DNA of 64,000 bases from a virus (Duplodnaviria; Caudoviricetes): the IMG/VR virus record IMGVR_UViG_2857429247_000001, positions 1 through 64,000 of that record; one strand, 5' to 3'. A program made the position numbers and the translations under genes. This document shows positions 1-64,000 of the stretch, piece by piece. Under the pieces are notes generated by a model, which was not told where the DNA came from, did no database searches, and saw nothing but the letters and a program-made list of their open reading frames with translations. The first letter of the stretch is position 1, and the number at the start of each line of letters is the position of its first letter.

Positions 1-246
1 GAGATCATGGCGGCGCACTGGACCCTGCCGCTGTGTCGTCGGCGCGCCCGCGAGGCGCGGCGCTGTCACCCGACGCGGGTGCGCGTCGAGGACTTGGCGA
101 CGGGGCGCTCGATCGTGGTCCCGATCCTGGATCGCGGTCCGCACCCGCGCCTGCATCGCATGATCGACCTATCGATCGGCGCTGCCCGCCAGTTGGGGAT
201 CACCCAACGCGGCGTCGTCCGCGCCAGGATGACGGTCCTTCCCTGA
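1..246 (+). CDS. RlpA-like double-psi beta-barrel lytic transglycosylase (probably 5'-truncated by window edge)
   Basis: AAHWTLP...VRVEDLATGRSIVVPILDRGP...RMIDLSIGAARQLG matches the RlpA DPBB signature; precedes endolysin. Confidence 0.75.
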   Translation, partial: EIMAAHWTLPLCRRRAREARRCHPTRVRVEDLATGRSIVVPILDRGPHPRLHRMIDLSIGAARQLGITQRGVVRARMTVLP

Positions 247-319
247 GACCTGCGGCCGATCCGCAGCATGACGCCCTGCCGCGACGGGGCTTCTCCCACG
301 CCACTTAAGGAGATCTCCG

Positions 320-1111
320 ATGGCCACGTCATCCGACGCGGGTGCCTTCGCACGCCTGCGCGCCGCCGGATTCAAGGGCGCCGCGACCCCTCTCGCCGAC
401 ATCGACCTGCCCCGTATCGGCGCGATGGTCGGCGTGGGCGAGGACGAACTCCACGCGATCATCGACGTCGAGTCCTCGGGCTCCGGCTTCGACAGGCTCG
501 GCCGGCCGAAGATGCTCTTCGAACCGCACGTGTTCTGGCGTCATCTCGGGCCTGGCGCGAAACGCGACCGCGCCGCCTCGCTCGGGATCGCCTACGCGAA
601 GTGGAAGCCCGGCAACTATCCGTCGGACAGCTATCCGCGTCTCGCGCAGGCCTGCGACATCGACGTCGAGGCCGCCCTCAAATCGGCGAGCTGGGGGCTG
701 ACCCAGATCCTCGGCGAGAACCATGTGGATCTGGGATACCTCACCGCGGCCGACATGGTCGTGGCCTTCGCCGGCAGCGAGGCGTCCCACCTCGCCGGCA
801 CCGTGGCGCTCATTAAGTCGAAGGGCCTCGCCGGCAAGCTGAAGGCCCACGACTGGGCCGCGGTCGCGCGGGGCTGGAACGGCCCAGGCTACGCCGCCAA
901 CCGCTATGACGACAAGCTCGCAGCCCGGTTCGCGCACTGGAAGGCGATCCCGGACACCCCGTGGACGCCCGACGCGCCGGGGAAGGCGACTTCCACCGCC
1001 GTTCCGGCGCCCGCCAAGCCGGCGGTCGCGCCGGCACCTGCCCCGGCCGTTGCGGCGGTGCCGGGGTTCTGGGCCCGCCTGCACGCCGCGCTTTCCCGAA
1101 AGGCCGCCTGA
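320..1111 (+). CDS. Endolysin, N-acetylmuramidase (DUF3380 family)
   Basis: VESSGSGF, PKMLFEPHVF, SASWGLTQILGENH, WAAVARGWNGPGY motifs; Pro/Ala-rich C-terminal tail. Confidence 0.9.
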   Translation: MATSSDAGAFARLRAAGFKGAATPLADIDLPRIGAMVGVGEDELHAIIDVESSGSGFDRLGRPKMLFEPHVFWRHLGPGAKRDRAASLGIAYAKWKPGNYPSDSYPRLAQACDIDVEAALKSASWGLTQILGENHVDLGYLTAADMVVAFAGSEASHLAGTVALIKSKGLAGKLKAHDWAAVARGWNGPGYAANRYDDKLAARFAHWKAIPDTPWTPDAPGKATSTAVPAPAKPAVAPAPAPAVAAVPGFWARLHAALSRKAA

Positions 1112-1112
1112 C

Positions 1113-1379
1113 ATGGCGTTCGGATCCCGCATCCACGATGCCGTCCACGGGCTCCACGCCCGCATCCGCAGCCGGGTGATGACCTGGGCGATCTACCTGA
1201 CCGCCTTCATCTTCGCGCTGCCGGACATGCTCGACGCCCTCGCCGGTGTCGACGTGACCTCCCTCCTCCCGGCGTGGCTGCCGGGCGAGAAGTTCTCCGC
1301 TGCCCTGGCGCTCGCCCGCATCTTCGTCGGGATCTATGTGCGTCAGCTGCCGCGGCGCCGGGATGAGGAGGCGCGCTGA
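1113..1379 (+). CDS. Small membrane protein, holin candidate
   Basis: ATG 1 nt after endolysin stop; two hydrophobic segments and basic C-terminus. Confidence 0.55.
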   Translation: MAFGSRIHDAVHGLHARIRSRVMTWAIYLTAFIFALPDMLDALAGVDVTSLLPAWLPGEKFSAALALARIFVGIYVRQLPRRRDEEAR

Positions 1380-1795
1380 TGCTCGCGCTTCTCGGCAGTT
1401 TCCTCGTCAAGCTGCTCGGCTCCGGCATCGTTGCGCCGGTCTTGGAGTACTTCAAGCAGAAGTCCGCGGACGGCGTGGTCGCCAACGGGCAGAACGTCGC
1501 CGGCGACGTCACGGTCGCTCAGGCGCAGCTCACCGCCTACGTCGAGGAACGCAAGCTGATCGCGCAGGAGCGCGCCGCGCAGCACCTCTCGCCGTGGACG
1601 GCCTGGATGATCCCGACGGCGTTCGGGCTCTGCATGATCCACTTCGGCGCGATCGTCCTCGACTCGACCTTCCTGTTTCACTGGCAGGTCGCGAAGCTGC
1701 CGCCACCCTACGACCAGATGGAATGGTCGATCGTCATGGCCGTGATCGGCGTCGCCGGCATCGCGCCGACCGTCCGGCGCGTCTTCGGCAAATGA
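1379..1795 (+). CDS. Membrane protein, holin-like (lysis cassette)
   Basis: TGATG coupling; N-terminal hydrophobic segment plus two C-terminal TM segments. Confidence 0.55.
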   Translation: MLALLGSFLVKLLGSGIVAPVLEYFKQKSADGVVANGQNVAGDVTVAQAQLTAYVEERKLIAQERAAQHLSPWTAWMIPTAFGLCMIHFGAIVLDSTFLFHWQVAKLPPPYDQMEWSIVMAVIGVAGIAPTVRRVFGK

Positions 1796-1799
1796 TGCG

Positions 1800-2429
1800 A
1801 TGACCGCCGCCATCGCCGGGGCGCCCGCATTGGTGGTGCCGGCGCCGGCCCCCCTCCCGAACGAAGCCGCCCAGGGCGTAATCCCTCCAGGCGGCGACCC
1901 CAAGGCCGGAGATGCCATGCTCCGGTCGCTCCTGCTGCTTGACCCCGCGATCGCCCGCTGGTCTCGCCAACGAAAGCGCCGCGAGATGCTCAAGCGCCTC
2001 TGGTCCGGTATCGCCAACCACTTCCGCCTCCGCGCAACGGAGTGGTTCGGCTGCGCCGTCCTGCTCCAGCTCGGGAAGACCCTCTACTTCCCGCCTCCGG
2101 CGTTCCCGCATTCCGAGTCGTGGGACGTCATGGCGGCGATGATGTCGGAGGAGTCCTGGGGGCTGATCTTCCTGGCGATCGGCGCGCTTCGCTTGGCGGC
2201 GCTCACGGTCAACGGGACGTTCAAGGGCTTCCGCTTCTCCCCGCACATCCGCTGCGCGACCGCCTTCCTGGCTGCTGGCCTGTGGCTGCAGGTCGTGCTC
2301 TCCATGCTCGAGGCCGCCCCGAACGGGACCGGATATGTCGTCTACCGGCTGATCCTGCTCCTCGAGCTCTACAACGTCTGGCGCAGCGCCGCCGACGCCG
2401 GGCACGTCGCGAAGGGATCCGCGCGATGA
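1800..2429 (+). CDS. Multi-TM hypothetical membrane protein (start may be 1917 or 1986)
   Basis: About 4 hydrophobic segments; in lysis operon. Confidence 0.55.
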   Translation: MTAAIAGAPALVVPAPAPLPNEAAQGVIPPGGDPKAGDAMLRSLLLLDPAIARWSRQRKRREMLKRLWSGIANHFRLRATEWFGCAVLLQLGKTLYFPPPAFPHSESWDVMAAMMSEESWGLIFLAIGALRLAALTVNGTFKGFRFSPHIRCATAFLAAGLWLQVVLSMLEAAPNGTGYVVYRLILLLELYNVWRSAADAGHVAKGSAR

Positions 2430-2758
2430 TCGACCCCGAGGCGGTAATCCCGCTCCTGCCCGAATGGGCGAAGGCAGCCGCCGCCCTGGCTCTGTTCGCG
2501 GTCAGCACCGGGCTGACCGCGCTCGGCGTCTGGCAGGGCAAGCGGAAGCGGGACCGTGAAGAGAAGAAGGACGACGATGATCGAGAGGGGCACGACCTGA
2601 TCGGCCCGGGGCCGGCGAAGGACCTCGTGACCGCCTTCGGCTCGATGGCCGGCTCCCTCTCCCGGATCGTGGAGTTGCTCGAGGAGGCTGCCGAGACCCG
2701 GAAGATGGACGAGCGCATCCGCCTGATGCGCGCCGACGTCCAGTCCGCCCCCCGGTAG
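2426..2758 (+). CDS. Hypothetical protein with one TM and charged C-terminus
   Basis: ATGA overlap with previous gene; MIDPEAVIPLLPEW... Confidence 0.55.
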   Translation: MIDPEAVIPLLPEWAKAAAALALFAVSTGLTALGVWQGKRKRDREEKKDDDDREGHDLIGPGPAKDLVTAFGSMAGSLSRIVELLEEAAETRKMDERIRLMRADVQSAPR

Positions 2759-2879
2759 CGGGGGACCGCCGCGAGCCGGCCTCCGGAGCCCTAGGGCGGC
2801 CGCCCAGCGTTCGGGCGGCCGATCCCACTTCCAGTCCGCGCGACGCGCCCCCAGGCCCGCGCCATAGAGCGAGATCCCC

Positions 2880-4268
2880 ATGCACGTTGCCCGCAAGGCG
2901 GTCGCTGGCCTCGATGAGGCGCGCCGCGAGGTCGAGACCGTCACCCAGTGCATCCGGGAGGGGCGCCCAGGCCGGCCCGTGCCGGGCGACACCGCCAATC
3001 CCGGCGCCGTGCGCGTGGCGGCCGGGCGCCTGGGTGTCGACCGCCGCTCGCTCGCCGACCGGATCGGCACTCCGGATCGGCCCGGCTCGCACTTCCGTCG
3101 CTTCGGCCTCCAGCCCGACTGGGCGGCCGGAGAGAAGATCGCAGCCGAGCGCGGCGAGGCTGGCTTCGAGCCGGTGCTCGCCGGCTTCGCGGTCAAGCGC
3201 ACGACCACGCGCTTCGACAAGGGCGGGGGCGTCTCGGCCCAGTACGTGACCCAGACCAAAGCACCGGGCCCGAAGGGCGAGATCCCGGCGGGTCACGTCG
3301 TGAAGGGTGTCAGCCAGCTGCGGGACGCGGAGGGCCGCGTCGCATTCGAGTGGGTGAAAACTCGTGAGGGCCGCGACCCGCTCGATCTCATTGAGACGAT
3401 CAAGTCCGCGTTCGAGGGCTACGAAACCCAGCACGAGCCGATCGCGGCGCCGGCTGCGGCCTCGGCCGACCTGCTCACCCTGCTCCCGCTCGCCGACTGG
3501 CATATTGGAGCCCATTCCTGGGGCCGGGAGACCGGGAACGACTGGGATCTGCGCATCGCGGAGGAAGTCATCGGCCGGGCCGTGGAGAACGTCATCGAGC
3601 GCTCCCCGGCTTCCGGGTTCGGCGTCGTGCTAGGCGGCGGTGACCTGATGCACGCCGACAACCAGGATAACCGGACGGCCAAGAGCGGCAACCAGCTCGA
3701 CGTCGATGGTCGCTACGACAAGGTGTTCGAGGTCGCCGCCCGCATGACAGTTCGAACCGTCGACGCCATGCTTCGACGGCACGACCGCGTTCTCGTCCGC
3801 ATCCTCAAGGGAAACCACGACCACCACTGCTCGGTCGCCATCGCCCACCACCTGAAGGCCTGGTACCGGAACGAGCCCCGCGTCGAAGTCGACATCGACC
3901 CTGGCATGTTCTGGTATCACCGCTTCGGCAAGGTCATGCTGGCCGCGACCCACGGTCACGAGACCAAGCTCCAAGATCTGCCGGGCGTCATGGCGGCGCG
4001 GCGCGCGGAGGATTGGGGCCTCACCCGATACCGCTACGCACACGGCTTCCACATCCATCATAAGAAGCTGCTCGGGTTCGAGGCCGGGTCGGTCGTGGCG
4101 GAGAGTCATCAAGCGCCGGTTGCCCAAGACGCATGGCATCACGGGGCGGGCTTCCTGTCCGGCCGCTCCCTGCAGACCATCACCTACCATCGCTCGTTCG
4201 GTGAGGTCTCTCGCGCTCGCGAGGCCATCCTGGACGGCGAGGTGTCTCAGGGAGGGCTGGCCGCGTGA
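2880..4268 (+). CDS. Calcineurin-like metallophosphoesterase
   Basis: DWH, GGGDLMH, KGNHD, THGH, HIHH metal-binding motifs in canonical order. Confidence 0.8.
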   Translation: MHVARKAVAGLDEARREVETVTQCIREGRPGRPVPGDTANPGAVRVAAGRLGVDRRSLADRIGTPDRPGSHFRRFGLQPDWAAGEKIAAERGEAGFEPVLAGFAVKRTTTRFDKGGGVSAQYVTQTKAPGPKGEIPAGHVVKGVSQLRDAEGRVAFEWVKTREGRDPLDLIETIKSAFEGYETQHEPIAAPAAASADLLTLLPLADWHIGAHSWGRETGNDWDLRIAEEVIGRAVENVIERSPASGFGVVLGGGDLMHADNQDNRTAKSGNQLDVDGRYDKVFEVAARMTVRTVDAMLRRHDRVLVRILKGNHDHHCSVAIAHHLKAWYRNEPRVEVDIDPGMFWYHRFGKVMLAATHGHETKLQDLPGVMAARRAEDWGLTRYRYAHGFHIHHKKLLGFEAGSVVAESHQAPVAQDAWHHGAGFLSGRSLQTITYHRSFGEVSRAREAILDGEVSQGGLAA

Positions 4269-4660
4269 GCGTGAAGGTCGATAACCCGAAGCGGGCGCAC
4301 GGGCTGAAAAAGCTCCCTATGGAGCTGATCCCGATCACCGCCCTCGTCCAGGAGGCAGCCGTCTATGGCCTCGGCGCCGATTGCCCGGCCAAGGCCTACG
4401 GACGCTATAACTGGCGGGCCACGCCGATCGACTCGGACACCTATAACGGGGCGATCGGCCGCCACCTGACGCTCTGGCTCGCCGGCGAGGACATCGATCC
4501 GGAGAGCGGGGTCAGCCACCTCGCCCACATCCGGGCCTGCTGCGGGATCCTGATCGACGCGATCGACGCAGGGACTTTCATCGATACTCGACGGAAGTCT
4601 CCCGAGACCGTCCGGATCCTGCGCGGGTACGACGCTGCGTCGGTTCCCGTCGTGAATTAG
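4265..4660 (+). CDS. dATP/dGTP diphosphohydrolase-domain protein (DUF5664-like)
   Basis: K.PMELIP, KAYGRYNWR, AIGRHL..W..GED.DPESG.SHLAH motifs. Confidence 0.8.
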   Translation: MSVKVDNPKRAHGLKKLPMELIPITALVQEAAVYGLGADCPAKAYGRYNWRATPIDSDTYNGAIGRHLTLWLAGEDIDPESGVSHLAHIRACCGILIDAIDAGTFIDTRRKSPETVRILRGYDAASVPVVN

Positions 4661-4991
4661 CCCCTCGCTTGATCGGTTTTGCCGCGACGGCCACCACGTT
4701 CTCCGTCGCGTCCTGGGGGATGAGCCTGACCTCCAGACGCGCACCGGTTGCGGCCGCGAACTTCTCGAGGGAGACGGTCGAGGGGCGCTCCCCGCCCCTC
4801 TCCCATCGAGACACCCTGGCTTGGGACGTGCCCATGACCCTGGCCACGTCGCCCTGTGAGAGCCCGGACCGGGCGCGCGCCTCCGCCATCGCGAAAGCGA
4901 TCTCCATGGCCGGGCCGGACTCCTCATAGGCCTTTGCGTATTCGGGGTTCTCCATGCGTCGGGCGTGAACCGCGCTTGCGCGAATGGTCAT
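4578..4991 (-). CDS. XRE/HigA-like antitoxin
   Basis: ARARSGLSQGDVARVMGTSQARVSRWERG HTH; downstream of RelE-like toxin. Confidence 0.8.
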   Translation of the reverse strand: MTIRASAVHARRMENPEYAKAYEESGPAMEIAFAMAEARARSGLSQGDVARVMGTSQARVSRWERGGERPSTVSLEKFAAATGARLEVRLIPQDATENVVAVAAKPIKRGANSRREPTQRRTRAGSGRSRETSVEYR

Positions 4992-5022
4992 TTGTAATCA
5001 CCTAGAACAGAGAACGGGATAA

Positions 5023-5394
5023 TCACTTGAGAGTTTTCGAACGCTCCTCGGCCAGTTCGATCCAGCTGTTGGGCGTCTTCTGACGTTTCTTGATCCTGCA
5101 CAGAACGATGACGACACGCTTGCCCGTGACCGTGACGTAGAAGGCCCGCCCCTCGACGCCTTCTGCGTCGGGGCGCAACTCCCAGATCTTGCCGCGGATG
5201 TGCTTGGCGTGCTCCGCCGTCAGGCTCGGCAGCCCCTGCGACTCGATCCGTTCGATGATCCGCTGCAGGTTGGCCTGCAGCTTGACCGGCCACTCCTCCG
5301 ACTCGGCGAGCACGTCCTCACTCAGATATTCCACGGTCCAGCTGGCCGGCTCCGCGGCCGGCGCCTCCGCCTCCTTCTTGCCCCTGCTCGCCAT
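5023..5394 (-). CDS. RelE/HigB-like (Gp49-type) toxin
   Basis: KHIRGKIWELR...RAFY...KKRQKTP..IELAEER; toxin-first order. Confidence 0.8.
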   Translation of the reverse strand: MASRGKKEAEAPAAEPASWTVEYLSEDVLAESEEWPVKLQANLQRIIERIESQGLPSLTAEHAKHIRGKIWELRPDAEGVEGRAFYVTVTGKRVVIVLCRIKKRQKTPNSWIELAEERSKTLK

Positions 5395-5566
5395 CTTCGC
5401 GTCCCATATTATGCCGTTTTCGATATAGCGCAAGACGCGGGGAGAGGCACTGTGGTTCGATACCCAGGAACCGCGCGCGTCGCCGCACGTTCAGCGGGCT
5501 CAAAACCGGCGAGTCCTGCGGGGCTTGGCGCCGGGTTGCGGACCCTCTCGGATGAGAAATCGGGCC

Positions 5567-5598
5567 CGACGCGTTCACGCGTTCACGCCTGCACTCGT
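5567..5598. repeat. 8-bp-period array (putative RHH/centromere site)
   Basis: cgacgcgt tcacgcgt tcacgcct gcactcgt. Confidence 0.6.
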
Positions 5599-5610
5599 GG
5601 TCGCTTCAAC

Positions 5611-5651
5611 ACCGCCCCGTCAGCCCGCTGTGGGCTGGCGGGGCGGTTTTT
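5611..5651 (+). terminator. Rho-independent terminator
   Basis: ACCGCCCCGTCAGCCC-gctgt-GGGCTGGCGGGGCGGT followed by a T run. Confidence 0.8.
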
Positions 5652-5955
5652 GCGTTTCGGTCCTGCGTCGCGGCCATTCCAGCGTCGGTAACGCATACCC
5701 TTGTGACAAGGCCGCCTTGGGGCGACCCACTCACCGTCGGCTCAGGCTTGACGCAAAGTACCGATTGACACAGACAGCGACTTCGCCGTCTGAAAACGAC
5801 CAGATCGGCGGTCTGACTGCCAGATAACGCGATCTTGATGGCCTCTTGATAAATTAACGTTGAATTAGCTCGCGCATAGATCAACAAAATAGCGCGCCAG
5901 ATGAATTTGACGCCGTTACCATAGGGCAGAGTATCCGCAATCCACGGACGCGTTC

Positions 5956-6609
5956 ATGAAAATTGCATACTACTTCGAGCCGATCGAAGGCATGTCGGGG
6001 CATGACGATATCCCGTCCTTGATCGAGGCCCACACGCGTTCATTCCAGAGACATGGTTGGGAAGTCGTCGCTCTGGATGAGAGCGTATCTCGACAGCACC
6101 CGTTATTCTCGGAATTCGACGACGCAAATTCCGTTTTTGCTCAATCACGCAATGGATGGCCATACACCAGAGCCTGCTACATGCGATGGCTGGCCTATGC
6201 TTCGGCCGGCCATTATTTCGCGGACTTCGACATCATGAACTATGGCTTCGTTGCGGAGGACGCGGAGGCGCTGCGCGCGGAAGCCGGTGGTCCGAAGCTT
6301 CTGTCCGGCGCGGGAGCGGCGGGCTTGTTCAAGGGTGATGAGTACGACTCCATCCTCGACGCGTTCCTATCCTACAAGAAGAACCCTTTCATTGAAGGCG
6401 CGCTCAAGGAAGACGTCAATGACATGACGATCCTCATACAGTGCCGCCCAGATATATTTTCGTCTATATGGAATGACGATGTGCGGATTGCCAGGGATTA
6501 TAGTTGCCCAGGCTGGGACGTCGCCAAGCTGGTGCATTATCCATTCCACTACGTGAAGCCGCCTCGGATCAAGACAGTCATGGAGGATCGCCGTCTCGGC
6601 GACCTCTAG
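5956..6609 (+). CDS. Moron-like gene, possible glycosyltransferase
   Basis: Lower GC, AT-rich upstream region, FADFDI (DxD) motif and NDMTI. Confidence 0.5.
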   Translation: MKIAYYFEPIEGMSGHDDIPSLIEAHTRSFQRHGWEVVALDESVSRQHPLFSEFDDANSVFAQSRNGWPYTRACYMRWLAYASAGHYFADFDIMNYGFVAEDAEALRAEAGGPKLLSGAGAAGLFKGDEYDSILDAFLSYKKNPFIEGALKEDVNDMTILIQCRPDIFSSIWNDDVRIARDYSCPGWDVAKLVHYPFHYVKPPRIKTVMEDRRLGDL

Positions 6610-6701
6610 CGCCGGTCTTCCAGCGCGGCCACGCCGCGCAGATACCGCTTCTGGACTCGAGCGGGTGCCGGGGCGACCTGCTCGTTACGCATGCGAGCGC
6701 T

Positions 6702-7166
6702 CTAGGCGCGGCGGTGGCGCCGTCGTCCGGCGATCGGATCGGCGCGGTATCGCCGGTCCCGGTTGTGGAATTGGGTGACGGCCACCGCCGCCTCGGCGCC
6801 GATCGGCCGACGCACCGCATCAGAGACCGTGAGCACGATCTCCTCGAGCAGCGCGCGTGCCTCGGCCCCGAAGTGGAGCGACAGGAACTGGCCGAAGGTC
6901 TCGCGGTGCGGCTCGGCCGAGAGTTCGCACAGAGCGGCCATAGCCGCATCGATGCGGGACGCGGGCGGCTCGAGCATCAACTCGAGCGCGACCTGCACCG
7001 GCCCGCTCGGGTCGGTCTTGCCGCTCTCATAGTCGAGAATGGTCTTGTCAGCGCTCGAACCGCGCAGGCGCAGGACGCGCGCGAGCTCGGCCGCCGTCAG
7101 GTGGCGGCCGAGGCCCCACAGCTCGCCCAACTCGGTTCGGGCTCGTCTCACATCGTGCGGCTTCAC
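6702..7166 (-). CDS. XRE-like HTH protein
   Basis: LTAAELARVL...TILDYESGKTDPSGP. Confidence 0.6.
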   Translation of the reverse strand: MKPHDVRRARTELGELWGLGRHLTAAELARVLRLRGSSADKTILDYESGKTDPSGPVQVALELMLEPPASRIDAAMAALCELSAEPHRETFGQFLSLHFGAEARALLEEIVLTVSDAVRRPIGAEAAVAVTQFHNRDRRYRADPIAGRRRHRRA

Positions 7167-7193
7167 GCGCGTCTCCCCTGCGGCGTTGTCGGC

Positions 7194-8162
7194 TCAGACC
7201 ACCGGGTCGGCCCAGGTTCGGCCCCACGCTCGGCGCGGCTCGATCTGATCGAGGATCAGGTTGCACCCGTGCTGGATCGCCTCGATCTGCCAGATCGTGC
7301 GACCGCTGTAGCGATAGGCGCCGTAGTAATCGTCGAAGCCGAGTTCACGGCACAACTCGGCGACGTCGTTCTCGTGCATGTCGCTGTCGAGGTGATCCGC
7401 GAGCGCCTTGGCGACCGCGCGGCGGCCCGCCGGCGTTAGCATCTGGTTCGGGTCCTCGAAGTCGAGATCGTGCTCAAGGACGATCATCAGGCGCATCCAG
7501 CCGTGCCAGCCGTCCGGGATCTGCCAGCGGCGCAGTTGCCGGTCCATGTGGCTGGTGTGGAGCCTGTCGACGGCGCTTCCCCAGTCGGACCGGTCCGCGA
7601 CCGGTGCGAAGCGCGCCCGCGGCTCGGCCTCCGGCCAGTAATCGGCGAGGCGCGGCCGCCTCTCCTCGGACCTGTAGGGCGCGCGGTCCCAGTCCGCGAG
7701 ATCCTGCTCCCACTCGGCCGTAGCGGCTTGGATCAGGCGCTTGTGCCGCCGCGCCTCCTGCAGCTCCTCGACCCGCGCGTAGGCCGCGTCGTCTGCGGTC
7801 ATGCGCAGGATGTCCTCGACCGTCTCCTTCCGGTCGAGTTTCTTGACGGTCGCCTTGTCGGACTTCTCCATCAGGTACTGATAGTCGGCCCGCGCGGCCC
7901 AACGGATGCCGCCCTCGAAGGAGGCGAGCGCCGAATAGTGGGTCAGGGTCAGGTCGCCGATATCGCCGACCAGGCTGAGATGGCCCGGGCTCCACGTGAG
8001 GCGGAACCAGTGGTTGGAGTCGCCGTTCTCGCGCCGGAAGGTGAAGGCTTGGACCTCGGCCGGCTGGATCGTGTGCGTCTTGAACTCGCGGCGTGCCCAG
8101 GTGCGCTCCCTGGGCTCCTGCCGCGCCCGACGGCGCACCTGCGCGTTGGTGATGATGCCCAT
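7194..8162 (-). CDS. Hypothetical phage protein
   Basis: 322-aa ORF with RBS (GGAG); WFRLTWSPGHLSLVGDIG segment. Confidence 0.65.
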   Translation of the reverse strand: MGIITNAQVRRRARQEPRERTWARREFKTHTIQPAEVQAFTFRRENGDSNHWFRLTWSPGHLSLVGDIGDLTLTHYSALASFEGGIRWAARADYQYLMEKSDKATVKKLDRKETVEDILRMTADDAAYARVEELQEARRHKRLIQAATAEWEQDLADWDRAPYRSEERRPRLADYWPEAEPRARFAPVADRSDWGSAVDRLHTSHMDRQLRRWQIPDGWHGWMRLMIVLEHDLDFEDPNQMLTPAGRRAVAKALADHLDSDMHENDVAELCRELGFDDYYGAYRYSGRTIWQIEAIQHGCNLILDQIEPRRAWGRTWADPVV

Positions 8163-8259
8163 GCCTTGTCTCCCGTGGAGTGGGGCGATGCCCCTGCACG
8201 AGAGATCTAGCGGCCCTCGGGATCGACGGCCACAGCTGAGGACCGCCGTCCCCGAAGAA

Positions 8260-8288
8260 TTCACGCGTTCACGCGTGTGAGCGTGAAG
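8260..8288. repeat. 8-bp-period array just downstream of the par operon (parS candidate)
   Basis: ttcacgcg ttcacgcg tgtgagcg tgaag. Confidence 0.65.
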
Positions 8289-8303
8289 CACGGCGGCCGC
8301 GCC

Positions 8304-8615
8304 TCAGTCGGCGATGGTCGGACGGCCCTTGCGGGCGAATTCCTGGTTCAGCATCTCCACGAACGCCTCGCGGATCGAGATGCCGCGCTCCATCGCCATC
8401 GCCTTGAACTGGCGGGCGGCCGCGTCGTTCACCCAGGCGCCGAGATGGGTGGTGCCGACGCGGTACGCCGGCACCTCGGCCGCCGTGTTCCCACGGCGGG
8501 ACCGGCGCGCGCGGGGCGTCTCGCCGGCGGCGGCGACCGCGCGCTCGATCACCGCGATCTCCGGCTCGTCGGCCGGCGCTTGGAATGCGGGGGCTCTCTT
8601 CGACGGGCGGGCCAT
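8304..8615 (-). CDS. Ribbon-helix-helix partition partner (ParG-like)
   Basis: Coupled to parA; disordered N-terminus plus THLGAWVNDAAARQFKAMAMERGISIREAFVEMLN. Confidence 0.75.
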   Translation of the reverse strand: MARPSKRAPAFQAPADEPEIAVIERAVAAAGETPRARRSRRGNTAAEVPAYRVGTTHLGAWVNDAAARQFKAMAMERGISIREAFVEMLNQEFARKGRPTIAD

Positions 8616-9265
8616 CAGCGGGCATCCTTCTGGGGGAGGGAGAGTTCGGTGGCGATCCAGTCGAACAGGGCCAGCGCCTCGAGCGCCGCCTTGCCACCGG
8701 GATTGTACTCGGTCGCAGTCAACCCGAGGCTCAGGGGCCGGGCAAAGTCGGACCGGAGGTGGAACAGGGTCGGCGCCAGTTCGAGCCCATAGGCGGCGAC
8801 GCCCGCCCGGCCCTCCTCGATCGTGCCGGGGCTGTTGGCCGGCGCTTGGTTCAGCATGATGAAGGTGCGGTTCACCCGCTCGGCGAGCCGCACGATGCGC
8901 TTGACCACGCCGAGCGTCTCGAGGTCGGCCTGGGTCGGCCGGATCGGCGCCAGCACGAGATCGGCCTGATCGCAGGCGGCCAGCGCCACCGTCTCGGCCT
9001 TGCCGGGCGTGTCGATGATCACGAGCCCGATGCCGTTGGCGCGCGCGTTCCGGATCAGCACGGGCAGCGCGTCCGCGTCGGTCTCGCGCGTGACCTGGGG
9101 CGAATCGGTCTCCCGGCGCTCGAACCAGTGAAAGCTCGTCGCCTGCGGGTCCGTGTCGATGATCGCGGTCGGAATCCCGGCCGACTGTGCACAAGTCGCG
9201 ACGTGGAGACCGACCGTGGACTTGCCTGGGCCGCCCTTCTGGCCGACCACCGACAGGACTTTCAT
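8615..9265 (-). CDS. parA: ParA family ATPase (type Ib)
   Basis: Deviant Walker A KGGPGKST, IDTDPQ, IIDTPG; about 216 aa without N-terminal HTH. Confidence 0.9.
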   Translation of the reverse strand: MKVLSVVGQKGGPGKSTVGLHVATCAQSAGIPTAIIDTDPQATSFHWFERRETDSPQVTRETDADALPVLIRNARANGIGLVIIDTPGKAETVALAACDQADLVLAPIRPTQADLETLGVVKRIVRLAERVNRTFIMLNQAPANSPGTIEEGRAGVAAYGLELAPTLFHLRSDFARPLSLGLTATEYNPGGKAALEALALFDWIATELSLPQKDAR

Positions 9266-9370
9266 GACTGCCTCCAACCCCGGAAGCTATCCCGCGTCGC
9301 AAATTGTCGTGTCGTCAAGCGGAGTTAAGCCGACCAATCGGATGCTATGCCCCTGGCGAAGGACGTAGAT

Positions 9371-9414
9371 CCAAGCGTGCAAGCGTGAACTCGTGCAGAC
9401 ATGAACCCGTGAAA
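9371..9414. repeat. 8-bp-period array upstream of parA (operator/centromere candidate)
   Basis: ccaagcgt gcaagcgt gaactcgt gcagacat gaacccgt gaaa. Confidence 0.65.
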
Positions 9415-9706
9415 AATCCAAGCGCTGTTGATCGACTCGGAGATTCAGGTCTAGGCTCGCCATTCGCGCAGCGCTTGGCTGCGGTGAGTCCAATGGAGCG
9501 TGCCGCGACGGGCTGATCGAAGCGTATCCAGAAACGGAGAAAGCCCCCCGAGCCGGCAAGCTCGAGGGGCTTCTGGGGCAGAGCCCCGTGAATTGCTCTG
9601 AAGGCGACTCACTCTCCGCAAAATCAGGATCGGTGTCAACACCTTCTACTTGGGTGAACGATATCGCTTTGCCCGGCGCGGCCTGCGAGAGAGCGGGTCG
9701 TGAACG

Positions 9707-10453
9707 ATGGTCTATGGGGAGATGCGCGCCGCGATCGAGCGTGCCGAGCGCCACCGGCTGCCCGAAGTCGCCTCGGCGCTGTGGAAGGCCTACGGCGCCG
9801 GCGGCCTCACCGACGCCGAGGCGGAGGACCTGTCGGCCCTGCTCGAGGCGCGCCAGGGCGTGGCCAGGGCCGTATCGACAACGCCGACGATCGCGGCGGC
9901 CGTCGCCCGTGTCACCGCGGTGGCGCAGGCGCGCTCCCGGGCCGGCTCGCGGCCACGGACGGCCGAGAGCCTGGGCCGCCGCCGCCGCTGGGTCGCGGCC
10001 GGCTTCCTGCCACCGGCGATCGCGGCTGGCTTCACCTCCGGTGAGGTGGCGGCGCTCGCTGTGATCGCGGCCGAGGTCGGCCGGCGAGGGACGTGCACGT
10101 TGCCGTTCGGCGCCATCGCGGCGCTCGCCGGCGTGAGCGAGTCGACCGCCAAGCGCGCGGTGCGGCAGGCACGGGCCACGGGACTCGTCTCGGTGACGGA
10201 GCGGAGGATCGCCCGGGACCGGAACGACACCAACGTCGTGCGGGTCATCAGCCGGGAATGGGCGGCGTGGCTGCGCCTGCGCCTGCCGCGCGCCGCCCAC
10301 GCGCTGGCGCACCCCCCTGGGCTTCAATTCGGACCTGCGTCCTGTATCGAAGGGCAGGGGATAGCGGGGAAAGCGGCGAGAACCGGCAGAATCGGGGGCA
10401 CGACAGCTTGCGCGAGCGCGCCTCCGCAAGGTCGGCGGATCGTAGCCGCGTGA
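9707..10453 (+). CDS. Winged-HTH protein, candidate plasmid replication initiator
   Basis: CTLPFGAIAALAGVSESTAKRAVRQA..TGLVSVTERR...NDTNVVRV; divergent from parA. Confidence 0.55.
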   Translation: MVYGEMRAAIERAERHRLPEVASALWKAYGAGGLTDAEAEDLSALLEARQGVARAVSTTPTIAAAVARVTAVAQARSRAGSRPRTAESLGRRRRWVAAGFLPPAIAAGFTSGEVAALAVIAAEVGRRGTCTLPFGAIAALAGVSESTAKRAVRQARATGLVSVTERRIARDRNDTNVVRVISREWAAWLRLRLPRAAHALAHPPGLQFGPASCIEGQGIAGKAARTGRIGGTTACASAPPQGRRIVAA

Positions 10454-10623
10454 TGGCGCCGCTCTGCGCGTCGACGGCGACGCGCCGCCATCACGCTCCT
10501 GACGTGAAGAGGTGCCTCCGGATTCGAGGCTGCGGCGGAACCCGCGTCAGGCTGCCGAGGGGCAGCGGCCGCCTTCGTCGCGCGCGCACCACCAGATTCT
10601 GGGATGGGACAGCCGGCGCTGTA

Positions 10624-10962
10624 TCAGAACGGCCCGTCGGCTCGCTCGTGAATCATCGGCGCGGTCCAGGGCGGTCTTCGCCGGGCGCGGATCGCCCGGG
10701 CCCGCTGGGCGAGGATCACCCCGCGCATGCGCCCATCGGCCATCGCGCCGAACACGTGAGCCCGTTCGGCGATGAGCCCGCGTGCCGGATCCGGATAAGC
10801 GGCGATCTCCGCCCGCGTGAATCCGGCCGCACACAGGTCTTCGACCGTGCAGGCTCCCGTCGGACCGGCAGCGCGCTCGAGCATGACTTCGCGCATCAGG
10901 CCGATCCGCGCCCACTTGTCGGGGGCCGCATTCGCGGCGCGGATGAGCGACGGTGCCGTCAT
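10624..10962 (-). CDS. Hypothetical protein
   Basis: ATGA-coupled last gene of leftward operon. Confidence 0.55.
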   Translation of the reverse strand: MTAPSLIRAANAAPDKWARIGLMREVMLERAAGPTGACTVEDLCAAGFTRAEIAAYPDPARGLIAERAHVFGAMADGRMRGVILAQRARAIRARRRPPWTAPMIHERADGPF

Positions 10963-11426
10963 GGGCGATGCTCCGGTTGCGAGGGATGGCGGGTGGACCG
11001 CGGCTGCTTGTTGCGCGCGGCCTCGAGAATCTGCCGGTAGGACGCGCGCCCGAGGATGCCCCAGGCGCGCCGCAGCTGATCGATGCCCATGAAGCCGAGG
11101 GCGGCGTGCTCGTCAGCCATGCCGAGCTGCTTGGCGAGCCAGAACACGATGCGGCCCTGCGCGATGGTGCGCGTCCCCGGCTCCAGGCGCACCGCCTGCT
11201 CAAGCAGGTGCTCGATGCGCTCCCGCTGGAGCAGCACCCGGGCGGCCTTGGTCTCCGGCCCCGATGGCGGCTCGCCGGGGCCGCCGGTCGCCTCGATATG
11301 CCGTGCCCAGGAGTCGGGGCAGTCCGGGCAGCGCCAGACGGCTGAGCCAGCGAGGTCGGGACGAATCCCGGCCCCGTCGACCCGCTCGCACTCGCTCGCG
11401 CAGTCGGTGCAGAACACGCCGCTCAT
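10959..11426 (-). CDS. Zinc-finger protein (DUF3268-like)
   Basis: CTDC...WRCPDC; WLAKQLGM; coupled overlaps. Confidence 0.6.
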   Translation of the reverse strand: MSGVFCTDCASECERVDGAGIRPDLAGSAVWRCPDCPDSWARHIEATGGPGEPPSGPETKAARVLLQRERIEHLLEQAVRLEPGTRTIAQGRIVFWLAKQLGMADEHAALGFMGIDQLRRAWGILGRASYRQILEAARNKQPRSTRHPSQPEHRP

Positions 11427-11995
11427 TCGGCGGCCTGCAGCGCGATGGCCGGCTCGGCGAAGAAGCCCCGGCCCTGGAACCAGCGGAGCATCCGGGCGGC
11501 CTGCTTGCGGGCGCTGGCGTCGCGCCGCTCCTCCTCGAAGCCGTGCTCCATCATGGGCATGATGAGCGTCACGGCCTCGCCCATGGCGCTCTCCTCGGAG
11601 AGGCTCAACACCTCGCGGGAGAGCAGGTCCTCCAGCCAATAATAGTAGGTCATCGCGAACTTGATCGAGGCTTGATCCTCGAAGCCCATAGCGCGGATAC
11701 AGTCCGAACAGAGGTCCGTGGTCTCCTTCACCAAGCGGCTGCGCAGTGACACCCCGCAATCCGTGAAGGGCTCGGTGATGCCGTCGATGATCAGCTTCTG
11801 GATCAGCTTCGTCTTCTCCTCGACTTCGGCCCGGGCCGACTCCTGATCCTCCGCGCTCGGATCAGGCCCGAACACGTTGGCGAAGGCGAGGGCGCCGATC
11901 AGGACGGCGGGGATCGCGAGTTCCTTCCGGTCTCGCTCGGTCAGCCTGGGCGCCGGCACGTATCCGGCCGCCACGCGGCGCTTGCGCTCACCCAT
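11423..11995 (-). CDS. Hypothetical protein
   Basis: 190-aa ORF with RBS and coupled overlaps. Confidence 0.65.
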   Translation of the reverse strand: MGERKRRVAAGYVPAPRLTERDRKELAIPAVLIGALAFANVFGPDPSAEDQESARAEVEEKTKLIQKLIIDGITEPFTDCGVSLRSRLVKETTDLCSDCIRAMGFEDQASIKFAMTYYYWLEDLLSREVLSLSEESAMGEAVTLIMPMMEHGFEEERRDASARKQAARMLRWFQGRGFFAEPAIALQAAE

Positions 11996-12698
11996 GGCAG
12001 ACCTCCTTTGTGGGCCGCGTCGCCGCCGGCGGTATCGCGAGTTGGTCGATGTTGCGTGCGTGGACGCTGAAGGTGACAGCCACGACCCATGGGTTGGCCG
12101 CCCAGGCTTCGGAGCCGTTGATGCTGTTCCAGAGGTGCCGGAAGCGATGGCTCGGGGGTTGGCCGGGTGGCGGCCGTCCCCGCTCTGTCGGCGCGCCGTG
12201 CGTTGGTAGATCGACTGTCAGCGCGCCCTCGTCGATCGCGTCCACCTCGCTGATGTCCTGCAGGCGCTCGACCCGGACGTCCGTCACCAGGAGCGTGAGG
12301 CGGCTGGCCCAGCGCGGCATGTGGATCGACGGGCGCCAGCGAGGCTTCGATCGATCCCAGCCCGCGGCATAGATGGCGGCTTCGTCGCGATCCGCGGGAT
12401 TGACGGTCTGCTGGACGCCTTCGCTCATCCGGTAGGCGGATGACGGGACCAGGGCGTGGTTCTCGCGCACATAGAGGCGGTCGCCGACGGCGAAGCGGCT
12501 GAAGTCCGGCCCGTGCTCCCGAACCTCCGCTTCAGTCGCGTTGACGATCCCGCCGTGAGTATTGCTGAGGTGAAAGCGATCAGACACCCCGGGCATCAGC
12601 TCGGGCTGCGGCTTGAGGATCCGGCGAGTCATAGTCTTGCGCCCATCCAGAAGGGCCTTAACCATAGGGGCGGAAAAGATTATGGGTCGGTCCGTCAT
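11988..12698 (-). CDS. ASCH-like phage protein
   Basis: RPIIFSAPMV.ALLDGRKT.TRR, GDRLYVRE, WRPSIHMPRWASR, VERLQDISE, W.ANPWV motifs. Confidence 0.8.
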   Translation of the reverse strand: MTDRPIIFSAPMVKALLDGRKTMTRRILKPQPELMPGVSDRFHLSNTHGGIVNATEAEVREHGPDFSRFAVGDRLYVRENHALVPSSAYRMSEGVQQTVNPADRDEAAIYAAGWDRSKPRWRPSIHMPRWASRLTLLVTDVRVERLQDISEVDAIDEGALTVDLPTHGAPTERGRPPPGQPPSHRFRHLWNSINGSEAWAANPWVVAVTFSVHARNIDQLAIPPAATRPTKEVCHG

Positions 12699-13267
12699 CG
12701 CCAGAGCCTCCCAAGAGCAATTCGGCTGATCAGTGTCTGCGAGACTTGGAAGCGGCTGGCGATCTCTCGTTGCCGAACCTTTTGGCCCAGCAAGGCGCGG
12801 ATCTCGACAACCTTTTGATCGTTCAGCTTTGCTGCGCCATTGCGCACGCCGATCATCCGGACAATCGGTTGGATGAGGCGGCCCTTCTCCACGGCATCGG
12901 CCATGTTGTCGGATTGAGAGCCGGGACGAAGGTGAGCAGGGTTGATGCACCGAGGGTTGTCGCAACGGTGGAGAAGGTGCGTGCCTTCCGGAATGGGACC
13001 GAAGCCAAGTTCATAGGCAAGCCGATGAGCGTAGTGCTGCCGGCCGTTGATCGTCAGCGTCCCGTAGCCGTGATTATTCGCGGTGCGCTGCCAGACCCAG
13101 CACCCGTCATCAGGAGCATCATCAAGGCCGTTCGCAAGACGACGGGCGAGGTGCTCAGGCGCGTTGCGGTCCTCGCCTCGTCGTACATAGAGCTTGCGCC
13201 GCGTCTTCCGGCCGGCGAGCAGTGCCGCGATCATCGGAGCTGAGAAGATGAGGGGACGGTCAGCCAC
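12695..13267 (-). CDS. HNH homing endonuclease fused to the host gene's N-terminus
   Basis: CWVW, GYG, AHRLAYE, HRCDNPRCINPAHL...N; C-terminal HTH; first 22 aa duplicate the downstream gene start. Confidence 0.85.
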   Translation of the reverse strand: MADRPLIFSAPMIAALLAGRKTRRKLYVRRGEDRNAPEHLARRLANGLDDAPDDGCWVWQRTANNHGYGTLTINGRQHYAHRLAYELGFGPIPEGTHLLHRCDNPRCINPAHLRPGSQSDNMADAVEKGRLIQPIVRMIGVRNGAAKLNDQKVVEIRALLGQKVRQREIASRFQVSQTLISRIALGRLWR

Positions 13268-14147
13268 GGGCCACCTCCGGAAATCCGTTGTGTTCCACGC
13301 TGTCGAGGAGGCGGCCGGCGGCCTTCTTGCCCACGAGTGCGACCCATTCGCGGTCCGCGTAACGGCCGTCATCGGTCCACTCGGTGCCGGTCCAGGTTCG
13401 GATCGGAAGGCTGACCGGATGGTCGGCGTACCAGCCCTCGGTACTGACCCATTCACCGTTCTGCTTGTGGTGGTAGATGCGGCCGAGCGCAGCGCTCTGG
13501 TCGCGCAAGCTCCGGAACCAGTCCGGGTGGCTGGGCCGGGCCCGGTGCTGGCCTTGGTGCGTCTCGCCGCCCGTGATGATCCAGTCGGGCGCCTCGTCGT
13601 CCATCACGATCATGTCGAGCAGCGGCTCGAAGCTGCCGAAGGTGAACAGCGGCCCGCAGTCACGTCGCACCGCTGCGAGCTTCGGCGCGTCGCGGTCATA
13701 CTCCTCTTGGTTCGCCATCGTGGCGCCGACGGCAGCGTTCGCCGGCAGGACCGGATTGCCGCGCGCCGGATCAGTCATCCGCAGCACATTGCCGATCCGC
13801 TTCGTGAGCAGCAGCCACACGAGATGCGGCGTCACCTTGATCAGAGCGAAGAGGTCGCGGCGCCAGGCCGGATCCACCTCGTGGTCGAACACGTCGGCCA
13901 GCGAGGCGCAGAAGACGAAGGGTCGGGTGCCCTGCTCTGCCGCCTGCCGGTTCCAGCGTACGGGCTGCCGCCAGTTCGCCGGCGACGTGCGCACGCGGTC
14001 TTCGCCCGGGCCCCAGAACACCTTGCCGTAGCGGGTGTCCATGAGCGCCTCGGCGTAGCATCCCGCACAGGCGACCGAGACCTTCGTGCAACCCATCCAA
14101 GGGTTGAAGGTGTGCGTCGTCCAAGAGATCGCGCTGTTCTCAGCCAC
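13260..14147 (-). CDS. DUF5131 (Gp37/Gp68) family protein
   Basis: ISWTTHTFNPWMGCTKVSVACAGCYAE, FCASLADVF, LLTKR, SFEPLL, WIITGGE. Confidence 0.9.
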   Translation of the reverse strand: MAENSAISWTTHTFNPWMGCTKVSVACAGCYAEALMDTRYGKVFWGPGEDRVRTSPANWRQPVRWNRQAAEQGTRPFVFCASLADVFDHEVDPAWRRDLFALIKVTPHLVWLLLTKRIGNVLRMTDPARGNPVLPANAAVGATMANQEEYDRDAPKLAAVRRDCGPLFTFGSFEPLLDMIVMDDEAPDWIITGGETHQGQHRARPSHPDWFRSLRDQSAALGRIYHHKQNGEWVSTEGWYADHPVSLPIRTWTGTEWTDDGRYADREWVALVGKKAAGRLLDSVEHNGFPEVARG

Positions 14148-14961
14148 GGGCGCCTCCCGTCGCGAGGGCGTCGAGCACGTCCTTCCGCCCCTGCTCACGC
14201 GCCGCGGCCATGAGCTTCAGCACCTCGTCCTCGGTGGCGAGGTAGGCGGGCGGGTCGAAGGCCGGCAGTTCCTCCTCGCCACTGGTTCGCTCGAAGCCGT
14301 GCTGCTCGGCCGCCTCCAGCCAGAAGTGTCGTTCCTCGGTGCCGGGCGCAGGCACGGTGACGGGATCCGCGGCCGAGACGTCCTTCGTTGCGGCGACGGC
14401 CGACATCCTCAGCGCGATATCGGCACGGACGTACGGCGCCATACCTGGCGCGCCTTTGGGCCACCGCCCGTAACAGGTGACTGCTTTTCCGCCCTCGTGC
14501 CACAGCCAATTCGGCTGCGCGCGCTGCTCCTCGGTGAGTTCTCGCGCGGCGGCCCAGACCTGAGCGCCGACATGAATGTCCGGATCGACGGGTGGGCCGG
14601 AACTGGCCCCGTCCACCAAACCACGGATCGTGTCGATGAGCGCAGCCACGCGCTTCTCCGCGTGCTCCCGGCGCTCGGCCAGTTCGCGGGCCAGCAGCGT
14701 TGCATGCTGCTCGGCGGACCACGTCCAGCGCCGGACAGTGGCCTGGGTCAGCGGCCAGTTGTCGTCGGCCGCCCACTTCTCCTTCGCGGCCCTTGCGGCG
14801 ATGAAGGCGTTCAGCTCCGCGGCCCAGGCGAGGCCGGTCCAGAAGTCTGGGACGGCGTGCACATCATCCGGACCGGAGACGTGCATGTACCAAAGGACTT
14901 TATGGCCCTGCTCCGGCAGAGCGTCGTTTTGGTCGCGCGTGATGGTGCTGTCCTCGGCCAT
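14140..14961 (-). CDS. Hypothetical protein
   Basis: 273-aa ORF coupled within operon. Confidence 0.6.
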   Translation of the reverse strand: MAEDSTITRDQNDALPEQGHKVLWYMHVSGPDDVHAVPDFWTGLAWAAELNAFIAARAAKEKWAADDNWPLTQATVRRWTWSAEQHATLLARELAERREHAEKRVAALIDTIRGLVDGASSGPPVDPDIHVGAQVWAAARELTEEQRAQPNWLWHEGGKAVTCYGRWPKGAPGMAPYVRADIALRMSAVAATKDVSAADPVTVPAPGTEERHFWLEAAEQHGFERTSGEEELPAFDPPAYLATEDEVLKLMAAAREQGRKDVLDALATGGARG

Positions 14962-14965
14962 GAGG

Positions 14966-15193
14966 CTACTCCGCAGCTTCGGTGATGATGGGTGCTCGCG
15001 ACTGCTCGGCGAGCGCGAGGAAGGCGAGGTGGCGCTCGACGGCCTTGGCCACCGGCACGCGCTCCACGCGGTGGCCGCGCGCACGGATGCGGGCGGCGAA
15101 CGCCGCGCCGAAGTGCGGATCGTGCGGCAGGTCCTCACACAGCGCGTAGACGCCGTGCGGGCCGATCGCGATGAAGTCGAAGCGGTCAGCCAC
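14966..15193 (-). CDS. Hypothetical protein
   Basis: GTG start with GGAGG RBS. Confidence 0.5.
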   Translation of the reverse strand: MADRFDFIAIGPHGVYALCEDLPHDPHFGAAFAARIRARGHRVERVPVAKAVERHLAFLALAEQSRAPIITEAAE

Positions 15194-15347
15194 AGGCGAC
15201 CTCCATCAGCCAGGGGTGTTCCTCGGCGACGGCGTCCGGCGGGATCCCGGCGTCGTGTGCCTCGGCCCAGCCGAGAACGATCGCGAAGGCGATGGCCGTC
15301 ACGACGGTGCCGATGCCGTACAAGGTGCAGAACAGACCCACGCTCAT
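15186..15347 (-). CDS. Small membrane protein
   Basis: MSVGLFCTLYGIGTVVTAIAFAIVLG; coupled overlaps. Confidence 0.5.
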   Translation of the reverse strand: MSVGLFCTLYGIGTVVTAIAFAIVLGWAEAHDAGIPPDAVAEEHPWLMEVACG

Positions 15348-16663
15348 TGGCTCGCTCCCTGGAACTGGCTGCGCATCACGGCTTGGATCGCGCCGGGCAG
15401 CATCTCGGCGAGGCCATCGGGGGCGCAGCGTCCGTCGACGACCGCCATGGTGAGGTCCTCGATCACGCGCGGTTTGACGTGGGGCCACAGGTCCCGCGGC
15501 ACGGTCCGCTGCACGGTGGCGACGAGCTCGACGCCATAGCGGGACTGGCCGGCGGCCGAGATCACCCGCGGATCGATGTCGGGGCCCATGAAGCGGGCCG
15601 GCGCGGACGGCGTGGGACGTCGCACCGGCGGCACGGACCGAACGGGCGCGGCCACCGGCGCGGCCCGGGCGCGCTCCTGAGCGCGGCGGCGCCTCCCCTC
15701 CTCGGCCGCCGCGGCTTTCCTGGCATCGCGCTGGCGCCGGGCAGCCTCGGCCTGGGCTGCGCGCTCCGCCTCGATCTTCCGGAGCCGCTCCGCGGCCCAA
15801 GCCGCGTTCCGGCGCTTCTGCTCCTCAGCCGCGGCGGCGGCGGCCGCCCGGCGCGCCGACGCGCGGGCCTGCGCCTCGGCGCGCCTTGCGTTGTTTAGGG
15901 CCTCTCGCTTGGCGATGGCCGGGTTCGGCTCGACCACGACGCCGAAGCGGCGCCGCGCGCTTTCGATCGCGGCCTTGCTTCGGCCTGGAAGCTTGGCCCC
16001 GTATTTCGTGAGGGCCGCCTTCTCGGCGTCGCTCCAGGACTCCGTGTGGCCGCCCTGGCACGACCCGACCTTGCCGGCCGTCAGCCCCATCGCGCTGGCG
16101 GTGAACTTGATCCCCTCCCGAGTCCGGGGCGCGAGCAGGGCGCAGAGCAGGTCGTAGTTCGGGTAGAACACCCGGATCAGCCGCCGCTGCGCCGCCGTGT
16201 AGCGCTGATGCTTCCCGACCGTGGTGGCGACGCCGAGTTCCGCGGCGCGCCGCTTGATGGCCCGCTGCGGTCGTCCGGGCAGTTCGGCCTGAAGGGCCGC
16301 GAGGTCCGGGAACAGGCGGACGATGAAAGCGTCCTCGGCCTCCGTGAACGGCCCCCCGGCCCGCTCCTTTTTGAGATGCCACGCCCGGCGCTGGATCTCA
16401 CGCTTCGACCGGTTCGCGAGCTCACGCTTGCAAGCGTCGATGTCTGGGTAGAGGCGATCAAGAACGGCGTCCTCCTCGAGCGTGAAGCGCGGGGTGGCCG
16501 CCATGCGTGCGATCCCGGTCTTGCGCGCCTTGAGGCGGATCTGCTCCTCGGTCGGAACCGAGTCGGGCGAGATCTCCAGGAACGCGGACTGGATCGCCGC
16601 GATGTCCGGATAGTGCTGGCGGAGGATCGTCTCCGCCCCGGGTGGAAAGATCGACGGGTTCAC
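15344..16663 (-). CDS. Protein with tandem Myb/SANT-like repeats
   Basis: FTLEEDAVL, FTEAEDAFI, YTAAQRRLI, WSDAEKAAL repeats followed by coiled coil. Confidence 0.65.
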   Translation of the reverse strand: MNPSIFPPGAETILRQHYPDIAAIQSAFLEISPDSVPTEEQIRLKARKTGIARMAATPRFTLEEDAVLDRLYPDIDACKRELANRSKREIQRRAWHLKKERAGGPFTEAEDAFIVRLFPDLAALQAELPGRPQRAIKRRAAELGVATTVGKHQRYTAAQRRLIRVFYPNYDLLCALLAPRTREGIKFTASAMGLTAGKVGSCQGGHTESWSDAEKAALTKYGAKLPGRSKAAIESARRRFGVVVEPNPAIAKREALNNARRAEAQARASARRAAAAAAAEEQKRRNAAWAAERLRKIEAERAAQAEAARRQRDARKAAAAEEGRRRRAQERARAAPVAAPVRSVPPVRRPTPSAPARFMGPDIDPRVISAAGQSRYGVELVATVQRTVPRDLWPHVKPRVIEDLTMAVVDGRCAPDGLAEMLPGAIQAVMRSQFQGASQ

Positions 16664-16667
16664 GAGT

Positions 16668-18941
16668 TCACTCCGCGGCGAAGAGGGGCATCGGGGCCTT
16701 GATCCGGCGGCTGCGCACGATGCTCTCCCGGTAGTTCGCAGCGACGAGCGCCTCGGCGATACCGGGGCATACGGAGTTGCCGCAGGCTGCGCCCTGCTGC
16801 TCGAGGGTCAGGTTGATGATCGTCCCGTCCTCAAGCTCCCCCTTGTCGATCACATAGTCCGGGCGGAACCCCTGGGCGGAGAATCGCTCCCGCGGGGTCA
16901 GCATGCGCATGCCGATGTCGACGATGGCGTAGGGCTGGCCCTGGATCGTGACGGTGACGATGCCGTGCCGGGGCTTGGCGGTCACCGTGTGCAGCGGCTC
17001 GTCCGCTGACTGCGAGGGCAGCCCCTCGCCGTAGTATTTCGCCAGGAAGGCGTAGACCGCGGCCGCGTGGTTGCCGCCACCAGTGGCCGTCGGCGCAGGC
17101 CGATCGACCGGAGCGTCCCGGCGGTCAGAGCCGCGCAGGTTGAGCAGGTGCGCGGCGACAACGTTTTGATGGCCGCCGGCTGCCGTGATCGTGGAGATTG
17201 GCGCGCGGGCGTCCGTCCCCGGGTTCACTGCACCATCCCGCGCCGTGTTGTGCTGCGCGAGGAACGCGGCAACAACCTTTGTCTTGCCCTGGCCGTGCGG
17301 CATTACGGTGGGCGCTGGCTCATCGGCGGCGGATCCGACCGACATGCCGAAGTCGCGAGCAAGATGGGCCGCCACGACGCTGACCTTGTCCCGACCCGCG
17401 AGCGTGTGGGCCGGCTCGTCGGCGTCCTGCCCCACCGATTTGCCGTAGTGCTTCTGCAGGTGGACCGCAGCGAGGCTGCCCTCGTTCCCGGTCGGCACGA
17501 TGACGGGCGCGGGCTCCTCGACGGACCGGGCGCGCGGGTCTTGCCCGGGCCGCTCGCCGTAGCGCGGGACGAGGCACGCACCGATCAGGCTGAGTCCGGC
17601 ACCCTGCGCCGTGATGGTATGCGCCGGCTCGTCGGCCGCGGTGTGCGGCTTGTCCGCGTTGCGCATCGTCATCAGGTGCGGTGCGACGACGGCGATGCTC
17701 CCTGCTGTCGTGATCGTGGTGGCCGGCGCGTCGGCGGCATGGACGCCCTTGCGCGCCGGGTCGCCGCTGGTCTGGTCGACGCGGATGAGGTGAGGCGCGA
17801 CCACTCCGAGCGGCGCCGCGCCGCCTCCGTGCGTCTCGCTGGCGTGCGAGGTCACGGTAGCCAGCGGGCGATCGATCTCGTGGCCGGTCGCCCCGCGGTT
17901 AAACTTGGTCACGAAGGGCGCGACGATCGCCTCGCCGCGCTTGCCCGTCATTGTCGGCATGGGTTCGTCGGCGGCATGGTTGCGACCGCCTGCGCCGCCG
18001 CCGTGGTTCACCTGCGCGACGAACGGGTGCACCAAGGCGTCACCGCCGAAGTGGGTCGTCGTCGGCATGGGCTCATCGAGGCCACGATCGCGACGGCCAC
18101 GGCTGTCGCCGTGGTTCACCCGCACCAGGAACGGCTTCGCCGCGTTCACGACGTAGCGCATGGTGCCCTTGGCGATCCGGGCCATGGTGGCGTCGGCGAG
18201 CGGCCGGTTCGCGCGGATCCCGTGCTTCGCCTTGATCTCGGCCGAGGACTCGAAGATCGACGGGCACGGCAGAGACCAGTCGATGATCCCGGCCGCCGTC
18301 TTCCATGGCTCGAGGAGCCCGGCGCGCACGCCCTCGCTGTCCGGCGCGCCGTGGGTCGGCTCCGGCCACACGATCGGCAGGCCGTCGAAGCGGATGATCA
18401 TGAACAGGCGCTTCCGGATTGTCGGCACGCCGAAGTCGCAGGCGCGCAGCTCGCGCCACTCGACCTGAGCGCCGAGCGCCTGCCAGGCCTTCACGTATTC
18501 CCGGAAGGTCGCCCCCTTTTGCAGTGGGCAGGGCTGACCGTTGTCGAGGAGCGGGCCCCAGTCCTGGAACTCCTCCACGTTCTCCAGGAACACCACGCGC
18601 GGGCGCTGATGCGGCGGCAAGCTCTTGACCCAGCGCAGGCCGACCCAGGCCAGTCCGCGGATCGCCTTCTCGCGCGGCTTCCCGCCCTTCGCTTTGGAAA
18701 AATGTTTACAATCTGGCGACATCCAGAGGAGCCCGATGGGGCGCCCGTCGCACAGGCCCACCGCGTCGACGTTCCAGACGTCTTCCTCGATGTGGCGCGT
18801 GCCCGGATGGTTGATCCGGTGCATCGCCAGCGCGATCGGGTTGTGGTTCATGGCGATGTCGGGATCGCGCCCGATCGCTGCCCGGATGCCTTCGGAGGCG
18901 CCGCCGCCGCCGGCGAAGCTGTCGATGATGAGGGGGCGCAT
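16668..18941 (-). CDS. DNA cytosine-C5 methyltransferase with long repetitive variable region
   Basis: FAGGGG (I), SPDC (IV variant), ENV (VI), RKRLF (VIII), RMLTPRE..AQGF (IX), GNSV (X). Confidence 0.92.
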   Translation of the reverse strand: MRPLIIDSFAGGGGASEGIRAAIGRDPDIAMNHNPIALAMHRINHPGTRHIEEDVWNVDAVGLCDGRPIGLLWMSPDCKHFSKAKGGKPREKAIRGLAWVGLRWVKSLPPHQRPRVVFLENVEEFQDWGPLLDNGQPCPLQKGATFREYVKAWQALGAQVEWRELRACDFGVPTIRKRLFMIIRFDGLPIVWPEPTHGAPDSEGVRAGLLEPWKTAAGIIDWSLPCPSIFESSAEIKAKHGIRANRPLADATMARIAKGTMRYVVNAAKPFLVRVNHGDSRGRRDRGLDEPMPTTTHFGGDALVHPFVAQVNHGGGAGGRNHAADEPMPTMTGKRGEAIVAPFVTKFNRGATGHEIDRPLATVTSHASETHGGGAAPLGVVAPHLIRVDQTSGDPARKGVHAADAPATTITTAGSIAVVAPHLMTMRNADKPHTAADEPAHTITAQGAGLSLIGACLVPRYGERPGQDPRARSVEEPAPVIVPTGNEGSLAAVHLQKHYGKSVGQDADEPAHTLAGRDKVSVVAAHLARDFGMSVGSAADEPAPTVMPHGQGKTKVVAAFLAQHNTARDGAVNPGTDARAPISTITAAGGHQNVVAAHLLNLRGSDRRDAPVDRPAPTATGGGNHAAAVYAFLAKYYGEGLPSQSADEPLHTVTAKPRHGIVTVTIQGQPYAIVDIGMRMLTPRERFSAQGFRPDYVIDKGELEDGTIINLTLEQQGAACGNSVCPGIAEALVAANYRESIVRSRRIKAPMPLFAAE

Positions 18942-19435
18942 CAGTTCAGCTCCCCGATGTCGCGGAACCACACCGGGAGCATGCCCGTCGCGGTGGGACG
19001 GATCTCGTAGTGGAAGCCGGCTTCCTCGAGAGTCTCGCGCACCTGGACCGCGAGCATGAGCCCCTGCTCCCGCGTGACGGTGGACCAGTCGGCGATCGGC
19101 TCGACGAGCGCGGCCGCGAAGGCGGCGAGTTCCGCGGTGGCGAAGGTGCTGAGCGGCAGCCCGAGAGGCAGGTGATAGAGGCGGCCGAAGACGGTCACCT
19201 CGTCCGGTGTGAAGTCGGCGATCGCGAACGGCCCGCGCACCCAGCCGACCACGGTGTGGCGCCGGGACGTCTCCATGAAGATCGAATAGGCGGCGAGCGC
19301 CCAGCCGTCGGCGAAATCGAGGTCGCCCGGCAGCGGCGGGTCACCGACGATGGCGCCGTATTCCTCGGTGGAGATCGGCTGCCAGAAGGGAGCGCTGTCG
19401 AGGCGCGGGAGGGCGGGGTCGTCGAGGCGGAGCAA
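18941..19435 (-). CDS. Hypothetical protein
   Basis: TGATG coupling to MTase; RBS GGGAG. Confidence 0.6.
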   Translation of the reverse strand: MLRLDDPALPRLDSAPFWQPISTEEYGAIVGDPPLPGDLDFADGWALAAYSIFMETSRRHTVVGWVRGPFAIADFTPDEVTVFGRLYHLPLGLPLSTFATAELAAFAAALVEPIADWSTVTREQGLMLAVQVRETLEEAGFHYEIRPTATGMLPVWFRDIGELN

Positions 19436-19480
19436 GGTCGTCTCCCAGGGGTGAAGCGATGAAGGCGTGAACGGGTGAAG

Positions 19481-19930
19481 TCAGAACGGCTCGGGGGCGT
19501 CGCACTGGAAGCGGGCGACCTCGACGCCGGCTTCTGCGAACATGACCCGGGCCGCCTCGAACTCGTCGTCCGGCATCGAGGTGGTGCCGTGTCCGGCGAT
19601 GATCCGGACGATCCCCGCCTGGATCAGCGTCCTGGCGCAGCCAGAGCAGGGGAAGTGTGTCACGTAGACCGTGCACCCGGCGGTGCGGACGCCCTCACGC
19701 GCCGCGAAGGCGATCAGGTTGGCTTCTCCATGAGAGGCGAACCTGTATTTCGCCGGCCGCACGAAGCGCTCCGGCAGGTCGGCGACGCCGGCCGGCGGCC
19801 CGTTGAAGGCGGTGAGCAGGCAGGTGCGGCCGTTGGAGGCGACGAGCACCGCCCCGACCTTGGTCGAGTCCTTCGACTTGGTCGCGGCGTGCTGGGCGAA
19901 GCCCATCAGGTATTCGTGCCAGCCGCTCAT
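19481..19930 (-). CDS. dCMP deaminase family protein
   Basis: SKDSTKVGAV, HGEAN, YVTHFPCSGC, LIQAGI. Confidence 0.9.
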   Translation of the reverse strand: MSGWHEYLMGFAQHAATKSKDSTKVGAVLVASNGRTCLLTAFNGPPAGVADLPERFVRPAKYRFASHGEANLIAFAAREGVRTAGCTVYVTHFPCSGCARTLIQAGIVRIIAGHGTTSMPDDEFEAARVMFAEAGVEVARFQCDAPEPF

Positions 19931-20469
19931 GCGGGCCGAACCTCGGCTGCCCGCTGACCGTCCCGCGCGCGCAGGAGCCCACGCCGCTTCACGGTGTGGA
20001 CCACGGTGCTGTGGTCGCGGTGGAAGATGCGCCCGATCATCGGGAAGGAGAGGTCGGGACGCGCGAGGAAGACCTCGACCATGGCGTCCTGGCGGGCGGT
20101 GATGATCGCCATCTTGCGGGAGGGGCCGAGGATCTCTTCGACGGTGATGCCGTGACAGGCGGCGACCTGCGCGATGATCCGCAGGGCCACCTTGCGCTGC
20201 GGGCCCCACTTCCGCAGGTCGCCGATGAAGGCGCCCGGTGCCAGGCGGAGTGGCCGCGGCGCGCTCGGCACCAGGGCGGTCTCGGCCTCCGGCGCAGACG
20301 GCGTCGGCGCGGCGGACGGCGTGGCCACCAGATCGGCCGGTCGCGGCCGAGGCGGCGCTTGGATGGTGCGCGGCGCCCAGGTCCGGGCCTGGATCTCGCG
20401 ATAATGCCGCATCATCGCGGCGGCATCGGTGAACTCGCGGGCCTTCGCGCCCTGTTGGAGCTGCTGCAT
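19927..20469 (-). CDS. DnaA C-terminal-like HTH protein
   Basis: ILGPSRK..IITARQ.AM...LSFPMIGRIFHRDHSTVVH. Confidence 0.8.
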   Translation of the reverse strand: MQQLQQGAKAREFTDAAAMMRHYREIQARTWAPRTIQAPPRPRPADLVATPSAAPTPSAPEAETALVPSAPRPLRLAPGAFIGDLRKWGPQRKVALRIIAQVAACHGITVEEILGPSRKMAIITARQDAMVEVFLARPDLSFPMIGRIFHRDHSTVVHTVKRRGLLRARDGQRAAEVRPA

Positions 20470-20493
20470 CGTCTCTCTCCGAAGGGGTTGGGC

Positions 20494-20721
20494 TCAGGCC
20501 GCGCGGGAGTCGATCGTCGGCGCCGCGAGGACGACCATCGCGATGCGGATGGCCTCGAAATCCAAGGGGAAGCGGGAGAGCTGCAGGTCGCGGCGCGCCG
20601 CGAGCAGGATCAGCTCGTGGGTCAGGCCCGCATCGCTGGCGATGGCCTCGGCGCTGGTGCCGTCGTCGCGCAGGTCTCGGGCGACCTGGAGGGGCGAGAG
20701 GCGTTCGGTCTGGCGGATCAT
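20494..20721 (-). CDS. Hypothetical protein
   Basis: 75-aa ORF in operon. Confidence 0.5.
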   Translation of the reverse strand: MIRQTERLSPLQVARDLRDDGTSAEAIASDAGLTHELILLAARRDLQLSRFPLDFEAIRIAMVVLAAPTIDSRAA

Positions 20722-20779
20722 GCTTGTCTCGGCGTCCGAGTGGGGCGGCGCCCCGGTTGCGGGATGACGGTGAAGCGGC

Positions 20780-21217
20780 TCAGGCCGCCTCGGGGAAGGC
20801 GTGCTCGACAGCGCCGACGGCGAGGTCTCGAGCGATCTCCAGGCTCTCGGCCGGCGTCAGGCTGCGATGCAGGTGGATCTCATTGGCGCCTCTGAGCCGC
20901 ATGGCCGTGACCCAGAGGAAGAACAGGCCGATATCCTCGATCACCGCGACGTCGATGCGCCGGGACGAGCCGTCCGGGCGCCGTTCGACCGCCAGCGCGA
21001 CGCCATGGGTCTCCTCGGCCAGTCCGGTGTCGTCAGAGCGACGCAGGATGAACAAGTGGCGCCGCGCAGAGCGGCCCAGCCATGCGGTGAATTGGAGAAA
21101 TCCGAGCGCCTCAACCGTTGATAGCAGGCGCACCTCCCGGACCGGTTCTTCGGGCCGTGCGACGTCGAGAGAGACGTAAGTCCCTTCGATGGCGATGGTG
21201 GATGGCTGAACGCTCAT
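20780..21217 (-). CDS. Hypothetical protein, first gene of leftward operon
   Basis: ATG with GGAG RBS just downstream of operator-containing promoter. Confidence 0.6.
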   Translation of the reverse strand: MSVQPSTIAIEGTYVSLDVARPEEPVREVRLLSTVEALGFLQFTAWLGRSARRHLFILRRSDDTGLAEETHGVALAVERRPDGSSRRIDVAVIEDIGLFFLWVTAMRLRGANEIHLHRSLTPAESLEIARDLAVGAVEHAFPEAA

Positions 21218-21243
21218 GGAGACCGCTCCGGTTGGTGCGATCA

Positions 21244-21297
21244 GGGTTATCCAAGTAGCTTGGACAACGCAAGAGAAAAATCCAAGCCAAGTGGATA
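21244..21297 (-). promoter_or_regulatory. Leftward early promoter with two operator sites
   Basis: Minus strand TTGCGT-17bp-TAACCC; TATCCAAGtagCTTGGACA (21248-21266) and AATCCAAGccaAGTGGATA (21279-21297). Confidence 0.7.
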
Positions 21298-21363
21298 TGC
21301 CAGCGCGGCACCGAGCCGCGCATCGGCGTCGCGCGAGTGGCCGCGGTCGCTTTCAACTGTACG

Positions 21364-21380
21364 TTACCAGACGGTTAACC
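21364..21380 (+). promoter_or_regulatory. Possible CtrA box
   Basis: TTAC-cagacgg-TTAACC (TTAA-N7-TTAA with one mismatch). Confidence 0.4.
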
Positions 21381-21463
21381 GTGTTTCGCTGTGGCGCCTA
21401 AACCGTTTTGCCGGCTTGGAGATTACTTTTGTCGGGTTAACGTCTTTCGGGGTTGATCCGCGG

Positions 21464-22756
21464 TCAAAACGTACCCGCAGCCAAATCGGCTTCCAAGGTT
21501 GATAGCGGCACACCGAGGATGAGCTTCCGGGTCCGCAGCGCGCCATGTCCGTGGCCCTCGCGGGTAATCCCGAGCCGGATCTCTTCGCCAATCCGGCCGT
21601 GCTTGAGCAGGGCCTTGGCCCGCAGCGTTTCGAGGTCGTAGCCGACGCCTTGCATGTTCATGCGGCCGATGAGGTTGTTCAGGCTTTCGACATAGGCGTT
21701 GGTCTGGAGGTGGTCCCAGTAGTTCAAGATCCACGGCCGCCAGTTGTTGATGGCATCGATGCTCGGCTTGAATGGGCGACGGTAGGCGGGCGGCAGATCC
21801 CGCAGCCATTGGTCCATGCGCTCGCTCGCCTCAGCCTTGGAAGTCGCATCGTAGATCTCGTAGTAGGCTTCCTTCCACTCGTAGGCGTGTTTGAGTTCAG
21901 GGAAGAACGTGAACAGGGCAGTCAGTTGATTGCGGGTGAAGGGCTTCGCGGTTTCCCAGCGAGCGAGGAAGACCTTCTGCTTGTTCTTGAGGTGAATGCG
22001 CTCGGACTTCGATATGTCCCCTTGGAACAGGCGTCTGATCGCCTCCACGCCTCGGTTGGATGTCCGTTGGACATGGTACTTGTCGATGACCGTAACGGCA
22101 TTCGGGAACAGCTTCTTGGTGATGCCGCGATAGTCCTTCCACATGTCCTGACAGACCACCTCGACGTGGTTCCTGCCGGGCATGGCCCCAAAGTAGCGGT
22201 TCAGGTCCAGCACCTTCCGGGACGGCTGCATGTCGAGCATGTAGCCCCGTTCGATGTCGCCGATGATGAAGCGGGCCTTCTTCTGGATGTACTTCTCGTC
22301 CATGCCGAGCACGCGGGGCATCGTCGGCACGTAGCCCTTCAGCTTCTTGGCGGCGTAGTCCTTGAAGATCCGCTCAACCTGCTTGGCATCGACGCCATTG
22401 ACCTGCGCGGCCTGATTGAACGGCCACTCAACGGCGTCCTTCTGGATGCGCCGGAGCAGCTTCTTGGTCATGTCGTGGCGCGTGTCGATGTCGGGCAAGC
22501 CCTCGTACATCGGCCTGCCGCACTCCTTGCACTTGTAGCGCTGGCGGTCAATTTCGATGAACACGGTCTGCCGCCGGTTCGGCTCATCGCGAAAGCGCAT
22601 GAGCTTCCGGCCATTCTTGACGAAGTTGACCAGCAGGCAGCACTGCCGCTCCGGCGACGAGCGCTTGCTCCTCGCCTTGATGATCAGGTCGTCGCCATCT
22701 TCGTAATCGGTGACGTGCTCCAGGTACTTCAGGCGAAGCAGATCGCTCAACGTCAC
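21464..22756 (-). CDS. ISL3 family transposase
   Basis: QRYKCKEC zinc finger, LGMDE, VCQDMW, VIDKYHV, TNAYVESLN. Confidence 0.92.
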   Translation of the reverse strand: MTLSDLLRLKYLEHVTDYEDGDDLIIKARSKRSSPERQCCLLVNFVKNGRKLMRFRDEPNRRQTVFIEIDRQRYKCKECGRPMYEGLPDIDTRHDMTKKLLRRIQKDAVEWPFNQAAQVNGVDAKQVERIFKDYAAKKLKGYVPTMPRVLGMDEKYIQKKARFIIGDIERGYMLDMQPSRKVLDLNRYFGAMPGRNHVEVVCQDMWKDYRGITKKLFPNAVTVIDKYHVQRTSNRGVEAIRRLFQGDISKSERIHLKNKQKVFLARWETAKPFTRNQLTALFTFFPELKHAYEWKEAYYEIYDATSKAEASERMDQWLRDLPPAYRRPFKPSIDAINNWRPWILNYWDHLQTNAYVESLNNLIGRMNMQGVGYDLETLRAKALLKHGRIGEEIRLGITREGHGHGALRTRKLILGVPLSTLEADLAAGTF

Positions 22757-22980
22757 TCCCCCTCGGCAGCCCCTTTGCCCGGCCGCCGCTTCTCTGCCTT
22801 TGTCAGTGCGGTCTCGACGGCTTCGCGGATGAAAACTGCGCGCCGGAACTTGCCCGCCACCGCGTCAATGCGGTCGAGCACGCCCGCTCTGAAGCGGACC
22901 AACGTCTTGTCGTCGAGCTTGTCTTTTGGCACGGCCACGGTTGTGACCGATATCGGTTTATGAGTCAAAGCTACCTCCAA
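22753..22980 (-). CDS. Small RHH-like regulator coupled to transposase (start uncertain)
   Basis: TLVRFRAGVLDRIDAVAG..RRAVFIREAVE. Confidence 0.6.
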   Translation of the reverse strand: MEVALTHKPISVTTVAVPKDKLDDKTLVRFRAGVLDRIDAVAGKFRRAVFIREAVETALTKAEKRRPGKGAAEGE

Positions 22981-23026
22981 TGCGATATCGCTTATTGACC
23001 CGTATCCGATGTCGGATTAGGTTGCA

Positions 23027-23797
23027 ATGCGTTATCGGATTGAGGATCGAATGAGCACGTTCAGGCAGCGCCACAACGAGAAGCGATTGGGACCCGCCTA
23101 CCCGGCAGAATGGCTCGTCGAAATGGAGGATGCGGATGCGTGGATAGCCAACCCAAAACACCGATGGGTCTATGACCGTCTGCTGATTGCCGAAACTCAG
23201 ACCTACGCTCACGCACCGCTCGGAGTAACGCCAAAGCGTTTCCCGGTGATCGTCAAGCCGATCACGAACCTGCACGGGATGGGGATCGGCGCCCGTTTCG
23301 TTAGCGATCCCGACAATCTCGACTATGCGCCGGGCATGATGTGGGCGGACCATCTTGAGGGCTCGCACGTCTCCACGGATGCATTGGTAGATCGAGGCCA
23401 GATCCTGTGGTCGGCGCAGGCAACCGGCGTCCCATCTGATCGGTTCGGACGCTTTGATCTATGGGCACTACATGACGCGCCAATTGAGCCAGAACTCACG
23501 ATGGTGAATGAATGGTGTAGGGTTCATCTTGGTGACTACGCCGGACCGCTCAACGTCGAGTCGATTGGCGGCCAGATCATTGAAGCACACCTACGTCTAT
23601 CGACTGATTGGCAGCGCGCAGGTTGCTACGGTGACTATTGCGGTAGCCCGCAGGCCGCTTATGGAATTCCACTATTCGGCAAGCTCCCACAAGGGAACGA
23701 CCTTCCGGGAGCTTGGATAGACGAGCGTCAGGAGGCGGATCGGCGGGCTTTTGCGGTCGTCCGAACAATCGCGTGCCAAGCGGAGTCGCTCCAATGA
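23027..23797 (+). CDS. Passenger gene, ATP-grasp-like protein (start may be 23051)
   Basis: FPVIVKPITNLHGMGIG, HLEGSHVSTD, LNVESIGGQIIEAHLR. Confidence 0.55.
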   Translation: MRYRIEDRMSTFRQRHNEKRLGPAYPAEWLVEMEDADAWIANPKHRWVYDRLLIAETQTYAHAPLGVTPKRFPVIVKPITNLHGMGIGARFVSDPDNLDYAPGMMWADHLEGSHVSTDALVDRGQILWSAQATGVPSDRFGRFDLWALHDAPIEPELTMVNEWCRVHLGDYAGPLNVESIGGQIIEAHLRLSTDWQRAGCYGDYCGSPQAAYGIPLFGKLPQGNDLPGAWIDERQEADRRAFAVVRTIACQAESLQ

Positions 23798-24012
23798 GAC
23801 ATGCTGACGGGAAGATCACCTGCGATCACTGCCACAAAGACGTTACGGCCGCGTATCTCATGTGCGACCGACTAACTGGCGAGTGGTGTCGGTCCTGCTT
23901 TTCCGATTGCCCGCTCCCGCTGACATCTGAGACTTGCTGGGGCGAAGGGTGCCCGACGCTCTGCATGGAAGCGGGCGATGCGCCGCAGGCAAACTTGAGA
24001 GACCCAGTATGA
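23794..24012 (+). CDS. Passenger gene, small Cys-rich protein
   Basis: CDHC, CRSC and further Cys in 72 aa; ATGA coupling. Confidence 0.55.
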   Translation: MRHADGKITCDHCHKDVTAAYLMCDRLTGEWCRSCFSDCPLPLTSETCWGEGCPTLCMEAGDAPQANLRDPV

Positions 24013-24497
24013 GCGAGTCTGCTGGCCCTATACGAGAGACGCTTAAACGTCTGCGAGCCGAAAACAGACGGCTGCGTATAGAGCTTATAATCGCTCAAGG
24101 CACCAACAGAGCGTTGGAGGACTGGATCAAGGGTTACCGTGTCTGCGGCAGGAAGCCATTGTGGGTCAGCCTCTACCGAGAGCAATGCGGACAAAGCATT
24201 GGTGCTGCGCGCTCTGTAGCACACACAAAATCCGCCGGTCTCGTAGACGCAGACGTGTACCAAGCAGAATGCTTGGCTCATCGGTTGGCACTTAATCGCG
24301 CGGAGGCCGCCGAGGCTCGTGCGGTTGCCCTATACGATGCTCTTTTTCGGTTCGTGTCTTCCTTCAAGGGCAAGGAAGCCTGCATGACAGACGATGCGCA
24401 AGAGCGGGCGTATGCAGACGCGGCGCTCTTGCTCGATGACATGGCCACCGCGTCGCAAGAGACGACCCATCAACCTCCAAAGCCCCAATCGACCTGA
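24009..24497 (+). CDS. Passenger gene, hypothetical protein
   Basis: ATGA coupling; ends just inside right IR region. Confidence 0.5.
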   Translation: MSESAGPIRETLKRLRAENRRLRIELIIAQGTNRALEDWIKGYRVCGRKPLWVSLYREQCGQSIGAARSVAHTKSAGLVDADVYQAECLAHRLALNRAEAAEARAVALYDALFRFVSSFKGKEACMTDDAQERAYADAALLLDDMATASQETTHQPPKPQST

Positions 24498-24597
24498 TGG
24501 GCGGCTATGGGCTTAGCAACCTCGAATGTCGGATACCCCTTTTGTCCACAGGCGGGGAGACGAAACGATGCCCAGGCTCGCCCGCCATTGCGCTTTT

Positions 24598-24612
24598 GTT
24601 CCTGATTTGTTC
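24598..24612 (+). promoter_or_regulatory. LexA (SOS) box, alphaproteobacterial type
   Basis: GTTC-ctgattt-GTTC = GTTC-N7-GTTC, 27 nt upstream of a gene start. Confidence 0.75.
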
Positions 24613-24639
24613 TGTTAAGAATATGGGAGGAGCGGAGAC

Positions 24640-24963
24640 GTGCCGAGGAGTAAGACAGTGCAGAAGGAGATCGAGATCAGGAGGGCTGCGTTCGGGCTGA
24701 TCCCGCAGCTGCCGCGCGGCCACGAGGAGGCGATCAGCGTGCTCGATTTCGCCCTCGCGATCGCCGACATCGCGACCACGCTGGGCCGGGACTCCCGGCG
24801 GTTGGCCGCGGACATCGCGATGTTGCTTCCGGATGACCCGGACGAGGCGCGGCGCACGCTCATCTTCGCGCGAAAGCAGATCGAGGAGCAGCTCACGCCC
24901 AGCGCCGTCGCCGAGGATCTCGGCATCGAGACCCCGGCGATGGAACGGCTGCGCTTGGTCTGA
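24640..24963 (+). CDS. SOS-regulated small protein, antirepressor candidate
   Basis: GGAG RBS + GTG; LexA box upstream; convergent with repressor. Confidence 0.6.
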   Translation: MPRSKTVQKEIEIRRAAFGLIPQLPRGHEEAISVLDFALAIADIATTLGRDSRRLAADIAMLLPDDPDEARRTLIFARKQIEEQLTPSAVAEDLGIETPAMERLRLV

Positions 24964-24997
24964 GGCCGCGCGGGACGGCACGCGCGGCGGGGGCCGG

Positions 24998-25315
24998 TCA
25001 GGCTTCGCTGGCCACCTCGCGCGGCTCGCCGCGCTGCTGTTCCTTGCGGATGCGGCGGATGCCGTCGAGGAGATAGGCCGGGAGCAGCGACTCGTCACCC
25101 TGGTAGATCCAGTCGAGCCCGACCTTCAGGGCCCGACAGACCTTGAGTGCCTCATCGAGAGAGATCCGGCTGATGTCCCGCTCGTAGTTGTTCCAAGTCT
25201 GGAGGCTGATGTCGACCTTCCTCGCGAACTCGGTCTGGTTCAGTCCCGTCGCGAGACGGGTCAGTTTCAGGCGCGCGGATATGGCCTCTCGGCTGGTCGG
25301 CGGGAGATCCTTCAT
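24998..25315 (-). CDS. XRE-family phage repressor (no S24 peptidase domain)
   Basis: RLKLTRLATGLNQTEFARKVDISLQTWNNYERD...LDWIYQG; about 105 aa; divergent from Cro-like gene. Confidence 0.85.
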   Translation of the reverse strand: MKDLPPTSREAISARLKLTRLATGLNQTEFARKVDISLQTWNNYERDISRISLDEALKVCRALKVGLDWIYQGDESLLPAYLLDGIRRIRKEQQRGEPREVASEA

Positions 25316-25368
25316 CCCCCTATTTTCGCGCGCCAGCGCACGGCACGCCATCAAAGCGTGAAGGCCTC

Positions 25369-25397
25369 TTGCGTTATCCAAGCGGCTTGGATATGTC
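25369..25397 (+). promoter_or_regulatory. Rightward promoter with perfect palindromic operator
   Basis: TTGCGT-17bp-TATGTC; TATCCAAG-cgg-CTTGGATA at 25375-25393. Confidence 0.8.
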
Positions 25398-25403
25398 TGG
25401 GGC

Positions 25404-25736
25404 ATGGAACCTCTCGCGGATACTGGTGCGGTGATCGACGCTCTGGGCGGCACCTATGCCGTCTCCCAGATCTTCGGCTGCCGGATGCAGAACGTCTCGA
25501 ACTGGCGGAAGAGCGGATACTTCCCGCCTGACACCTTCGAGACGTTCAGCCGTGAACTCGTGAACCGCGGTCTGACCGCGTTTCTCTCTCTCTGGCGGAC
25601 GATCCCGACCGCCCAGCTCGCCGTGATGACGATCATCCCGAGCGAGGTCTCGACCACCGGTGCCGTGGCGGTGCCGGCGGCCTGCCTCGCGGCCCCGCGG
25701 AGCACGGCCGATCTCGCGGTCGAGCGGGCGGCGTGA
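25404..25736 (+). CDS. Cro-like HTH protein
   Basis: VIDALGGTYAVSQIFGCRMQNVSNWRKSGYFP. Confidence 0.8.
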   Translation: MEPLADTGAVIDALGGTYAVSQIFGCRMQNVSNWRKSGYFPPDTFETFSRELVNRGLTAFLSLWRTIPTAQLAVMTIIPSEVSTTGAVAVPAACLAAPRSTADLAVERAA

Positions 25737-26275
25737 GATGCGGCCCCCTCGCCCGGCCGAGGCCACGACATACCGGGGCGCCCGATGAGCGCCTCGACCA
25801 CCGATCTCACCCGCGAGGGTGAGGTGCTGCCCCCGTGGCGGGGGTGTTTCCTCCCTGGACTTGGCCGGAGCCTTCGCGCTCCGGCCACCTTTGGGAATGC
25901 GGACGATAGTAGATCCAAGATTAAATCACCCATCGCGTCCTTTCGCCCTCAAATAGAGCGGCGCAAATCGCTGCTGGGCTGGAATATATGGCGAACAAAC
26001 GTGGCCGGTAAGACGCAATCTCGGTCTACTTCGCCAAATAAATCACGTCGCCGGGGCTACTGTTGCCGGAATGGCGTCGGGGTACTTGACACTGTCCGAG
26101 CCGCCGCCGGCCCCTGCCGGTTCGGTCGGCCCCCGATGCCCGGCTGAGCGGAGCCCGGCCCAAACGAAAACCGCCCGGTCCCCCCGCCTGCGAAGCAAGG
26201 GACCGAGCGGCTGATGATCGAAGAGCTGTTCACCCGGCGCCGCGGCTGCGGTCGCCCAACTCCCGAGATGGCGTT

Positions 26276-26563
26276 ATGACAAGCACAAATCCTACTGCGG
26301 CGCAAGGTCGAGGCGATGTCTCTTCGGCTGAAGGCGTCGCCGCCGACGAGCTTAAGCAGTTCATCGAGCGCCTGGAGCGTCTAGAGGAAGAAAAGGCCGG
26401 CCTTCTCGGCGACATCAAGGAGGTGTTCGCCGAGCTGAAGGGCCGCGGATTCGACGCGAAGGCCGTCCGCACGATCCTGCGCATCCGCAAGCAGGACCAC
26501 AGCGAACGTCAGGAGCAGGAGGCGATCCTCGAGCTCTACATGCAAGCGCTGAAGATGGCCTGA
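26276..26563 (+). CDS. DUF2312/GapR-like nucleoid-associated protein
   Basis: [42 protein letters not shown]. Confidence 0.92.
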
Positions 26564-26566
26564 GCT

Positions 26567-27016
26567 ATGGCCCGCGCGCGACGGATCCCGAAATGCGAGC
26601 TGCGGCCCGAGTGGCTGCAGCGCCGCGAGCAGGCCGAGGTGATCCTCGACCTGCCGCTCTGCCCGGCGACCAACAACCTCTATGCCAACCGGCCGGGCAT
26701 CGGTCGGGTGAAGTCGAGCGCCTACAAGACGTGGCTCAACTCGGCCGGCCTCTACGGCAGCATCCAGCGCCCCGGCCGGGTCGTCGGCCTCGTCGACGTG
26801 ACCATCCATCTCTGCGACTTCCGCGGGGACACGGACGGCCGCGCCAAGGCGCTGATCGACTGCGCCAAGAAGATCGGCGTCATCGCCGACGACGGCAAGC
26901 GGTACATCCGCCACGTCGACATCCGCCGCGGCGAGGCGCCCCCCGGCTTCGTCCGGATGAAGTTCACGCGTGTGAGCGTCGACGCGGGAACGCCTGAGAC
27001 CGAGGTGGCCGCATGA
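26567..27016 (+). CDS. RusA-like Holliday junction resolvase
   Basis: LPLCPATNNLY, GDTDGRAKALID, GVIADD. Confidence 0.7.
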   Translation: MARARRIPKCELRPEWLQRREQAEVILDLPLCPATNNLYANRPGIGRVKSSAYKTWLNSAGLYGSIQRPGRVVGLVDVTIHLCDFRGDTDGRAKALIDCAKKIGVIADDGKRYIRHVDIRRGEAPPGFVRMKFTRVSVDAGTPETEVAA

Positions 27017-28206
27017 GCGACCCTGTCAACGCCCCCTTCGACCGCGGTGAGGCCGAGCGCGCCGCAAAGGCGCTGTTCGGCAACCAGGCACTGCACCGCG
27101 CGGCCGCCGCGATGGCCGGATGCCACCCGCGCGCGCTGGACTACATCCTGCAGGCGCCCGTGATCGTCCTCTCGGCCAACGCCGGGAAGACCGGCGCGGC
27201 CGCCGCCCACTCCGCCCGCTCCTTCGCCGGCCCGCCGATGCGGATGCTGTGCGAGCGCGGCGCCAAGCTGCGCGACGTCATGGCGTTCTACGGCTGCGGC
27301 TTCCACCTCCGCCGTCTGGCCCCGAACGTCCTGCACCCGGTGCGCTGGCAGACCGTCTATCATCTCGGCCGCCTGCCGCCGTCGACCCTGTCCCAGATCC
27401 TACCAGAGGCGCGCAAGGACCAGGACGTGTGGCTGCGCGCTCTGACGGGCTGGGCCGACCATTGCGAGCGCCGCTGCGGCAACCGTTGGTTCCGCTTCGA
27501 CTGGGCGGCGGTGGCGCTGCGCGCTGTGCGGCGTGGCGAAGAGGACCTCGCCGACGTCGTCGCCGATCTGGCTATCGAGGCAGGCCGTTCCGAGCCGCGC
27601 GCCGGCGCCGTGTTCGACCTGCGCTGGACCTTCGCCCAGGCCCACGCCGCGGCCGAGCGCTGGCATGCGGCCCTGGGCCGGCATATCGCCGAGCAGAAGG
27701 TCGCCCAAGGCCTCGGCGTCGGCTTCACCGATGCCGTCGACTATGTCCCGTTCCGCAACGAGCCGGTCACCGTCGACGGCTTCGAGTTCGTGCCGCTCCG
27801 CTCGTGCGAGGACCTCTACCTCGAGGGCGCCGCGATGCGCCATTGCGTGGCGAGCTACAGCCGCGAGGTCATGGCCGGCACCGCGCGCATCTTCTCGGTG
27901 CGGCAGGACGGGCGGCGTGTCGCGACGATGGAGTTGGATCGGCCCAATGAGGTCATCCGAGAGCCTGTCGGCAGCATCGAAGGCGTCCCGCACTACAGGT
28001 TCACTGGCACTTCCACCCCCTCAAAGACCTGGCGCGTTGTCCAGCTCAAGGGACCGTGCAACGCGCGTCCCATGGCCGGCGTCGAGGCCGCCTGCCGCCG
28101 CTTCGCCATTGATGAGCAGGCGCGCGCCCATGCGCCCCTGGCCGCCGCATCCCTCCGCGACGCCTTCCCCGGCGTGACGGGCAGCTTCTCGGGAGAGGCG
28201 GCATGA
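27013..28206 (+). CDS. PcfJ-domain protein
   Basis: PLRSCEDLYLEGAAMRHCVASY...IFSVR...VATMEL...VQLKGPCN. Confidence 0.8.
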   Translation: MSDPVNAPFDRGEAERAAKALFGNQALHRAAAAMAGCHPRALDYILQAPVIVLSANAGKTGAAAAHSARSFAGPPMRMLCERGAKLRDVMAFYGCGFHLRRLAPNVLHPVRWQTVYHLGRLPPSTLSQILPEARKDQDVWLRALTGWADHCERRCGNRWFRFDWAAVALRAVRRGEEDLADVVADLAIEAGRSEPRAGAVFDLRWTFAQAHAAAERWHAALGRHIAEQKVAQGLGVGFTDAVDYVPFRNEPVTVDGFEFVPLRSCEDLYLEGAAMRHCVASYSREVMAGTARIFSVRQDGRRVATMELDRPNEVIREPVGSIEGVPHYRFTGTSTPSKTWRVVQLKGPCNARPMAGVEAACRRFAIDEQARAHAPLAAASLRDAFPGVTGSFSGEAA

Positions 28207-28592
28207 ACGAGCATCTCCTCCAGTCGCTGCGCGATGAGAATGCCCAGCTTCGTGAGCAACTCGCGGCGATGCGCGCGGCGCTGTCCGAATGCCCTCCGCT
28301 GCCCGAGGAATGGGGACTGACGCCGTGCCAAGCGCGCGTGTTCGGCGTCCTCATTCGCCGCGAGAGGCCGAGCAGAACCGCGATCATGACCGCGCTCTAC
28401 TCCGACCGGGCAGAAGCCGACATCGTCGAAGATCCGACCATGATCTCGATCTTCATCATGAAGATCCGGCGCAAGCTCAAGCCGTTCGACATCGAGATCC
28501 GGACCCTGCGGGGACACGGCTACGCGCTCGATGCGGCGACTCGCGCGCGGTTCGCCCACGCCGTCCAGCCGGCGCTGAGGATCGCGGCATGA
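28203..28592 (+). CDS. Receiver-less OmpR/PhoB-type winged helix (CtrA-like DNA-binding domain)
   Basis: LTPCQARVF, IMTALY, ISIFIMKIRRKL, IRTLRGHGY. Confidence 0.75.
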   Translation: MNEHLLQSLRDENAQLREQLAAMRAALSECPPLPEEWGLTPCQARVFGVLIRRERPSRTAIMTALYSDRAEADIVEDPTMISIFIMKIRRKLKPFDIEIRTLRGHGYALDAATRARFAHAVQPALRIAA

Positions 28593-29269
28593 ACATCCCG
28601 CTCCTCGCCGCTCCGACAGGGGCGCCCTGGGCGCTCGACCCGCTGCCGATGTTCTCCTTCGACGTGATCATGGCGGATCCGCCCTGGCTCTTCGAAAACT
28701 ATTCGGAGAAGGGCGAGGGCAAGAACCCGAAGCAACATTACGAGTGCATGCCGACGGCGGAGATCGCCGCGATGCCCGTCGGGCATCTCGCCCGCGGCGA
28801 TGCCTGGCTCTGGCTCTGGGGCACGTGGCCGATGCTGCCCGACGCGATGGCCGTCATGGCGGCTTGGGGATTCCGCTACGTCGCCGGCGGCCCCTGGGTG
28901 AAGCGCGGCCGCTCCGGCAAGGTCGCGTTCGGTCAAGGCTACATCTTCCGGGAGTGCAATGAGGTGTTCCTCGTGGGCAAGATGGGCGCGCCGCCCGTCT
29001 GCTCGCGCTCCATCCGAAACCTGATCGAGGCGCCGCGCCGGCAGCACAGCCGCAAGCCCGATGAGGCCTATGACGTCTGCGAGCGGCTCTTCGGCCCCGC
29101 GCGCCGCGCCGACATCTTCAGCCGCGAGACTCGGCTTGGCTGGTCCAGCTGGGGCCGTGAGGCCGGGAAATTCGACGCTGGGGCGCCGGCGATCGCCGCC
29201 TCAGCCCTTCCCACCGTCCTGACGCCGGAACCCGCTCCGGCGCCGCTCCTCGCATTCGGGGGGATGTAG
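28589..29269 (+). CDS. MT-A70 family N6-adenine methyltransferase
   Basis: DVIMADPPW, HYECM, WGFRY, HSRKPDE, FSR..R.GWSSWG.E. Confidence 0.92.
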   Translation: MNIPLLAAPTGAPWALDPLPMFSFDVIMADPPWLFENYSEKGEGKNPKQHYECMPTAEIAAMPVGHLARGDAWLWLWGTWPMLPDAMAVMAAWGFRYVAGGPWVKRGRSGKVAFGQGYIFRECNEVFLVGKMGAPPVCSRSIRNLIEAPRRQHSRKPDEAYDVCERLFGPARRADIFSRETRLGWSSWGREAGKFDAGAPAIAASALPTVLTPEPAPAPLLAFGGM

Positions 29270-29271
29270 CT

Positions 29272-29727
29272 ATGGCAAATGTGCCGGCCCCTTCGCCGCG
29301 CCAGCGCTTCCACGCCGCAAAGGGTTGTTCGGGCCACAAGCCCCCCGTCGTGGTGTTGGAGGTCTACCGGAATGGAGACCGCTTAGTCGCGTCTGGGTTC
29401 AGCACGCACATCCGGTGCGATGACCCGGCCCCAGAAAACCCCGTCCTGGCTTACGGCGTGCTTCAGTCAAAGTGGCTTCGCTTGCGTCGGCAAGTATTCG
29501 AGCGTGACGGGTTCCGGTGCACTTACTGCGGTTCGGTGGAAGCCCCCCTCCACTGTGACCATCGCCAGCCCTGGGCGAAGGGTGGCGAGACCGTCCTCGC
29601 CAATCTGACAACCGCCTGCCAGCGCTGCAACAACGGCAAAAGGGATCGGTCCGCTGAAGAGTGGATCGCGATCCTCCAAGCACGCGCTCAGGCTGCGGCC
29701 TCCCAATATCCAGAACTAGGCGCGTGA
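29272..29727 (+). CDS. HNH endonuclease
   Basis: VFERDGFRCTYCG...HCDH..P..KGG....NL..AC..CN..K. Confidence 0.85.
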   Translation: MANVPAPSPRQRFHAAKGCSGHKPPVVVLEVYRNGDRLVASGFSTHIRCDDPAPENPVLAYGVLQSKWLRLRRQVFERDGFRCTYCGSVEAPLHCDHRQPWAKGGETVLANLTTACQRCNNGKRDRSAEEWIAILQARAQAAASQYPELGA

Positions 29728-29728
29728 G

Positions 29729-30757
29729 ATGTCTGATCGCCTCCCCTGGTTCCGATGCACCCCTTCCGCGCTTCTGGGCGCGATGGCCGGATTGCAGCCG
29801 GACGAGAGCCTGATCTACGTGACGGTCCTGATGAGGATTTATGAGACCGGTGGCCCTATCGCGGACACGGCTCGCACCTTGGCTCGCCGGACCGGGATCA
29901 CCGAGCGGCGGGCTGCTAATGCCATCGAGGGGCTCTCGCTCGCCCGCAAGATCACGATCCTGTCCGATGAGAGGATCGACAGCATATCGACACATGCTGA
30001 GCTGAGCTGGCAGCGCGAGCGCCGGGCGGACAAGGCCGATGCTGGAAAGGCCAGCGCCAAGTCGCGCGCGCATCGGGCGAAAGTCGACAGGATCGCAGCG
30101 GCATCAGAAACGGTCGTCAAATTTCCGGGCCAAAAAAACCAAGGAAATCAACGATCCAAATCAACGGCTGCTGAACAGATGTCCGGAGAAGAAGAACAAG
30201 AAGATAGAGATAACCCCTCCCTCCCGCCTGCGCCCATCCCATTGGACTGGCAGCCCGATGACGGAGATCTGAAGGCCGCTCGCCAGTTCGGCGTGGCGGA
30301 TGCCGATCTCCCCCGAGAGGTCATGGTGTTCATCGCTCACATGCGTGAGCAGAAAATCCGGGACACGGAGTGGCGGTATCGCTGGGTGAAATTCATCAGC
30401 CACTACCGCCCTTCGAAGGTCGGTCATGCTCGCTCCGGCGGCTCAGGGGTACGCCGCGAACCCCCCATGAGCGCCCAGACTGCCAACCTCGTCCGCATCG
30501 CCGAGAAGTTCGCCGCGGAGCAATCGACAGGAGTCGCCACCCATGTCCCAGGATCTGATCCCGACGAACTCATCGACATCCCTGACGACGACGAAGGCGG
30601 CGAGCCGGCGGCAGCTCGAGGCGAGGATCGAGGTGTTGCATGGGCATCTGGCGGTGGATCCGGCCCTTCCGACGCGCTTCTCCGTGCCGCGGGCTTTGGC
30701 GGCCACGACAGCCGAGCGTCGCGCGCTCTCCGTCGTTCGCGACCGCCTCGAGGCTGA
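29729..30757 (+). CDS. Phage replication initiator (DUF1376/YdaU-like N-terminus)
   Basis: PWFRCTPSALL...IYVTVLMRIYETGGPI; AGKASA; IPLDWQP DnaT-like C-terminal segment. Confidence 0.75.
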   Translation: MSDRLPWFRCTPSALLGAMAGLQPDESLIYVTVLMRIYETGGPIADTARTLARRTGITERRAANAIEGLSLARKITILSDERIDSISTHAELSWQRERRADKADAGKASAKSRAHRAKVDRIAAASETVVKFPGQKNQGNQRSKSTAAEQMSGEEEQEDRDNPSLPPAPIPLDWQPDDGDLKAARQFGVADADLPREVMVFIAHMREQKIRDTEWRYRWVKFISHYRPSKVGHARSGGSGVRREPPMSAQTANLVRIAEKFAAEQSTGVATHVPGSDPDELIDIPDDDEGGEPAAARGEDRGVAWASGGGSGPSDALLRAAGFGGHDSRASRALRRSRPPRG

Positions 30758-31355
30758 GCTCAAGCCCTGGGAGGACCGAGATCTCGTCGACGCGGTGATC
30801 GGCAAGATGCTGAAGGGGTTCGAGCTCGGTCAGGGGCTGAGCGAGATGGACCGCCGGGTGCTAAACGGCGAGTTCATCGACGCGGTGCGGAAGTTGCCGC
30901 TCTGGGCGATCAAGGCGGCCGCAGAGCGGTTCAGGGACCGCGAGAACCTGTTGCCCTGGAACTCGGCGTTCCGGCCCAACCCGGCGCAGTTCGCCGAGGA
31001 GGCACGGGAGGGGATGATCCCCCACCGGAAGAAGCTACTGCACACCAATCGGGTGATGAATGCCGAGGTGGTTGACCCGCCCAGCCCGGCTCAGCGCGAT
31101 CGAGTGGCGAAGCTCGCCGCAGCGTTCCGCGCCCAGTCCATGGCCGGCGCCGATGGCCGGCCCATGCCGACCGAGTCGGAGATTGGTCGCGCCCGGGAGG
31201 CAGCGCTGCGCGAGCATGGCGCGGCGCTGACACGGTCGGCCGCGAACGGCGGCTTGGCGGCGCTGACCGCGCGTCTGGACGCGAAGAAGCGAGGCGGCCG
31301 ACCGGCGCAGGGTGAAGCCGGCCAGGAGTTCACGGGTGAAGGCGGCCACGCCTGA
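30543..31355 (+). CDS. Putative replication accessory (helicase loader-like)
   Basis: Follows initiator; LPLWAIKAAAERF...FRPNPAQF. Confidence 0.55.
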   Translation: MSQDLIPTNSSTSLTTTKAASRRQLEARIEVLHGHLAVDPALPTRFSVPRALAATTAERRALSVVRDRLEAELKPWEDRDLVDAVIGKMLKGFELGQGLSEMDRRVLNGEFIDAVRKLPLWAIKAAAERFRDRENLLPWNSAFRPNPAQFAEEAREGMIPHRKKLLHTNRVMNAEVVDPPSPAQRDRVAKLAAAFRAQSMAGADGRPMPTESEIGRAREAALREHGAALTRSAANGGLAALTARLDAKKRGGRPAQGEAGQEFTGEGGHA

Positions 31356-31716
31356 CCTCTTCGACCAGCGGATCACAGGGAGCGGAGCGATGGACGGGGA
31401 TCGGATCCAGAAGGCCACCAAGAACCTGCTGACGGCGGCGCTGATGTCGGCCGACGAACTGGCGGCGAAGAAGGGCGACGGCGACATCTTTGTTCGGATC
31501 AAGCGCAACAGCGAGCGGCTCTCGGCCTGCGCCGGGCACGAGTTTGAGCCCGATCCAGACTGGCGGACGTGGAAGCCGAACCGGACCGTGCACTGCCGGC
31601 GCTGCGGCGGCGACATGAAGATGCACGACGCGATGGAATACCTGCGCGGCTTCGCGCACGGCAGCGGGCAGGACTTCAAGGTGCTGTGCGCGGCGATCTG
31701 GCCGCCGGCCTCCTGA
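31336..31716 (+). CDS. Hypothetical protein with CxxC
   Basis: CAGHEF...HCRRCGG; start uncertain. Confidence 0.55.
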   Translation: MKAATPDLFDQRITGSGAMDGDRIQKATKNLLTAALMSADELAAKKGDGDIFVRIKRNSERLSACAGHEFEPDPDWRTWKPNRTVHCRRCGGDMKMHDAMEYLRGFAHGSGQDFKVLCAAIWPPAS

Positions 31717-31757
31717 TCGGAATCGGTCGACCAGTTCACGGGTGAAGGATATCACGC

Positions 31758-32243
31758 ATGAAGGCGGGTGAGACGATGGCGGCCGCTCAGCCCTCCCCCC
31801 CGCTGCGGGGGAGGGTGATGGAGGCGGCGATCGACCACGAGGCGCTCGTCGCCACCTGGCGCGCGGGCCATGCGCAACTCGACCCGGCGCGAGCGCCGGC
31901 ACCGGGGATCATCAACGTCGAGCCGGGCCCGGTCGGCCGGGCCGGCGTGTGGGGCTTCGTCCACGAGATGATGGGCCGGTTCATCGAGGAGCGCGGCACG
32001 GAGGCCGCCGCCCTCGGCTGGACGACGCTGGCACTGTTCGGCGTGCACCGGACCGCGGGCGCAATGCGCGTGGACGCAACGGGGGCGCTGATCACGCTCT
32101 ATCCGCGCAAGGTGATTGCGATCTCGGCGACCGAGATCAAGCTGAGCCGTCGCGGCGTGGTGCAGACCTATCGCGGGCTGGTGAACCCGGCGGCGAGCGT
32201 TCCGGTGTGGGACTTCCGCTATCCGGAGAAGGCCAAGCCATGA
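31758..32243 (+). CDS. Hypothetical protein
   Basis: AAALGWTTLALFGVH segment; ATGA-coupled to next gene. Confidence 0.6.
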   Translation: MKAGETMAAAQPSPPLRGRVMEAAIDHEALVATWRAGHAQLDPARAPAPGIINVEPGPVGRAGVWGFVHEMMGRFIEERGTEAAALGWTTLALFGVHRTAGAMRVDATGALITLYPRKVIAISATEIKLSRRGVVQTYRGLVNPAASVPVWDFRYPEKAKP

Positions 32244-32584
32244 CGCCCGCGGAGGTAATCGCCGCCCTCTCGGGCAAGCGCATGCGCTGCTCGACCGAGC
32301 GCGCGTTGCAGGACGATATCGAATCGGTCCTGCGCGCCGCCGGGCGCCCGTTCGAGCGCGAGCGCTGGCTCGGCGCCGAGACGGGGCGCATCGACTTCCT
32401 CGCCGGCCGCACGGGCGTCGAGGTGAAGGTGAAGGGCGGCGCCCGGGAGATCCACCGGCAGGTGCTGCGCTACTGCGGGCATCCGGCGATTGACGCCGTG
32501 GTGCTCGCCACGACCAAGGCGGTGAGCCTGCCGCCCATGCCCAAACCCGTCCACATCCTCGACCTGTCGCGAGCCTGGCTTTAA
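32240..32584 (+). CDS. PD-(D/E)xK-type nuclease
   Basis: E..LQ, RIDFL, GVEVK, Q..RY motifs; stop supplied by IS end. Confidence 0.7.
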   Translation: MTPAEVIAALSGKRMRCSTERALQDDIESVLRAAGRPFERERWLGAETGRIDFLAGRTGVEVKVKGGAREIHRQVLRYCGHPAIDAVVLATTKAVSLPPMPKPVHILDLSRAWL

Positions 32585-32780
32585 CATCTTCCCCGCCCTG
32601 AAGGACGGGGATTTTCGGAGATCGTGAGATCTCGTCCAGTTGACGCTTCACAGGGCCGCTTATGCAAACCCTCCACGTCCAGCAACGCGCTGTTCGCACG
32701 CCGTCTAATATTAATCGCCGCGTTGATGTCGGCGTGGCCGGCGTGGCCGCAACTGATGCATCGGAAGACCGCTTGGCTCT
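32561..32780 (-). ncRNA. Predicted TnpB omegaRNA/reRNA (boundaries approximate)
   Basis: Known architecture: scaffold overlaps tnpB 3' end/RE; guide from flank AGCCAGGCTCGCGACAGGTC. Confidence 0.6.
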
Positions 32781-33813
32781 CGCGGCTCCTCGCATCGACC
32801 ACACCACACGCCGCGCAGGTCTGCGACGTGAACTGCGCGGGAACGGTGACAACCTGACCGCCGCGCGCCTCCATCTTGTACGTCAGGATCGTCGCGAACT
32901 GGTGCCAGCCCGCGTTGAGGATCACCCGGTTCAGACCGGCCTTCTGGCGGACGTTGCGGCCGGGCTCTGCGAGGGTGCCTTTCGCGCTCGCGGTCATCGC
33001 GCGTGTGTTCAAGCCCTCCAACACCGCCGTCCCGAACCGGCGGCTGATGTCGAGGGCGGCGCGGTGGTGGAAGTCGCGCCGGATGCGGGCCTGCCGGGCC
33101 TGGAGGCGGGCGACGCGGGCCAGCGCGCGGCGCCTCCGGTTCGACCCGCGCTTGCGCCGAGAGGCAACCCTCTGCGCCTTGCGCTTCCTCGCCTCGATCC
33201 GTTCCAGGCTCTCGGGCAGGCGCATGGTCTCGCCCGTGGACAGGGCGAGCGTGGTCGTCACACCGCGGTCTATCCCGACCACCTCGGCGCTCGGGGCGGG
33301 CGCCGCGTGCTCGACTTCGCAGGTGAAGGCGACGTGCCAGCCGATCGGATCGAGGGAGACGGTGGCGTTCTTGACCGTGCCCTGGATCGGCCGCGTGTCG
33401 CGGAACCGAACCCAGCCGATCTTGGGCAGGCGCACGGCCGACCACTTCGCGCTGAGCCGCCGCACCGCGACCTCTCGCCCGGGAAAGCGGAAGCTGTCGT
33501 CCTCACCACGCCGACGCTGGCGCGGGAACGCGGCGCGACCCGTGAAGAAGTTCTGGAACGCCCGGTCGAGGTCCCGCAGGGCCTGCTGCTGACACGAGAC
33601 GTAGACGGCCCGCACCCAATCGAACTCGGCACGCAATCGGGTGAGGTCGGCGGCTTGGCCGACGTACCCGAGGCGGTGCTTGCGACCCCAGATCGCTCTC
33701 TGTTCGAGGGCGAGGTTGTAGGTCAATCGGCACACGCCCGCGAACTGCCGGAACAGGTCTTCCTGCTCGGGCAACGGATCCAGTTTGAACCTGTATCCAC
33801 GTGCGATGATCAC
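32581..33813 (-). CDS. tnpB: RNA-guided endonuclease TnpB
   Basis: N-terminal HTH (YRFKLDP), RuvC GIDRG / VLEGL / HADINAA, zinc finger CAAC...CISC. Confidence 0.95.
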   Translation of the reverse strand: MIIARGYRFKLDPLPEQEDLFRQFAGVCRLTYNLALEQRAIWGRKHRLGYVGQAADLTRLRAEFDWVRAVYVSCQQQALRDLDRAFQNFFTGRAAFPRQRRRGEDDSFRFPGREVAVRRLSAKWSAVRLPKIGWVRFRDTRPIQGTVKNATVSLDPIGWHVAFTCEVEHAAPAPSAEVVGIDRGVTTTLALSTGETMRLPESLERIEARKRKAQRVASRRKRGSNRRRRALARVARLQARQARIRRDFHHRAALDISRRFGTAVLEGLNTRAMTASAKGTLAEPGRNVRQKAGLNRVILNAGWHQFATILTYKMEARGGQVVTVPAQFTSQTCAACGVVDARSRESQAVFRCISCGHAGHADINAAINIRRRANSALLDVEGLHKRPCEASTGRDLTISENPRPSGRGRC

Positions 33814-33911
33814 GGTCTGTTCCTATCACGGGGCGGGCATCTCACCAACCATTCATGCCGCGCAGACGTGCGGCCTCCTCGGCCTGAAGGCCGAGGTTTC
33901 AGGAGTTGCCG
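32581..33911 (-). mobile_element. IS200/IS605-family TnpB-only (IS1341-like) element
   Basis: Subterminal hairpins CCTCGGCCttcaGGCCGAGG (LE) and CCCCGTCCttcaGGGCGGGG (RE); removal restores ...TGG CTA TGA/ATG overlap; no TSD. Confidence 0.9.
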
Positions 33912-35678
33912 ATGAGCGCTGCCCTATCCCTGTCCCTGCCCGTGCCGGCCCCGGCGCGCACCTACGGCACCCTGACGCTCGACCGTGACCGGAGCGAGTG
34001 GATCCTCGACGGGATGGACCCGCACGTCGCGATCCGGTTGAAGAACGCCTTCCCCCGGGTGTCGAAGACCGGCACCCAGCCGTTCCAGTTCCGCGACACG
34101 CCGGAGGGCTGCGCCGATCTCGACTGGTTCCTCTCCCGCTATCCGATGCGCATGCTCGACGGCGACGCCTCGGCGCTCCAGGCCGGCCGCAGGCGGTTCG
34201 AGGCGGACATCGCCGAGGCGGAGCGCCTGCTCCTGCCGGACTACACGCCGCCGCCCTTCGCCGGCTTCCGAGAGGGACTCGCGCCCTATCCGATGCAGAC
34301 GGTGGCGATCGAACTGGCGCGGATGCGCGGGCGCCTGCTCCTCGGCGACGACCTGGGCCTCGGCAAGACCACGGTGGCGCTGGGCGCGATCCTGGAGCCG
34401 CGCTTGCTGCCCGCCGCCGTGGTGGTGCAGTCGCACCTCGGGCCGCAATGGGAGAAGCGGGCGCAGGTCTTCACGAACCTACGGGTGCACCGGATCAAGG
34501 GGACCAAGCCCTACGACCTGCCGGAGGCCGACCTCTACATCTTCACCTACTCCCAGCTCGCCGGCTGGGTGAGCGTGTTCGAGGTCGTGCGCTGGCCGAC
34601 GGTGATCTATGACGAGATCCAGGAACTGCGCACGGGCGGGAAGGCCGCGAAGTACCGGGGCGCGGAGGTGCTGAGCCGGCACGCCGGCGCGCTGCGCCTC
34701 GGGCTCTCGGCCTCGCCGGTCTACAACTACGGCGACGAGATCTTCCCGATCCTGGAGCTGCTCGAGAAGGGCGCGCTCGGCTCCTACGACGAGTTCACGC
34801 GTGAATGGTGCAGCTACAACGGGCGGCGCTACATCGTTGACGATCCGGACGCGCTCGGGACCTACCTGCGCGAGCAGCACCTGATGCTTCGGCGCCTGCG
34901 CGGCGGCCGGCCGGTGAACACGATCGTTCGTCACGTCCCCTACGACGAGGAAATCGCGGCCGAGAGCGAGGACCTCGCCCGGGCGCTGGCGATCAAGGTG
35001 CTGAGCGGTTCGTTCGTCCAGCGGGGCCAGGCGGCGCGCGAGCTCGACATGCTGGCCCGGCAGGTGACCGGCGTGGCCAAGGCGCGGCACGTCGCGGCGG
35101 TGGTGCGGATCCTGCTCGAGAGCGGCACGCCGGTGGTGCTCGCGGGCTGGCACCGCGAGGTCTACGAGATCTGGTGCGAGGCGCTGAAGGATTTCGGGCC
35201 GGAGCTCTACACCGGCACGGAGTCGGCCTCGCGCAAGGAGAAGAGCAAGGATCGGTTCGTCTCCGGCGAGACCGATCTCCTGATCATGTCGCTGCGCTCC
35301 GGCGCCGGCCTCGACGGGCTGCAGGCGCGGTGCTGCACGGTGGTGTTCGGAGAACTGGACTGGTCGCCGAAGGTCCACGAGCAGCTCATCGGCCGCGTCG
35401 ACCGGCCGGGCCAGTCGGCCGAGGAGGTGACGGCGATCTACCTCGTCACCGACCAGGGCTCCGACCCGGTGGTGACCGGGGTGCTGGGCCTGAAGGGCGC
35501 CCAGGCGCGCGGGATCACCGACCCGCTGGCGGGTGTCGAGCACGTCTATTCCGACGAGAGCCGCGTCCGCCTGCTGGCTGAGCGCTACCTCGCCGCCCAG
35601 GGGCAGACGACGCCGCAGGCCGTGCCGAGCGCGACACCGCAGACCGTGACGCTGATGGAGGTTGGTGATGGACGATGA
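33912..35678 (+). CDS. SNF2-related helicase
   Basis: DDLGLGKT, YDEIQE, LSASP, GAGLDGLQ, ELDWSP..HEQLIGRVDRPGQ. Confidence 0.9.
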   Translation: MSAALSLSLPVPAPARTYGTLTLDRDRSEWILDGMDPHVAIRLKNAFPRVSKTGTQPFQFRDTPEGCADLDWFLSRYPMRMLDGDASALQAGRRRFEADIAEAERLLLPDYTPPPFAGFREGLAPYPMQTVAIELARMRGRLLLGDDLGLGKTTVALGAILEPRLLPAAVVVQSHLGPQWEKRAQVFTNLRVHRIKGTKPYDLPEADLYIFTYSQLAGWVSVFEVVRWPTVIYDEIQELRTGGKAAKYRGAEVLSRHAGALRLGLSASPVYNYGDEIFPILELLEKGALGSYDEFTREWCSYNGRRYIVDDPDALGTYLREQHLMLRRLRGGRPVNTIVRHVPYDEEIAAESEDLARALAIKVLSGSFVQRGQAARELDMLARQVTGVAKARHVAAVVRILLESGTPVVLAGWHREVYEIWCEALKDFGPELYTGTESASRKEKSKDRFVSGETDLLIMSLRSGAGLDGLQARCCTVVFGELDWSPKVHEQLIGRVDRPGQSAEEVTAIYLVTDQGSDPVVTGVLGLKGAQARGITDPLAGVEHVYSDESRVRLLAERYLAAQGQTTPQAVPSATPQTVTLMEVGDGR

Positions 35679-36078
35679 CCTGTTCGCAGGGCTGCCGCGG
35701 CTCGAGATGGCGCCGTCGGCAGACGGGATGATGGTTGGCGCGATGGGTGGCGGCGCCGCCTGTGGGCTGGAGATCGCGCCCGATCAGGCGCTGGCCGCCG
35801 GGATCTGGCTCCTCGACGCCGGCCTCGGCCGATCGCGGGACCCGCTCGAGGTCGGGGAGATCGTCGGCCCGAGCGCGCTGCGCCTCGCTCCGTTCGCCGG
35901 AGGCGACGTGGGCGCGTCCGTGGTCACCCTCGACGTGGGCGAGGAGCCGGCGCAGGTGGTGCTGAATCGCCTGCAGGCGATGCTGGCCGGCGAGCACCTG
36001 ATCGCCTGCGCGATCCGGGCGGGGGCGCGACCATCTGCGCAATCACCACTTGATCCCGAGGGGCTCATTCGGCTCTAG
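35668..36078 (+). CDS. Hypothetical protein
   Basis: GGAGG RBS; overlaps helicase end. Confidence 0.55.
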   Translation: MDDDLFAGLPRLEMAPSADGMMVGAMGGGAACGLEIAPDQALAAGIWLLDAGLGRSRDPLEVGEIVGPSALRLAPFAGGDVGASVVTLDVGEEPAQVVLNRLQAMLAGEHLIACAIRAGARPSAQSPLDPEGLIRL

Positions 36079-36082
36079 TATG

Positions 36083-36114
36083 TTCACGAGTTCACGCGTC
36101 GACGAATTCAGTCC
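36083..36114. repeat. 8-bp-period array upstream of mucR-like gene
   Basis: ttcacgag ttcacgcg tcgacgaa ttcagtcc. Confidence 0.6.
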
Positions 36115-36186
36115 GCGTGCCGTCCGCGGGGCGGAAACGGCCCCGGCCCGCGGTCTCCTTCAGGCGCCGAACCCGCGAGGTCCCGC

Positions 36187-36600
36187 ATGTCCGATCACAG
36201 CCCGTCCCTCACCCGCCTGACCGCCGATCTCGTATCGGCCTATGTGGCGCGCAACGCCGTACCGGCTTCGGACATGCCCGGCCTGATCCGGACGGTCCAC
36301 GCTGCGATCAGCGGGCTCGGGACGGCCGGTCCGGTGGCGCCGCAGGTGCGGACGCTCAGCCAGGCCGAGGTCAAGCGCTCGATCGCCGCCGACGGGCTGG
36401 TCAGCTTCATCGATGGGCGCACCTACCAGACGCTGCGACGCCATCTCACAGCCCACCGGATGACGCCGGACCAGTATCGCCGCGCGTACGGTCTTCCCGC
36501 GGATTATCCGCTCGTGGCACCGTCCTACTCGCAGAAGCGGTCCAAGATCGCCAAGGCGATCGGCCTGGGCGTGCCGAACGCTCTGGCGCAGGCGGCCTGA
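36187..36600 (+). CDS. mucR: MucR/Ros family transcriptional regulator
   Basis: LTADLVSAYV, SFIDGRTYQTLRRHL, YGLPADYPLVAPSYS..RS..AKAIGLG. Confidence 0.92.
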   Translation: MSDHSPSLTRLTADLVSAYVARNAVPASDMPGLIRTVHAAISGLGTAGPVAPQVRTLSQAEVKRSIAADGLVSFIDGRTYQTLRRHLTAHRMTPDQYRRAYGLPADYPLVAPSYSQKRSKIAKAIGLGVPNALAQAA

Positions 36601-36636
36601 TCCGCGGGCCCGGACCGCCATCCGGCGGCCGGGCAG

Positions 36637-36678
36637 TTCAACAGTTCACGGTTTCACCAATCGACGCATCCACCCGTC
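36637..36678. repeat. 8-bp-period array (5 units)
   Basis: ttcaacag ttcacggt ttcaccaa tcgacgca tccacccg. Confidence 0.6.
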
Positions 36679-36709
36679 CTATGATCGCCCGCCTTCCCGG
36701 ACTCCGGCC

Positions 36710-37168
36710 GTGCTGCACCAGATTCCCCAAGCTCACACGGCCGTGCCCCCAGTGGCGACCGCCTGGACCGTAGAAGACGTCGAGCGCTGGCTCATCGCCG
36801 GCTTTCGCGAGATGCTGTTCCGCCCGGTCTACGCACCGGGTGGCAACACGCTCCTGAGCGTGAACACGCCGATCTCCCCGTCCGCACCCTCGGCGACCTT
36901 CGACATCGTGGCCTTCGCCCCGACCGTGCTGGGCAAGGGGTCCCGGGAATGCCTCGCGGTGCTCACCTGGGCGCGCTCGCTGGCGGCGCGGGACACGGCG
37001 AAAGGAGACTGGTCGATCGCGGAGTTCTGCCGCGAGAAGGGCTGGCCGCGCCGCACCTTCGACCGGCGCCGGTTGCGCGCCTGCCAGAAGATCGCCCTCG
37101 CCAAGAACATCGCCGACGGCCTGCAACAACAGGAAAAAAACAGGACGACGCGCCGTAGGCCTACTTGA
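36710..37168 (+). CDS. Hypothetical protein, probable C-terminal HTH
   Basis: SIAEFCREKGWPRRTFDRRR..ACQKIA. Confidence 0.6.
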   Translation: MLHQIPQAHTAVPPVATAWTVEDVERWLIAGFREMLFRPVYAPGGNTLLSVNTPISPSAPSATFDIVAFAPTVLGKGSRECLAVLTWARSLAARDTAKGDWSIAEFCREKGWPRRTFDRRRLRACQKIALAKNIADGLQQQEKNRTTRRRPT

Positions 37169-37243
37169 CAGTGTCCGAGACGCGGCTGGCCACTGGGCTC
37201 AGGTTGTCAAGCAACCGTCCAGTCGATCCCATGGAGCACAGCT

Positions 37244-38254
37244 GTGCACGCGCCGGCCGGGACTACCTTTCATCAAGACGAGACGCAGGGCAAGGCGCGA
37301 CGTGTGCTTCCGATCGAGGAGGCGCTCCGCTGGATGGCCCGCGACGAGCTGCCGAAGGCCAAGGCCGACGCGCCGATCACGGCGCCGCCGACCTCGAGCA
37401 TGCACCCGATGTGGCGCGGCGGGATCTTCGGCGCCCGCATCCAGAACTGGAACCGCGAGCCCGGCATGCCTGCGGCGATGGGCGACCCCCATCCTGACGC
37501 GCTGCGGCTCAACCGGGCGATCCGCGAACTGCGGGCCGACACCCTCGACCTCTCCGGCTATCGGATCACGCACGGGCTGACGAAGCTCGACCCGCGCATC
37601 CCGGTCGCCGAGATCTGTGCCCAGGCGCTCGAGCACGCCAAGGGCTGGCTCCTGACCTGCGCGGTGCGCGGCTCGGTGCCAGATCACGGCTGCGGGGCGA
37701 TCTTCGAGCCGCACAAGGGTTCGCGCGGGCAGGTCACCCTCTGGCTCGACGTCCAGAAGGAAGTCGGCAAGGGCGCCGACGGGCAGCCCTGGTACGCGGC
37801 CTCGCACGAGACCACGACGCCGAACTACGGCGGCGAGTTCAAGCCGGAGAAGGGCTCGCAGTACAAGAAGGGCACCTTCTGCAAGCTGCGGTTCACGCGT
37901 GAAGCGCGCGACGTGGCGATGGACCGGGCGATCTATGCCGCGTGGCACGCCGCCTCCTGCCGCCTCGTCGAGATGCTCTCCGGCATGGAGGACGTCGAGG
38001 TCGAGGAGAACGGGCGGCGCACGACCAAGCGGGTCTGGATCCTGAGCAGCCTCGATCTCCGGCCGCCGGTGGCGCCGGCCACGCCGTGGATCCACCCGCC
38101 GCGCGCCCCAGCCGTCCTGCTCTCCCTCGCGCCGCTGGCCGAGGAGGCTCCGAGCGAGCCGGCGAAGCGCGAGATGATGCCGCCGCGCAACCCTCGCCTT
38201 CCCGTCCGCCACCTCGACCCGGCCGCCTGGTCGGATCTGCGCGCCGCCGCCTGA
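37244..38254 (+). CDS. Hypothetical phage protein
   Basis: 336-aa ORF; RBS GGAG; MGDPHPDA, RAIYAAWH. Confidence 0.65.
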   Translation: MHAPAGTTFHQDETQGKARRVLPIEEALRWMARDELPKAKADAPITAPPTSSMHPMWRGGIFGARIQNWNREPGMPAAMGDPHPDALRLNRAIRELRADTLDLSGYRITHGLTKLDPRIPVAEICAQALEHAKGWLLTCAVRGSVPDHGCGAIFEPHKGSRGQVTLWLDVQKEVGKGADGQPWYAASHETTTPNYGGEFKPEKGSQYKKGTFCKLRFTREARDVAMDRAIYAAWHAASCRLVEMLSGMEDVEVEENGRRTTKRVWILSSLDLRPPVAPATPWIHPPRAPAVLLSLAPLAEEAPSEPAKREMMPPRNPRLPVRHLDPAAWSDLRAAA

Positions 38255-38419
38255 TCGAAGGAGCCCCTCGTGCTCATCCTCGCCGCCGCCCCGCATGTGC
38301 TCGCCGCCTACGGCCTCATCTGCCTGATCATCCACACGGTGAAGATCACGCGGCGCGTCTCCCGTCTCTTCGCCCCCGCCGGGCGCTGACCCCCCTCACC
38401 ACCGAGAAGGACCGACACC

Positions 38420-38872
38420 ATGGCTCTCTGGAAAGACCTCATCGCCCGCGGCCAGAAGGCCGCCAAGGCCTATACGGGCGACGCCACCTTCCTCGCCGGC
38501 GCCGCCGCGGCCGCCGCGCTCGTGACCCGCGCCGACGGTCAGGTCGATGAGGACGAGATCACCGCCGCGCTCTCGGGGCTGACCGCCAACGCGCTGCTGA
38601 AATCGTTCACCGCGTCCAAGATCGAGGACGTGTTCATGCAGTCGCTGGAACGCGCCAAGAGCCGGGCCGGCAAGATCGAGCTGCAGCGCGCGATCGCGGC
38701 GCTCGGCGCTCGGTCCCTGGAGGAGCGTCAGGACGTGTTCCTGATCGGCGCCGACGTCGCCGACAGCGACGGCATCGGCCCGGAGGAGCGCAAGGTGCTT
38801 GAGGAGATCGCCAAGGCGCTCGGCGGCATCGACTCCAACAAGCTCCTGGGCGAGCCGGCCAAGGCCGCCTGA
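38420..38872 (+). CDS. TerB family protein
   Basis: ALVTRADGQVDEDE...VADSDGIGPEERKVLEEIAKALG. Confidence 0.8.
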   Translation: MALWKDLIARGQKAAKAYTGDATFLAGAAAAAALVTRADGQVDEDEITAALSGLTANALLKSFTASKIEDVFMQSLERAKSRAGKIELQRAIAALGARSLEERQDVFLIGADVADSDGIGPEERKVLEEIAKALGGIDSNKLLGEPAKAA

Positions 38873-38927
38873 TCCCTCCCGGCGGGCGGCGCGGGCCGCC
38901 CGTCCCCTCTCCTGCCGGAGCATAGCC

Positions 38928-39611
38928 GTGGACGCGCAATTCTGGGCCGCCCTCGCGGGCATCGTGTGGCTCGATCTCCTCCTTTCGGGCGACAACGCCC
39001 TCGTGATCGCGATGGTCTGTGGCGGACTTGAGCCGCGCCGTCGCACGATCGGCATGTGGCTCGGCACCGGCGGGGCGATCGTCCTGCGGATCGCGCTGGC
39101 CTTCTGCGTCGCGTGGCTGATGGCGTGGCCGGGGTTGATGGCCCTGGGCGGCGCCTTCCTGCTCTATGTCGCGGCCGGCCTCGTGATGGGCGGCGGGGAC
39201 GCGGAGGCGCGCGCGCCGAGCCGGACGCTTCTGGGCGCCGTGGCGACCATCGCGGCGGCCGACGTGAGCATGAGCCTCGACAACGTCATGGCCATCGCCG
39301 CTCTCTCCCGGGGCGACTGGGTTCTGATGGCGGCCGGCGTCCTGATCTCGATCCCGATGATCGTGGCGGGCGCGGCCATCATCTCGAAGGTGCTGGAGCG
39401 CGTGCCCGCCCTCGCCTGGGCGGGGGCCGGGCTTCTCGGGTATGTCGCCGGCGGCATCATCTCGGCGGACCCGCTGGTCTCCGGCTACCTGCGGGCGGAC
39501 GCGGATGCCCTGCATCACGCCCTGGGCGGCATCGGTTGCGCCACGGTCCTGGCGGTCGGCCTCGCCGTTCGCCGGGCCCGGATCGTCGAACCGGCGTTAT
39601 CCGCGGCCTGA
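38928..39611 (+). CDS. TerC/YjbE family membrane protein
   Basis: DLLLSGDNALVIA, ADVSMSLDNVMAIA. Confidence 0.9.
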   Translation: MDAQFWAALAGIVWLDLLLSGDNALVIAMVCGGLEPRRRTIGMWLGTGGAIVLRIALAFCVAWLMAWPGLMALGGAFLLYVAAGLVMGGGDAEARAPSRTLLGAVATIAAADVSMSLDNVMAIAALSRGDWVLMAAGVLISIPMIVAGAAIISKVLERVPALAWAGAGLLGYVAGGIISADPLVSGYLRADADALHHALGGIGCATVLAVGLAVRRARIVEPALSAA

Positions 39612-39644
39612 TCGGCTTCCTGCCGCCGCGAGTCGACGAACGCA

Positions 39645-39692
39645 TTCAACCCTGCACCCGTGAACTGGAAAAGGAGTTCACGGGTGCACTTT
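39645..39692. repeat. 8-bp-period array forming a 14-bp inverted repeat
   Basis: TGCACCCGTGAACT-ggaaaagg-AGTTCACGGGTGCA (39653-39688). Confidence 0.65.
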
Positions 39693-39765
39693 TCATAGTG
39701 CCTCCGTCCGAGAGCCGTGCGATCTTTCGCTCAGGGCAACGCCCGACTCCGATGGAGACACGATC

Positions 39766-39957
39766 ATGTCCACATACGACATCTGCATCCTGATTTTAGA
39801 GGGCGCCGCCATGCTGGTCGGAGCCGCCATGCTCCCGGGCGGGTTCTTCGTGCAGCGCCTGCAACCGTGGACGGTCGAGCCGGAGGTGCAGTTGCTGCGC
39901 GTCGAGCGCTCCCGGTACGCGGATCCGAGGCCAGCCCGAGACCACGATGTCCTGTGA
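39766..39957 (+). CDS. Small membrane protein
   Basis: GGAG RBS; hydrophobic N-terminus. Confidence 0.45.
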   Translation: MSTYDICILILEGAAMLVGAAMLPGGFFVQRLQPWTVEPEVQLLRVERSRYADPRPARDHDVL

Positions 39958-40426
39958 GCCGGCAGACGATCGCCGCGACGAGATCGAGCGGCTGGGCGAT
40001 CAGGTCCGGGGCGCGTGGCGCGCCCTGGAGGATCGCGGCTTCCCGCCGGAGGCGGCCGGGTGGCCGTTCATCGAGCCAGACCTCGGCGCCGCGATCGGTG
40101 CGGCGCTCGATTGCCTCATCCGGACGCGGGAGGACCTGATCCGGCGGCCAACACCGAAAACAACCTGCCCCGCACTGGAAAGACCTTCCCATGAGCAAGC
40201 CGGGGGACGCGCGATGAGCTGGTGGAACCGCAAGACCAAGACGAAGAAGCTCCGCCGGCCCCAGCGCGTGCGGGCGGCCTCCCACCGGTGGGGCTGGTGG
40301 TTCTCATCCGACGCCGAGAACTACAGCGGCCCCTTCCGAACCCGCGAAGACGCCATCGCGACGGCTCGCGCCGAGGACTGCGGCGAGTGGCACAACGTCG
40401 ATGGCGTCGGCCGGTTCTACCTACTG
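39947..40426 (+). pseudogene. 5' part of hypothetical gene interrupted by Tn3 (internal start 40214 possible)
   Basis: ...GRFYLL continues in frame as EARQGPIALW... after the element. Confidence 0.7.
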
Positions 40427-40516
40427 GAGGGCGTCGCGTTGATTGTTCGCTGAGTTACGGTCGAGACGAACGGGTCGTGAACGGTTGCCGCCTCGGAAGA
40501 GCTGCGAGGGTGGCGG

Positions 40517-41086
40517 CTACACCGCTCGTGTGATCCCGGCGAGGGCCATTTCGCGATAGACGGTGGCGCGGCCGAGCCCGACCTGGCGCCCCGCTTCCGT
40601 AGGCGATAGCCCGGCTTGGACGAGTTTCAGGGCGGCCACGACCTTGTCCGGATCGACCGGTTGCCGGCCCGGACGCTTGCCTTTGGCACGGGCCGCCGCG
40701 ATCCCGTCCTTGGTGCGCTCGGCGATCAGCCGCCGCTCGAAGTGGGCGATCGCACCGAAGACGTGGAAGACCAGTTCGCCGGCGGCCGAGCCGGTGTCGA
40801 TCTTCTCCTCCAGGCTCACGAGCGCAATGCCGCGTTCCTTGAGCAGGTTTACGCTCGACAACAGCTCGGCGAGAGAGCGCCCGAGTCGGTCGAGGCGAAC
40901 CACCGCCAGGGTGTCGCCGCGACGCGCGTAGGCGAGGAGTTCGGTCAGGCCGGGCCGGTCCATGCTCTTGCCCGACCGCACGTCGGTGAAGACGCAGATG
41001 GCGCCCGCCCGCTCGAGCCGCAGCGTCTGCCCCGCGACGTCCTGGTCTCCGGTCGACACCCGTGCGTAACCCAGCACGTCGCCCAT
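40517..41086 (-). CDS. tnpR: Serine resolvase
   Basis: GYARVST, RPGL, VVRLDRLGRS, C-terminal HTH. Confidence 0.95.
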   Translation of the reverse strand: MGDVLGYARVSTGDQDVAGQTLRLERAGAICVFTDVRSGKSMDRPGLTELLAYARRGDTLAVVRLDRLGRSLAELLSSVNLLKERGIALVSLEEKIDTGSAAGELVFHVFGAIAHFERRLIAERTKDGIAAARAKGKRPGRQPVDPDKVVAALKLVQAGLSPTEAGRQVGLGRATVYREMALAGITRAV

Positions 41087-41229
41087 GATCTCGTCCCGCA
41101 AACGTCCGTTCTCGGGACGCCCGCCGAGCCGATCCGGCGCAGGCTTCGTTCCCGTCCACTTAATGCGTCCCGTTAAGCATCCGTGTCCACAATGATCCCC
41201 TGCCTTCTCTGGACGGTGGGAGGATCGGG
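41087..41229. promoter_or_regulatory. Probable res site and divergent promoters
   Basis: Between divergent tnpR/tnpA; repeated CGTCC / GGACG half-sites. Confidence 0.6.
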
Positions 41230-44187
41230 ATGGCACGTCGGAGCCTGCTGACGGATGCCGAGCGCGAGCGGCTGTTCGGCGTGCCGACGGGTCGCGACGA
41301 ACTTGTCCGGCGCTACACCCTAGACCTAACCGACCTGGCGCTCGTCTCGGGGCATCGAGGCGACGCGAACCGGCTCGGCTTCGCGCTACAGCTCGCGCTC
41401 CTGCGCGACCCCGGCTTCGGTCTCTCTGTCGCTACCGGCGCTCCCGAGGCGCTCGTCGTCTTCCTCGCCGAGCAACTCGGGATCGAGCCGAGCGCCTTTG
41501 CCGCTTACGCAGCCCGAGTCGCGACCGCGACCGAGCACGCTCGCGAGCTCGAGCGCGCCCTGGGCCTGCGCCCGGCGACGCGGGTGGATCTGCCGCTGAT
41601 GATCGAGTCCGCCGCGGCTGCGGCGTGGCCGACAGACAAGGGAGGGCCGATCGCTGAAGGAATCATCCACGCGTTGCGCGACGTCCGCATCGTCCTGCCG
41701 ACACCCGACACGATCGAACGCGCCGGGCTGGCCGGACGCGCTCGTGCGAGGAAGCGCGCCGCCGACGCTTTGCTCGCCGGCCTCTCGCACGAGCAGATCA
41801 CAAGGCTCGATGCAATGCTGGCCGTGGATCCTGCGACCGGCCGCACGCTGCTTGCCTGGACGAGGGACCTGCCGGTCGCGCCCAAGCCTGACCACGTTCG
41901 CGAACTTGTGGACCGGCTGGCGATGGTGCGCGCGGTCGGTCTCGACCCCACCCTCACCAACCGGATCCACCCCGACCGGCTGCGCGCACTCGTGCGGGAG
42001 GGACAACTGTCGTCGCCCCACGCGATCGAACGCTACACGCCGCACCGACGCCGCGCCATCCTGGTCGCGGCGCTGCTCGACCTGGAGAGGCGATTGACCG
42101 ACGCCGTGCTCGGCATGGCCGATCGGCTGATCGGTGCCAGCTTCACACGGGGGAAGAATGCCCGCGAGCGCACCTACACGGCGACCTCGCGTGACGTTGG
42201 CCGGCTCATGCGCCTGCTCCACGGCACGATCGAAGCGGTCGAGGCCGCGGTGCGCGACGGCGGCGACGCGCTCAGCGCGATCGACGGGGCGGTCGGGCTG
42301 GACCGGCTTATCCACGCTAAGCCTGACGCGGCTGCGATCGCTGACCTCGCGGAGGAGGATCCGCTGGTGCGCGCCGCCGACCGGCATGGCACCCTCAGGA
42401 AGTTCGCGCCGCTCCTTCTAGAGGCGATCGACTTCAGGGCGAGCCGGAGCACGGACCCCACGATTGCTGCTCTCGCCACCCTGCGTCAGCTTAACCGCTC
42501 CGGAAAACGCGACGTGCCCCGCGACGCGCCGATGCCGTTCAAGAAGGATTGGCGCAGGCTCGTCGCCGGTGCTGACGGCAAGGTCGACCGCAGGCTCTAC
42601 GAGACTGCGGTGTTCGCCCACCTGCGTAACAAGTGGCGCTCGGGCGACGTCTGGGTGGAGCGCTCGGGCGAGTATCGTCGCTTCGACAGCTATCTCCTTC
42701 CTGCGGCCGAAGCTGCGCCCATCGTCACCGATCTCGACTTGCCGGCGAGCGGCGACGCGTGGCTGTCGGAGCGGGGCCGTGAACTCGACTGGCGCCTCCA
42801 GCGCTTCGCAGGCCGCCTGACCCGAGGCCAAGTCGAGGGCGTGTCCATGAAGAACGGCCGGCTGTCTATCGCGCCGGTGCGTTCCGCGACCCCGCCGGAC
42901 GCGGCGGCGCTGGCCGAGCGCATCGACGCACTGATGCCGCGCGTGCGCGTCACCGACCTTCTTCACGAGGTGGCGCGCGAGACCGGCTTCCTCTCCGCCT
43001 TCACCAATCTGCGCACGCACCGGCCGGTCGACAACGAGGCCGCACTCCTGGCCGTGATCCTCGCCGACGCCACCAATCTCGGCCTGTCTCGCATGGCCGA
43101 GGCGAGCCAGGGCGTGACCCGCGACCAGCTTCTCTGGACCCGCGAAGCCTATATCCGCGATGAGACATACCGGGCCGCGCTCGCGCGCATCATCGACGCG
43201 CACCACGCGCTGCCGATCGCCTGTGTGTGGGGGGATGGCACCACCTCGGCGTCCGACGGTCAGTTCTTCCGGTCGGGCAAGCGCGGCGACGCCGCCGGCG
43301 AGGTCAACGCCCGCTACGGTGTCGATCCAGGCTTTGCCTTCTACACCCACACCTCTGATCAGCACGATCCCTTCCATGCGACCGTGATCTCGGCCACCGA
43401 GCACGAGGCGCCCTTCGTCCTCGACGGGCTTCTCCATCACGGCAGCGGCCTGAGCATCGCCGAGCACTACACCGATACTGGCGGCAGCACCGACCACGTC
43501 CACGCCCTGTGCGCGCTGCTGGGTTTCCGCTTTTGCCCCCGCCTGCGCGACTTCCCCGACCGCCGGCTCGCCTCGATCGAGCCCGCCGCACGATACCCGG
43601 CGCTGAAGCCCATCATGGGAAAGAGGGTGCGCGTCGAACTCATTCGCGAGCACTGGGGGGACATCATCCGCCTCGTAGCCTCGCTGAAGGCCGGCGTCGT
43701 CGCGCCCTCCGCGATGCTGAAGAAGCTTGCCGCCTACGAACGGCAGAACCAGCTCGACCTCGCGCTCGCCGAGATGGGCCGCATCTGCCGTACGTTGTTC
43801 ATGCTCGACTGGCTCGAGGCGCCCGCGCTGCGCCGACGCTGCCATGCGGGACTGAACAAGTCCGAGCAGCGCCACGTTCTGGCCGGTGCCATCTGCACCT
43901 ACAAACAGGGACGCATCGCCGACCGCTCGCGCGAGGCGCAGGAGTATCGCGCTTCGGGGCTCAACCTCGTCATCGCCGCCATCGTATATTGGAACTCGAC
44001 CTACATGGCCGACGCGGTGGCGCACTTGCGTACGACGGTCGAGCCCGCGCCCGACGACCTGCTGAGCCACACCTCGCCCGTCGGGTGGGAGCACATCGCG
44101 CTCTCCGGAGACTTCCTCTGGGACCACGTCGCCATGCCGAGGGGCCGGCGGCCGCTCAACCTGCCGCGCCAACGTCGCGTTGCATGA
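41230..44187 (+). CDS. tnpA: Tn3 family transposase
   Basis: 985 aa; NRLGFALQL, SASDGQ, HYTDTGG, LNKSE, NLVIAAIVYWN. Confidence 0.96.
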   Translation: MARRSLLTDAERERLFGVPTGRDELVRRYTLDLTDLALVSGHRGDANRLGFALQLALLRDPGFGLSVATGAPEALVVFLAEQLGIEPSAFAAYAARVATATEHARELERALGLRPATRVDLPLMIESAAAAAWPTDKGGPIAEGIIHALRDVRIVLPTPDTIERAGLAGRARARKRAADALLAGLSHEQITRLDAMLAVDPATGRTLLAWTRDLPVAPKPDHVRELVDRLAMVRAVGLDPTLTNRIHPDRLRALVREGQLSSPHAIERYTPHRRRAILVAALLDLERRLTDAVLGMADRLIGASFTRGKNARERTYTATSRDVGRLMRLLHGTIEAVEAAVRDGGDALSAIDGAVGLDRLIHAKPDAAAIADLAEEDPLVRAADRHGTLRKFAPLLLEAIDFRASRSTDPTIAALATLRQLNRSGKRDVPRDAPMPFKKDWRRLVAGADGKVDRRLYETAVFAHLRNKWRSGDVWVERSGEYRRFDSYLLPAAEAAPIVTDLDLPASGDAWLSERGRELDWRLQRFAGRLTRGQVEGVSMKNGRLSIAPVRSATPPDAAALAERIDALMPRVRVTDLLHEVARETGFLSAFTNLRTHRPVDNEAALLAVILADATNLGLSRMAEASQGVTRDQLLWTREAYIRDETYRAALARIIDAHHALPIACVWGDGTTSASDGQFFRSGKRGDAAGEVNARYGVDPGFAFYTHTSDQHDPFHATVISATEHEAPFVLDGLLHHGSGLSIAEHYTDTGGSTDHVHALCALLGFRFCPRLRDFPDRRLASIEPAARYPALKPIMGKRVRVELIREHWGDIIRLVASLKAGVVAPSAMLKKLAAYERQNQLDLALAEMGRICRTLFMLDWLEAPALRRRCHAGLNKSEQRHVLAGAICTYKQGRIADRSREAQEYRASGLNLVIAAIVYWNSTYMADAVAHLRTTVEPAPDDLLSHTSPVGWEHIALSGDFLWDHVAMPRGRRPLNLPRQRRVA

Positions 44188-44249
44188 CGTTCACGCAGCG
44201 TTCTTCCTTGGCGTAACTGGGCGAACAACCAACGCGACGTCCTCTACTG

Positions 44250-44519
44250 GAAGCTCGCCAGGGGCCGATTGCCCTCTGGGCCTATACCGACAGCGAGTCC
44301 GTCATGGAGCGCGTCATGGAAGCCGTCGACGACGAGTACGGCGGCGAGGACGGGATCGAGTGGGACAACGCATGGCCCGCCGCGGCCGACCGGCGGCTGG
44401 AGGTCTGGATCAGGCGCGTCGTTCGGTTCTGGCAGTGGTGGCACGGGATCGAGGTGCGCACCTGGGCCTTCACGAACTCAAGAAACGCCGAGACCTACAC
44501 ATGGGTGAAGGGCTTCTAA
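44250..44519 (+). pseudogene. 3' part of Tn3-interrupted gene
   Basis: In frame with 39947-40426 after removing element and one TSD. Confidence 0.7.
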
Positions 44520-44574
44520 CGCCCGCGGCCAGGGCAGACGGGAACTCCGTCGAACATTCCAACAGGAAGCGACA

Positions 44575-44808
44575 ATGAGCGACACTTACAAGCGCGGTCT
44601 TGCCAAGCTCGGCCCCGAGTTTCGAGCCCGCATCTGTTACTTCTGCGATGGCGCAGGCGCCTATGAACAGACGTACACCGCAGGCTGCGGCATGGGATAC
44701 TACCGCTCGCGCGGACGATGCGACCATTGCGCGGGCACGGGCCTAATACAGGGAAGCCAGCCCGCCCCGGCCTCCGTTCGTGCTCAGGTCATCAACGCCG
44801 CCGGATAG
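44575..44808 (+). CDS. Small zinc-finger protein (DnaJ-like CxxCxGxG)
   Basis: CYFCDGAG and CDHCAGTG. Confidence 0.65.
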   Translation: MSDTYKRGLAKLGPEFRARICYFCDGAGAYEQTYTAGCGMGYYRSRGRCDHCAGTGLIQGSQPAPASVRAQVINAAG

Positions 44809-44863
44809 CGCGGAGGGGAAATCCGCCAACCACGCTGCAACACCCATTGAGGAGGCTTGAGAG

Positions 44864-45082
44864 ATGACCACGTTTAACCTGACGAATGCACAGCGCGCCT
44901 TGCTGACATTGCTGGCCCCCAAGTCCGGCGTAATCTTCGTTCGTGGAGATGACGCCGAGACGGCGATCAGCCTCGCGGACACTCCCCTCGTGGCTCTCGG
45001 GCCTACCGAGGGGAGCGGCGCCGTCACGGTGCTGATAACGGCGGAAGGCCGTGCGGCGCTCGCCGCAGCGTCCGCCAGTTGA
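44864..45082 (+). CDS. Hypothetical protein
   Basis: GGAGG RBS; ITAEGRAAL winged-helix-like end. Confidence 0.55.
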   Translation: MTTFNLTNAQRALLTLLAPKSGVIFVRGDDAETAISLADTPLVALGPTEGSGAVTVLITAEGRAALAAASAS

Positions 45083-45278
45083 GGGCTAGAATGTGGGGCA
45101 ACGGCACCGGCCATTTTACCCCACATTCCCGAGGCGGCGACAGAGCGCGAAGGCCCGGCCGGCGGCATCCGTCCAGCCCGCGCAGAATGTGGGGCAGATT
45201 GAGGGGTGAGGCCGTTTTCAGGCCCTCCGCAACGCCCTGAAACGACGGCAGAGGGGGCAGAAGCCGGGAGGCGATACG

Positions 45279-45572
45279 ATGGCACAGCTAAGGGTCAGGA
45301 TCGAGGATACGTTCGTCATGGACTTAGACGACGTGTTTTCGCGTGTCATTCTGCGAGTGCCGCGCAAGCAAGCGGTCGCGGCGCTAAGGCATGAGGTCAA
45401 ATATCTGGTCAGTGAAATGTGCGAGCGCGTCATGGACACGCCTTCGTTTTCGGAGTTTTACTTCGCGTGTTTCCTGTGCCGCGAGGAGCTTGCAGACCCT
45501 CGGCCCGGCCATGAGCCGCCGGGCTGGGACCGGACGTTGCAAGATCGCGAGTATGCGAACGCGGCGGCATAG
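45279..45572 (+). CDS. Hypothetical protein
   Basis: GGAGG RBS, 97 aa. Confidence 0.55.
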   Translation: MAQLRVRIEDTFVMDLDDVFSRVILRVPRKQAVAALRHEVKYLVSEMCERVMDTPSFSEFYFACFLCREELADPRPGHEPPGWDRTLQDREYANAAA

Positions 45573-45588
45573 CGGAGGGGGCAGGATC

Positions 45589-45882
45589 TTGAGCAAGTTC
45601 GGTGAAGGTCAGACGATCAAAAAGGGCTGGATCATCATCCATGAGCCGGGGAAGATCCCGGATCTGAAACGACCACCGGATCAGAGCGACGACGGTCTCG
45701 ACGCCTTCCTAATCGAGTTGGTTAAGCATTATTCGACCTCAACCTTCACCGTCTGCCGCTTAACGTGGAACGACGATCTATGGATTGAGAACGGGGCGTG
45801 CCGGCTCGCCGAGAAAGCTGCAATGGACAATCTCACGCCCGAGGATTGGGCCGAGATCGACGCCATGCACGAGGAAGCCTGA
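45589..45882 (+). CDS. Hypothetical protein
   Basis: TTG start with GGAGG upstream. Confidence 0.5.
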   Translation: MSKFGEGQTIKKGWIIIHEPGKIPDLKRPPDQSDDGLDAFLIELVKHYSTSTFTVCRLTWNDDLWIENGACRLAEKAAMDNLTPEDWAEIDAMHEEA

Positions 45883-45932
45883 CCACGGGGGGCATCCACC
45901 GAGCTACCCCTTGACCGTGTCCGAACTAGCCG

Positions 45933-45996
45933 TCGACGCGTGAATGCGTGAACGGCCTGGATTTCCAAGTGCCTCTATCCAAGGTGCTTGTATAAT
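45933..45996 (+). promoter_or_regulatory. Promoter of DarB-like gene with 8-bp array and operator
   Basis: tcgacgcg tgaatgcg tgaacggc; TATCCAAGgtgCTTGTATA (45976-45994) overlapping TATAAT. Confidence 0.65.
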
Positions 45997-46037
45997 CCGT
46001 CACAAGGGGCCGCGCCCCACTCGCAGGAGACAAGCTG

Positions 46038-49000
46038 ATGACCGCCTCGCCCAGCCCCTCGAACGGCGCCGGCAGCCGCCTGGCGCGCGGACTGCGTGCG
46101 ATGCTCGATCAGGGAAGCCAGCTCAATCTGTTCGGGATGTTTGGGGCGGCGGCGCCGGCACCCGAGACCCATCCCGCCAAGGTCGGGCCCGTGTCGGAGC
46201 CGATCACCGCCGCGCCGTTCTATCTCGACGAGGACCGGGCGCTGCCCACATCGTGGAAGGGGAGGGCGCGCGACAACCTCTACGCCATCGAGCTCTCGGC
46301 CGAGATCGTGGCGGCGGGCCGGCCGGCCACGCGGGTGGAGCAGGAGCGCCTGATCCGGTTCACGGGCTTCGGCGCCTCCGACCTCGCCAACGGCGCGTTC
46401 AGGCGCCCGGGCGAGTCGCGTTATCGCGCCGGGTGGGAGGAGATCGGCGCGGAACTGGAGGCGCTCACCAGCCCCGAGGAGCACGCCGCTCTGGCCCAGG
46501 GCACCCAATATGCCCACTTCACGCCCGAGGGCATCGTGCGGGCGATCTGGGCGGCCCTGACGCGCTTCGGCTTCGCCGGCGGGCGCGTCCTCGAGCCGGG
46601 CATCGGCACCGGCCTGTTCCCGGCCCTGATGCCGGCGCAGCTGCACGGCAACGTCCAGATCTTGGGCATCGAGGCGGATCCGGTCACGGCCCGCATCGCC
46701 ACCCTTCTGCGGCCGGACGCCGAGATCCGCGCGGAGGACTTCGCCACCACGCGCCTGCGCGGCGGCTTCGCGCTGGCCATCGGCAATCCGCCCTACTCGA
46801 CGCGGGTGGTGCGCACCGATCCCGCCTACCGGGCGCTCGGCCTGCGCCTGCACGACTATTTCATCTGCAAGGCCGTCGACGCCCTGGCGCCCGGCGGCTT
46901 CGCGGCGTTCGTCACCAGCCAGGGGACGATGGACAAGGCCGAGACCGGCGTGCGCGCGCGGCTCGCCGAGCGGTGCGATCTCCTCGGCGCGATCCGGCTG
47001 CCCGAGGGCGCGTTCAGCGCCACGGCCGGAACCGAGGTCGGCACCGACATCCTGTTCCTGCGCCGCCGCCGCGCGGGGGAGGGGGCCTCCGACGTCGCGT
47101 GGATCGAGACCGAGTCGGCGAACATCGCCCGGGCCGAGCACATCGAGGTCAACCGCTACTTCCTCGACAACCCCGACATGGTGCTGGGCGCCCACGTCGT
47201 GGCGTCCGGGCCGTTCGGGCCGGCCTATGCCTGCCGGGCGATCCCGGGCCTCGACCTCGACGCCGGACTCGCCCGCGCGGTCGCGCTGCTGCCCGCCGAC
47301 CTCGGTGCGCCCGACGCGGAGGAGGAGGGCGAGGCGCCGGCCGCCGAGGCCGTGACGATCTCTTCGGGCCAGAACGAGCGCCTGCGCGAGGGCTCGTTCT
47401 TCGTCGTGGACGACCGCCTGATGCAGGTGATCGACGGCGAGGCGGTCGCGGTGGCGATCAAGGGCAAAGGGACGTCTCTCGCCGGCGGCATCTTCCCGAA
47501 GCACGCGCGGATCATCCGCGACCTCATCCCGATCCGCGACAGCGTGCGGGCGATCCTGGCGCTTCAGGAGAGGCGCGAGCCCTCGTCCGAGGAACAGGCG
47601 CGGCTCGGCGCCCTCTACGACGCGTTCGTCGCGCGGCACGGCTGGATCAACGCGACGACCGTACAGGTGCGCGAGGCGGACGGGGAGGGCGCCCGCACCG
47701 AGACGCACCGCCAGCCGAACCTCGCGCCGTTCCGAGACGATCCCGATTGCTGGCTCGTCGCCTCGATCGAGGATTACGACCTCGAGAGCGACACCGCGAC
47801 CAAGGGCCTGATCTTCCACGGCACCGTGATCGCCCCCGAGCCGCCGGCCGAGATCCGCACCGCGGCCGACGCTCTGGCGCGCTGCCTGCACGACACGGGG
47901 CATGTCGACGTCGACGAGATCGCGCGCCTGCTCGGCCGAACCCGCGCTGCGGCGCTCGACGAACTCGGCCCGGCGCTGTTTCGCGATCCCGAGACCGACC
48001 AGTGGGAGACCGCCGACGCTTACCTGTCGGGGAAGGTGCGAGACAAGCTCGCGGCGGCCATCGGCGCCGCCGACCTCGACCCCAGCTTCCGCCGCAACGT
48101 CGAGGCGCTGGAACTGGTCCAGCCCACCGACATCCCGCCCTCAGACATCACCGCGCGCCTGGGCCAGCCCTGGATCCCGGTCGACGTGATCGAGCGGTTT
48201 CTCGCCGACATGATCCGCGTCCGCAGCCCGGTCCGCCACTATCCGGAAGCGGCGACCTGGGCGGTGAACGAATACGCTTTCGCCTACTGCCCCGAGGCGG
48301 ATCTCCGCTGGGGGACGCACCGCTACGGCGTCGGCAAGCTCGTCCTCGACGCGCTGAACTCCCGCACGCCGCAGATCTTCGACACCGCCTTCGTCGACGG
48401 CCGTGAAACCCGCGAACTGAACGTGCAGGAGACCGAGGCGGCCAAGGAGAAGCTGCAGAACCTGAAAGGCGCCTTCGAGTCCTGGGTCTGGCGCGATCCG
48501 GAGCGGGCCGACCGGCTGTCGCGGCTCTACAACGACACCTTCAACAACCTCGTGGCGCGCCGCTTCGACGGCTCGCACCTGACGCTCCCGGGCTCCTCGG
48601 CCTCGGTGAGCCTGCGCCCGCACCAGAAGCGCGCGATCTGGCGCATGGTGGCGGCCGGTGGCACCTATCTCGCCCACGCGGTCGGCGCGGGTAAGTCCTG
48701 GACCATCGCCGGCGCCATCATGGAGCAGCGCCGCCTGGGCCTGATCTCCAAGGCGATCGTGGCGGTCCCCGGCCACTGCCTCGCGCAGTTCGCCCGCGAG
48801 TTCCTGCACCTCTATCCCCGTGCTCGGATCCTGGTCGCCGACGAGAACAACTTCGCCCGGGACAAGCGCCGCCGCTTCCTCGCCCGCGCGGCCACCGGCG
48901 ATTGGGACGCGATCATCATCACCCACTCGGCGTTCCGGTTCATTGGCCTGCCCGCCGCCTTCGAGCGGCAGATGCTCGAGGAGATGATCGACGAGCACGT

Positions 49001-51149
49001 CGCATTGATCGCGACGGTGGATTGGTCGGACCGGCTCACCATCAAGCAGCTGGAGCGCAAGAAGGAGGCGCTGCGCGACCGGCTGAAGGCGATCAAGCTG
49101 CGCCGCGACGACTTCATGACCTTGGGCGAGATCGGGATCGATCAGATCTACGTCGACGAGGCCCAGGAATTCCGTCGCCTCGCGTTCAGCACGAACCAAT
49201 CCAACCTGAAGGGCATCGACTCGGAGGGCTCCCAGATGGCCTGGGACCTGTTCGCCAAGGCGCGCTACCTGCGCCGGCGCCGCTCCGCGCTGGGCCTCGA
49301 CCACGGCATCGACCGGGCGCTGAACCTCGCCTCCGGCACCCCGATCACCAACACGATCGGCGAGATGTTCACCCTGCAGCGGTTCATGGATCCGGACGGG
49401 CTCGCCGAGCGCGCGCTCCAAGAGTTCGACGCCTGGGCCGCGTCCTTCGGCGAGACCCGCACCGAGCTCGAGTTGCAGCCCTCGGGCCGCTACAAGCAGG
49501 TAACGCGCTTCGCCGAGTTCGTGAATGTGCCGGAGCTGATCAGCCAGTTCCGCGCCTTCGCCGACGTGGTCTCGGCCGAGGACCTGCGCCAGCTCGTGCA
49601 GAGGCCCGACATCGCCGGCGGCAAGCGGCGGATCATCACCGCCCCGGCGACCGAGGCGTTCCGCGGGTATCAGCGCCACCTCGACGAGCGGATCAAGGCG
49701 ATCGAGGCGCGCTCGGGCCGGCCGAAGCCTGGGGACGACATCATCCTGTCGGTGATCGGCGACGGGCGCCACGCCGCGATGGATCTGCGCCTCGTGCTCC
49801 CAGGCCATCCCGACGAGCCGGAGAACAAGCTCAACCGGCTGGTGGCCGAGGTGCACCGCATCCACCTCGCGCACGCCGCGCAGGTCTACCGGCAGCCGGA
49901 CGGCTCGCCCTATGAGCGCCCCGGCGCGAGCCAGATGGTGTTTTCCGACCTCGGCACGCTCAACGCCGAAGCGCGCCGCGGCTTCTCGGCCTATCGCTGG
50001 ATCAAGGGCCGCCTCGTGCAACTCGGCGTGCCGGCCTCCGAGATCGCCTTCGTGCAGGACTACAAGGGCAGCCAGGCCAAGGCCCGACTCTTCGCCGACA
50101 TGCGCGCCGGGAAGGTGCGCATCGTCATCGGCTCGACCAAGAAGATGGGCACGGGCGTGAACGCGCAGAACCGCATGGTGGCGCTGCATCACCTCGACGT
50201 GCCGTGGCTGCCCTCCGACATCGAGCAGCGCGAGGGGCGGATCGACCGCCAGGGCAATCAGAACCCGGTGATCGAGATCCTCGCCTACGCCACCGAGGGC
50301 TCGATGGACGCCACCATGTGGCAGACGAACGAGCGCAAGGCCCGGTTCATCGCGGCCGCGCTCTCCGGCGACCGCTCGATCCGGCGCCTGGAGGATGTCG
50401 GCGAGGGCTCGGCCGATCAGTTCGCGATGGCCAAGGCGATCGCGAGCGGCGATCCGCGCCTGATGCAGAAGGCCGGCCTCGAGGCGGAGATCTCGCGGCT
50501 CGTGCGACTGCGCGACGCCCACCAAGACGAGCAACACTCCCTGCGCGCCCGGGTGCGGACCGCCGAGCGGGCGATCGCCGAGAACACCGCGGCCGCCGCA
50601 GCCCACCGCGCCGACATCGCCCGGCGCGAGCCGGCTGGGGAGGGGTTCCGGGCGGTCGTCGGTGGCCTCACCTTCACCGACCGCACCGAGGCGGGCCGGG
50701 CGCTGCTCAAGGCGCTGCGCGATCTCGAGTTCAAGGTCGCCAATGGCCGGCCCGGTCGTGACCATCGGCGCGACCAGGACGTGGCGGTGGTGCGCGGCTT
50801 CACGGTCCACCACTGGTCGGCCCTGGAGCGGCTCGGCAAGGACAAGGACGTCGCGGTCGGCGAGATCGAGGTGATGATGTCCCATCGCCCGATCAGCCTG
50901 CGGGGCAGCAGCGTGACGCCCGGCGCCGTGCTGTTCGACCAGATCGCCGAGGTGATCGACGGCCTCGACGGCCGGCTGTCGGCGGCCGAGCGGCGCATCG
51001 AGGCGGCGCAGGCCGAGATCGCCCGCGTCCGGCCGATGATCGGCCGGACCTTCGATCTCGAGGGCGAGCTCGTCGAGAAGCGCACGCGGCTTGCCGAGAT
51101 CACCGCGGCGCTGGCGAGCGACGACGTCGAAGAGGCGCGCGCGGCCTGA
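46038..51149 (+). CDS. DarB-like DNA methylase/SF2 helicase fusion
   Basis: VLEPGIGTG and GNPPY MTase motifs; AHAVGAGKS, VDEAQ, ASGTP, GTGVNAQ, EQREGRIDRQGN helicase motifs; 1703 aa. Confidence 0.9.
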   Translation: MTASPSPSNGAGSRLARGLRAMLDQGSQLNLFGMFGAAAPAPETHPAKVGPVSEPITAAPFYLDEDRALPTSWKGRARDNLYAIELSAEIVAAGRPATRVEQERLIRFTGFGASDLANGAFRRPGESRYRAGWEEIGAELEALTSPEEHAALAQGTQYAHFTPEGIVRAIWAALTRFGFAGGRVLEPGIGTGLFPALMPAQLHGNVQILGIEADPVTARIATLLRPDAEIRAEDFATTRLRGGFALAIGNPPYSTRVVRTDPAYRALGLRLHDYFICKAVDALAPGGFAAFVTSQGTMDKAETGVRARLAERCDLLGAIRLPEGAFSATAGTEVGTDILFLRRRRAGEGASDVAWIETESANIARAEHIEVNRYFLDNPDMVLGAHVVASGPFGPAYACRAIPGLDLDAGLARAVALLPADLGAPDAEEEGEAPAAEAVTISSGQNERLREGSFFVVDDRLMQVIDGEAVAVAIKGKGTSLAGGIFPKHARIIRDLIPIRDSVRAILALQERREPSSEEQARLGALYDAFVARHGWINATTVQVREADGEGARTETHRQPNLAPFRDDPDCWLVASIEDYDLESDTATKGLIFHGTVIAPEPPAEIRTAADALARCLHDTGHVDVDEIARLLGRTRAAALDELGPALFRDPETDQWETADAYLSGKVRDKLAAAIGAADLDPSFRRNVEALELVQPTDIPPSDITARLGQPWIPVDVIERFLADMIRVRSPVRHYPEAATWAVNEYAFAYCPEADLRWGTHRYGVGKLVLDALNSRTPQIFDTAFVDGRETRELNVQETEAAKEKLQNLKGAFESWVWRDPERADRLSRLYNDTFNNLVARRFDGSHLTLPGSSASVSLRPHQKRAIWRMVAAGGTYLAHAVGAGKSWTIAGAIMEQRRLGLISKAIVAVPGHCLAQFAREFLHLYPRARILVADENNFARDKRRRFLARAATGDWDAIIITHSAFRFIGLPAAFERQMLEEMIDEHVALIATVDWSDRLTIKQLERKKEALRDRLKAIKLRRDDFMTLGEIGIDQIYVDEAQEFRRLAFSTNQSNLKGIDSEGSQMAWDLFAKARYLRRRRSALGLDHGIDRALNLASGTPITNTIGEMFTLQRFMDPDGLAERALQEFDAWAASFGETRTELELQPSGRYKQVTRFAEFVNVPELISQFRAFADVVSAEDLRQLVQRPDIAGGKRRIITAPATEAFRGYQRHLDERIKAIEARSGRPKPGDDIILSVIGDGRHAAMDLRLVLPGHPDEPENKLNRLVAEVHRIHLAHAAQVYRQPDGSPYERPGASQMVFSDLGTLNAEARRGFSAYRWIKGRLVQLGVPASEIAFVQDYKGSQAKARLFADMRAGKVRIVIGSTKKMGTGVNAQNRMVALHHLDVPWLPSDIEQREGRIDRQGNQNPVIEILAYATEGSMDATMWQTNERKARFIAAALSGDRSIRRLEDVGEGSADQFAMAKAIASGDPRLMQKAGLEAEISRLVRLRDAHQDEQHSLRARVRTAERAIAENTAAAAAHRADIARREPAGEGFRAVVGGLTFTDRTEAGRALLKALRDLEFKVANGRPGRDHRRDQDVAVVRGFTVHHWSALERLGKDKDVAVGEIEVMMSHRPISLRGSSVTPGAVLFDQIAEVIDGLDGRLSAAERRIEAAQAEIARVRPMIGRTFDLEGELVEKRTRLAEITAALASDDVEEARAA

Positions 51150-51152
51150 CAG

Positions 51153-51192
51153 TTCACGGGTCGAGCCCTGAACGCCTCGACCCGTGAAAAAG
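51153..51192. repeat. 8-bp-period array forming a 13-bp inverted repeat (possible terminator)
   Basis: TTCACGGGTCGAG-ccctgaacgc-CTCGACCCGTGAA. Confidence 0.65.
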
Positions 51193-51216
51193 ATACGCCC
51201 ACCCTCATTTTCCCTA

Positions 51217-51245
51217 GTGCCTTATCCAAGCGGCTTGGATAGAAA
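51217..51245 (+). promoter_or_regulatory. Promoter with perfect operator copy
   Basis: GTGCCT-17bp-TAGAAA; TATCCAAGCGGCTTGGATA at 51223-51241, identical to 25375-25393. Confidence 0.8.
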
Positions 51246-51293
51246 AGGACATCGGCACCGGGGCAGCGCCCCACTCCCCAGGGAGACACCACC

Positions 51294-51869
51294 ATGAGCA
51301 ACCGCGGCCCCCTCGCCTGGACCACCACCGTCCTCCGCAGCCTCAAGGACGACCGCGCGGTCCGCGCCGACGTGCGCGAGCAGCGTCTCTCCGGCGGCCG
51401 GTTCAGCTGGCGCGGCGTCTCGAACCGCCGCTTCGTCACCACCCTCAAGCCGCGCGAACTGATGCCCCTCGGCTCGGTCGTCCTGGCTGTCTCCCGCAAC
51501 GAGGTCGGACTCGCCTCCCTGGTCGCGGTCGCCGCCTTCGAGGGCGACGCGGCCGCCTTCCTCGCCTTCCGCGCCCAGGCCCACGCCGCCGGCGCCTGCG
51601 AGCTGCAGATCCACACCCTGGCCGACACCGCCGCCGACCGCGCCGCGATGGTCGCCGACCTGCTCCCCGGCGCGAAGCTGAAGGTCATCGCCGCGCCCGC
51701 GCCGGCCGCCACCGCCGCCTACGACCGCAAGGCGATCATGGCCGCCGCCTGCGCCGCCGCGAAGGCCCGGCGCGCCGAGACCGGGGAGGCCTGGACCGCC
51801 TGCCTCGGACCGGCGCTCAAGGCCGCTTGGAGCGAGGCGCGCGCCGCCCGCGCCGCCGCCCAGCACTGA
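51294..51869 (+). CDS. Hypothetical protein
   Basis: GGGAG RBS; strong GC3 bias; YDRKAIM...LKAAW C-terminus. Confidence 0.7.
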   Translation: MSNRGPLAWTTTVLRSLKDDRAVRADVREQRLSGGRFSWRGVSNRRFVTTLKPRELMPLGSVVLAVSRNEVGLASLVAVAAFEGDAAAFLAFRAQAHAAGACELQIHTLADTAADRAAMVADLLPGAKLKVIAAPAPAATAAYDRKAIMAAACAAAKARRAETGEAWTACLGPALKAAWSEARAARAAAQH

Positions 51870-51878
51870 GGATCCACG

Positions 51879-52226
51879 ATGCCCGCCCTCCAGCTCAGCT
51901 CCCACGCGGCCGTGCGGCGGCCGTCCGGCTGCATCGTGATCGCCTTCTCGCACGACGGGCGGGCCGAACCGCTGGGGCGGCGCATCGTGGCGGTCCGGAC
52001 GGCCGCGGAGGCGCGCCGCGCCTTCGACGCCTACGCGGCGGAGCTGCGCGCCACCGGCGCCAGCGCCCGGGCCGAGGGCGATCTCCTGCCCGGCGAGCGG
52101 GCGCCGCGCGGCTTCCGCGCCCTGGACCTGCGCACTTATGTGAACCTCGCCGCCTCGGCCGAGGCCGACGCGTTCACGCGTGAAGGCGTGGACCCGTCGA
52201 TAGCTGATCTGGAGGGCCCGTTCTGA
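51879..52226 (+). CDS. Hypothetical protein
   Basis: GAGG RBS; TGATG coupling. Confidence 0.6.
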   Translation: MPALQLSSHAAVRRPSGCIVIAFSHDGRAEPLGRRIVAVRTAAEARRAFDAYAAELRATGASARAEGDLLPGERAPRGFRALDLRTYVNLAASAEADAFTREGVDPSIADLEGPF

Positions 52227-52732
52227 TGGGCGCGCCATTCGTCCTGCCCGCCGGTGCGGGCCTTGAGATCCCCGCGCCCTTCGCGCTGCCCGATTTCGAC
52301 CCGTTCGACCCGAACACCTTCCCAGAGGAGTCGCCGGACGACGCGTGCTTCATCAGCCTGTCGAACGACCACGACCTCCACGCAATCGTGGACCGGCAGG
52401 ACTTCGCGTGGGCGAGGGCGCTCACGTGGTGCCACACCTACGGCTCGGGCGAGTTCGTCGAGCTCTTCCCGGACTACTGGGTCAGCCCGCGGCCGGATCA
52501 CATCTACGCCCGCAACTGCGCCGGCGGCACGACGCGCTGGCTGCACCGCGAGATCCTGATCCGGGCCGAGGGCAAGCCCCGGTTCGCGCGCGCCGTGGGC
52601 GACCATAAGAACGGCAACACCCTGGACTGCCGCCGCCGGAACCTGCGCTGGGCGACCCCCTCGCAGAACGCGCGCAACACCCCGCGCTCGGCCGTCCGCA
52701 AGCGCTTCCTCAAGCAGATGGGGCTCCGATGA
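52226..52732 (+). CDS. HNH endonuclease
   Basis: AIVD..D, LHREI, DHKNGNTLDCRRRNLRWAT..QN. Confidence 0.85.
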   Translation: MGAPFVLPAGAGLEIPAPFALPDFDPFDPNTFPEESPDDACFISLSNDHDLHAIVDRQDFAWARALTWCHTYGSGEFVELFPDYWVSPRPDHIYARNCAGGTTRWLHREILIRAEGKPRFARAVGDHKNGNTLDCRRRNLRWATPSQNARNTPRSAVRKRFLKQMGLR

Positions 52733-53586
52733 TCGACACCTCCACGCTCAAGCCCGTCCAGCGCGACCATTTCCCGAATTATGCGGGCGTCAAGGACATC
52801 GACGACGCCCTGGCGGCCGAGCTGGAGGCGGCCGGCATCACGGTTCACCGGTTCGGCTTCCTCAAGGACGGTCGGCGCGAGGTCGACACCGAGGTAGTGG
52901 GCGATCTCCACGGCTGGGGCTTCCGGCGCGCCTGGTACTATTGGGTCGCCGAAGGTCCTGGCATCGAGTTGGCCGCCGCCGAGAAGCTGCACGCCGCCCA
53001 TGGGCAGCATGTTCGCGTGAACGGCCACTGCGGCTGCCCCAGCCCGCGCGAGCAGTTCAACGGCTTGGCCGTCGGCTCCTACCACGTCGACCGGCCGTCC
53101 GGGTTGAAGGCCCTCGCCGACACGATCCGCGAACTCGTCGAGCGCGCCGCGTCCCCTGCGGGGCCTCGGGACGGAAGCTTTCAGGCGCGCAACGCCGCCT
53201 GGATGGCGAAGGCCTTCGAGGGCGATGCGACCGATCTGGCCGAGCGGGTGGCCCGGTTCGGCGAGGAGTCGCTGGAGCTTCAGCAGGCGCTCGGCCTGAC
53301 GCGCGAGGATGCGCACCGGCTCGTCGACTATGTCTTCGACCGGCCGACCGGCTCACCGGCCACGGAGTTCGGCCAGGCGCATTCGACGCTGGTGCTCCTC
53401 GCCGCCTTCACCGGCCACGACCTGCAGGCCTGCGGGGAAGCTGAACTGGTCCGCGTGTCCACGCCCGAGTTCATCGCGAAGCTGCGGGGCAAGCGAGCGA
53501 CCCGACATGGGCGCGGCCCCCTGCCGGGCTTCTCGGCGCCGGGCACGAGCGGGCCGACAGCCCCTGTGGAGGCGGATCGTGGGTGA
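52729..53586 (+). CDS. Two-domain protein with C-terminal MazG-like domain
   Basis: ERVARFGEESLELQQA...LVDYVFDRP.G...EFG. Confidence 0.55.
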   Translation: MIDTSTLKPVQRDHFPNYAGVKDIDDALAAELEAAGITVHRFGFLKDGRREVDTEVVGDLHGWGFRRAWYYWVAEGPGIELAAAEKLHAAHGQHVRVNGHCGCPSPREQFNGLAVGSYHVDRPSGLKALADTIRELVERAASPAGPRDGSFQARNAAWMAKAFEGDATDLAERVARFGEESLELQQALGLTREDAHRLVDYVFDRPTGSPATEFGQAHSTLVLLAAFTGHDLQACGEAELVRVSTPEFIAKLRGKRATRHGRGPLPGFSAPGTSGPTAPVEADRG

Positions 53587-53983
53587 GGCGCGCTTCTTCG
53601 TCGTCGACTTCCGTAAGGAATGGACCCGGCAGCCGTACATCACGCTCTGGGGGCCTGACAGCCGCGGCTACAACTGGTCGCTGTCGCACGCCGGCCGGTA
53701 CACCGCCGAGGAACTGGACCGCTCGGCCGGCTATCACACGCGGCGCCGGTACGTCGCCAGCCGGGGCGCCTACGTCGGCCCGTGGGAGCGCTTCGGCGTG
53801 CCCTGCGAGGTTCTGGAGCGCCTTGGCTCCGAGCCCGACACCGAGGGCCGCTGGCGCCTCGAAAATGGCGGTCGCCCCATCGTCCGCAACTCGGCTGCTG
53901 TCCGCAAGCTGCTGACCGCCAAGCGCTACGTGCCGAAGCCCGCCGAAGCCAATCCCCACCCCTTGAGCGGAGGGAACGCATGA
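53579..53983 (+). CDS. Hypothetical protein
   Basis: ITLWGPDSRGY..SL..AGRY; coupled overlaps. Confidence 0.6.
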   Translation: MGEARFFVVDFRKEWTRQPYITLWGPDSRGYNWSLSHAGRYTAEELDRSAGYHTRRRYVASRGAYVGPWERFGVPCEVLERLGSEPDTEGRWRLENGGRPIVRNSAAVRKLLTAKRYVPKPAEANPHPLSGGNA

Positions 53984-54531
53984 GCGCGGTCATCTCACCC
54001 TGCGGACTGTACCGCTACCGGCTGGAGCGGAGCATCGGAGGCTTCCTGGCCGGGCCGACCGTGGCCTGGATCATGGTCAACCCGTCGACCGCCGACGCCG
54101 AGACGGATGACGCGACGATCCGGAAGGTGATCGGCTTCTCCGAGCGCCTTGGGTTCGGCGACATCGTGGTCGGCAACCTGTTCGCCTTCCGGGCAACGGA
54201 CATCCGAGAACTGCGGACCGCTGCTGACCCCATCGGCCCGTTCGGAGGGGACTACCTTCGCGCGATCATGCGCGGGGCCGAGAAGGTGATCGTCGCCTGG
54301 GGGCCGTGCGCGAAGTTGCCTCGTTGGCTGCGCAGCCGCTGGATGGAAGTCGCCGGCATCGCAGAGGCGAATAGCATCCCGCTTTGGTGCCTCGGCACGG
54401 CGCAGGACGGACATCCGCTGCACCCGCTGATGCTCGGTTACGAGCGCCGGCTGAGCCTCTGGCAGCGGCCCGACCAAGCCTCCGCGCCCACCCCTTCCCC
54501 CGACCCGGCGAGCGGCGAGGCGGCGGTATGA
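53980..54531 (+). CDS. DUF1643 domain protein
   Basis: ISPCGLYRY.L, IMVNPSTAD..DD.TIR, NLFAFRAT, AWG, HPL. Confidence 0.9.
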   Translation: MSAVISPCGLYRYRLERSIGGFLAGPTVAWIMVNPSTADAETDDATIRKVIGFSERLGFGDIVVGNLFAFRATDIRELRTAADPIGPFGGDYLRAIMRGAEKVIVAWGPCAKLPRWLRSRWMEVAGIAEANSIPLWCLGTAQDGHPLHPLMLGYERRLSLWQRPDQASAPTPSPDPASGEAAV

Positions 54532-54896
54532 TGACCCCTTTCATCAGCCCATGGCCAGCGCATGTCCCTCACATCGGCGGCATCCGTATCGTCGCCAGCG
54601 AGGCCATGCCGACAGACACGGTCGAAGACTGGTCACAGGTGCGCTCGCCATCGCGGGCGGCCCGACGGCAACGCCAGGGGCATCGCCAGCGGATCATCTA
54701 TCGGCAGGTGCCTAGGCGCGAAATCCTGCACATGCCGGCGCAGAACCTGCTGTTCATGCACCCAGTCGTGTTGCGCGAGTTCCAAGCGGCGCTGAAGCGG
54801 CGCGAGGCGACCAACGACTATTGGGCCGCGGTGAAGAAGGCGCTTCTGGACGTCGGGTGCCGGCAAGCCGCTGCCAGCATGGGAGGCTCACGATGA
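54528..54896 (+). CDS. Hypothetical protein
   Basis: EDWSQVRSPSRAARR; ATGA coupling. Confidence 0.6.
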   Translation: MMTPFISPWPAHVPHIGGIRIVASEAMPTDTVEDWSQVRSPSRAARRQRQGHRQRIIYRQVPRREILHMPAQNLLFMHPVVLREFQAALKRREATNDYWAAVKKALLDVGCRQAAASMGGSR

Positions 54897-54966
54897 GCTT
54901 CGACCCTCCATCCCTTGCCCTTGCCGCCCTCCTCGGCGCGCTCGCGATCACTGCGGGAGACCGTTC

Positions 54967-55218
54967 ATGAACGACGCCTTCACCTTGCTGTGGCGCTGGA
55001 TCGTCGGACCGCGCCTCTACCGGCTCCAATTCTTCATGCGCTCCGGCAACCAGTTCATCCTGGACGGCGTCGAGAGCTACGAGATCGAGAACCGAGGCGA
55101 CGAGATCTTCCGACTGCACCTGAAGCAGAAAGGGAGCCGCAATCGGCTGCTCGTGAAGACGATCGCTCTCGCTCAGATTGAAGCGATTGTGGTCCTGTCC
55201 GGAAAGACCCCGGCATGA
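54967..55218 (+). CDS. Hypothetical protein
   Basis: GGGAG RBS, 83 aa. Confidence 0.55.
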   Translation: MNDAFTLLWRWIVGPRLYRLQFFMRSGNQFILDGVESYEIENRGDEIFRLHLKQKGSRNRLLVKTIALAQIEAIVVLSGKTPA

Positions 55219-55373
55219 CCGTGACCGCCTCCCTCGCCCTGGCCACCGGTCTGCTCGCCTACGCCGCCGCATCAGGTGCTTTCGTTGGCCACCTCTTGGC
55301 CCCGCCTATCCGCGCAGCCGGTCAACGACGGACGTGGGGACGGGGACTGATCCGAAATCCGAACCGATAGGAG

Positions 55374-55847
55374 ATGACGATGCTGAGTGCAGTCGAGCAA
55401 GCCGCCGCAGAGGCGATCTACACCGCGCTGGAGGAGCGCCACACACTGACGCCGGAGGAGCAGGCGCTGAAGCCGTCCGAGCTGGCAGCCCGCCGTGCTC
55501 TGGCTGCCGCTGCAACGGCACAGGCGAGCACCGAGGCTGGCGATGGCTGGTCCTGGGCGGTCATTGAGGTCATGGGCCACCGCCGCCACGTCGGCCGCGT
55601 CCGCGAAGAGATGCGCTACGGCGTGCCCATGGTCCGGGTGGACGTGCCGATTGACGGCGATCCCGAGGCCAAGGGCTGGCTGACCCACTTCTATCCTGGC
55701 TCCGCGCTCTTCGGCGAGACGCCGTGCACCCGAGACGCCGCGCTGAAGGCGAACAAGCCCTATGAGCGCCCTGCGCAGCTCACTCTTCCTGCTCGGTACG
55801 CGGACGCAGACAGCGATCTCGGCGACGATCCCGACATGCCGCTCTGA
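55374..55847 (+). CDS. Hypothetical phage protein
   Basis: WAVIEVMGHRRHVGRV...RVDVP...FY.GSALF..TP. Confidence 0.65.
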   Translation: MTMLSAVEQAAAEAIYTALEERHTLTPEEQALKPSELAARRALAAAATAQASTEAGDGWSWAVIEVMGHRRHVGRVREEMRYGVPMVRVDVPIDGDPEAKGWLTHFYPGSALFGETPCTRDAALKANKPYERPAQLTLPARYADADSDLGDDPDMPL

Positions 55848-55902
55848 CCGCCTTCCCGACCACACCCGCACCCATACCGCGAGAACAGAGGAGCCCTGAG
55901 CT

Positions 55903-56577
55903 ATGCCCGATTCCAGCACCATCGCACGCGAAGGCGATCAACCCTGCATCTCAACCCGCGACCAGTTCCCCGAGCGCCGGGGCGACTGGATGCAGACCTT
56001 CTCGGGCAGGCGTTTCTGGCCGCTCCACCCGCGGGCAGAGGACGTCTGCGTCGAGGATATTGCCCATGCCCTGTCGCTTCAGTGCCGCTACGGCGGCCAC
56101 TGCTTGTGGTTCTACTCGGTGGCCGAGCACAGCGTGCTGCTCGCAAAATGGGTTTTAGATCATGGCGCCGGCAGCATCGGCGACCGCATGCACCTCGCCC
56201 TGTGGCTCCTGCTGCACGACGGCGGCGAGAGCTACGTTTCCGACATGGTGCGGCCGCTCAAGCGGCACATGCCGGAATTTCGGAACGTCGAAGACGGCGT
56301 CACTTGGGCGATCTACGAGCGCTTCGGCCTGGATCCGGCCATGGAGCCTCGCGAGGTCAAGCAGCTCGACAACCGGATCCTGATGGACGAGCGGGCGCAG
56401 GTTATGTGCCCGACCGGCGATGATTGGCACTTCGGCGGCGAGACCGAGCCGCTGGGCGTAAAGCTGCAGTTCTGGTCGCCCGAACGCGCCGAGCAAGAAT
56501 TTCTGGCGATGTTCGGGCATCTCGCCGCTCCGTCCGACATGGCGGCACCCCCCGCTCTCACCACCTCGGAGGCCTGA
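55903..56577 (+). CDS. HD-domain phosphohydrolase (YfdR/5'-deoxynucleotidase-like)
   Basis: DIAHALS..CRY.GH, YSVAEHS, LLHD..E.Y..D...PLK. Confidence 0.88.
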   Translation: MPDSSTIAREGDQPCISTRDQFPERRGDWMQTFSGRRFWPLHPRAEDVCVEDIAHALSLQCRYGGHCLWFYSVAEHSVLLAKWVLDHGAGSIGDRMHLALWLLLHDGGESYVSDMVRPLKRHMPEFRNVEDGVTWAIYERFGLDPAMEPREVKQLDNRILMDERAQVMCPTGDDWHFGGETEPLGVKLQFWSPERAEQEFLAMFGHLAAPSDMAAPPALTTSEA

Positions 56578-56581
56578 GACC

Positions 56582-56782
56582 ATGCCGGACATCAGCATGT
56601 GCCCCAGCGAGGACTGTCCGATCCGCGGCGACTGCTACCGGAACGAAGCCAGCGGGACGCGGCCGAACGAGCGCTGGCAGTCCTACAGCGCCTTCACGTG
56701 GCAATCCGTGGCCGATGGCGACACCATCCTCTGCGACGGCTTCTGCCCTGCCCGTCCTGCTCTCACTCCCTCGGAGCTTTGA
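56582..56782 (+). CDS. Small Cys-rich protein
   Basis: MPDISMC...CP....CYR...QSY. Confidence 0.6.
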   Translation: MPDISMCPSEDCPIRGDCYRNEASGTRPNERWQSYSAFTWQSVADGDTILCDGFCPARPALTPSEL

Positions 56783-56784
56783 CC

Positions 56785-57795
56785 ATGTCCTCCGCAACCA
56801 AAGCACCGGGCGCTGAAGGGCCGGGCGCCTACGGGATCCCCGGCCTCCCTGACCGGCTAAGCCAGTCCGACCAGCTTCGGATCTTCAGCGCCTACTACGT
56901 CGATAGCCTGCCGGCAGAGGCTGCCGCCGAGCTGTGCGAGCTTGCCGACGAATGGGATGAGCAGATCGCATCCGCCCCCGCACCTTCTGATCCAGCCGGA
57001 GCTGGCGGGGATCTGGGGGAACTGGAAAGGCTGAGCAAGGCGGCCACGCCCGGCATGGCCCGCGCCTACATGGACAAGTATCGACTGCGGGTCGGCCCGG
57101 AAGACAGCACTTTCGAAACCGAGTTCACGACGGTCGCAGTCACGTCGACCTGTGACAAGGCCGGCTCCAACCTCGTCTATCTCGCTGCGCTCTGGAACGC
57201 TCACCGCTCCGGCCAGCTCGTCGCCTCGACACCGGGACAAAAGGGCGCGGGAGAGGAGAAGACGGGCGCGTCCTCCGGACCGGGCTCTCGTGAACCGGGC
57301 CCTTCGGTCCCGGCCTCCGGCTTCGATCCCTCTCGCGGCTTTGCGGAGATCAGAGCGAAGCAGGCCACCCTGGGCCTCGGACTCGTCGACATCACCATCA
57401 TCCGCCACGAGGGCAAGGCAGGTGTCCTGTTCAGCCCTCGCGGGGAGCACGTCGAGTTCGGCGATGAGGGGCGCATTGAAGCCGGTGAGCATTGGCCGGG
57501 CCCAGACGACATCGTGCTCTGGGTCGAAGGCAAGGGACCAAGGGTCGCTATCTCACATCTGGCACAGCTCGGGCCCGAGGGCCCGCCCGCAATGTCGGAA
57601 TGGGAAGCTCTGGAGGTTATCGGGCAACTGCCGGCAGCTCTGACGGCCGACGAGCACGCCAGCGCGTTCCGTTCGGCAGCGACCCGATGCGCTTCGACGG
57701 CGCCCGCCCGGTCCCGTCGGCTGGACGCCCGCGCGGATAAGATCGAACTCGCCCTCCGCACCCTTCACGCTGCCGGGGAGGTGCGCCATGGATGA
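56785..57795 (+). CDS. Hypothetical mosaic phage protein
   Basis: 336-aa ORF; ELERLSKAATPG segment. Confidence 0.55.
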   Translation: MSSATKAPGAEGPGAYGIPGLPDRLSQSDQLRIFSAYYVDSLPAEAAAELCELADEWDEQIASAPAPSDPAGAGGDLGELERLSKAATPGMARAYMDKYRLRVGPEDSTFETEFTTVAVTSTCDKAGSNLVYLAALWNAHRSGQLVASTPGQKGAGEEKTGASSGPGSREPGPSVPASGFDPSRGFAEIRAKQATLGLGLVDITIIRHEGKAGVLFSPRGEHVEFGDEGRIEAGEHWPGPDDIVLWVEGKGPRVAISHLAQLGPEGPPAMSEWEALEVIGQLPAALTADEHASAFRSAATRCASTAPARSRRLDARADKIELALRTLHAAGEVRHG

Positions 57796-57994
57796 TCGGC
57801 TGACCGGCGTCATCGACTGCTCAAGCCGGTGCATGATCCCGGCCGGCGTCACGCTCGTTCGGGTGCCAAAGCCTCGGCACGCTTGGGGTGACGTGATCGT
57901 CTGCCCGATCTGCGACAGCGCCTTTCTCAAGCTGCCTCAGGGCACAGAAGCCCCCTCCGAGTCCCCGTCCACCAAGGAGGCGTCGGATGCTTGA
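57788..57994 (+). CDS. Small zinc-finger-like protein
   Basis: CSSRC...CPIC; coupled overlaps. Confidence 0.5.
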   Translation: MDDRLTGVIDCSSRCMIPAGVTLVRVPKPRHAWGDVIVCPICDSAFLKLPQGTEAPSESPSTKEASDA

Positions 57995-58442
57995 GAGCCC
58001 CGCCACCGATCCCGGCCGGGCGGCCGAGGAGATGCGGGAGGTCAGATACCTTCGCGCTGTGATCGACACCCTGCGACAGGAACTCGTCACCGAACGCAAG
58101 CTTGTGAAGGGCTTCGAAGCCGATCTCATCGCTGCACGGAAGGAGCGGGATGCACTCTCGGCGATTGTCATGGCCGACGATGCCAAGGCGCTCGCCGAGT
58201 ACGAATGGGAGCGGGCCAACAAGCTGGCCGACGAAGCCGACCAACTCCGCGCTCGTCTCCACGAGGCTGAGAAGGGGAAAATAGTCGACCTCGATACGGC
58301 GATGAAGCGCGGCATCCGATCTTGGTCCGCCAAACTGCACATCCCGGTCACGCGGATGATGTCGCGGGTCCTCCGCGAAGAAATCCACGCCGCCCTCACC
58401 CCCGCACCAGAAGCAACCCAAGAGGCAGGCGATGGCCGCTGA
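57987..58442 (+). CDS. Coiled-coil hypothetical protein
   Basis: AGGAGG RBS; heptad pattern. Confidence 0.6.
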   Translation: MLESPATDPGRAAEEMREVRYLRAVIDTLRQELVTERKLVKGFEADLIAARKERDALSAIVMADDAKALAEYEWERANKLADEADQLRARLHEAEKGKIVDLDTAMKRGIRSWSAKLHIPVTRMMSRVLREEIHAALTPAPEATQEAGDGR

Positions 58443-58818
58443 TCAGATTGAGACGCTGAAGGGCCTGCTGGAACGGGTGAAGGCTGCCGAGGACGGCTCT
58501 CACCCACTGAACGTCGAGGTCGGCCGGGCGATGAACCGACTCACAGATCCGGTGCGTCTCCATCACCTCGAGCACATGCCGCTCGGCCTCGTCGGCCCGG
58601 AATGGGAGCCGGGCGGTGCCGAGTTCGAGGCGGCGCGCGCCTCGACTGCGAAAGCCCTGACCAAGCTGGCGCGGGTGGATTGGCCGACGGACGAGGTGAT
58701 GGACTGGGAAGTTCGGTCCTGGCTGCGACAGCAGCACTACGGCGATCCCGGGATGGCCGGCTTGCGCGCGGCCGCCTCGGCCGACGATGTGGCCGAGGCG
58801 AGAGGGCGACGGCTGTGA
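58432..58818 (+). CDS. Hypothetical protein
   Basis: Overlap-coupled ORF. Confidence 0.55.
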   Translation: MAADQIETLKGLLERVKAAEDGSHPLNVEVGRAMNRLTDPVRLHHLEHMPLGLVGPEWEPGGAEFEAARASTAKALTKLARVDWPTDEVMDWEVRSWLRQQHYGDPGMAGLRAAASADDVAEARGRRL

Positions 58819-59294
58819 CCCGACGCTACGCCGCCGACACGTCAGTTCCGATGGATCGGAGCATCGCCGAGATCTGGACCACCGTCCGGCGCTACGGCGC
58901 GACCGAGTTCGCCCACATGGAGCGTGAGGCCGAGGCCGCGATCGGCTTCACGATGCGCGGGCGCCGGATCCTTTTCCGGCTCGCCATGCCGAACCCAAAG
59001 GACCGCGCCTTCACCCACACGCAGACCAAGCGGCAGCCGCGCTCGGCCGCCGGCGCCCACGAGGCCTGGGAGCAGGCGTGTCGCTCGCGCTGGCGCGCGC
59101 TCGCCTTGGCGATCAAGGCGAAGCTCGAGGCCGTTGAGATCGGCATCGTCACCTTCGAGGACGAGTTCCTCGCCAGCACGATACCGCCCGGGTCGAGCAT
59201 CACCTTCGGCGAGATGGTGCGGGAGGACATGCGGCTCTCGCACGAGCGCGGCGAGCTGAAGCCGCTCCTCCCCTATCTCGGCCCGAGCACATAG
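58815..59294 (+). CDS. Conserved hypothetical phage protein
   Basis: YAADTSV...S..EI...RYGA..F; WRAL.LAIKAKLEAVE.GI.TFE.EFL. Confidence 0.7.
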   Translation: MTRRYAADTSVPMDRSIAEIWTTVRRYGATEFAHMEREAEAAIGFTMRGRRILFRLAMPNPKDRAFTHTQTKRQPRSAAGAHEAWEQACRSRWRALALAIKAKLEAVEIGIVTFEDEFLASTIPPGSSITFGEMVREDMRLSHERGELKPLLPYLGPST

Positions 59295-59579
59295 ATGGCG
59301 CCGCCGGAGCCACGCTGGCTGGATCCCGCCGCGCCCCGGCTCGCCCACCTGACCCGCGCGCATCTTCTCGCGATCGAGGCGGAGGCGCTGCGCGCGTGGC
59401 GGGCGTGGTTCGACGGGCTCGGAATCCCGTTCGTCGCGCGGGCGCGGCGCTGGCCGGACGAGATCGACTGCGCGACTGGGTTGTGGCCCCGTTGCCTGTT
59501 CGAGGCCGGCGTGCGCCTGGGCCTGCTGCCGTCGGGTGATGCAAATGCAGCGAAAGCCGCAAAAAACGCGGCAGCGTGA
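59295..59579 (+). CDS. Hypothetical protein
   Basis: Starts immediately after previous stop. Confidence 0.45.
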   Translation: MAPPEPRWLDPAAPRLAHLTRAHLLAIEAEALRAWRAWFDGLGIPFVARARRWPDEIDCATGLWPRCLFEAGVRLGLLPSGDANAAKAAKNAAA

Positions 59580-59620
59580 AAAAAGGGGCTTCCCCCCAAG
59601 TATCACTTGTGGCACGTCTG

Positions 59621-59679
59621 ATGGCGCAAAGATGTCTTCGGCCCCGGCGGAACCCCCGTCCGGGGCCGTCGCCGTTTTT
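59621..59679 (+). terminator. Probable terminator hairpin
   Basis: GGCCCCGG...CCGGGGCC stem within GATGGCG/CGCCGTT, followed by a T run. Confidence 0.5.
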
Positions 59680-60348
59680 GGCTATCCCTCACAATCGAAC
59701 ATCGATCCGATTGGCACCAACACGGTGAGACCAATGAAGTAGACCTGCGCGCGCATGCGCCTCCCGTATTAGCAGGATAGCGGCCTCACACAGCCTGCCG
59801 GGCAACTATAGCTCGACGCCGGCCCGCCGTACGTAAATCCTTCGCACAGCCCGAATGGGCATAGGCCCGCACTCGTGTGTGGGCGATCATCCTGGACCAA
59901 CAGACGAACCCCGTTATGGGCTTGGGCCTCGGCTAAGCGCGAGGCGGCTTAGGGGGGAGTTGAGGCGGATCGACAAAGCACGTTCACGACCCGGTCGCTC
60001 AACCCGGAATTCAGAGCCAAGGCCCCTGTGAGGTGAGGGCGGACCAGCACGCCAAGGTGCCTGCCCCCTGGTGCCATCGAGCGCCAGGGCGCGAGTTTTG
60101 CCCGAACGGGCATCCGTCCTGACGTCGCAAGCCTGTAAACCCGCGCGCCCCGGCTGATCGTCGAGCGGGCGGCGAACACGCGCAGGCCTCGCGAACGCGA
60201 GCCGCCACCGTCCCGACCTCCGCGGCCGCCCTCTCCGGCCGGCGGACTGCCGCCGGGCCGTGGCGCAGAAGCCGGAGTCGCGTCCGGTCGACGTCATCGA
60301 TCAACCCACGGTCTGGCAGTTGCCGGCCAGCAACCCAGTCAGGTCCCC

Positions 60349-60663
60349 ATGGATGAGGCCAAGTTCCGCGCCGCGATCGCGGCCGAGATCCGCACGTTCG
60401 CCAAGCGCGTCGACGGTCTGAAGCTCGCCGATCGCCGCGATCCCGAGAAGCCGGTCCTGGAGAAGATCGCTCTCGCCCAGGAGATGCGCAAGCGCGCCGA
60501 CCAGCTCGTGCGCGAGATGGCGCCGCCAGAGGGCGGGCTCGCCCTGGCCAAGGTGGTGTTCGGCACGAGCGGGCGCGTCGCGCAGGTCGAGCGCGGCACG
60601 GTCGCGGTGCGGGCGCCGCACGCGCGCCGGGCCGGACGGATCGGCCTGAAGCTGGCGGCCTGA
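60349..60663 (+). CDS. Hypothetical protein
   Basis: 104 aa, typical codon bias. Confidence 0.6.
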   Translation: MDEAKFRAAIAAEIRTFAKRVDGLKLADRRDPEKPVLEKIALAQEMRKRADQLVREMAPPEGGLALAKVVFGTSGRVAQVERGTVAVRAPHARRAGRIGLKLAA

Positions 60664-60665
60664 CC

Positions 60666-60875
60666 ATGGCGATGCGCATCGCCTTCTGGACCGCGCTCCA
60701 GCCCGACAACCGGGAGGGCGCCGTCGCGATCGCCTCCGAGGCGAGCACGCGCACGGTGGCGCTCACCGTGAAGGACGCGGTCAGCGACCAGGCGTCCTCG
60801 CTGATCCTGCCGGCCCCGCGGGTGCGCCGCCTGATCGCTGACCTGCAGGAGGCCCTGCGCCACCTCGAGGACTGA
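60666..60875 (+). CDS. Hypothetical protein
   Basis: 69 aa, 2 nt after previous stop. Confidence 0.55.
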   Translation: MAMRIAFWTALQPDNREGAVAIASEASTRTVALTVKDAVSDQASSLILPAPRVRRLIADLQEALRHLED

Positions 60876-60945
60876 CCCGACCGGTCCAAGCGGCGTGGAG
60901 CCGATCCAACCACCGGCCCGAGCCGAAGCCAGGAGGGAGCCGACC

Positions 60946-61152
60946 ATGCGCGCGTTCCGACACCTCGCACTGCCCGCCGCGATCCTGGCCCTCATCGCCC
61001 TGTGGGTGTTCATCCTGTCCGGGCCGGCGCAGGTCGATTATCCGCCCGCGACCAAGCTGGGGCTCGTGGCGGACCTGCTCGTGCTCCTCGCTGCCGTTGG
61101 CGTCGCTCTCGACGAGCGGAGCCGTTACCGCGGAGGCGAAGACGATTTATAG
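60946..61152 (+). CDS. Small two-TM membrane protein
   Basis: AGGAGG RBS; two hydrophobic segments. Confidence 0.55.
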   Translation: MRAFRHLALPAAILALIALWVFILSGPAQVDYPPATKLGLVADLLVLLAAVGVALDERSRYRGGEDDL

Positions 61153-61178
61153 AGCTTAGATCCTCCGAGGATCTACTT

Positions 61179-61688
61179 ATGAAGACTGTCGCCGGGCGCG
61201 GCTCCAAGTATGTCGCGCTACGTCTCGAAAAGCTGAGGCAGGAGCGCCGTCGCATGGCGCGGCAACGCGCGACGGTGATCGGCTACGTCGGGCCCGGCGA
61301 TGATGGCGCCGCGGCGGCCGCCGAGATCCGCGCGCACTGTAAACGCAACGACTTGGTATTGACCGAGATCGTCTTCGAGATGCTTGGCGCGGACAGTATA
61401 GTCCCGCATCTTCGTCCCGGCTTCGCAATGGTTCTTGCGTCCTGCCGGGCCGGCCGCTGCGGCGCTGTCGTGGTATTCCGCGCCGCTTCGCTCGGATCTG
61501 CCGCCGTCCAGACGCACGCGGCGGTCGCGCTCGGCCCTGAAATCGGCCTCGCGGCAGCCTCCGGACGGCCGATCGACGGCCCTGGATTGGTCCGCCGGTT
61601 GGCCCGTGCCGCGGCCAAGGCCAGACCCGCCCGCTGGCCCCGTTTCGGGGTGTCAAAAAAACCTGAGGCGGGCCGCGTCCTCGCGTAG
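61179..61688 (+). CDS. Degenerate serine-recombinase catalytic-like domain protein
   Basis: VIGYV, IRAHC...L..IVFE, RPGF..VL...G..AVVV pattern but RVS replaced by GPG. Confidence 0.55.
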   Translation: MKTVAGRGSKYVALRLEKLRQERRRMARQRATVIGYVGPGDDGAAAAAEIRAHCKRNDLVLTEIVFEMLGADSIVPHLRPGFAMVLASCRAGRCGAVVVFRAASLGSAAVQTHAAVALGPEIGLAAASGRPIDGPGLVRRLARAAAKARPARWPRFGVSKKPEAGRVLA

Positions 61689-61712
61689 CGGATTTAACCC
61701 GCGCAAACTGGC

Positions 61713-61766
61713 CTTAGCGAGGGCTATTCCGGCCATCCGGAATGGCCTAGGTTTACCCTCGCTAAG
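61713..61766. other. Nested inverted repeats, candidate recombination site
   Basis: CTTAGCGAGGG...CCCTCGCTAAG enclosing ATTCCGG-ccat-CCGGAAT. Confidence 0.45.
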
Positions 61767-61824
61767 CGTTAACAAAGATGCGTCAGGCTCAACGGCCCAC
61801 GCCACACCCCGGGAGCCGGATCCG

Positions 61825-62850
61825 GTGCTCGACGAGACCCCGCCGCGGCCCGCCGGCGAATACTGCGCGCCGGCGGTGATCGTCCCGGCCGAGTCGGGCG
61901 CCCCGCTGCCGCCGGCCCTGGTGCTGTCGGACGAGCTTGCCGCCTCGATCGCATCGGCCGACGCGTACGCGAAGGACGCGACCGCGGAACGGACCCGGCG
62001 CGAATACGCGTCGAGCTTCGCGCTGTTCGAGGCGTGGTGCGCCAAGCACGGCGCCCGCGCGCTGCCCGCGCATCCGGAAGCGGTGCGCGCGTATCTCGCC
62101 GGGCTCGCCGATCGCGGGCTGAAGCCGGCGACCATCGACACCCGGGCCGCGGCGATCGCCTACACCCACAAGGCCGCCGGCCTCGACAACCCGACGGGCA
62201 CGGCCGGCGTGCGGGCGACCATCCGAGGGATCCGCAACCGGGTCGGCACGAAGCCGAACAAGAAGGCGCCGGCCACCGCCGACCACGTCCGGAAGATCCT
62301 GAAGAAGCTGCCGGACTCGCTGGTCGGCCTGCGCGACGCCGCGCTGATCTCGATCGGCTTCGCCGCGGCGCTGCGGCGCTCCGAGCTGGTCGCGCTCGAC
62401 CTCGAGCACATCGAGCGCACACCCGAGGGCATGATCGTCCACGTCCTACGGTCGAAGACCGACCAGGAGGGCGCCGGCCATCAGGTGGCGGTGCCGGCCG
62501 GCACGAAGATCCGCCCGGTGAAGGCGCTCGACGCATGGCTCGCCGCCTCCGGAATCAAGAGCGGGCCGCTGTTCCGGCAGATCCGGAAGGGCGGCCATCT
62601 CACGGCCGACCGGCTGAAGGACGCCGCGGTCGCCACGATCATCAAGGAGCGCGCCGAGGCCGCGGGCCTCGATCCGCGTTTCTTCGCCGGGCACTCGCTG
62701 CGCTCCGGCTTCGTCACCTCGGCGCTCGCGAACGGCGCCGACGTCCTCAAGGTGATGGGCGTCACCCGGCACACGCAAGTGCAGACGCTCAAGGGCTACG
62801 ATCAGCGCGCGCAGGCCTTCAAGGACCACGCGGGGCGCGGCTTCCTCTAA
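61825..62850 (+). CDS. Cre-like tyrosine recombinase (start approximate)
   Basis: T.R.Y, RDAALI, LRRSEL, SKTDQ, GHSLRSG, RH...Y; about 341 aa without arm-binding domain. Confidence 0.9.
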   Translation: MLDETPPRPAGEYCAPAVIVPAESGAPLPPALVLSDELAASIASADAYAKDATAERTRREYASSFALFEAWCAKHGARALPAHPEAVRAYLAGLADRGLKPATIDTRAAAIAYTHKAAGLDNPTGTAGVRATIRGIRNRVGTKPNKKAPATADHVRKILKKLPDSLVGLRDAALISIGFAAALRRSELVALDLEHIERTPEGMIVHVLRSKTDQEGAGHQVAVPAGTKIRPVKALDAWLAASGIKSGPLFRQIRKGGHLTADRLKDAAVATIIKERAEAAGLDPRFFAGHSLRSGFVTSALANGADVLKVMGVTRHTQVQTLKGYDQRAQAFKDHAGRGFL

Positions 62851-62883
62851 CCGCCCGCCTTCGTCGGGCCGTAGGGTCTGATA

Positions 62884-63408
62884 ATGGGCGGCACGATCTC
62901 GATCATGGGCGCCGACGGCAGCCTGCCTCACGAGCCCGCGTTCGATCGCGGGTTCTACTTCGATGAGGTGGCCAGCTTCTCAGCCGAGCAGCTCGAGGCC
63001 GCGGTGAGTAAGCCGATGGCCCCCGCCTACAGCTTCCGCGACGCCACCCTCTCGATCGGCGAAGAGGTCTATCCGCTCACCGACGTCAGCCTGACCGAGC
63101 CCGAGATCGAGATCCGCCGGGACTTCGCGATGCCGGACAGCTGGTCGGGGACGTTCACGACCACGGTGCAGAAGCCGGGCAAGCTCTGGGCGGAAAGCAC
63201 CGAGCGCGCGATGGCCCGGCTGCTCGACTTCCCCGGGCTCCTGCCGGAGGGGCCGCAACGCGCGGCCGAGATCCGGCGCGTCCGGCGCCGGGAGCGAAAT
63301 CGGCAACTCGCCTTGCGCGGCGGGATGATCCCGCACCTGCCCTGGAAGATGCGCGTGCTGGCCGATCCGGACTGGCTCGCCGATCGCTTGGTGCGGCTGC
63401 GCCCCTGA
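62884..63408 (+). CDS. Hypothetical protein
   Basis: 174-aa ORF with typical codon bias. Confidence 0.55.
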   Translation: MGGTISIMGADGSLPHEPAFDRGFYFDEVASFSAEQLEAAVSKPMAPAYSFRDATLSIGEEVYPLTDVSLTEPEIEIRRDFAMPDSWSGTFTTTVQKPGKLWAESTERAMARLLDFPGLLPEGPQRAAEIRRVRRRERNRQLALRGGMIPHLPWKMRVLADPDWLADRLVRLRP

Positions 63409-63634
63409 TCCTTCGATCCCGGCTTCCCGGGATCCCCTGAAGTCTCGCCCCGCGCGGCCGCACCGGCCGCGCGGCCCGTCGTGCTGCACGCTCGCACCTA
63501 CCGCCGGAGCATCCCATGCGCTTCCGCCCGATTGTCACCGACGGCCTGATGGCCGTGTTCGCCCTCATCGTCGTGGCCGCCTCGCTCGCGCGTGAATTCG
63601 CGCTGCCGGCCCACTTCGTCTGAAGGGGGCCACC

Positions 63635-64000
63635 ATGGACCAGATCCGCTCTCAGATCTTCGCCGGCGACGCCGCGCGTCTGCGTCGCTTGGGCGAGATG
63701 CTCATCCTCATCGCCGACCTGCCGGACAGCGGCGGTCACGTCTTGGTCGCCGACCGCAGGACGCGCGTCGAGGTTTACGACCTGATCCTGCAGCATCGCG
63801 GCACCGCGGTGCTGTCCGGCACGAAGGTCTGCCTGACCGAGTCGGCCGACGACGAGCACGCCGCGGTCGGCGGCATCGATCCGGACTATGTCTTCCTCGC
63901 TCCGGGCTACACGGCGCACTGGGTCATCGCCCGCGGCGGCCAGCCGAAGCCGGCGAAGGTGGCCTCGACCGGCCCGTCCGGCGTCTCTCCGCTGGGCGCG
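63635..64000 (+). CDS. Hypothetical protein (3'-truncated by window edge)
   Basis: ATG with GGGGG RBS; open to the end of the window. Confidence 0.5.
   Translation, partial: MDQIRSQIFAGDAARLRRLGEMLILIADLPDSGGHVLVADRRTRVEVYDLILQHRGTAVLSGTKVCLTESADDEHAAVGGIDPDYVFLAPGYTAHWVIARGGQPKPAKVASTGPSGVSPLGA

What the first reader, a model, noticed from the sequence alone, without database searches (positions are those of the whole stretch)
32561..33920. TnpB IS targets the ATGA stop/start overlap and repairs both neighbours
Seen: removing 32581-33911 restores GCC TGG CTA TGA GCG, a nuclease stop overlapping the SNF2 ATG. On the element strand the target is TCAT (reverse of ATGA). The right end TTAA gives the upstream gene an in-frame stop that preserves its last residue (CTT TAA) and is also tnpB's own stop; the left end places AGGAG 6 nt before the SNF2 ATG. 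Guide tetramers at the hairpin feet (GAAA for TCAT, AAAT for TTAA) follow the IS608 pairing scheme. RuvC D-E-D is intact; predicted TAM TCAT, guide AGCCAGGCTCGCGACAGGTC. Inference: a TCAT specificity plus built-in stop and RBS makes translational-coupling junctions safe harbours, and TnpB could drive homing into IS-free sibling phages.
Basis: partly seen in the sequence, partly recalled or inferred. Interest (0 to 1): 0.72.

Follow-up and report, generated by a model that had tools for sequence, protein, structure and literature searches.

The report
TnpB insertion sequence at gene junction
A 1.3-kb transposase-less jumping element that encodes the RNA-guided nuclease TnpB sits exactly in the four-base ATGA stop/start overlap of two phage genes and leaves both reading frames whole. 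The element type and its ATGA target are already known, but related elements turn out to sit at such gene junctions far more often than chance.

Summary
Window 32581-33911 (minus strand) is a 1,331-bp tnpA-less IS200/IS605 element. It has an intact tnpB (410 aa; RuvC D182/E266/D362), subterminal hairpins and a conserved omega-RNA-like 3' region.

- **Ends.** Related copies lose homology exactly at TCAT| and at ...GATGTTAA|.
- **Empty site.** A sibling phage (L148) carries the predicted empty site, TGG CTA TGA overlapping the helicase ATG.
- **Guide tetramers.** GAAA and AAAT fit the published IS608 pairing rule for TCAT and TTAA.
  - Of 35 reconstructed empty sites of TCAT-targeting relatives, 13 look like stop/start overlaps, against 5% of control ATGA sites (P about 6e-9).
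  - 41 of 81 distinct left-end tips carry a Shine-Dalgarno-like core facing outward, 4-7 nt from the ATG in 34 of them. Shuffled tips give about 12.

The element recognises TCAT, not junctions: 22 of 35 sites are elsewhere. Survivorship and adaptation cannot be separated in silico. The "nuclease" label of the upstream gene is unsupported, and homing is untested.

The N|ATGA target was published in 2016 (PMC4810608). This scan has noted the same theme on other DNA. Verdict: a new member of a known kind, with a family-wide pattern worth testing.

The parts
32581..33911 (-). Whole insertion sequence, 1,331 bp. A tnpA-less (non-autonomous) IS200/IS605 element.
   Evidence: Homology with 12+ related copies ends exactly at both ends. 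Empty site in L148. Contigs of independent runs bridge both junctions.
32581..33813 (-). tnpB, 410 aa, GTG start. Its TAA stop is the last three bases of the element.
   Evidence: Pfam HTH_OrfB_IS605 + OrfB_IS605 + Cas12f1-like_TNB. ISDra2 TnpB 8h1j/8bf8 at E 2.5e-34, with D182/E266/D362 and CxxC at 333 and 352 aligned.
32581..32760 (-). Omega-RNA-like conserved structured region overlapping the 3' end of tnpB and the right end. The strongest helices lie in 32581-32703.
   Evidence: Alignment A1 of 20 copies: 44 predicted pairs, 13 with compensatory changes. Sub-threshold Rfam hits to sot0042 and HgcC at the same place.
32581..32614 (-). Right end. Guide AAAT (32611-32614), hairpin CCCCGTCC-TTCA-GGGCGGGG (32591-32610), 10-nt tail AAGATGTTAA ending in the cleavage site TTAA (32581-32584).
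   Evidence: The rule from PMC3201880 predicts AAAT for TTAA. The cleavage site lies 10 nt 3' of the hairpin foot, as in IS608.
33877..33911 (-). Left end. 11-nt tip, guide GAAA (33897-33900), hairpin CCTCGGCC-TTCA-GGCCGAGG (33877-33896).
   Evidence: The rule predicts GAAA for TCAT. The AG 3' of the hairpin fits the IS608 base triplets.
33901..33905 (+). AGGAG on the strand of the flanking genes, 6 nt before the helicase ATG. It lies inside the left-end tip.
   Evidence: An SD-like core occurs in 41 of 81 distinct tips of the family against 12.2 +/- 3.0 in shuffles. Function not tested.
33912..33915 (+). ATGA, the complement of the target and predicted TAM TCAT. It is the start codon of the helicase gene and the former stop of the upstream gene.
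32561..32580 (-). Flank 3' of the right end. Predicted 20-nt guide part of the omega RNA (AGCCAGGCTCGCGACAGGTC).
   Evidence: Inferred from the TnpB mechanism of ISDra2; not measured.
32237..32584 (+). Upstream phage gene (about 115 aa counted from the ATG at 32237). Its last sense codon CTT and its stop TAA are completed by the element's TTAA.
   Evidence: phrog_5928, unknown function. Homologues directly precede the helicase gene in 17 related phage contigs.
33912..35678 (+). SNF2-type helicase gene, 588 aa.
   Evidence: Pfam SNF2-rel_dom; Helicase_C just below its cut-off. phrog_62 DNA helicase. The N-terminus is conserved from the ATG/GTG onward in siblings.

Best explanation
**What it is.** A non-autonomous IS200/IS605 insertion sequence carrying tnpB and its omega-RNA region but no tnpA.

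**How it got there.** A Y1 (HUH) TnpA supplied in trans integrated it by single-strand 'peel and paste' immediately 3' of TCAT on the bottom strand. That TCAT is the complement of the ATGA in which the upstream gene's stop overlapped the helicase gene's start.

**Why both genes stay whole.** The cut falls between xx and ATGA, and the right end finishes in TTAA. The upstream gene now reads xxT TAA (Leu kept), and the helicase gene keeps its ATG. The displaced translational coupling is probably replaced by the AGGAG in the left-end tip, 6 nt upstream.

**Why the junction.** TnpA recognises only TCAT, through the GAAA guide beside the left hairpin. The junction position is best explained by a filter. 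In a gene-dense phage almost every other TCAT insertion is harmful, whereas this geometry is nearly harmless. An outward Shine-Dalgarno-like tip that is common in this lineage helps.

**What TnpB would do.** TnpB with an omega RNA ending in the flank sequence would cut the IS-free allele (TCAT + AGCCAGGCTCGCGACAGGTC) and favour retention or copying by recombination.

**Shown:** anatomy, boundaries, target, empty site, pairing rule, family-wide enrichment.

**Inferred:** trans-mobilisation, SD function, nuclease activity, homing.
For: **Element and tnpB**
- Domains.
- Catalytic residues.

**Boundaries and target**
- Homology breaks at TCAT| and GATGTTAA|.
- Empty site in sibling L148, with GTGA overlaps at the same junction in L150 and L153.
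- The filled form is bridged by contigs of independent runs, and other contigs break exactly at 32581.

**Transposase**
- The 1.7-kb relatives carry a divergent Y1 tnpA (HVHLLV, SPSYFV motifs). This copy lacks it.

**Guide rule**
- Pairing is c2-g1, c1-g2, c4-g4, with triplets (PMC3201880).
- It is met at both ends here.
- It co-varies in relatives: CAAT/TGAA and GAAT/TCAA; GAAT/TCAA, AAAT/TTAA and AAAG/TTAC.

**Family-wide pattern**
- TCAT flanks 92 of 121 hairpins that carry a GAAA guide.
- The flank ATG opens an ORF of 100 codons or more in 45/85 against 22% of controls.
- 13/35 reconstructed sites look like overlaps against 85/1718 controls, P 5.6e-9.
- A native SD-like motif precedes the target ATG in 14/35 against 11% of controls, P 1e-5.
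- One junction lies after a terminase large-subunit C-terminus, and one between tandem MBL-fold genes.
- SD-like left-end tips: 41/81 against 12.2 in shuffles and 4 on the other strand, with 4-7 nt spacing in 34.

**Omega-RNA-like region**
- Conserved structure with 13 compensatory pairs.
Against: - No expression, cleavage or transposition data exist.
- No sigma-70-like promoter or terminator consensus was found in or near the element, so how the helicase gene is transcribed across 1.3 kb of antisense tnpB is unknown. Polar effects cannot be excluded.
- The closest relatives' tips are weaker (AAGGA in L025) or not SD-like (L132).
- SD presence is not linked to start-codon context (28/52 against 8/19, not significant).
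- ORF length is an imperfect proxy for genes in 68-70% GC DNA. L141 counted as an overlap and L023 as a start although codon-position GC argues against both.
- Only one copy lies in this record. No tnpA donor is known for the phage's host.
Confidence: 0.8

Rival explanations
1. **Pure survivorship, no adaptation.** Integration is equally likely at any exposed TCAT, and natural copies pile up at junctions and start codons only because other insertions are purged. The in-frame stop and the SD-like tip are by-products of transposase chemistry and of an internal RNA/DNA stem.
For: - No extended target motif beyond TCAT.
- 22 of 35 sites are not overlaps, and some are intragenic.
- T-Y-A-N right ends also occur in relatives that target TGAA. 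The T and A positions are structurally required in IS608.
- In several subfamilies the CCTCC tip is complementary to an AAGGAGG 3' of the hairpin (listing).
- SD presence is independent of context.
Against: - The SD-like core is three to four times as frequent as in shuffles, is strand-specific (41 against 4) and sits at SD spacing.
- In the 'AGGGATAGCG' subfamily the CCTCC lies outside the paired stretch.
- The TGAA-targeting outgroup tip has no such core.
- If insertions in front of an ATG silenced the gene, they should be purged like intragenic ones. Instead they are the commonest class.
Confidence: 0.4
2. **True regional targeting.** TnpA integration is biased toward gene starts and junctions, for example because these AT-richer, easily melted or ribosome-free stretches expose single-stranded TCAT. 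The enrichment would then exist before selection acts.
For: - The size of the enrichment.
- IS608-type integration needs single-stranded targets (PMC3201880, PMC5027513).
Against: - No sequence signal outside TCAT.
- Not testable with natural, already-selected copies.
- At co-oriented genes the TCAT lies on the antisense strand, which is not the lagging-strand template. This rests on my own reasoning and was not tested.
Confidence: 0.15
3. **Retained by the phage as a weapon or drive.** TnpB with its omega RNA cuts IS-free competitors or siblings during co-infection, so the phage benefits beyond simply tolerating the element.
For: - Intact nuclease, full-length ORF and conserved omega-RNA-like structure despite the loss of tnpA.
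- The same filled form occurs in runs of several studies.
- The homing role of TnpB is published for other elements (PMC10055086).
Against: - No IS-free site with a perfect guide match was found in IMG/VR.
- Sibling L148 differs from the guide at 2 of 20 positions, one of them at position 6.
- Intact TnpB with lost tnpA is the common state of the family and needs no special explanation.
Confidence: 0.15
4. **Assembly artefact.** A chimeric contig joins a bacterial IS to phage DNA.
For: The record is a metagenome-style virus contig, and its only IS copy is this one.
Against: - Contigs from independent runs bridge both junctions with 0-4 differences.
- The junction is exact to the base, and both flanks match the sibling's contiguous sequence.
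Confidence: 0.01

Closest known systems
IS605B-1_MA, IS605B-1_HM and ISC elements with the N|ATGA target (Kapitonov, Makarova, Koonin 2016, PMC4810608)
   Same: - tnpB-only IS605-type elements inserted precisely upstream of ATGA.
- Termini 5'-TT...CG-3' on that strand, exactly as here (TTAA...GCCG|ATGA).
- Empty sites shown by genome comparison.
   Different: - That paper does not mention start codons, stop codons or Shine-Dalgarno motifs (0 occurrences).
- Its hosts are cyanobacteria and gammaproteobacteria. This copy lies in a high-GC phage whose nearest IS relatives are in Methylobacterium.
IS608 of Helicobacter pylori (IS200/IS605 family)
   Same: - Subterminal hairpins.
- 4-nt guides 5' of each hairpin foot that pair with the cleavage sites by the same scheme.
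- Right cleavage site 10 nt 3' of the hairpin.
- No target duplication.
   Different: - The target is TCAT, not TTAC; the right end is TTAA, not TCAA.
- 15 nt, not 19, lie between the left cleavage site and the hairpin.
- In autonomous relatives tnpA is divergent from tnpB and reads out through the left end. This copy has no tnpA.
ISDra2 TnpB with omega RNA (PDB 8h1j, 8bf8, 8exa)
   Same: - About 400-aa TnpB aligned over residues 6-393 at E 2.5e-34, with the catalytic D/E/D and zinc-finger cysteines conserved.
- The RNA region overlaps the 3' end of the gene and the right end.
   Different: - Rough identity by eye is about 30%.
- Predicted TAM TCAT against TTGAT.
- Activity not tested here.
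IS200 5' stem that hides the tnpA ribosome-binding site
   Same: Some relatives have a CCTCC in the left-end tip that can pair with a top-strand AAGGAGG just 3' of the hairpin. This resembles an anti-SD stem.
   Different: - In the window copy the predicted outer stem does not involve an SD, and its fold is not better than shuffles (z -1.35).
- The CCTCC lies outside the stem in other subfamilies.
Gene-less IS200/IS605 derivatives (PATE/MITE-like)
   Same: Short relatives with the same ends and the TCAT flank: L135 (304 bp), L188 (252 bp), L201 (245 bp).
   Different: The window element keeps a full tnpB.

Membership tests
IS200/IS605 family | Subterminal imperfect hairpins at both ends, with no terminal inverted repeats | tested here: met
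   Left hairpin 33877-33896 and right hairpin 32591-32610. Both have 8-bp stems with a TTCA loop and are conserved in relatives.
IS200/IS605 family | Insertion 3' of a fixed tetra- or pentanucleotide without target duplication | tested here: met
   TCAT flanks 12 of 12 mapped close copies and 92 of 121 hairpins with the same guide. The empty site in L148 shows no duplication.
IS200/IS605 family | Cleavage sites recognised by 4-nt guides 5' of the hairpin feet (IS608 scheme) | tested here: met
   GAAA/TCAT and AAAT/TTAA obey c2-g1, c1-g2, c4-g4. The pairs co-vary in relatives. This is sequence evidence only.
IS200/IS605 family | Y1 HUH transposase TnpA | tested here: not met
   Absent from this 1,331-bp copy. 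Present, divergent from tnpB, in the 1.7-kb relatives L131, L021, L022 and L020. This copy is therefore a non-autonomous (IS1341-type) derivative.
TnpB RNA-guided nucleases | RuvC D-E-D triad and zinc-finger cysteines | tested here: met
   D182, E266, D362, CxxC 333-336 and 352-355 align with ISDra2 TnpB. Pfam domains lie above their cut-offs.
TnpB RNA-guided nucleases | Omega RNA encoded at the 3' end of tnpB and the right end, with its guide taken from the flank | tested here: inconclusive
   Conserved structure with 13 compensatory pairs. Rfam hits fall below threshold. No RNA data show the transcript.
TnpB RNA-guided nucleases | TAM-dependent DNA cleavage (TAM equal to the transposon target) | not testable with these tools
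   TAM TCAT is inferred from the target site only.

The most novel reading that the evidence does not exclude
The TCAT-targeting branch of IS200/IS605 has become a gene-junction specialist.

- Its target is the complement of ATG-A.
- Its right end always restores a stop (TAA or TGA) for a gene that ended in xxA TGA.
- Its left-end tip carries an outward Shine-Dalgarno.
- In autonomous copies tnpA reads out through the left end and stops 9-11 nt from the tip, so the flanking gene becomes a translationally coupled downstream cistron of tnpA.

This would let the elements colonise gene-dense genomes such as phages at almost no cost. There, TnpB homing could spread them among co-infecting relatives.
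Probability: 0.4. Interest if true: 0.7.

Novelty: new member of a known kind. Interest (0 to 1): 0.5.

Why it matters
The element itself is ordinary. What it points to is a simple, testable rule for how a very abundant class of selfish elements, the ancestors of Cas12, can live inside tightly packed operons and phage genomes without breaking genes.

The rule has three parts: a target that is the mirror image of ATG-A, an end that rebuilds the stop, and an end that may rebuild the ribosome-binding site.

If the outward Shine-Dalgarno is functional, three things follow:
- IS605 insertions rewire translation of the next gene instead of silencing it.
- Genome annotation of such junctions would be affected.
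- The view of TnpB elements in phages as homing drives would gain support.

The natural co-variation of guide and cleavage tetramers seen here also extends the IS608 pairing rule to new targets. That rule can be used to predict TnpB TAMs from sequence.

Tried and rejected
- **Other copies in the own 113-kb record:** none, so the ends could not be defined from within the genome.
- **tnpA in L002:** Pfam on two plus-strand ORFs gave nothing. A six-frame read then showed tnpA on the other strand, interrupted in L002.
- **Rfam:** only sub-threshold hits.
- **Promoter and terminator consensus scan:** nothing.
- **Right ends in distant relatives:** two regular-expression attempts failed. The guide-rule search worked.
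- **Burkholderiaceae relatives:** they target TGAA, not TCAT, so they could not serve as an extra sample. They were kept as an outgroup.
- **Pfam on 10 upstream and 10 downstream ORFs of putative overlaps:** only L170 and L275 gave domains. The rest are unannotated phage or metagenome proteins.
- **Link between SD-like tips and start-codon context:** not significant.
- **Left-end RNA fold of the window copy:** not better than shuffles.
- **Public runs:** the contigs of four runs showed no joint across the element, that is, no empty allele. Contigs cannot show absence.
- **Exact empty site with a perfect guide match in IMG/VR:** none.
- **Helicase relatives in 146 Methylobacterium genomes:** none at E 1e-50. 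The host is therefore inferred only from the IS relatives and the GC content.
- **Rejected idea, nuclease-dead TnpB repressor:** the catalytic triad is intact.


Full report
**1. What is in the sequence**

The + strand reads ...cga gcc tgg ct|t taa at 32570-32584. AGGAG lies at 33901-33905 and ATGA at 33912-33915.

A 410-aa ORF runs on the minus strand from 33813 to 32581. Its stop is the complement of 32581-32583, so the palindromic TTAA at 32581-32584 ends both this ORF and the + strand ORF 31949-32584.

The minus-strand protein carries HTH_OrfB_IS605, OrfB_IS605 and Cas12f1-like_TNB domains above Pfam cut-offs. It aligns with ISDra2 TnpB (8h1j, 8bf8) at E 2.5e-34. D182, E266, D362 and two CxxC pairs sit in the catalytic and zinc-finger positions.

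The downstream gene (33912-35678) is an SNF2-type helicase. The upstream gene matches only phrog_5928 of unknown function, so 'nuclease' is not supported.

**2. Boundaries and empty site**

The record (an IMG/VR virus contig of 113,385 bp, 68.5% GC) holds one copy only.

Close relatives (74-84% TnpB identity) occur in three viral contigs and in Methylobacterium genomes. Their similarity to the window stops exactly after GATGTTAA at the right end. At the left end it stops exactly before CGG..., which is preceded by TCAT. All 12 close copies with both ends mapped have TCAT 5' of the left end.

Sibling phage L148 (helicase 81% identical, upstream protein 71%) carries the uninterrupted junction gca tgg ct^ATGAGCGCC. 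L150 and L153 have a GTGA overlap at the same place.

Contigs from independent public runs bridge both junctions of the filled form. Other contigs lose homology exactly at 32581.

The element is therefore 32581-33911, 1,331 bp.

**3. Family anatomy**

Relatives of about 1.7 kb carry a Y1 transposase gene on the opposite strand, with HVHLLV and SPSYFV motifs. It reads out through the left end and stops 9-11 nt from the tip. The window copy and three others of 1,331 bp have lost it. The window copy is therefore non-autonomous.

An alignment of the last 220 nt of 20 copies gives a consensus structure of 44 pairs, 13 of them with compensatory changes. It lies where omega RNAs lie. Rfam gives only sub-threshold hits to sot0042 and HgcC there.

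**4. The guide rule**

In IS608, the cleavage tetranucleotide c1-c4 pairs with the guide g1-g4 that lies 5' of the hairpin foot (PMC3201880):
- c2 pairs with g1, c1 with g2 and c4 with g4.
- c3 = A is unpaired.
- The two bases 3' of the hairpin form triplets.

Applied to this element:
- TCAT predicts GAAA and TTAA predicts AAAT. Both are found.
- The bases 3' of the hairpins (AG on the left, AA on the right) fit the triplets.
- The right cleavage site is 10 nt from the hairpin, as in IS608.

Natural co-variation supports the rule:
- Burkholderiaceae relatives have CAAT with target TGAA and GAAT with TCAA.
- Other relatives have GAAT/TCAA, AAAT/TTAA and AAAG/TTAC.

**5. Testing the 'safe harbour' idea**

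*The window's own genome.* It has 593 ATGA/TCAT sites and only about four other ATGA stop/start overlaps by a crude caller. A random hit would land on an overlap about 1% of the time.

*A wider sample.* A search for the GAAA guide plus left hairpin returned 53 viral and more than 120 metagenome stretches. Of 121 distinct hits, 92 have TCAT 9-20 nt upstream.

*Start codons.*
- On the opposite strand, the ATG opens an ORF of at least 100 codons in 45 of 85 cases. Control ATGA sites in the same flanks reach 22%.
- Many of these are recognisable N-termini: resolvase-, FeoB-, LysR- and PHP-like proteins and signal peptides.

*Right ends.* The guide rule located right ends in about 28 loci.

*Stop/start overlaps.*
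- Together with the 12 close copies, this gave 35 reconstructed empty sites.
- 13 sites have at least 80 open codons ending at the TGA and at least 60 from the ATG.
- Only 85 of 1,718 control sites meet the same criteria (P 5.6e-9).
- Of the remaining sites, 8 look like starts only, 3 like stops only and 11 like neither.

*Independent checks.*
- A native SD-like motif precedes the target ATG in 14 of 35 sites against 11% of controls.
- One upstream ORF is the true C-terminus of a terminase large subunit.

*Caveat.* ORF length over-calls genes in high-GC DNA. L141 and L023 are probably misclassified. The control was scored by the same criterion.

**6. The two 'repairs'**

*The stop.* On the gene strand the right end reads comp(c4)-T-comp(c2)-A. 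With the cut before ATGA, a gene ending xxA TGA becomes xx-N T-R-A whenever c2 is a pyrimidine.
- All three right-end types seen (TCAA, TTAA, TTAC) give TGA or TAA.
- The geometry is therefore general.
- The TGAA-targeting outgroup has TCAA as well, and T and A are structurally fixed in IS608. The stop is most simply a lucky by-product.

*The ribosome-binding site.*
- 41 of 81 distinct left-end tips have GGAG, GAGG or AGGA on the outward strand. The other strand has 4 and shuffles give 12.2 +/- 3.0.
- The core ends 4-7 nt from the ATG in 34 of the 41.
- Its presence does not depend on whether the copy sits at a start, so it is a lineage trait.

The window's AGGAG is stronger than the tips of its nearest relatives: AAGGA in L025 and none in L132. 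This may reflect adaptation after insertion, but that is inference.

In some subfamilies the CCTCC tip can pair with a top-strand AAGGAGG 3' of the hairpin. A different primary role is therefore possible. In the window copy the predicted outer stem is no better than shuffles.

**7. What remains open**

- No promoter or terminator consensus lies in or near the element. How the helicase gene is transcribed is unknown.
- Homing is inferred from published work on other elements (PMC10055086).
- No IS-free site with a perfect guide match was found.
- L148 differs from the predicted guide at positions 6 and 15.
- No helicase relative was found in 146 Methylobacterium genomes, so the host is inferred only from the IS relatives.

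**8. Comparison with what is known**

- The N|ATGA target of tnpB-only IS605 and ISC elements, with termini 5'-TT...CG-3', was published in 2016. That paper does not mention start or stop codons or Shine-Dalgarno motifs (PMC4810608).
- The 2023 homing preprint does not discuss them either.
- Earlier notes of this scan describe the same theme on other DNA. Their claims were re-tested here independently, not taken as evidence.

**9. Verdict**

- The element is a new member of a known kind.
- The family-wide junction bias and the outward SD-like tip are the parts worth an experiment.

Noticed in passing
L002:2104-4230 (IMGVR_UViG_2918999278_000001): A 2,123-bp relative whose divergent tnpA is interrupted by about 400 bp. 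The insert encodes a 145-aa plus-strand ORF with an HNH-like motif (DHIVPL...NLQYLTKSEN). It may be a nested insertion.
   Followed up: partly
L135:1595-1834 region; L188 and L201: Gene-less derivatives of 304, 252 and 245 bp with the same ends and the TCAT flank (MITE/PATE-like). L188 sits in a putative ATGA overlap.
   Followed up: partly
L175, L206, L213 (viral contigs): A single GAAA-guided hairpin is preceded by TCAT+14 nt and followed directly by AGCAGTCAA. One hairpin may be serving as both ends of a roughly 55-nt mini-element.
   Followed up: no
L136-L140 and L115-L118, L121 (Methylobacterium genomes): Right-end remnants ending in TTGA or TTAG lie at the same flank in several genomes. 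These look like old insertions, fixed and decaying, that are inherited vertically.
   Followed up: no
L030-L038, L050 (Trinickia, Paraburkholderia): A multi-copy relative (40% TnpB identity) with left guide CAAT, target (T)TGAA and right end GAAT/TCAA. It is a natural test of the IS608 guide rule.
   Followed up: partly
L195 (IMGVR_UViG_2974771932_000001), 3341, 5904, 11750: Three left ends of one TCAT-targeting element type lie within 12 kb of a single viral contig.
   Followed up: no
whole record G000: ATGA occurs about twice as often as base composition predicts: 294 and 299 per strand against about 150 expected.
   Followed up: no
window 32300-34200 in public runs: The stretch, IS included, is held at 0.6-0.95 of sampled words by runs of 8 studies filed under several different organism labels. 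A drinking-water metagenome is among them. The phage or its host may be widespread or a common contaminant.
   Followed up: partly
window 32569-32673 (-): Sub-threshold Rfam matches to sot0042 and HgcC lie exactly at the right end. From my own knowledge, both families were described at the 3' ends of tnpB genes.
   Followed up: partly
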